Shown: positions 1 to 22,301 of the stretch, in pieces | Layout: each line of letters starts with the position of its first letter | How positions within the stretch are numbered: the stretch's first letter is position 1 | Origin: Prasinococcaceae sp. CCMP 1430 | Lineage: Eukaryota > Plantae > Prasinodermophyta | Assembly (NCBI GenBank): GCA_013416795.1 | Contig: RQSC01000002.1 | Location: 34,547-56,847 of the forward strand | DNA: 22,301 nucleotides | Direction: 5' to 3' | Program-made: the position numbers and the translations under genes | The notes under the pieces: generated by a model | What the model was told of the DNA's origin: nothing | Databases searched by the model: none | What the model saw: only the letters and a program-made list of their open reading frames with translations

Positions 1-655
1 GCGCGCGCGCCCGCGCGCGCGCGCGCGACGCCGCACCCGCCGCGCGAAACCTCAACCTCCCCTTTCACAAACTTCATCAACATGCATTACCACTTGCTTA
101 CTTATAAACCCTTAAGATGTTAACCCTTATTATCCAGCGCGCGCGCATCGCGGCGCGCGCGCGCGTCGCGGGCCGCCGCCCCCACCCAACCCAAACCTCA
201 AACCATACGCAAACGCATATCAAATTACATCTGTCTGTAAGCTGAAGTTATACCCTTATTTGCAGTGACCCCAAACATATTCGCGCGCGGTGCCGCGATT
301 GTGCCCCGATCCGGGGCGGGCGCCGCGCGCCGACGCCGCGAAACGTACGTTTTTTCGTAGGTATAAATACATGTAAATATAGCGGAAGGACGCGCGAAAT
401 GCTGTGCCGGCGGCCGCCGGCGCCGGCCCGCGCGGATGGGACCGCGCGCGGATAAGACGCGAAATTCGCACACCGTAAACTGAGTTATTCCGGGTTAAAT
501 GCATGTGAAAGAGGGTGTAAAAAACGGAATAAATGCGTTTAAGTTTGCAAGGTTTTTTGGGATCGCGCGTGCGGCGCGCGCGCACTCCTGTGTGCGCGGC
601 GGTGCGCTGCGACGCCACACACCGCCCTCCACGCACCCTTCCCCCCCTCGCAGCC

Positions 656-910
656 ATGGCGCTCGCCGTCGCCTCGCAGATCGCCGCGCGCCCCGCCGCC
701 GCAGCCGTCGTCGCCGCCATCGCGCTCGTCGCCATCGCCGCGCGCGGCCTCTCCGCCTCGCCCCCACCCCACCCCCTCGGACCGCCCCGTGCGCTCTGTG
801 TCGCCCTCCCTGGCGAGCGCACACCTCATCCACTCGTTCCCGCAGCGCGGCCGAACGCGCGCTCCGCCCCAGGTCAAAACGCAGGCGTCACATCCCCGCA
901 TTCGAACTGA
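656..910 (+). CDS. possible short ORF or first exon with an Ala-rich hydrophobic N-terminus (transit/signal-peptide-like)
   Basis: The ATG at 656 is in good context (gccATGg), directly after a pyrimidine-rich ...cgcag. It translates as MALAVASQIAARPAAAAVVAAIALVAIAARG.... No homology recognised. Confidence 0.25.
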   Translation: MALAVASQIAARPAAAAVVAAIALVAIAARGLSASPPPHPLGPPRALCVALPGERTPHPLVPAARPNARSAPGQNAGVTSPHSN

Positions 911-1056
911 TGGTACGAACTGAGTACCAATCCACACGTAGAACTACGTACGTACGTACTCGACGTACACAGGACTGCGATCACACCACTCGACATTCAA
1001 ATGTCAATGTATCGACCGCCACCCTCAAAACCTCATCGGTGTACCTTATCCATCGT

Positions 1057-1074
1057 AAAACCCTAACCCTAACC
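1057..1074 (+). promoter_or_regulatory. telo-box / interstitial telomere-like motif AAAACCCTAACCCTAACC
   Basis: It contains AAACCCTA and two CCCTAA units in an AT-rich island upstream of the formin. Confidence 0.5.
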
Positions 1075-1218
1075 TGTAATTCGCGGAAGCCTGAAAGCCG
1101 GCGGGTGCCGCTCCAAATTCGCGCGCGAGCGCCTCGCGCCTCGCGCCTCGCGCCTCGGCGGGGAGGTCCCTCGCTCGGGCCCCTCGCGCAGGTGCGCGCG
1201 TCGAGCGCGTGCAGGTAG

Positions 1219-1936
1219 CCGCGCGGCTCGGGCACTCCTCCCCCGCCGCCCGGCCCCCGGCGCGCCGCGCCGCGGCGGAACCTGCGCTCGCTGTTCTGGG
1301 GCAAGCTCCCCGACGGCAGGGTGGCCGGCACGGTCTGGGAGGACGTCGCGGCGCTGGGCGTGTCGCTGGACGCCGACCAGCGGCGCGACCTGGAGCACAG
1401 CTTCGCCAATCCGACGTCGCGCAGCGTCGTGGGGGCGAGAAAATCGGGCGGCGCCGCGGGCGGCGGCGGCGGCGGCGGTGCGCGCCTGCTGGTGCCGACG
1501 CAGCGCGCCAACAACGTGGCCATCCTGCTCGCGCACTTCAAGTGGACGGCCGCGCAGCTGGCGGCCATGGTCGGCGCGTGCGACGGCGACGAGCTCAGCG
1601 TCGAGCAGTGCACGCTGCTGATGCAGGTGATGCCCACGGACGAGGAGACCAAGCTCTTCCGCGCGCGGCAGGCGCGCCTGGAGGCGCCCGGCGGCGCCGA
1701 GCGCGAGCGCGCGCTGTCGCCCCCCGAGGCCTTCCTCGCGGCGATGGCGCTGCTCTCGCGGCCGCGGCGCAAGCTGCGCTGCACGCTCTTCACCAAGCAG
1801 TACCGCGCCGCCGCGGAGGAGCTGCTGCAGGCCATCGGCGTGGTGCGCGAGGCGTGCGCGCAGCTGCGCTCGAGCCGCGCGCTGCGCGCGGCGCTCGGCG
1901 CGGCGCTGGCGGCGGGCAACGCCGTCAACGAGGGCA
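1219..1936 (+). CDS. formin FH2 domain, N-terminal half, preceded by a short poly-Pro stretch; out of canonical order
   Basis: Frame 1 reads PPPPPG..NLRSLFWGKLP..AGTVWED (lasso Trp pair), RANNVAILLAHF (conserved Ile), MPTDEE, PPEAFL and ALAAGNAVNEG (GNxMN-like). There is no in-frame ATG between the stop at 1216-1218 and the lasso, and similarity ends at GNAVNEG. Confidence 0.85.
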
Positions 1937-1999
1937 TCGCTCGCGGCCGGCGACGGCGGAGACGCTCGCAACTCGGCCGCCTCACCCGCCGCCGCGCAG

Positions 2000-3631
2000 G
2001 CGCGGCCCGTGTACGTGACGGACCGCATCATGGTGCTGCCGCTGGGCAGCGCCCAGACGTCGGCGACCGCGGACGCCTGCCTGCGGCGCGCGGCCGCCGA
2101 GTGCGAGGCGCGCTACGGCGCGGCGAGCGCCATGCTGGTGACCGTGGGGCCCTCGCGCAGCCTCAGCGTGCAGGCGTACGCCTCCTTCCTGTCCAACGTG
2201 ATCGACCTGCAGGCCGACTGGGAGCGGCCGCTGGGCGCGGGCGTGTGCGGCCTCGACAAGGTGTTCGAGGCGTGCGCCTCGGTGTCCAACTGGCTGGCGC
2301 TGGACGAGGACCACGTGGTGCTGCTGCACGCGCGCGCCAGGGACGCGCGCCACGCGGGGCCCGAGGCGGCGAGGCGCTTCCTGGACTTTTTGGTGGCGTG
2401 CTTCCTCACCTTCACCGACGAGCGCTCCACGTGGGACGAGGCCTTCGCCGAGGCGGTCGCGCGCGCGGACGACGCCTTCGTGGGGGCGGGCGGACCGGGC
2501 GAGGGCGGCCCGTGGGGCGGCGCCGTGCGGCGGCTGTCCTTCGGGTACGGCGGGTCGCCCGCGGGGCACCGCGCCGCCAGCTGCGCGCAGCGGCGCTACG
2601 GCAAGTACCTCGGCGACGTGCTGGGCGGCCGCGGGTCGCCCGCCGGAGGAGGGGGCGGGGGGCTGCGCGCGCCCGGCGCGCTCACGCTGCGGCTGCGGCG
2701 CGTGGTGCTCTCCTGCCCGCCCGAGCTGGAGACGCGCGCCATCACGCCGGTGGTCCTGCTGCACTGCTCCGGCAACCTGCGCGAGGGCCCGCTCGCGCGG
2801 CGCGTGGGCGCCGCGTTCGCGCCCCCTCGCGGCGAGGCGGGCGCGGCGGAGATGGTGGCCTTCGACGTGGACGCGCTGGTCAGCGGCGACTGCTCGATCA
2901 TCGTCTGCGACGGCGCCGCCGACGAGGCCGGCACGTTCGAGAGCGTGGCGGCGCCCTCGCAGATGCGCCGCGCGCGCGGCCGGCGGCGGGGGGCGGGCGG
3001 CGGGTCGCCGGGCGACGGCGCCGACGGCGGCTACGGCGCCGACTGCGACTCGGACGCCTCGTCCGGCGCCCCGACGCAGGTGGTCAACTCGGACGTGGAG
3101 CTCGTCAGCTTCTGCTTCCACACCGCCTTCGTGCCCGTGGACGGCGTCGTGCGCGCCACGGCGGGGCAGCTCGACACCAGCCCGCTGGTGGGCGCGCTGC
3201 CCAGCGGCTTCTTCGTCGACGTCACCTTCGAGGGCGCGGGCGCCCCCTGCGTGGACGAGCTGGCGTCGGCGCCGGGCGAGGTGGCGGGCTGGAAGAGCGT
3301 GCGCATGCTGTACGGCGGCGGGGGGATGTGGGAGGACGACCCGGAGGTGGCGCCCGATCCGGTCATGTTCGAGATGCGCGCGCGGCAGCTGGACGAGCAG
3401 CCGCTGCCGGCGGGCAGCGTGGTCATTCCGCCGCCCGCCAAGCCCGTGTCGGCGCTGCCCACGGCGGCCGCGACCAAGGGCTTTTGCGCCCCGCCCGGCC
3501 CCGGCCAGGCCGCGCAGGGCGAAGTGAGTTCGCCTGGCGCGCCTTGTCACCCTCCTCTTCCGGCGCCGCCGCCGCCTCCCCCGCCGCCCCCCCCGCCCCC
3601 CCCGCCGCCGCGCGGCACCAGCGGCGGCCCG
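2000..3631 (+). CDS. class II (plant-type) formin: PTEN-like pseudophosphatase, C2 domain and FH1 poly-proline; runs into an assembly gap
   Basis: A ctcac...gcgcag acceptor ends at 1999. The exon contains VYVTDRIMV, CASVSNWLALDEDHVVLLH (P-loop position, no Cys), QRRYGKYL, the C2 motifs LVSGDCSI, FCFHTAFV, QLD and PSGFFVDVTF, and a long Pro run at about 3550-3610. Confidence 0.85.
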
Positions 3632-4310
3632 NNNNNNNNNNNNNNNNNNNNNNNNNNNNNNNNNNNNNNNNNNNNNNNNNNNNNNNNNNNNNNNNNNNNN
3701 NNNNNNNNNNNNNNNNNNNNNNNNNNNNNNNNNNNNNNNNNNNNNNNNNNNNNNNNNNNNNNNNNNNNNNNNNNNNNNNNNNNNNNNNNNNNNNNNNNNN
3801 NNNNNNNNNNNNNNNNNNNNNNNNNNNNNNNNNNNNNNNNNNNNNNNNNNNNNNNNNNNNNNNNNNNNNNNNNNNNNNNNNNNNNNNNNNNNNNNNNNNN
3901 NNNNNNNNNNNNNNNNNNNNNNNNNNNNNNNNNNNNNNNNNNNNNNNNNNNNNNNNNNNNNNNNNNNNNNNNNNNNNNNNNNNNNNNNNNNNNNNNNNNN
4001 NNNNNNNNNNNNNNNNNNNNNNNNNNNNNNNNNNNNNNNNNNNNNNNNNNNNNNNNNNNNNNNNNNNNNNNNNNNNNNNNNNNNNNNNNNNNNNNNNNNN
4101 NNNNNNNNNNNNNNNNNNNNNNNNNNNNNNNNNNNNNNNNNNNNNNNNNNNNNNNNNNNNNNNNNNNNNNNNNNNNNNNNNNNNNNNNNNNNNNNNNNNN
4201 NNNNNNNNNNNNNNNNNNNNNNNNNNNNNNNNNNNNNNNNNNNNNNNNNNNNNNNNNNNNNNNNNNNNNNNNNNNNNNNNNNNNNNNNNNNNNNNNNNNN
4301 NNNNNNNNNN

Positions 4311-4433
4311 CGCGCCGAGGCGGCCGCCGCGGCGGCGGCGCCCGAGCTCTTCGCCGGCGTGTGGCGCCTGGCGGTCGCCTTCGACGCCGCGACCGAGGAG
4401 GTGATGGCTGGCGCGGACGACGGCGGTGAATGA
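4311..4433 (+). CDS. probable formin C-terminus (last FH2 helix)
   Basis: The frame starting at 4311 gives RAEAAAAAAAPELFAGVWRLAVAFDAATEEVMAGADDGGE*, resembling the terminal FH2 helix (E-x-F-x-x-h-x-x-F-x-x-x-F-x-x-A-x-x-E). The TGA is at 4431-4433. Confidence 0.55.
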   Translation, partial: RAEAAAAAAAPELFAGVWRLAVAFDAATEEVMAGADDGGE

Positions 4434-6388
4434 GGAGGAGGAGGGGTGCTAGCTCTAGCTAGGTAGCCGGGGCGAGCGGTGCGATAGGCAGGTGCCGCGC
4501 TGCAGTGGACGGACTCGCAGTTCGCCGTCCGCGGGAACAGGCGCGGGGGCGCGAAATGCCGCCACGCCGCCCTCCGTCTGCCGCCTGGTGGTGCCGTCTC
4601 CGCCCCCTCCCCCTCCTGCCTGCCACGCTGCTGCGGCTGCTACTGCGTCCCCTCTCCTTCGCCTATGCACGCGTGCTCGTGCTCGCGGTCGCGCGCGCAC
4701 TTGGTTCGCCGCGCCGCCGCGCGTCCCTTGGCACACACAGACAGCAGGCGCACTCGTCGCCGCCGAGAGCGCAGGGGAACGCCCGCTCCTCCCGCCGCCG
4801 CGCACGCCGGTCCCCGAACGTGCCCCTTCGGCCGCGGCCCCTGGGCCGCCCGGCCCGCTGCCGCAGGAGCGGACGCTCGGCNNNNNNNNNNNNNNNNNNN
4901 NNNNNNNNNNNNNNNNNNNNNNNNNNNNNNNNNNNNNNNNNNNNNNNNNNNNNNNNNNNNNNNNNNNNNNNNNNNNNNNNNNNNNNNNNNNNNNNNNNNN
5001 NNNNNNNNNNNNNNNNNNNNNNNNNNNNNNNNNNNNNNNNNNNNNNNNNNNNNNNNNNNNNNNNNNNNNNNNNNNNNNNNNNNNNNNNNNNNNNNNNNNN
5101 NNNNNNNNNNNNNNNNNNNNNNNNNNNNNNNNNNNNNNNNNNNNNNNNNNNNNNNNNNNNNNNNNNNNNNNNNNNNNNNNNNNNNNNNNNNNNNNNNNNN
5201 NNNNNNNNNNNNNNNNNNNNNNNNNNNNNNNNNNNNNNNNNNNNNNNNNNNNNNNNNNNNNNNNNNNNNNNNNNNNNNNNNNNNNNNNNNNNNNNNNNNN
5301 NNNNNNNNNNNNNNNNNNNNNNNNNNNNNNNNNNNNNNNNNNNNNNNNNNNNNNNNNNNNNNNNNNNNNNNNNNNNNNNNNNNNNNNNNNNNNNNNNNNN
5401 NNNNNNNNNNNNNNNNNNNNNNNNNNNNNNNNNNNNNNNNNNNNNNNNNNNNNNNNNNNNNNNNNNNNNNNNNNNNNNNNNNNNNNNNNNNNNNNNNNNN
5501 NNNNNNNNNNNNNNNNNNNNNNNNNNNNNNNNNNNNNNNNNNNNNNNNNNNNNNNNNNNNNNNNNNNNNNNNNNNNNNNNNNNNNNNNNNNNNNNNNNNN
5601 NNNNNNNNNNNNNNNNNNNNNNNNNNNNNNNNNNNNNNNNNNNNNNNNNNNNNNNNNNNNNNNNNNNNNNNNNNNNNNNNNNNNNNNNNNNNNNNNNNNN
5701 NNNNNNNNNNNNNNNNNNNGCGGGAGGACATCGGCTGCGGGTTGCGCGCGCGGGCGGACGGGCCCGCGGGTGCGCGCCTCGCACGGCCGTTCCTCGGCGC
5801 TTCCGAGCCAGCGCGCGCGGCGCATGCGAGTGCGATCGCCCCTGCGCTGCCGGGATGTATCGTGCGCGCTGCGGCGGCCGCTGCCGTCGATCGGCCTCGC
5901 GAATGTCGTGGCCGGCGACGGCGCATCCGCGCGAGCGCTCATGAGTGCCTGCGCCCGCGCTCGCGCCCTCTCGGTCCGCTTTCGCATCTTCGCCCGCGCT
6001 TCCGGCGCACGAGCCCGTCACGCGCTCGCCCGCACCTCTGCGGCGACGCCGTGTGTCGCTCTCGCCGTGCGCTCGCGAGAGCCGGCGCAAATCCCAGCGT
6101 GCTTGGACACGCGCATGGGCGAGGGCGCGGTCGAGCTCGCTATCGCACTCGCACGTGCGCCCGTTCGCGCGCTCGCGCGCATGCACGCGCGGCTCAATCG
6201 CTTGCATGCGCGCCGGCCCCGCGGGGTACCAATCGGCGTCGTCTGCCGCTCATGCTAGAACCGTGGCGCTGACCAGAAGGACGCCTCGACGCGTTATGAC
6301 GCGAACGCACGCGTGCCCCCTCCCCTCGCCTCGCGCTGCACCGCACGCGCGCCGTCCTCCCTCCCACCACCCTTCCCCACACCCGCAG

Positions 6389-6562
6389 GCCCCCGCCGCC
6401 GCCGCCGCGCTGACGCTTGCCACGGCCCTGCCCGCGCACGCCTCGTCGTCGGCGTCGCTGGACAACTTTATCGGCTCGCTCGTCGCCGGTGGCCTGCTCT
6501 TCGCCGCCATCGCCGGCGCGGTGGTCTTCGTGTCCACCTTCGACCCCACCTCGCGCCGCTAA
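6389..6562 (+). CDS. psbX: photosystem II subunit X precursor, last exon; upstream exon(s) not identified, probably in the gap
   Basis: An acceptor acccgcag ends at 6388. The exon encodes a hydrophobic lumenal signal ending in AHA (AxA site), then SASLDNFIGSLVAGGLLFAAIAGAVVFVSTFDPTSRR, matching the PsbX pattern SLxNF..S...GG......VSxFDP. Confidence 0.9.
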   Translation, partial: APAAAAALTLATALPAHASSSASLDNFIGSLVAGGLLFAAIAGAVVFVSTFDPTSRR

Positions 6563-6623
6563 AGTGGGACGCCCCTGAGAGCGGGCCGCGTGCCCTCGTG
6601 GCGCGCGCGCGCGTGCGCAGGGA

Positions 6624-6628
6624 TGTAA
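6624..6628 (+). terminator. candidate TGTAA polyadenylation signal for psbX
   Basis: TGTAA, the chlorophyte-type poly(A) signal, lies about 60 nt after the psbX stop. Confidence 0.35.
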
Positions 6629-7349
6629 CAACGACGCGTAAGATGGTGCACGCGGATGCGCACGCGCGACGCACGCGCGCGTAGGTCCTCGCTCCGACGC
6701 TCGCGCACGCGCGCTCACTCGCTCGGTCTCGTCCTCTGTCCCTCCCGCGAGCGCGCGGCACGCGCGAGTGCGTGAGAGAGAGGGCAAGCATGCGCCGGTC
6801 GCGATCGCGACCGCTCCCGCATCGCAGCGCGCTCGTCTGCGCACGGTGCCCGACCGCGCGCGCCAACGAGTGCGCAAGCGCCGACGCCGATGTTGGGTGC
6901 GTGCCCGTGGTTCGCGCTCGTGCTTCTCGCGCACACGCACACACTCGCGAACGCGAACGCGCACGCAGCCGCCGCCCGCACGCCGCGGCCAGGAGCGAAC
7001 CAGGCACCCGCGCAGTGATCAGACACGCGCATGTACGCCGTCGCGCTGCACTGCGAGGAGCCACGGGCGCGCAGCCGCACGGCTTCGAGCCCGCCGCCTG
7101 GCGCCGCTCCCGGCGCCGCTCTCGGCCCCCCCCCCAGCGCGCGCCCGCATTCACGCGTGGTATCGCGGAACCCGCGCGAGGCCGGCGCCACCCAAACAAT
7201 CCACGGTTGAGACTCCAATATTCACCAAAGCGCGTAATGTAAACTTCAATTCAGCACACTTCAATATCAATGCAATTAAAAAGGGAAAGTCGCGAGGCAG
7301 GGCAGGCACGGGCTCGGGAGTAGGGCAACGAGCGGCGGCTGGCAGAGAG

Positions 7350-7353
<4 letters not shown>

Positions 7354-7392
<39 letters not shown>

Positions 7393-7476
7393 GTGTGTGT
7401 GTGTGCGTGTGTGTTCGTGCGTGTGTGCGTGTGTGTGTGTGTGTGTGTGTGCGTGCGCGCGCGTGTGTGTGTGTGC
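7354..7476. repeat. (TG)n microsatellite upstream of RPB8
   Basis: Directly visible dinucleotide run, preceded by a short (AG)n. Confidence 0.95.
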
Positions 7477-7533
7477 GCGCCCGCGGCAGAGCGCGTGCGC
7501 TGTGCGGCGCGCCCGCGCGCGCCGGCCGCCGCG

Positions 7534-7815
7534 ATGGCGCTGCTGCTCGAGGACATCTTCGAGGTGGAGGAGCTCAACCCCGGGGGGAAGCGCTTCGACA
7601 AGGGTGCGTGTGGCGTGCGCGCGGGGGGGGCGTGTGTGTGCGTGTGTGTGTGTGTGTGTCCGCGTGCGTGTGTGTGTGTGTGTGTGTGTGTGCGTGTGCG
7701 CGGGCCCTTTGATGTGTGTACGCGCGTCCCACGCACGGGTCCGCAGCGACGGTCGCACGTAGCACGAGCGCTCGCACACGGCTGCGTCAACACACACTCG
7801 CGCTCACACACACAC

Positions 7816-7879
<64 letters not shown>

Positions 7880-8283
7880 CACACAACACACACACACACA
7901 CACACTACACACACTACACACACACACGCACACCTGCCTCGCCTTTCGCCTCCGCAGTGGACCGCGTCCGTTGCCGCTCCCAGCAGCAGGAGCTCGAGCT
8001 CCAGCTGGACGTCAACTGCGAGATCTACCCGCTGCCGGAGGGCGCCGCGTTCTCGCTGGCGCTCGCGCCCACGCTGAGCCCCGACGGCGCGCCCGACGGC
8101 GACACCTTCGACCAGAGCGGCGCGAAGAGCCTCGCCGACGGGTACGAGTACGTCATGCACGGCATGGTCTTCAAGATCGAGGAAGGTGAGGGGAGGGGCG
8201 ACGGGCCGGGCGTGCGCGCGTTTGAGCGCGCACGTACGCGCGTGTGTGTGCGTGCGTGTCTGTGTGTGTGTGTGTATGTGTGT

Positions 8284-8333
<50 letters not shown>

Positions 8334-8649
8334 GCGTTTGTGTCTGTGTGCGCGTGTGCGTGTGTTTGCGCGCACGCGCGTGTGTGTGTGTGCGTGTTTG
8401 CGCACGCATCAGCACACGCGCTCGCGCGGACACTGACAAGTGCGCACGCACATGTACACACACGCACGCGCGCGCACGCACACGCACACGCACGCGCGCA
8501 CTCACACGCGCGCAGTGAGCGGCTCCGCGGGCAAGGTGTCGGTGACGGCGTCCTTCGGCGGGCTCCTCATGCTCCTCAGCGGCGACAAGCGCTCGCTGGG
8601 CGAGCTCGCGCTCGACCAGAAGGTCTACCTGCTCGTCAGGAAGGTCTGA
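7534..8649 (+). CDS. RPB8: RNA polymerase I/II/III shared subunit RPABC3 (RPB8); exons 7534-7603, 7958-8185, 8516-8649
   Basis: The spliced product is [69 protein letters not shown] introns at 7604-7957 and 8186-8515 are both phase 1 and restore the frame. Confidence 0.96.
7805..7932. repeat. (CA)n microsatellite at the 3' part of RPB8 intron 1, complementary to (TG)n at about 7632-7700
   Basis: Directly visible. Confidence 0.95.
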
Positions 8650-8951
8650 GCGACGCGAAGTAAAGCACGGAAAAAACTCGCGCGTACGCACGCGGGGGGC
8701 ACGCGCGCGAATGCCGAGCTCGCGCGCGGAGGTGAGCGAGCTAGGGACAGGTCTAAAGGTACACACGCACGCACACACACACGCACACACACACGCACTG
8801 TGAACACACACACTTACACACGCACACACACACACACACAAATACACGCGCGCACACACACACACGCACACGAACCAACGAGTCCGGCCCGCGCCCTGTG
8901 GTACAACAAATTACTCGTGTCATCGTCCCCCAAAAAGCAACACCCCTCTCC

Positions 8952-9354
8952 CTACTTCTCCACGCCGCGGTACTTGAGCTCCTTCTTGTCGAGCGACTTG
9001 ACCTTGACGGCGGAGACCAGCGTGAGCAGGCCGAAGACGCAGCCCGCCGCGAAGGCCGCCTGCTGGTAGAGCGCCTCGGCGGCGGCCGTCTTGAGCGCCA
9101 CCCACACGTTCACCAGGCTGGCGGCGAGCATCGCCTTGACCTGCAGGTCCTGCATGGCCGCCACGCGCACGAAGGCGCGCTCCGAGCCCACGTCGCGCAC
9201 GCGCAGCTTGAGGTCGCCCGCCTCCATCCTCGCGATGGTGTCGGCCATGACGGAGATCTGGTCGGGCGCGAACGCGTGTGCGCGCGCGTCAGCGTGCGCG
9301 TGCGCGCGAGTGTAACAACAGACGCAAACTCACACACACACACAAACTCTACCA

Positions 9355-9408
<54 letters not shown>

Positions 9409-11074
9409 CGCACACACAAACGAACAAGCGCACACACACACACACACGCACACCAACACAAACAAGCAAACGCACCTTGTCGGGCCCCTGGAAGAGGTTG
9501 ACGAAGGCCTCGTTCTGCCGCTGCCAGCGCTTGACGACGTCGCGCTTGAGCACCTCCCCGGCGGCGCCCTCCTTGCTCAGGCCCAGCAGGTCCTCCGCGT
9601 AGGGCCGCGCGATCTCCGAGATGTCGAAGCGCGGGTCGAGGCTCTTGCCCACGCCGTCGAGCACGCTGAAGGCGCGCACCACGAAGGTGAACTCGGCGGG
9701 GAAGCGGAAGGGCTGGTCGGCCGCCACGCTGAGCAGGTCCTCGCCGATGTTGCTCAGGATCTTCTTGCGCACCGCCGTCTTCTCGTCCTTGGTGCGCTGC
9801 TCCTTGTACCCCCGCTGTGTGCATGTGCGCGTGTGCGCGTGTGCGTGTGTGTGTGTGCGTGCACGCGCACGGGCGCGTCAGAGCCTTGCGCAGCACGCGC
9901 GCGCGGGAGCGCGGCGCGGCGCGCCGCAGGGGGAGGGCGCGCACGCACGTCGCGGAAGTCGCGGCCGTCGGCGTCGCGCTCGGTCTTCTGCTTCTTGAGC
10001 CTGTCGCGGAAGGAGCCCAGGAAGAAGCGCGCGGTGCGCGTGACGGCCATGCGGTCCTTGCCCGGCACGAGCACGCCCATGGTCTCGAGGCTGTTGACCA
10101 CGCGGTTGGGGTTGTCCTCGTACACGCCGTAGAAGCACTCGAGCAGGCCGCCGCGCACGCCGCCGGGGATGGAGCCGCACATGCCGAAGTCGTAGATGAC
10201 CAGCTTGCCGTCCTCGGCCACGCCGATGTTGCCCGGGTGGGGGTCGGCGTGGAAGAAGCCGAAGGTGAGGATCTGCTGCAGGTAGCTCTCGACGGCCTGG
10301 CGCGCGATGAGCTTGCGGTCGAGGCCCATCGCCTCGATGCGCTCCACGTTGGAGATCTTCACGGCGGGGCAGTACTCCATGGTGAGCACCTGCGAGTTGG
10401 TGTGGCTGCGGAAGATCTGGGGCACGCGCACGTAGTCGAGCCCCGCGTCGACGAAGTTCTTCCGGAAGCGCTCGGCGTTGCTCGCCTCGGTGTTGTAGTC
10501 GATCTCCTCGTAGAGCACGCGCGCCGTCTCGTCGTAGATGGCCACCCAGTCGCGCGCGGCGCCGTCCGTCTTGGGGTCGGTCTTGTTGAGCCACTTGGCG
10601 ATGGCGCGGATGTTCACCAGGTCGATGTCGAAGAGCTCCTTGAGGCCCGGGCGCTGCACCTTGACGATGACCGTCTGGCCGTTGAGCTTGGCGAGGTGCA
10701 CCTGGCCCAGCGACGCCGCGGCGAGCGGCTGCGTGTCGAACTCGTCGTACTTGTCGCCGATGGGCACGCCGAACTCGCTCTCGACGATGGACACCACCGT
10801 CTGCGAGTCGAAGGGCGGCACCTTGTCCTGCAGCTCGCTCAGCTGCTCGGTGAACTCCTTCTCCAGCACGTCCACGCGCGTGCTGAACTGCTGGCCGATC
10901 TTGATGAACGTGGGGCCCAGGCGCAGCAGGCCCTCCTTCAGCCACACCGCCAGCGCGCGGCGACGCTTGGCCTGGTTCTCGGGGGTCATGCCGCCCTCCT
11001 TCTTCGAGTACGTCCACTGTCGTGGGTGTGTGTGTTTGTGTAAGTGTGTGTGTGTGTGTGTGTTTGTGTAAGTG

Positions 11075-11127
<53 letters not shown>

Positions 11128-11770
11128 GTGTGCGTGTGCGTGTGTGTGTGTGTGTGTGAAAGGGCGCGCGCGTGTGTATGCGGTGGGGCACCATTCTTCC
11201 GTCAGAACCGATGGCACACCGCACCAACAGCATGCGGGTGGATACCGAGGGCATGGATGGGGCGCGCACACGCATAGACGCGCGCGCAAACCTACACACG
11301 CGCGCGGGCGCACACACACACGCACGCGCGCACGCATAGACGCGCGCAAGCGCACACACGCATACACACGCACACATACACACGCGCGCGCGCGCACACA
11401 CGCACGCACACACACACGCGCACACACACACACGCTCACACACACACACGCACGCGTGCACACACACACACACTCACGCGAGCGCGCGCACCTTCTGTCC
11501 GATGAGCACGCGCTTGAATACGAACACGAGCACGAACGACCAGATCTCGAAGGTGCGCTGCCAGACGGCGTAGCTCTTGAAGCGGTTCCACTCGCCGCCG
11601 GCCGCCTTGGAGACCACCGCGTCGCTGCTGGCGCCGTCGCGCCGCGCGATGTTCTCCCACGCGCGCTTCTTCTCCGCAGCGAACACGTCGGGGCGAGCAA
11701 CCTCGTCGGAGGCGGCCACGGCCACGGCGGCGGGGGCAACGGCGGGGGAGGGGGTGGGGGTGGCGGGCGC
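8952..11770 (-). CDS. ABC1K8: chloroplast ABC1/UbiB atypical kinase, ABC1K8/OSA1-like; exons 11770-11492, 11016-9949, 9814-9476, 9257-8952; first exon not located
   Basis: Motifs include [90 protein letters not shown] and GDLKLRVR, with C-terminal hydrophobic helices. Phase-0 GT-AG introns at 11491-11017, 9948-9815 and 9475-9258 join the frames. Confidence 0.93.
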
Positions 11771-11808
11771 CTGTCGGAGCGGGGGTGCGTGTGTGTGTAG
11801 GCGCGCGC

Positions 11809-11844
<36 letters not shown>

Positions 11845-12059
11845 GGGTAGGTCAGCGCGTGCGCGCATGCTCGCGGGTGCACACGCGTAAACACATGCGC
11901 AAAAAGCCGCACACGCACATGCGCACGCACACACGCACACACACACACACGCACACACGCGCACGCGCACGAGCGTGGGTTCGGGTGCGGCGAGCATTCG
12001 CATGCGCGTGCGCGTCTTGCACGCAGACGTGCTCGTTCGCGTATGCACACGCGTACGTG

Positions 12060-12077
12060 GTCGCACACACACTCACG

Positions 12078-12112
<35 letters not shown>

Positions 12113-12144
12113 GCGCACACACACGCACACACACACGCACACAC

Positions 12145-12204
<60 letters not shown>

Positions 12205-12221
12205 NNNNNNNNNNNNNNNNN

Positions 12222-12309
<88 letters not shown>

Positions 12310-12326
12310 CACACACACACACACAC
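12060..12326. repeat. long (CA)n microsatellite containing an N gap
   Basis: Directly visible. It is probably the GU-rich part of an ABC1K8 upstream intron on the minus strand. Confidence 0.95.
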
Positions 12327-12907
12327 TGTCTCTCTCCGCACGCCGCAACTTGGCCCGCAAGGCAGTCGGCGCTGCTATGCGGAGGCTGCAGGTAAGGCGG
12401 CCTGACGAGGGCGAGGGCCGGCAACGGCCGTCGTCTCCCGGACTCCCCCCACGCCAGGTGGATGCTGCGCCCGCCTCGGTCGGAGGTGTGGTCCCCTCGG
12501 CATCTTTTTTCTCTCGCGCACGCCACCGCTGTCAGCACCTCGCGCTCGCGCACCGGCAGGAGCCGCCGCGTGGGAATCCTCGAGTGGGCTTGCGCCGTGC
12601 GCGGCCTGGGCGTGTGCGCACTGCGAGTGGGGCCGCGCGGTCTGCTCTGCTCTTTCTTTTTGGTGTGTCTGTGTGTGAGAGTGTGTGTGTGTACGCCGTT
12701 GTACGGTACTGCACGTGCGGTTGGCCTGTGGCAGTGGCCACATGGTCGACGCCGCGAGCGCCCTCCCCCCCTTCCTCCTGCCGGGCGCGCCCCGCCCGCT
12801 GGTGCCACGGAGTGCCGCCGCCGCCGCCTGAGGCAGGGGGGGGAGGTGGGGAAGGGAAGGGGTGTGTGTGGGGGGGCGGGTGGGGTGAGGTAAAGAGAGA
12901 GAGAGGC

Positions 12908-12909
<2 letters not shown>

Positions 12910-12962
<53 letters not shown>
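12910..12962. repeat. (CT)n microsatellite
   Basis: Perfect CT run, preceded by a short complementary (AG)n at about 12893-12905. Confidence 0.95.
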
Positions 12963-12965
<3 letters not shown>

Positions 12966-12999
12966 GAGACCGTGACGGGGCCGACGCGCCGCGATACAA

Positions 13000-13836
13000 T
13001 TGGTGCGACCTCGGCGCCCACCCGGGAGCACTGCTGGCATGTCTGCTCCTGGCGGCAGCGATGCCAGTGTGTCAGTGTCCTCCGAGCTGGCGGGGCGAAC
13101 CGTGCGCATAAAGTACGCGTCGAGCACCGAGCTGCAGGCGCTCGAGCTCGTGCTGCAGGACCCGACCACCGGGGCCTCCCTCTCGCTGGCCCCGGGCGGC
13201 CACGGCGGGCTGGCGTTCGAGCTGGGCATCGACGTCAATACGGGCATGGAGGGGAAGGTAGCCCTCGTGCCATCGCTGACCACCAACGCATCCCTGCCGG
13301 CGTCGGAGATGGCGACGCTGACCATGGTGGACGTGGCGGCGACGGAAGAGGCGCCGGGCGGGGTGTGCGTGTCGTCGCCCCTTGCGGTCGCGGAAGACTC
13401 GGCCAGCGTCCTCGAGGTGGATGCGGGCGTGAGCGCGTGCGAAGGTCAGGGCGACGGCACTGCCCCCCCTCCTTCGCCTCCGGCGGAGCAAAGCGCGCCT
13501 CCGCCGCCTCCGAGCCCGGCTACCGCTAATAATGATAGCGGCAGCGACGGAAGCGGTGATGGCGGCGGCGAGGGGCTGAGCGCCGGCGCCATCTTCGGCA
13601 TAGTCATCGGGTCCACGGTGGGCGGCGTGCTGCTCATTGCGCTGGTGGTGTTCGCGCTCTCAAGGCGCAGCCGCGATCGGCGCCCCTCGGCGATCTCGGC
13701 ATCGCCCTCACAGACACCGCACGACAGCGACTTCACCAACAACTGGGGCGCCAGCAGCGAGTCGGCCGCCGGCGCGACGCCGCCCGTCAACCGCCCCTCC
13801 CGCGGGGGCCGCGCCCAGTTCGTCGAGCTCACGTAA
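13000..13836 (+). CDS. uncharacterised single-pass membrane protein: beta-rich ectodomain, Pro/Gly-Ser stalk, TM helix, cytosolic tail; true start uncertain (first ATG 13039)
   Basis: GLSAGAIFGIVIGSTVGGVLLIALVVFALSRRSRDRR is a classic TM helix with a basic stop-transfer. The stalk includes PPPSPP/PPPPPSP, and the composition is protein-like. Confidence 0.75.
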   Translation: MVRPRRPPGSTAGMSAPGGSDASVSVSSELAGRTVRIKYASSTELQALELVLQDPTTGASLSLAPGGHGGLAFELGIDVNTGMEGKVALVPSLTTNASLPASEMATLTMVDVAATEEAPGGVCVSSPLAVAEDSASVLEVDAGVSACEGQGDGTAPPPSPPAEQSAPPPPPSPATANNDSGSDGSGDGGGEGLSAGAIFGIVIGSTVGGVLLIALVVFALSRRSRDRRPSAISASPSQTPHDSDFTNNWGASSESAAGATPPVNRPSRGGRAQFVELT

Positions 13837-13944
13837 CGCGACCTCGTGCTCGCGCTCGCCCCACGCAGCCCCGCGGCACGCACCGTGACGCGCCGAAGTG
13901 CGCCACACGCGTGCCCTCGGCCGCCCTCGCTCGCTCCCGCGTGC

Positions 13945-13975
13945 CGCCACCTGAGGCGACTCGCCTCAGGTGGCG
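13945..13975. repeat. perfect inverted repeat with 15-bp arms and a 1-nt spacer
   Basis: CGCCACCTGAGGCGA-C-TCGCCTCAGGTGGCG. Confidence 0.9.
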
Positions 13976-14171
13976 AGTCGAGGCCCGCCGCTGATAAGGA
14001 ACCCTGACCTTAAATACGTACCGCTGTACTTACTGTACGTGTACTGTAAAACCTTAACCTGATCCAAACACGGCCAACTGTCGGCGGCGGCTCGCCGGCT
14101 GCGCGCGCGCGCCGCCGCACCTCTGCGGCGTCGCCACAGCGCACCCCGCACTCGGCAGCAGCGCCCCGCTN

Positions 14172-14424
14172 CGTTGCAACGGCGCGCAACAATATTGGGA
14201 TGGTATATGACGCCCAAGGACGCCACGCCGAGGCGCTGAAAGAGTACGAGGAGGTGCTGCGAGTCAAGCGCGCGGCGCTCGGCGATGACCATCCGAGCGT
14301 TGCAACGACGCGCAACAATATTGGCTCGGTATATGACGCCCAAGGACGCCACGCCGAGGCGCTGAAAGAGTACGAGGAGGCGCTGCGAGTCTGGCGCGAG
14401 GCGCTCGGCGACCGCCGTATCTAA
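14172..14424 (+). CDS. fragment of a kinesin-light-chain/nephrocystin-3-like TPR array; two near-identical 126-bp (42-aa) units
   Basis: VATxRNNIGxVYDAQGRHAEALKEYEExLRVxRxALGD(DHPS) occurs twice, with units starting at 14172 and 14298. The fragment begins at the single n at 14171. Confidence 0.8.
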
Positions 14425-14501
14425 ACGCGAGCGACCTCTTCGAGGCGCGCTTCGATGAGCGCGTCACGAGCGAACTCGTTGGGGCGGGCGACGCGGAGGG
14501 C

Positions 14502-15836
14502 ATGCTGCTCGCGCTCTTTGGCGTCGGCGTCGCAGCCGCGCGCGGCGCGTGCGCGCGAGCGCTTGGGGCGACGGACCTGCGGGAACTCGAGGAGCACGGA
14601 CTGCTCGTCGAAGTGCCCACGTGGGGCGCGAAAGAGGCGCATGCGGACGCCGAGCCAGGGAGCCATAGCTACGGCTTGCCCGCAGGGGGCGACGATGGCG
14701 AGGTCGAGGCAGGCGGCGACGATGCGCTGCTCGCGTCGCTCGTGCAGGTGTTCCCACTGTCCCTGGAGAATCCGTGCGCGGACGAGGGCGGCGACGACCG
14801 CGGCAGAGGCGCGGAAGCCAGGCCTGGCGCCCGTTGCGCCGCCACCGAGCTGCTCATAGCAACCGATTGGGAGCTCGAGTCGCTGCTTCCAGCCAAGTGG
14901 GCGACCATGGCGGTGGGCGAGGACAGCCTCGCGCTGGTGCACCTCGCGCCGCTGCCGGCGGTTGGGGAGGATGGCGCAGCCCCGCGCGTGCTCGACGTGT
15001 GCTGCGGCGGCGGGGTGCAGGGCCTGGCGGCCGCCGCGCGCTGTCCCCAAGCGTGTGTGACCTGCCTGGACATTAACGAGCGCGCGGTGCGAGCGTGTCG
15101 CTTCAACGCGGTGCTGAATGCCCTCGACGGGCGGGTGCGCGCCGCCGTGAGCGACGGCTACTCGGCGCTGCCGGGGCGACCCGGAGGTCAAAGCGAGCGC
15201 GAGGCAGAGCATTCCGAGCGTGACACGCGCGCGCTGGGCGGGCCGCCCTTCGACGTCATCCTCGCCAACCCACCCTTTGTGGCGGTGCCACCACCGCCTG
15301 CGCACGCGCACGAGTGCGCCGAGTGGGCCGCGTACGCCGACGGCGGGCCCGACGGCACGCGCGTGCTCAGCGCTCTCGCGGACGGCGCCTCAGGGCTGCT
15401 CAGGGACGGCGGCGTCCTTGCCATCGTGAGCGAATACCCCAACATGGAGCGCACCCACGAGTGGCTGTCGGTCGCGGAGGACATGGACCTCGCGGTTTTC
15501 TACGATCCGGCGCACACGCTGGAGGCGACGGAGTACGCCGAGGCGCGCGCGAGCGAGCGGGGCTGGCCGTGGATGAGCGCCGAGGCGCACCTCGCCAGCC
15601 TGGAGGCACACGGGGTGCGCACCATGGGCTCGGGCCTCGCGTTCGCGCGCAAGGTGCCCGAGCGCGCGCGTGCCGGCTCGCGAACGCCGCGTCGCGCCGC
15701 ATTTCCGCTCGGTGGAGTCGACGGCGAACACGGCGAGCAGCTGAGCCTGCTCGCGAGCTCGGGTGCGCGCGTGCGCCGGGAGTGGCAGGCTTTCGCCGAG
15801 GGAGCGCTGTGGGGCGCGGCGCGCGAACAGTCGTGA
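14502..15836 (+). CDS. class I SAM-dependent methyltransferase (HemK/MTS-like, NPPF type); coding frame probably extends upstream to about 14412
   Basis: Motif I is RVLDVCCGGGVQGL, followed by LDINERAVRACRFNAVLN, FDVILANPPFV, YADGGPDG and LLRDGGVL. No introns are apparent. Confidence 0.9.
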   Translation: MLLALFGVGVAAARGACARALGATDLRELEEHGLLVEVPTWGAKEAHADAEPGSHSYGLPAGGDDGEVEAGGDDALLASLVQVFPLSLENPCADEGGDDRGRGAEARPGARCAATELLIATDWELESLLPAKWATMAVGEDSLALVHLAPLPAVGEDGAAPRVLDVCCGGGVQGLAAAARCPQACVTCLDINERAVRACRFNAVLNALDGRVRAAVSDGYSALPGRPGGQSEREAEHSERDTRALGGPPFDVILANPPFVAVPPPPAHAHECAEWAAYADGGPDGTRVLSALADGASGLLRDGGVLAIVSEYPNMERTHEWLSVAEDMDLAVFYDPAHTLEATEYAEARASERGWPWMSAEAHLASLEAHGVRTMGSGLAFARKVPERARAGSRTPRRAAFPLGGVDGEHGEQLSLLASSGARVRREWQAFAEGALWGAAREQS

Positions 15837-15874
15837 CGCTCGCACGTCGCACCCACCCCTGCCGTATTAATTCA

Positions 15875-16642
15875 TTACAAGACAATCCCAGCGACCAACC
15901 GCAGCGCCGCGAGCGCCACCAGCGCGGCGCCGGCGCCGTACGCGCCCATCCAGCGCACGTACGCCGCGCCTCGCTCCGGCACCGGCGCGACGTCGGGCGC
16001 CGCGGCGGCGAACGCCACGCGCCAATCGGCGGCCGACGCACCGCCGCCAGCGGTGGTGCCTTCGTCTTCCCTCTTCTCAAAGACCGCCGACAGAGTCACG
16101 TTGGCATTGGCATCACTTTCCGTCGCCGCCACGATGACATCGGCGAGCGCGTCGCGCGTGATGCCCACGGCGCCGCCGGGTGCCTTGGGGCCGTCGTCCG
16201 CGCGGTGCAGCAGCACGGCGTCTGCGTTGTCCTTGGCACCCGGCGACTCCTTGAGCGCGCCGGGCCGCAGGATGACGTAAGGCGTCCCGCTTTCGCGTAT
16301 GGCCCGCTCGCCCTCGAGCTGCCAGCGCACGGTGCCGCACGCAACCACGTTGAAGAGCGCGGCGAAGGGCGAGGCAGCGCTGCGCCCCGCGCTGAGGCCC
16401 GTCACGCGCACGAAGCGCCGGCAGGCGCCCGTGGCGGCGGCCTCGCGCGCCAGCGACGCCTGCGCGCGGAAGTTGATCCAGTACGGGTGGTTGACGTCAT
16501 CGGGGTGTTCTGCGGGATCGCGCAGGACGTCGCCAAGGCCACGATAGCGGCCGACGGTCCCCGCGGTGCTCACGACGACGCGCGCCGGGAGCAGCTCGGC
16601 GCGCGCGTCGGCGTCGGTGGCGTCGCCCTCGACGAGCACCAC
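15875..16642 (-). CDS. NAD(P)-binding Rossmann-fold protein (atypical SDR / NAD_binding_10-like) with a C-terminal hydrophobic tail; 5' end missing
   Basis: Motifs include VVLVEGD, VVVSTAG, PYWINF, GERAIRESGTPYVILRPGAL and ITRDALADVIV. No N-terminal GxxGxxG and no upstream in-frame ATG are visible. Confidence 0.8.
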   Translation of the reverse strand: MVLVEGDATDADARAELLPARVVVSTAGTVGRYRGLGDVLRDPAEHPDDVNHPYWINFRAQASLAREAAATGACRRFVRVTGLSAGRSAASPFAALFNVVACGTVRWQLEGERAIRESGTPYVILRPGALKESPGAKDNADAVLLHRADDGPKAPGGAVGITRDALADVIVAATESDANANVTLSAVFEKREDEGTTAGGGASAADWRVAFAAAAPDVAPVPERGAAYVRWMGAYGAGAALVALAALRLVAGIVL

Positions 16643-17409
16643 GCGGCTCGGGTCGAGCGCGTGGCACGCGCGGTGGAGATCAGTTGTCGCGTGTTCAGGT
16701 GGTGGCGGTGGCGGGGACCTCGCGTCTTATCCGGAATAATTCGCGGGAAATTCCATTTTGAAATTATTTCTGCGCTTTTCGAAGCATCCACTTTGTGATC
16801 GGAACTTCCGGAGCGCGCGGGAGGCCCGCGAGCGCTCTCGCGAGCGCGGGCGCCGCGGGCGGTGCGTTGCGCGCCGAGGGTGCGCCGCGTCGTCCCCACG
16901 GCTTCAGCAGCCCTCTGCCCCTCTCTCCCCCCCCCCCCACGCGCGCGCGCGCCACATGCCCTGCCGGGGGCGCCAGCGGTGTACAAAAACTTGTTGGTAT
17001 TTCTTTAGTGTACGTGGCCTAGGCGGAAGGCGCGCTGCGCACCGCGTGTGCGCCGCAGCTCGCACTTCGCCAGGAAAACACGCGTCTCGAGGGCCCACTC
17101 GAGCTCTAGAGCACCTGACGTCGGCGGGCGACGCCGTGCGCCCAATTGGATGCACCGGCGTCGATGGTGGTCAGGATACAGGCGGGCGGGCGCCGCGCGC
17201 CGAATGCGCGCGGCCGGCCGCCCGCGCTGGCGCGGGGCCCTGGAAGACGGAAGACCGTCGGAGGGAAGGAGTCGCAGCCCATGTCGCCGCTGCGGCGTTT
17301 CGTATGTCACGAGGGTGGGAGGGAAAAAGGGGGGGAGACGGCTGTCGTCGAGCGGGCGAGGCACACGCCTCGCCCTCGCGCGCGCGGCAATCGCGCGCGG
17401 CTCGATCGC

Positions 17410-17625
17410 TCAGTGCTCGACGGTCATGCCCTCGGAGATGAGGCTCAGCAGGCTGGCCGACTTCTTGAGGCGCAGGCCGAGGCTGGGCTTCTTGGCGACC
17501 TCTTCGGCGAGGCCGATCGACGGCAGCGGCTGCGGGGGTGGCGCCAGCATGTCCATGCTCAGGCCGCGGGTGAGGGCGCCCCGCGGGCTCGCCGCCGCCG
17601 CCGAGGCCGGCGCGGGCCCGCCCAT
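17410..17625 (-). CDS. small hypothetical protein (71 aa) with a [17 protein letters not shown] motif
   Basis: The ATG is at 17625 (cacgATGg) and the TGA at 17412-17410. Codon use is strongly G/C-ending, as in the real genes here, and an AT-rich island at 17950-18070 lies upstream. Confidence 0.6.
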
Positions 17626-18593
17626 CGTGTGTGTGTGTGTGCGTGCGCGCGCACGCGCGTGCGTCTCCCCGCGCGCGCCGGCGCGAGGCGGGCGCCTGCG
17701 AGCGCCCGAGTGGCGCGCCGAGAGAGTGCGCGCGAGCGAGAGGGAGCGAGCGCGCGTACACACAGGCACACACACGCGCACACACACCCACGCGCGCACA
17801 CACACACACACACACACGCACGCACACACACACACGCACACACTCACACGCACACGCACACACAGACACACACACGCACACACACACACACGCGCGCGCG
17901 CGCACACACGCGCGCACACCCCCCCCTGCGCCCCTGCGCGCGCGAGCGCTCTTATCCAATTTCGGGCCTGATCGGAAATTCGCTCCCTACTTTCCGCGTT
18001 TTCACACTTTGCAGTACATCACTATAAATTTCAAAATGCCTGGAGATCATTTCGCGGATTAGCTTTGGATCGCGATTCCGGCCCGCGCGCGGCGGCTGCC
18101 GGCTTCCGGGAAGATCTCCCCCCCGGCCGCGTCCGCCCCGGCGGCCTCGCGGAAGAAGTCCCATTTCGTGACTTCAAATCGCGTTTTGTCACGTTCGAAA
18201 TATCATACAATTCCGCGCTTTTGTCTTGTAGTTATGTTGCGTGTTGATCGGCGGTCTTACGAAGTGCGTAGATTTCGATGGGATTTGCTGCGGTTTATGA
18301 TGAGGGAACGAATGTCGGAGATTGCGGGGGCGCGCGATTCGCGGCGCGCGCGTCCGGACGGCCCACGTCGCGCGCGCGCGCGCGCGGACATCAGAAGCAG
18401 GGCGCGCGGCGACGCGCGGCGGAGCGCGGCGTCGGCGGCTTTGGGGCGGGGCGAAAGGGGCGGTGTTGGGGTTTTGGTAGGAGGGTCTATTTATAGTGGA
18501 CTGAAGCAACGACGTTTCGTCACGCATGCCCGACGGCTTGCCGGCCGCCGGGCACCGCTTCGTGCGCGAGTATTGGTCATTTCGCCGAAATAG

Positions 18594-18910
18594 GCCTTCC
18601 TGCCGCAGCTGCGGGGACGCCGTGTCCTTCTGCACGAGGACAACCAGGCGGTGGTCTCCGTGCTTACGCGGCTAACCAGCGGATCGCCGCGCATGATGGA
18701 GGAGCTGCGCCGCTTGTGGTGGCTGCTCGACTCCAACGAGGTGACCATCCGCCCCCGGTACATCCGCAGCGCGGCAAACGTATGGGCCGACGCCCTCTCC
18801 CGCGAGACGGGGGTGGCCGAAGCGTCGTTGGCACCCCAGTTGTTCGACCGCGCCGCTCGGCGGTGGGGCCGGCCCTCCATCGACCGCTTCGCCACGATGC
18901 GCACGGCGCC
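18594..18910 (+). mobile_element. relic of a DIRS-type (tyrosine-recombinase) retrotransposon: RNase H C-terminal half and start of the downstream methyltransferase-like domain
   Basis: LRGRRVLLHEDNQAVV..TSGSPRMMEELRRLW..IRPRYIRSAANVWADALSR...WGRPSIDRFA matches DIRS1 RNase H (DN..V; N..AD.LSR) followed by the WG..xDxFA motif. No RT or YR is present in the window. Confidence 0.85.
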
Positions 18911-19634
18911 CGCGCGGTGCGCGCCGCGCGCGTTTTTTGCGGTCGTGTGCGGGCGCGCGCTCGCGCGAGCGGGGGCGGCGCGCCACAACGCGCATGGCCC
19001 TCCTCCCCTGTCGGGATGGAGAACCGACGGAAGTGCGTCACCATGCGCGTCGCGCGCACCGACGCCAGCGGCGAACGCTTTTTCGTATCTCGCGAATGTA
19101 CGCGCGCCGCACCGCGAGGAGCCTTCCACGCGCCGCCGGCGCCCCCCCCGAAAGCCGCGCACCGAAAACTACAAAAGTACGTCATTCCTAAATGCAAAAC
19201 ATCCAAATTCGCACGCGCGGCCGCCATGCCGAAATTCCTAACCGTAAAAGGTACCAAAACCGCGTTTTCAAAAAGTAACATTCACCGCATATTATAAATT
19301 CAAAACTACGACTCTGTGCTGAAGCGCTGCGAATCCGAAACTATCTACGGGGAAATGGTTGCCGCGCGGCGGCTGGGCTGCGCGCGCGCACGCATGGCGC
19401 GCGTGTGCGTGTCCCTGCGTGTGCGTGTGCGTGTGTGTGAGTGTGTGCGTGCGTGTGTGTGTGTGTGTGCGTGCGTGCGTGTGTGTGTGTGTGTGTGTGT
19501 GTACGCGCCCTCACGCATCCGCCCCCCTCCAGATGCCTGCACGCTGACGCGCGCGCGCGCCACACAGCGCGCGCCGCGCGCCAGCCCCGCCGCCGCAGCC
19601 GCTCCCGCCCCTCCCCCCAGCCGCGCCGGCGGCC

Positions 19635-20868
19635 ATGGCCAAGGACAAGAAGGAGAAGAAGGAGAAGAAGGAGAAGAAGGAGCTCAAGGCGGAGAAGAAG
19701 ATCTCCAAGTCGGCCAAGAAGGAGAAGAAGGTGCGTGCGTGCGGCCCCGTGTGTGCGTGCGCGCGCACGCGCGCGCGCGTACGCAGACGCAGCGCGAGTC
19801 TGCGACCGCGCGAGCGACGTTGGCGCTGGTGTCTCACACGCGCACACACACGCCTACACACACACGCACACACACACACGCGCACACACACACACACGCG
19901 CGCACGCACACGCCCTCCCTGATCCTCCCAGTCGTCTGCCTCCGAGGCGGCGCCGGCGGCCCCGCGCCGCGTGGGCACCCCCGGCGTCTTCGCCAAGCCG
20001 CTGGCGGGCGAGGCGCTCTCCGCGCAGCTGCTCGCGCTCGTGGGCGCGGCCGCCAAGGCCAAGCAGCTCAAGCGCGGCGTCAAGGAGGTGCGCGTGCGCG
20101 CGGCTAGGTGCACACACGCGTGCGTGCGGCGGGCGTGCAACGCACACACACACACACACACACAAATACACACACACACGCAAGCCCACGCGCACTGTCG
20201 CATACACACGTGCGCACACGCGTACGAACACACACACACACACACGCGCACACACGCAGACACGCAGGCACGCGCACGCGCGCGCGCGCGTGCGCACGCG
20301 CATCCTCGCGCTGACATCCGCCGTCGGCGCTACGCGCATGCGCGTGCGTGTGCGTGCGTGTGTGTGTGTGTACGCAGGTGGTGAAGCACGTGCGCAAGGC
20401 GCCCTCCGGCCTGTGCGTGATCGCCGCGGACATCTCGCCCGTGGACGTCATCATCCACGTGCCCGTGCTGTGCGAGGAGGTGCGAGGGCGCGCGCGCAGC
20501 CGAGCTCGCGCGCGGGGGGGGCGCGCATATGAGCGCATGTGCTCGCACCGGTCGCTCGCGCGATTGCACGATCTCACACACACGCACACGCGCGCACACA
20601 CACACACACACACGCACACACACGATGACACACACACGCACGTGCACACACACGATCACACACACACTCACACCAAAAATTGTCACGCCAGGCGGGCATG
20701 TCGTACGTGTACGTGTCCTCGAAGGAGGCGCTGGGCGCCGCGGGTGCCACCAAGCGCCCCACGAGCTGCGTGGTGGTGGTGGACGGCGCCAAGGGCGGCG
20801 CCAAGGGCGACTCGGGCGTCGCCGCGCTCTACAAGGACGCCGCCAAGGCCGTCAAGGCGCTGCACTAG
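19635..20868 (+). CDS. NHP2: H/ACA snoRNP subunit NHP2 (L7Ae family); exons 19635-19730, 19932-20087, 20378-20479, 20692-20868
   Basis: The spliced product has [39 protein letters not shown] and [23 protein letters not shown]. There are three phase-0 GT-AG introns. Confidence 0.95.
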
Positions 20869-21125
20869 GGAAACGGGCGGCGCGTGCGCGCGGTCGGCAG
20901 AACACACGCGCACACACACATACGCACACGCACGCGCACGCACGCGTGCGTACACACACACAAGCCGCGCGTGTGTGTGATCCCACGCGCCCACACGCAC
21001 AACGCACACACACGCACATACGTGTGTGTGCGTGTATGCGGGCACGCACACGCGCGCGCGTGTGCAAACGTGCGAAGATAACAAAACCAAACCTCACGTT
21101 ACTCGCGCATGGGAGTGGGCGCGCA

Positions 21126-21162
<37 letters not shown>

Positions 21163-21956
21163 GTGTTTGTGCACGTGTTCGTATGCGCGCGCCCTGCTTG
21201 CGTGTGCGAGCGAGCGCGCACGTGCGCGCGGGAGAGCGGCGCCGCGGGAGGGGGCGCGAGCGCGCGCTGCGTGTGCGCACGTGTGCGCAAAGACGCGTGT
21301 GTGCGTGCGCGTGCATTCGCAAGGGAGGGCCCGCGCGCGTGCGTGCGTGCGTGCGTGCGCGTGCTCAGGGGGGCGCGCGCGGGCGCATGTGTGCGTGTGT
21401 GTGCGTATGCATGCGTGCGTGCGTGTGCGTGCGCGTGCGTGCGCGTGCGTGTGTGCGCGTGCACGTGCGAGCGAGTGCGTGTGTGTGCGTGTGTGTGTGT
21501 ATGTGTATGTGTGCGGGCGTGTGTGCCCGCGCGCGCGCGCGTGTGTGTTACGTGGGGTGGCGCGGGAATCCGAGCGCGGCGTGCGTGCGCGTCGGGTACC
21601 TCTCAGCCCCGCGACCACATCCCCACCTACCTCTCGCCAGGTCCTGGGCGCGTGAGCGGACACACACGCACACACACATTCGTGTGCGATAAGACGCAAG
21701 CCCGCGCAAACACGAGTGCGCGCAAGTGTCAGAGTACGCATGTGCAGGAGCGCTCATGTACGTCAATGTTCCCACAACAGATGGAAGCACGCACACACAC
21801 ACGCACACATACTGTACACACACGTACACACAGGAGCACACATGCACACACGTGCACTCGCACAAACACACACACACGTGCACTCGCACAAACACACACA
21901 CCCGTGCACACGCACGCAAAGCACAGACACACACACGCGCGCACCTCCGCGTTTCC

Positions 21957-22092
21957 TCAGTCCTCCCTCGCGCGCTTGTCCGCCGAGGCCTCCTCGGAGG
22001 CGTCGGCGTCGGCGGCGCGCTTGAGGCCGCGCTCGGCGGCGCCCGCGGCGCCCGCGGCGGCCGCGGCGGCCTTCTTTCCCTTCTTTCCCATC
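21957..22092 (-). CDS. probable 3' coding end of an unidentified gene (basic, NLS-like C-terminus), or a short ORF
   Basis: It reads MGKKGKKAAAAAAGAAGAAERGLKRAADADASEEASADKRARED*, with GC3-rich codons. The upstream structure is unclear and may run off the window. Confidence 0.4.
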
Positions 22093-22301
22093 CGCCTCCG
22101 CCGAAGAGACGGTGGCGCCCTCCGGTGCGTGTGGGGATGGGGAGCGCCCCCTCCCCCCCCTCCCCGCGCGCCGCGCGGCGGCGGAGTGGCGCGCGCGCGC
22201 GCGATATCGCGCCGCAGCAGCCACGCGGCCTCCGCCGGTGCCTGCGCCCCCACCTCGGCCGCGTCCGCCACGTCCGCCGCACCGAGCGCCGCACCGCGCG
22301 G

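Follow-up and report, generated by a model that had tools for sequence, protein, structure and literature searches.

Our analysis confirms that, in the introns of a 22,301-nucleotide stretch of DNA from Prasinoderma coloniale, a marine green alga (hereafter, the window), GT-type repeats lie behind the donor and CA-type repeats lie before the acceptor. On balance, we favor the explanation that this polarity results from two distinct rules of splice-site composition imposed on rapidly changing repeats, rather than from hairpins needed for splicing. The pattern is tied to introns, as the sequence-only reading had proposed: perfect GT/CA runs account for 33% of the bases in introns and 0% of those in coding sequence, and repeats cover 9% of non-intronic spacers. 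Summed over the eight complete introns, the sense-strand counts of TG-type to CA-type dinucleotides are 255:77 for the first third of the intron but 98:317 for the last. The mean TG position precedes the mean CA position in seven of the eight, with a sign-test p of 0.035 because only eight complete introns were available.

The gene models rest on several lines of evidence, with the spliced genes searched exon by exon. Spliced RNA contigs support the ABC1 kinase (ABC1K) introns and RPB8 intron 2; metatranscriptome contigs join 7957-8183 to 8514-8664, 9257 to 9476, 9814 to 9949, and 11016 to 11492, showing four introns removed plus a fifth acceptor at 11771. Additionally, the four ABC1K exon translations match residues 152-814 of P0121, an MMETSP protein of P. 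coloniale, exactly and without a break, and this culture transcriptome also verifies the three complete ABC1K introns. GT-AG borders, characteristic of U2-type introns, were therefore found in mature RNA by both RNA contigs and P0121. GTG(C/A)G stands at the 5' end of each of the eight introns and CAG at the 3' end. For RPB8 intron 1 and the three NHP2 introns, borders were set from Pfam hits, frame continuity, and GT-AG ends rather than from RNA.

The repeat tract positions given by the sequence-only reading were matched by TRF. RPB8 intron 1 (7604..7957, plus strand; borders from the Pfam RPB8 match and the reading frame) runs from the donor GTGCGTGT through a GT arm (7632-7698), a unique core, and a CA arm (7790-7933, an AC tract in TRF) to a C/T-rich tract and CAG, with a TG:CA ratio of 64:1 in its first third and 1:86 in its last. 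RPB8 intron 2 (8186..8515, plus strand), for which an RNA contig joins 8183 to 8514, consists of GT sequence (TRF tract 8242-8285), a (CA)22 block (AC, 8287-8331), a GT-rich part (8332-8403), CTGAC, and CA-CG-rich sequence reaching the acceptor (CA-rich, 8443-8514).

Corresponding tracts were detected by TRF in the ABC1K introns, which lie on the minus strand and are described here in the sense direction. The last one (9258..9475), backed by RNA contigs in three runs and by P0121, is GT-rich, then (CA)25, GT, and CGCAC-rich. The next (9815..9948; RNA and P0121) has almost no GT arm; CTGAC leads into a CA-rich tract that varies in length and extends to the acceptor, and the TG:CA ratio is 1:25 in the last third. 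The intron at 11017..11491 (RNA and P0121) has a long GT-rich 5' arm, a conserved unique core containing CTGAC, and a CA/(GT)25/CA series to the acceptor. An Rfam scan of the window, which tested this conserved core (~11160-11260) as a snoRNA, gave no match. Of the next upstream intron, the 3' part is visible (11771..12326), with a long TG-type tract and then CA-type sequence before the acceptor at 11771/11772; on the plus strand, these are CA at 11880-12326, interrupted by an N gap at 12205-12221, and GT at 11789-11845. The acceptor and the GT-then-CA order claimed for this intron stand, whereas its donor and upstream exon are not in the window: the RNA contig match stops at 11772 and continues into sequence absent from it, so the intron is half defined. 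A search within the window with P0121 residues 1-146 and the loose end of the RNA found no match, and the N gap within the (CA)n tract is the probable place where the upstream exon was lost.

In NHP2 (L7Ae family), intron 1 (19731..19931, plus strand; borders from frame and homology continuity only) has a short GT/GC 5' part, a CA arm at 19835-19913, and a C/T tract with CTGAT. The two exceptions named by the sequence-only reading are real. Intron 2 (20088..20377, plus strand) is reversed, with CA-rich sequence at 20143-20302, CTGAC, and a GT tract at 20339-20371 adjoining the acceptor (TG:CA of 8:41 in the first third and 26:7 in the last), and intron 3 (20480..20691, plus strand) has only a CA arm (20575-20673). 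Complementary repeats near both splice sites are clear in both RPB8 introns and in ABC1K introns 9258-9475 and 11017-11491; in NHP2 intron 1 they are weak, and two other introns lack them, while 9815-9948 and 20480-20691 carry a CA arm without a GT arm. GT-type tracts on the sense strand also occur upstream of genes: at 7353..7475 (plus strand) before the RPB8 start codon, where the wild allele L082 has one too, and upstream of NHP2 (19401-19502), the gene at 13040 (12663-12692), the ABC1 kinase, and a small ORF at 17626; such tracts might belong to 5'-UTR introns.

The flip of polarity with the coding strand had been taken to mean that the pattern tracks transcription. This argument is invalid, since (GT)n...(CA)n is its own reverse complement in order; the flip is automatic and shows nothing about transcription. 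The real signal is that exons are located at CA-to-GT transitions.

Wild TARA alleles retain the polarity in every case, despite heavy sequence turnover, and wild RNA is joined at identical junctions. Three perfect inner blocks of ~50 nt in the reference (8287-8331, 9356-9407, and 11076-11126), which create the strongest hairpins, are missing from all wild contigs; contigs from the DNA runs break at every repeat, and the reference blocks rest on the reference assembly. Repeat lengths from short-read assembly are unreliable, and many perfect runs in the window measure 44-54 nt, resembling collapse to k-mer size. RPB8 intron 2 in L082 lacks the (CA)22 block. In four distinct wild alleles of intron 9258-9475 on five contigs (L001, L082, L084/L085, and L086), (CA)25 is missing, but both the 5' part, which is GT-rich, and the conserved 3' part are retained. 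Similarly, intron 11017-11491 in L087 and L086 has a plain CA-rich 3' arm without the (GT)25 block, its length in L087 being 289 nt versus 475 nt in the reference, and intron 9815-9948 measures 122-158 nt in six wild contigs, varying within the CA tract. Because the RNA contigs represent yet another wild haplotype, distinct from the arm-lacking DNA alleles, the link between the spliced RNA and those alleles is indirect. One further contig, from an 86%-identical relative (L088), is short, ends in telomere-like repeats, and is uninformative. Two single-exon ORFs of the window, searched by their exact products for further parts of the genome, had no recorded entry.

The acceptor side shows a second regularity. 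AG occurs 37 times in the introns against 125 expected, a 3.4-fold depletion that extends across whole introns and points to selection. No AG falls in the final 23% of any intron, and every acceptor is preceded by an AG-free zone of 68-187 nt (73 nt in RPB8 intron 2 and 108 nt even in the reversed NHP2 intron 2). In six of the eight introns, a single CTRAY is present and lies in the 3' half (CTGAC in five, CTGAT in the other); these are candidate branch sites, at atypical distances of 9-185 nt from the acceptor (79 nt in RPB8 intron 2 and 31 nt in 9258-9475). The U-rich or pyrimidine-rich tract of classical acceptors was not found as a rule; the last 37 nt are C/A- or C/G-rich and hold one to six T in seven of eight introns, and a C/T tract at the 3' end is present only in RPB8 intron 1 and NHP2 intron 1. 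Acceptors 8515, 9815, and 11017, where CA repeats had been noted in the place of a polypyrimidine tract, are indeed immediately preceded by T-poor, CA/CG-rich sequence.

These features have partial precedents. Polypyrimidine-tract composition has been shown to be shaped by AG avoidance (Yildirim and Vogl 2023, PMC10946897), and that model shares with our introns a strong AG depletion before the acceptor and an asymmetry explained by avoiding spurious 3' splice signals. In Prasinoderma, however, AG is avoided mostly through loss of G and T, with C and A remaining, instead of through enrichment in pyrimidines, and the AG-free zones are unusually long. In Chlamydomonas reinhardtii, intron 3' ends are enriched in C instead of carrying a polypyrimidine tract, and constitutively spliced introns are enriched in simple di- and trinucleotide repeats (Labadorf et al. 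2010, PMC2830987). Both are GC-rich green algae with C-rich rather than U-rich sequence before the acceptor and simple repeats in introns; that paper, however, describes no G/T-rich 5' arm, CA microsatellites, or complementarity, and the Prasinoderma pattern is much more extreme.

Under the explanation that we favor, these would be ordinary U2-type introns, with a GTGCG donor, usually one CTGAC, and a CAG acceptor, in which rapidly mutating GT/CA-type microsatellites have taken over the sequence outside the splice signals. The repeats would be kept in orientation by two distinct constraints on the pre-mRNA, each specific to a position. By the first, RNA after the donor would be G/U-rich, with GU repeats and GUGCGU units extending the donor consensus and resembling donors; this 5' rule is a composition pattern for which the mechanism is a proposal. 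By the second, the region from branch site to acceptor would be AG-free, C/A-rich, and G/U-poor, the C/A-rich stretch acting as a local substitute for the polypyrimidine tract in a genome of roughly 70% GC. Since a G/U-rich tract is complementary to a C/A-rich one, hairpins would form as an automatic consequence; they may fold long repeat insertions away and render them harmless, with no matched arm pair needed for splicing. We infer that orientation is kept by selection on the contrast between splice signals rather than by mutation alone. The two-rule explanation is supported by the polarity in seven of eight introns and in every wild allele, by CA arms that lack a GT partner, by the AG depletion, by the polarity shared with other algal loci, and by the published work on Chlamydomonas and on AG avoidance. 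Among the points against it, generic pairing, of any GU arm with any CA arm, could serve structure without arm matching.

Protein-bound signals offer a parallel. In vertebrates, intronic CA repeats (hnRNP L) and UG repeats (TDP-43, CELF) are splicing signals bound by proteins, independent of pairing; Prasinoderma likewise has intronic CA and UG repeats. Intron stems in yeast shorten the donor-to-branch or branch-to-acceptor distance, and in 11017-11491 the (GT)25/(CA) hairpin that lies between CTGAC and the acceptor could neutralize inserted length in a similar manner. The yeast stems, however, are specific sequences with tested function, whereas the Prasinoderma hairpins are generic repeats that are missing in wild alleles.

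A possible but unlikely alternative is structure-assisted splicing, in which the GU and CA arms would pair co-transcriptionally, bring donor, branch site, and acceptor together, and take the place of a polypyrimidine tract that is weak or missing, much as in teleosts but with the polarity reversed. The arms are complementary in most introns, the 3' ends are T-poor in five of eight, and teleosts provide a precedent that such a system is workable (PMC4691745). Minimum free energies against dinucleotide shuffles gave z-scores of -4.6 for RPB8 intron 1, -8.6 for RPB8 intron 2, and -7.4 for 11017-11491, and several wild-allele introns still fold with z of -4 to -6. However, the other five reference introns lie between -0.3 and -2.3 (-1.2 for 9815-9948 and -0.3 for NHP2 intron 3, whose CA tract is largely unpaired), and predicted end-to-end distances in the eight introns are not shorter than in shuffles. 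The 5' arm pairs with the 3' arm across the intron only in RPB8 intron 1, while RPB8 intron 2 folds into two local hairpins. Own arms are not preferred, with mean duplex energies of -68.8 kcal/mol versus -71.5 for arms of different introns; the arms are 72-91% complementary, and interruptions in one are not mirrored in the other. Arm lengths are also unmatched within introns, in a small sample of eight complete introns; in RPB8 intron 1, the CA arm measures 144 nt in the reference and ~32 nt in L082, with a similar GT arm.

The sequence-only reading had offered pairing-guided splicing, to be checked by folding and length matching. As a general rule, such pairing lacks support, with only three of eight introns clearly more stable than shuffles, ends no closer, no preference for own arms, and arm lengths that do not correspond. 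The existence of CA-only introns and a reversed one, the missing inner hairpin blocks in wild alleles, and a fixed polarity that pairing alone leaves unexplained also count against it, and we regard the structure-guided reading as weakly supported. A structural contribution in some introns is nonetheless conceivable, since three are far more stable than shuffles, and for RPB8 intron 1 an end-bridging fold is predicted in the reference and also in wild allele L082, whose CA arm of ~32 nt still allows folding end to end.

Teleosts and lamprey have structured (AC)m-(GT)n introns (Lin et al. 2016, Genome Res, PMC4691745); in fish, AC repeats follow the donor and GT repeats precede the acceptor. 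They resemble our introns in having complementary dinucleotide repeats at opposite ends, an obscured polypyrimidine tract, and large predicted hairpins. The order is reversed in seven of the eight Prasinoderma introns, in agreement with the opposite polarity already noticed; moreover, the host here is a picoplanktonic green alga, arm lengths are not matched, and natural alleles lack the inner arms. We consider it doubtful that Prasinoderma, and perhaps many green algae, use a polar code in which a G/U block after the donor and a complementary C/A block replacing the polypyrimidine tract make pairing a working part of 3' splice-site choice; such a code would mirror the teleost system by convergence and would have arisen close to the root of the green lineage.

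The polarity also extends to other loci. Homologues of ABC1K in JGI metagenomes, all distant (≤66% identity), served as control loci, with intron borders that are approximate because they follow tblastn segment ends. The G/T-to-C/A polarity is present without dinucleotide repeats in three chlorophyte-like loci (L044, L038, and L081) and in L047, and it is absent from AT-rich plant-like loci. The suggestion that this alga holds an independent version is correct in that the polarity differs from that of teleosts, but the case for an invention of its own is weaker, given that the polarity recurs at other algal loci. Our literature search retrieved nothing relevant on Prasinoderma microsatellites or repeat introns, and no description of G/T-to-C/A intron polarity in green algae.

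A purely mutational by-product appears improbable. In that case, slippage would expand short initial repeats that derive from the donor GTGCGTG and from CACAG/CGCAG near the acceptor, adjacent blocks of opposite type would come from template switching or local inversion, and RNA constraint would be limited to the core signals. Consistent with this, GT tracts often begin at or near the donor, although others start 28-56 nt away from it, and repeats also occupy non-intronic spacers. Wild alleles are extremely polymorphic in length and sequence, yet the polarity outlasts complete sequence turnover. Opposite-type blocks of the reference sit in tracts that are uniform in the wild, as partial repeat inversion predicts; the polarity shared with algae whose introns lack dinucleotide repeats and the intron-wide depletion of AG argue against mutation as the sole cause. 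Very improbable is an origin from an introner-like or fold-back transposon whose terminal inverted repeats became the GT and CA arms, for although GT...CA forms an inverted repeat around a unique core and introners occur in other marine algae, the arms are generic microsatellites, blastn all-against-all among the eight introns gave microsatellite matches only, and no target-site duplications were seen at the eight junction pairs.

If the introns merely reflect constrained microsatellite growth, they call for caution in annotation and in taking hairpins as functional. The comparison with fish, where both systems have complementary repeats in opposite order and pairing is seemingly dispensable in the alga, helps to separate the effects of RNA structure from those of composition. 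The control loci suggest that introns with G/T-to-C/A polarity may be widespread among green algae. If the polarity is genome-wide in Prasinoderma, it would not only improve gene prediction in such genomes but also provide a simple intron-recognition grammar for a very GC-rich, early-diverging green alga that lacks the classical U-rich tract.

Perfect GT/CA runs of at least 8 nt cover 33% of intron bases in the window, 9% of other non-coding sequence and 0% of coding sequence. Summed over the eight complete introns on the sense strand, with the splice-site consensus excluded, TG-type dinucleotides outnumber CA-type ones over the first thirds (255:77) and are the minority over the last (98:317). 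The GT tracts after donors (GT arms) and CA tracts before acceptors (CA arms) described in the sequence-only reading are present, with TG preceding CA in seven of the eight introns (sign test p = 0.035) and also in a half-defined ninth with its acceptor at 11771; the effect is large and the sample small. NHP2 introns 2 and 3 had been named as exceptions, and they are, the former being a clean reversal of the GT-to-CA polarity and the latter carrying a CA arm only. The GT arm is nearly absent from ABC1K intron 9815-9948. The argument that polarity flips with the coding strand, and so tracks transcription, carries no information, because (GT)n...(CA)m reverse-complements to (TG)m...(AC)n and the plus strand reads GT-then-CA whether the gene lies on the plus or the minus strand. 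The link to splicing lies in the phase of the pattern: introns span GT-to-CA, and exons sit at CA-to-GT transitions. A tract of GT type on the sense strand also precedes the start codon in five of the five genes having such a tract (7353-7475, 12663-12692, 17758-17919, 19401-19502 and 11880-12326); these may represent 5'-UTR introns or a promoter-proximal skew.

The window comes from the nuclear genome of Prasinoderma coloniale, a marine green alga. Translations of four minus-strand ABC1-kinase (ABC1K) exons (11492-11770, 9949-11016, 9476-9814 and 8955-9257; PF03109) match exactly the contiguous residues 152-814 of P0121, an MMETSP/UniRef ABC1-kinase protein carrying this species name. On the plus strand lie RPB8 (PF03870; ATG at 7534; exons 7534-7603, 7958-8185 and 8516-8649) and the NHP2/L7Ae gene (PF01248; ATG at 19635; exon ends at 19730, 20087 and 20479). 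The introns studied are real: metatranscriptome contigs from three marine runs span ABC1K junctions 9257/9476, 9814/9949 and 11016/11492, which are also joined in the culture transcriptome protein P0121, and one such contig joins RPB8 exons 2 and 3. RPB8 intron 1 and the NHP2 introns are predicted from homology, reading frame and GT-AG ends. Another metatranscriptome contig stops at acceptor 11771/11772; no ABC1K exon was found upstream of 11771 in the window, so this intron is known only by its 3' end. The ABC1K 5' exon(s), encoding P0121 residues 1-151, and the RNA contig's sequence beyond 11772 are both absent from the window (concerned stretch 11771-12400, N gap at 12205-12221); they were probably lost in the gap within a long (CA)n tract. 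Other features of the window include a perfect (CT)27 at 12910-12963, upstream of the gene at 13040, and a 126-nt tandem duplication (1.9 copies, 92% identical) at 14172-14411, which adjoins a lone N (14171) and lies upstream of a methyltransferase gene. An open frame at 18594-19238, between AT-richer spacers, resembles the RNase H or integrase part of a retroelement (LHEDNQAVV...ANVWADALSR), has no Pfam match and may be a transposon remnant.

On balance, we favor the explanation that these are ordinary introns overrun by microsatellites, with orientation held by two position-specific composition rules. RNA after the donor would be kept G/U-rich, and RNA before the acceptor would be kept AG-free and C/A-rich; complementarity between the arms would be a by-product of both rules and may render long insertions harmless. 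The 2,214 intron bases contain 37 AGs where 125 would be expected, every intron lacks AG over its last 23%, and the AG-free stretch before each acceptor, including that of the reversed NHP2 intron 2, measures 68-187 nt. Most introns have few Ts in their last 37 nt, which are rich in C/A or C/G. Six introns contain just one CTRAY motif each (CTGAC in five cases); it invariably falls within the 3' half, 9-185 nt before the acceptor, and is conserved in wild alleles. GT arms are composed of GUGUGU and GUGCGU units similar to the donor consensus. Published work agrees with the 3' side of the pattern, since Chlamydomonas intron 3' ends are C-enriched, replacing the polypyrimidine tract (PMC2830987), and AG avoidance shapes tract composition in other eukaryotes (PMC10946897). 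Constitutive introns of Chlamydomonas are also enriched in simple repeats (PMC2830987). Our literature search turned up no work on nuclear introns or microsatellites of Prasinoderma; the Prasinoderma genome paper puts simple repeats at 0.98% of the genome and mean intron length at 225 nt.

Control ABC1K-homologue loci were taken from metagenomes, their introns being approximated from tblastn segments. In AT-rich plant-like loci, TG exceeds CA at the start as well as at the end (e.g., 72:35 and 64:37), and a group of loci with ~50% GC shows no polarity. Four control loci display Prasinoderma-type polarity, with TG:CA at the start and then the end of 40:8 and 4:59 (L044), 15:1 and 0:17 (L038), 160:51 and 47:127 (L081), and 91:11 and 18:72 (L047). 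Introns of L081 carry GT and CA microsatellites; the other three reach G/T-rich starts and C/A-rich ends through other units, and the closest proteins to L044, L038 and L081 are chlorophyte. The intron at L044:8535-8780, from a chlorophyte-like alga, has (CGGT)n within the 5' half and complementary (ACCG)n within the 3' half, the same polarity in a different repeat unit. In L088, a contig with an 86%-identical ABC1K relative, CCCTAA-type telomere-like repeats (841-868) directly follow the open frame at the contig end, and this contig may be chimeric.

The sequence-only reading had proposed structure-guided splicing, and we consider it unlikely that structure genuinely contributes in some of the introns. 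Three of the eight introns do fold well, with MFE z-scores against dinucleotide shuffles of -4.6 (RPB8 intron 1), -8.6 (RPB8 intron 2) and -7.4 (ABC1K 11017-11491); the other five score -2.3, -1.2, -2.3, -2.1 and -0.3. Predicted pairing of the 5' and 3' arms across the whole intron is confined to RPB8 intron 1, the strong folds of the other two being predicted local hairpins between adjacent opposite blocks. Intron ends are no closer in graph distance in predicted folds than in shuffles, and arms show no preference for their own partner (end-to-end duplexes average -68.8 kcal/mol within the same intron versus -71.5 between different introns, with scattered ranks). The arms are 72-91% complementary, with breaks in one lacking a mirror in the other, and the predicted folds leave the CA tracts of both arm-poor introns largely unpaired. 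Five lines of evidence lead us to say that arm pairing would not be needed for splicing in general. Set against the teleost structured introns (PMC4691745), the Prasinoderma introns are a mirror-image look-alike, failing the test of polarity and giving no sign of arm co-selection like that reported for teleosts.

Natural alleles came from seven wild contigs of the ABC1K/RPB8 locus (L001 and L082-L087; TARA Oceans and other ENA or Logan marine assemblies), whose exons are 99-100% identical to the window and whose introns diverge strongly in sequence and length. ABC1K intron 9258-9475 measures 135-160 nt versus 218 in the window, ABC1K intron 11017-11491 289 versus 475, RPB8 intron 2 288 versus 330, and the RPB8 intron 1 CA arm ~32 nt in L082 versus 144, with a similar GT arm, repeat lengths from short-read assemblies being unreliable. 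Many perfect window runs measure 44-54 nt, and those other than the three blocks described below also cluster at 50-54 nt, lengths that point to collapse to k-mer size. Wild RNA uses the window's splice junctions and represents yet another haplotype, so its link to arm-less alleles is indirect. The reference's strongest hairpins come from three dinucleotide blocks, 100% perfect and 45-52 nt long (8287-8331, 9356-9407 and 11076-11126), embedded in opposite-type tracts; none is present in any wild contig spanning them, and they could be strain-specific inversions, template switches within the repeat or short-read assembly products. Within ABC1K intron 11017-11491, a unique core of ~90 nt (11160-11260, minus strand), which includes GGTTCTGACGG, shows good conservation across wild alleles, unlike its flanking repeats, and has no Rfam match.

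A purely mutational origin fits this polymorphism but leaves unexplained both the AG depletion and the persistence of polarity, the TG-first, CA-last order being kept in every wild allele; we consider it quite improbable. A transposon origin was rejected because the introns share no common cores and show no target duplications.

Allele L001 has lost part of a GT-rich 5' arm (L001:1660-1690, versus window 9440-9480), and this deletion appears to have shifted the donor onto a GTGCGC repeat unit and so changed the last exon codon from AAG to AAT. If so, GT arms would be able to supply replacement donors.
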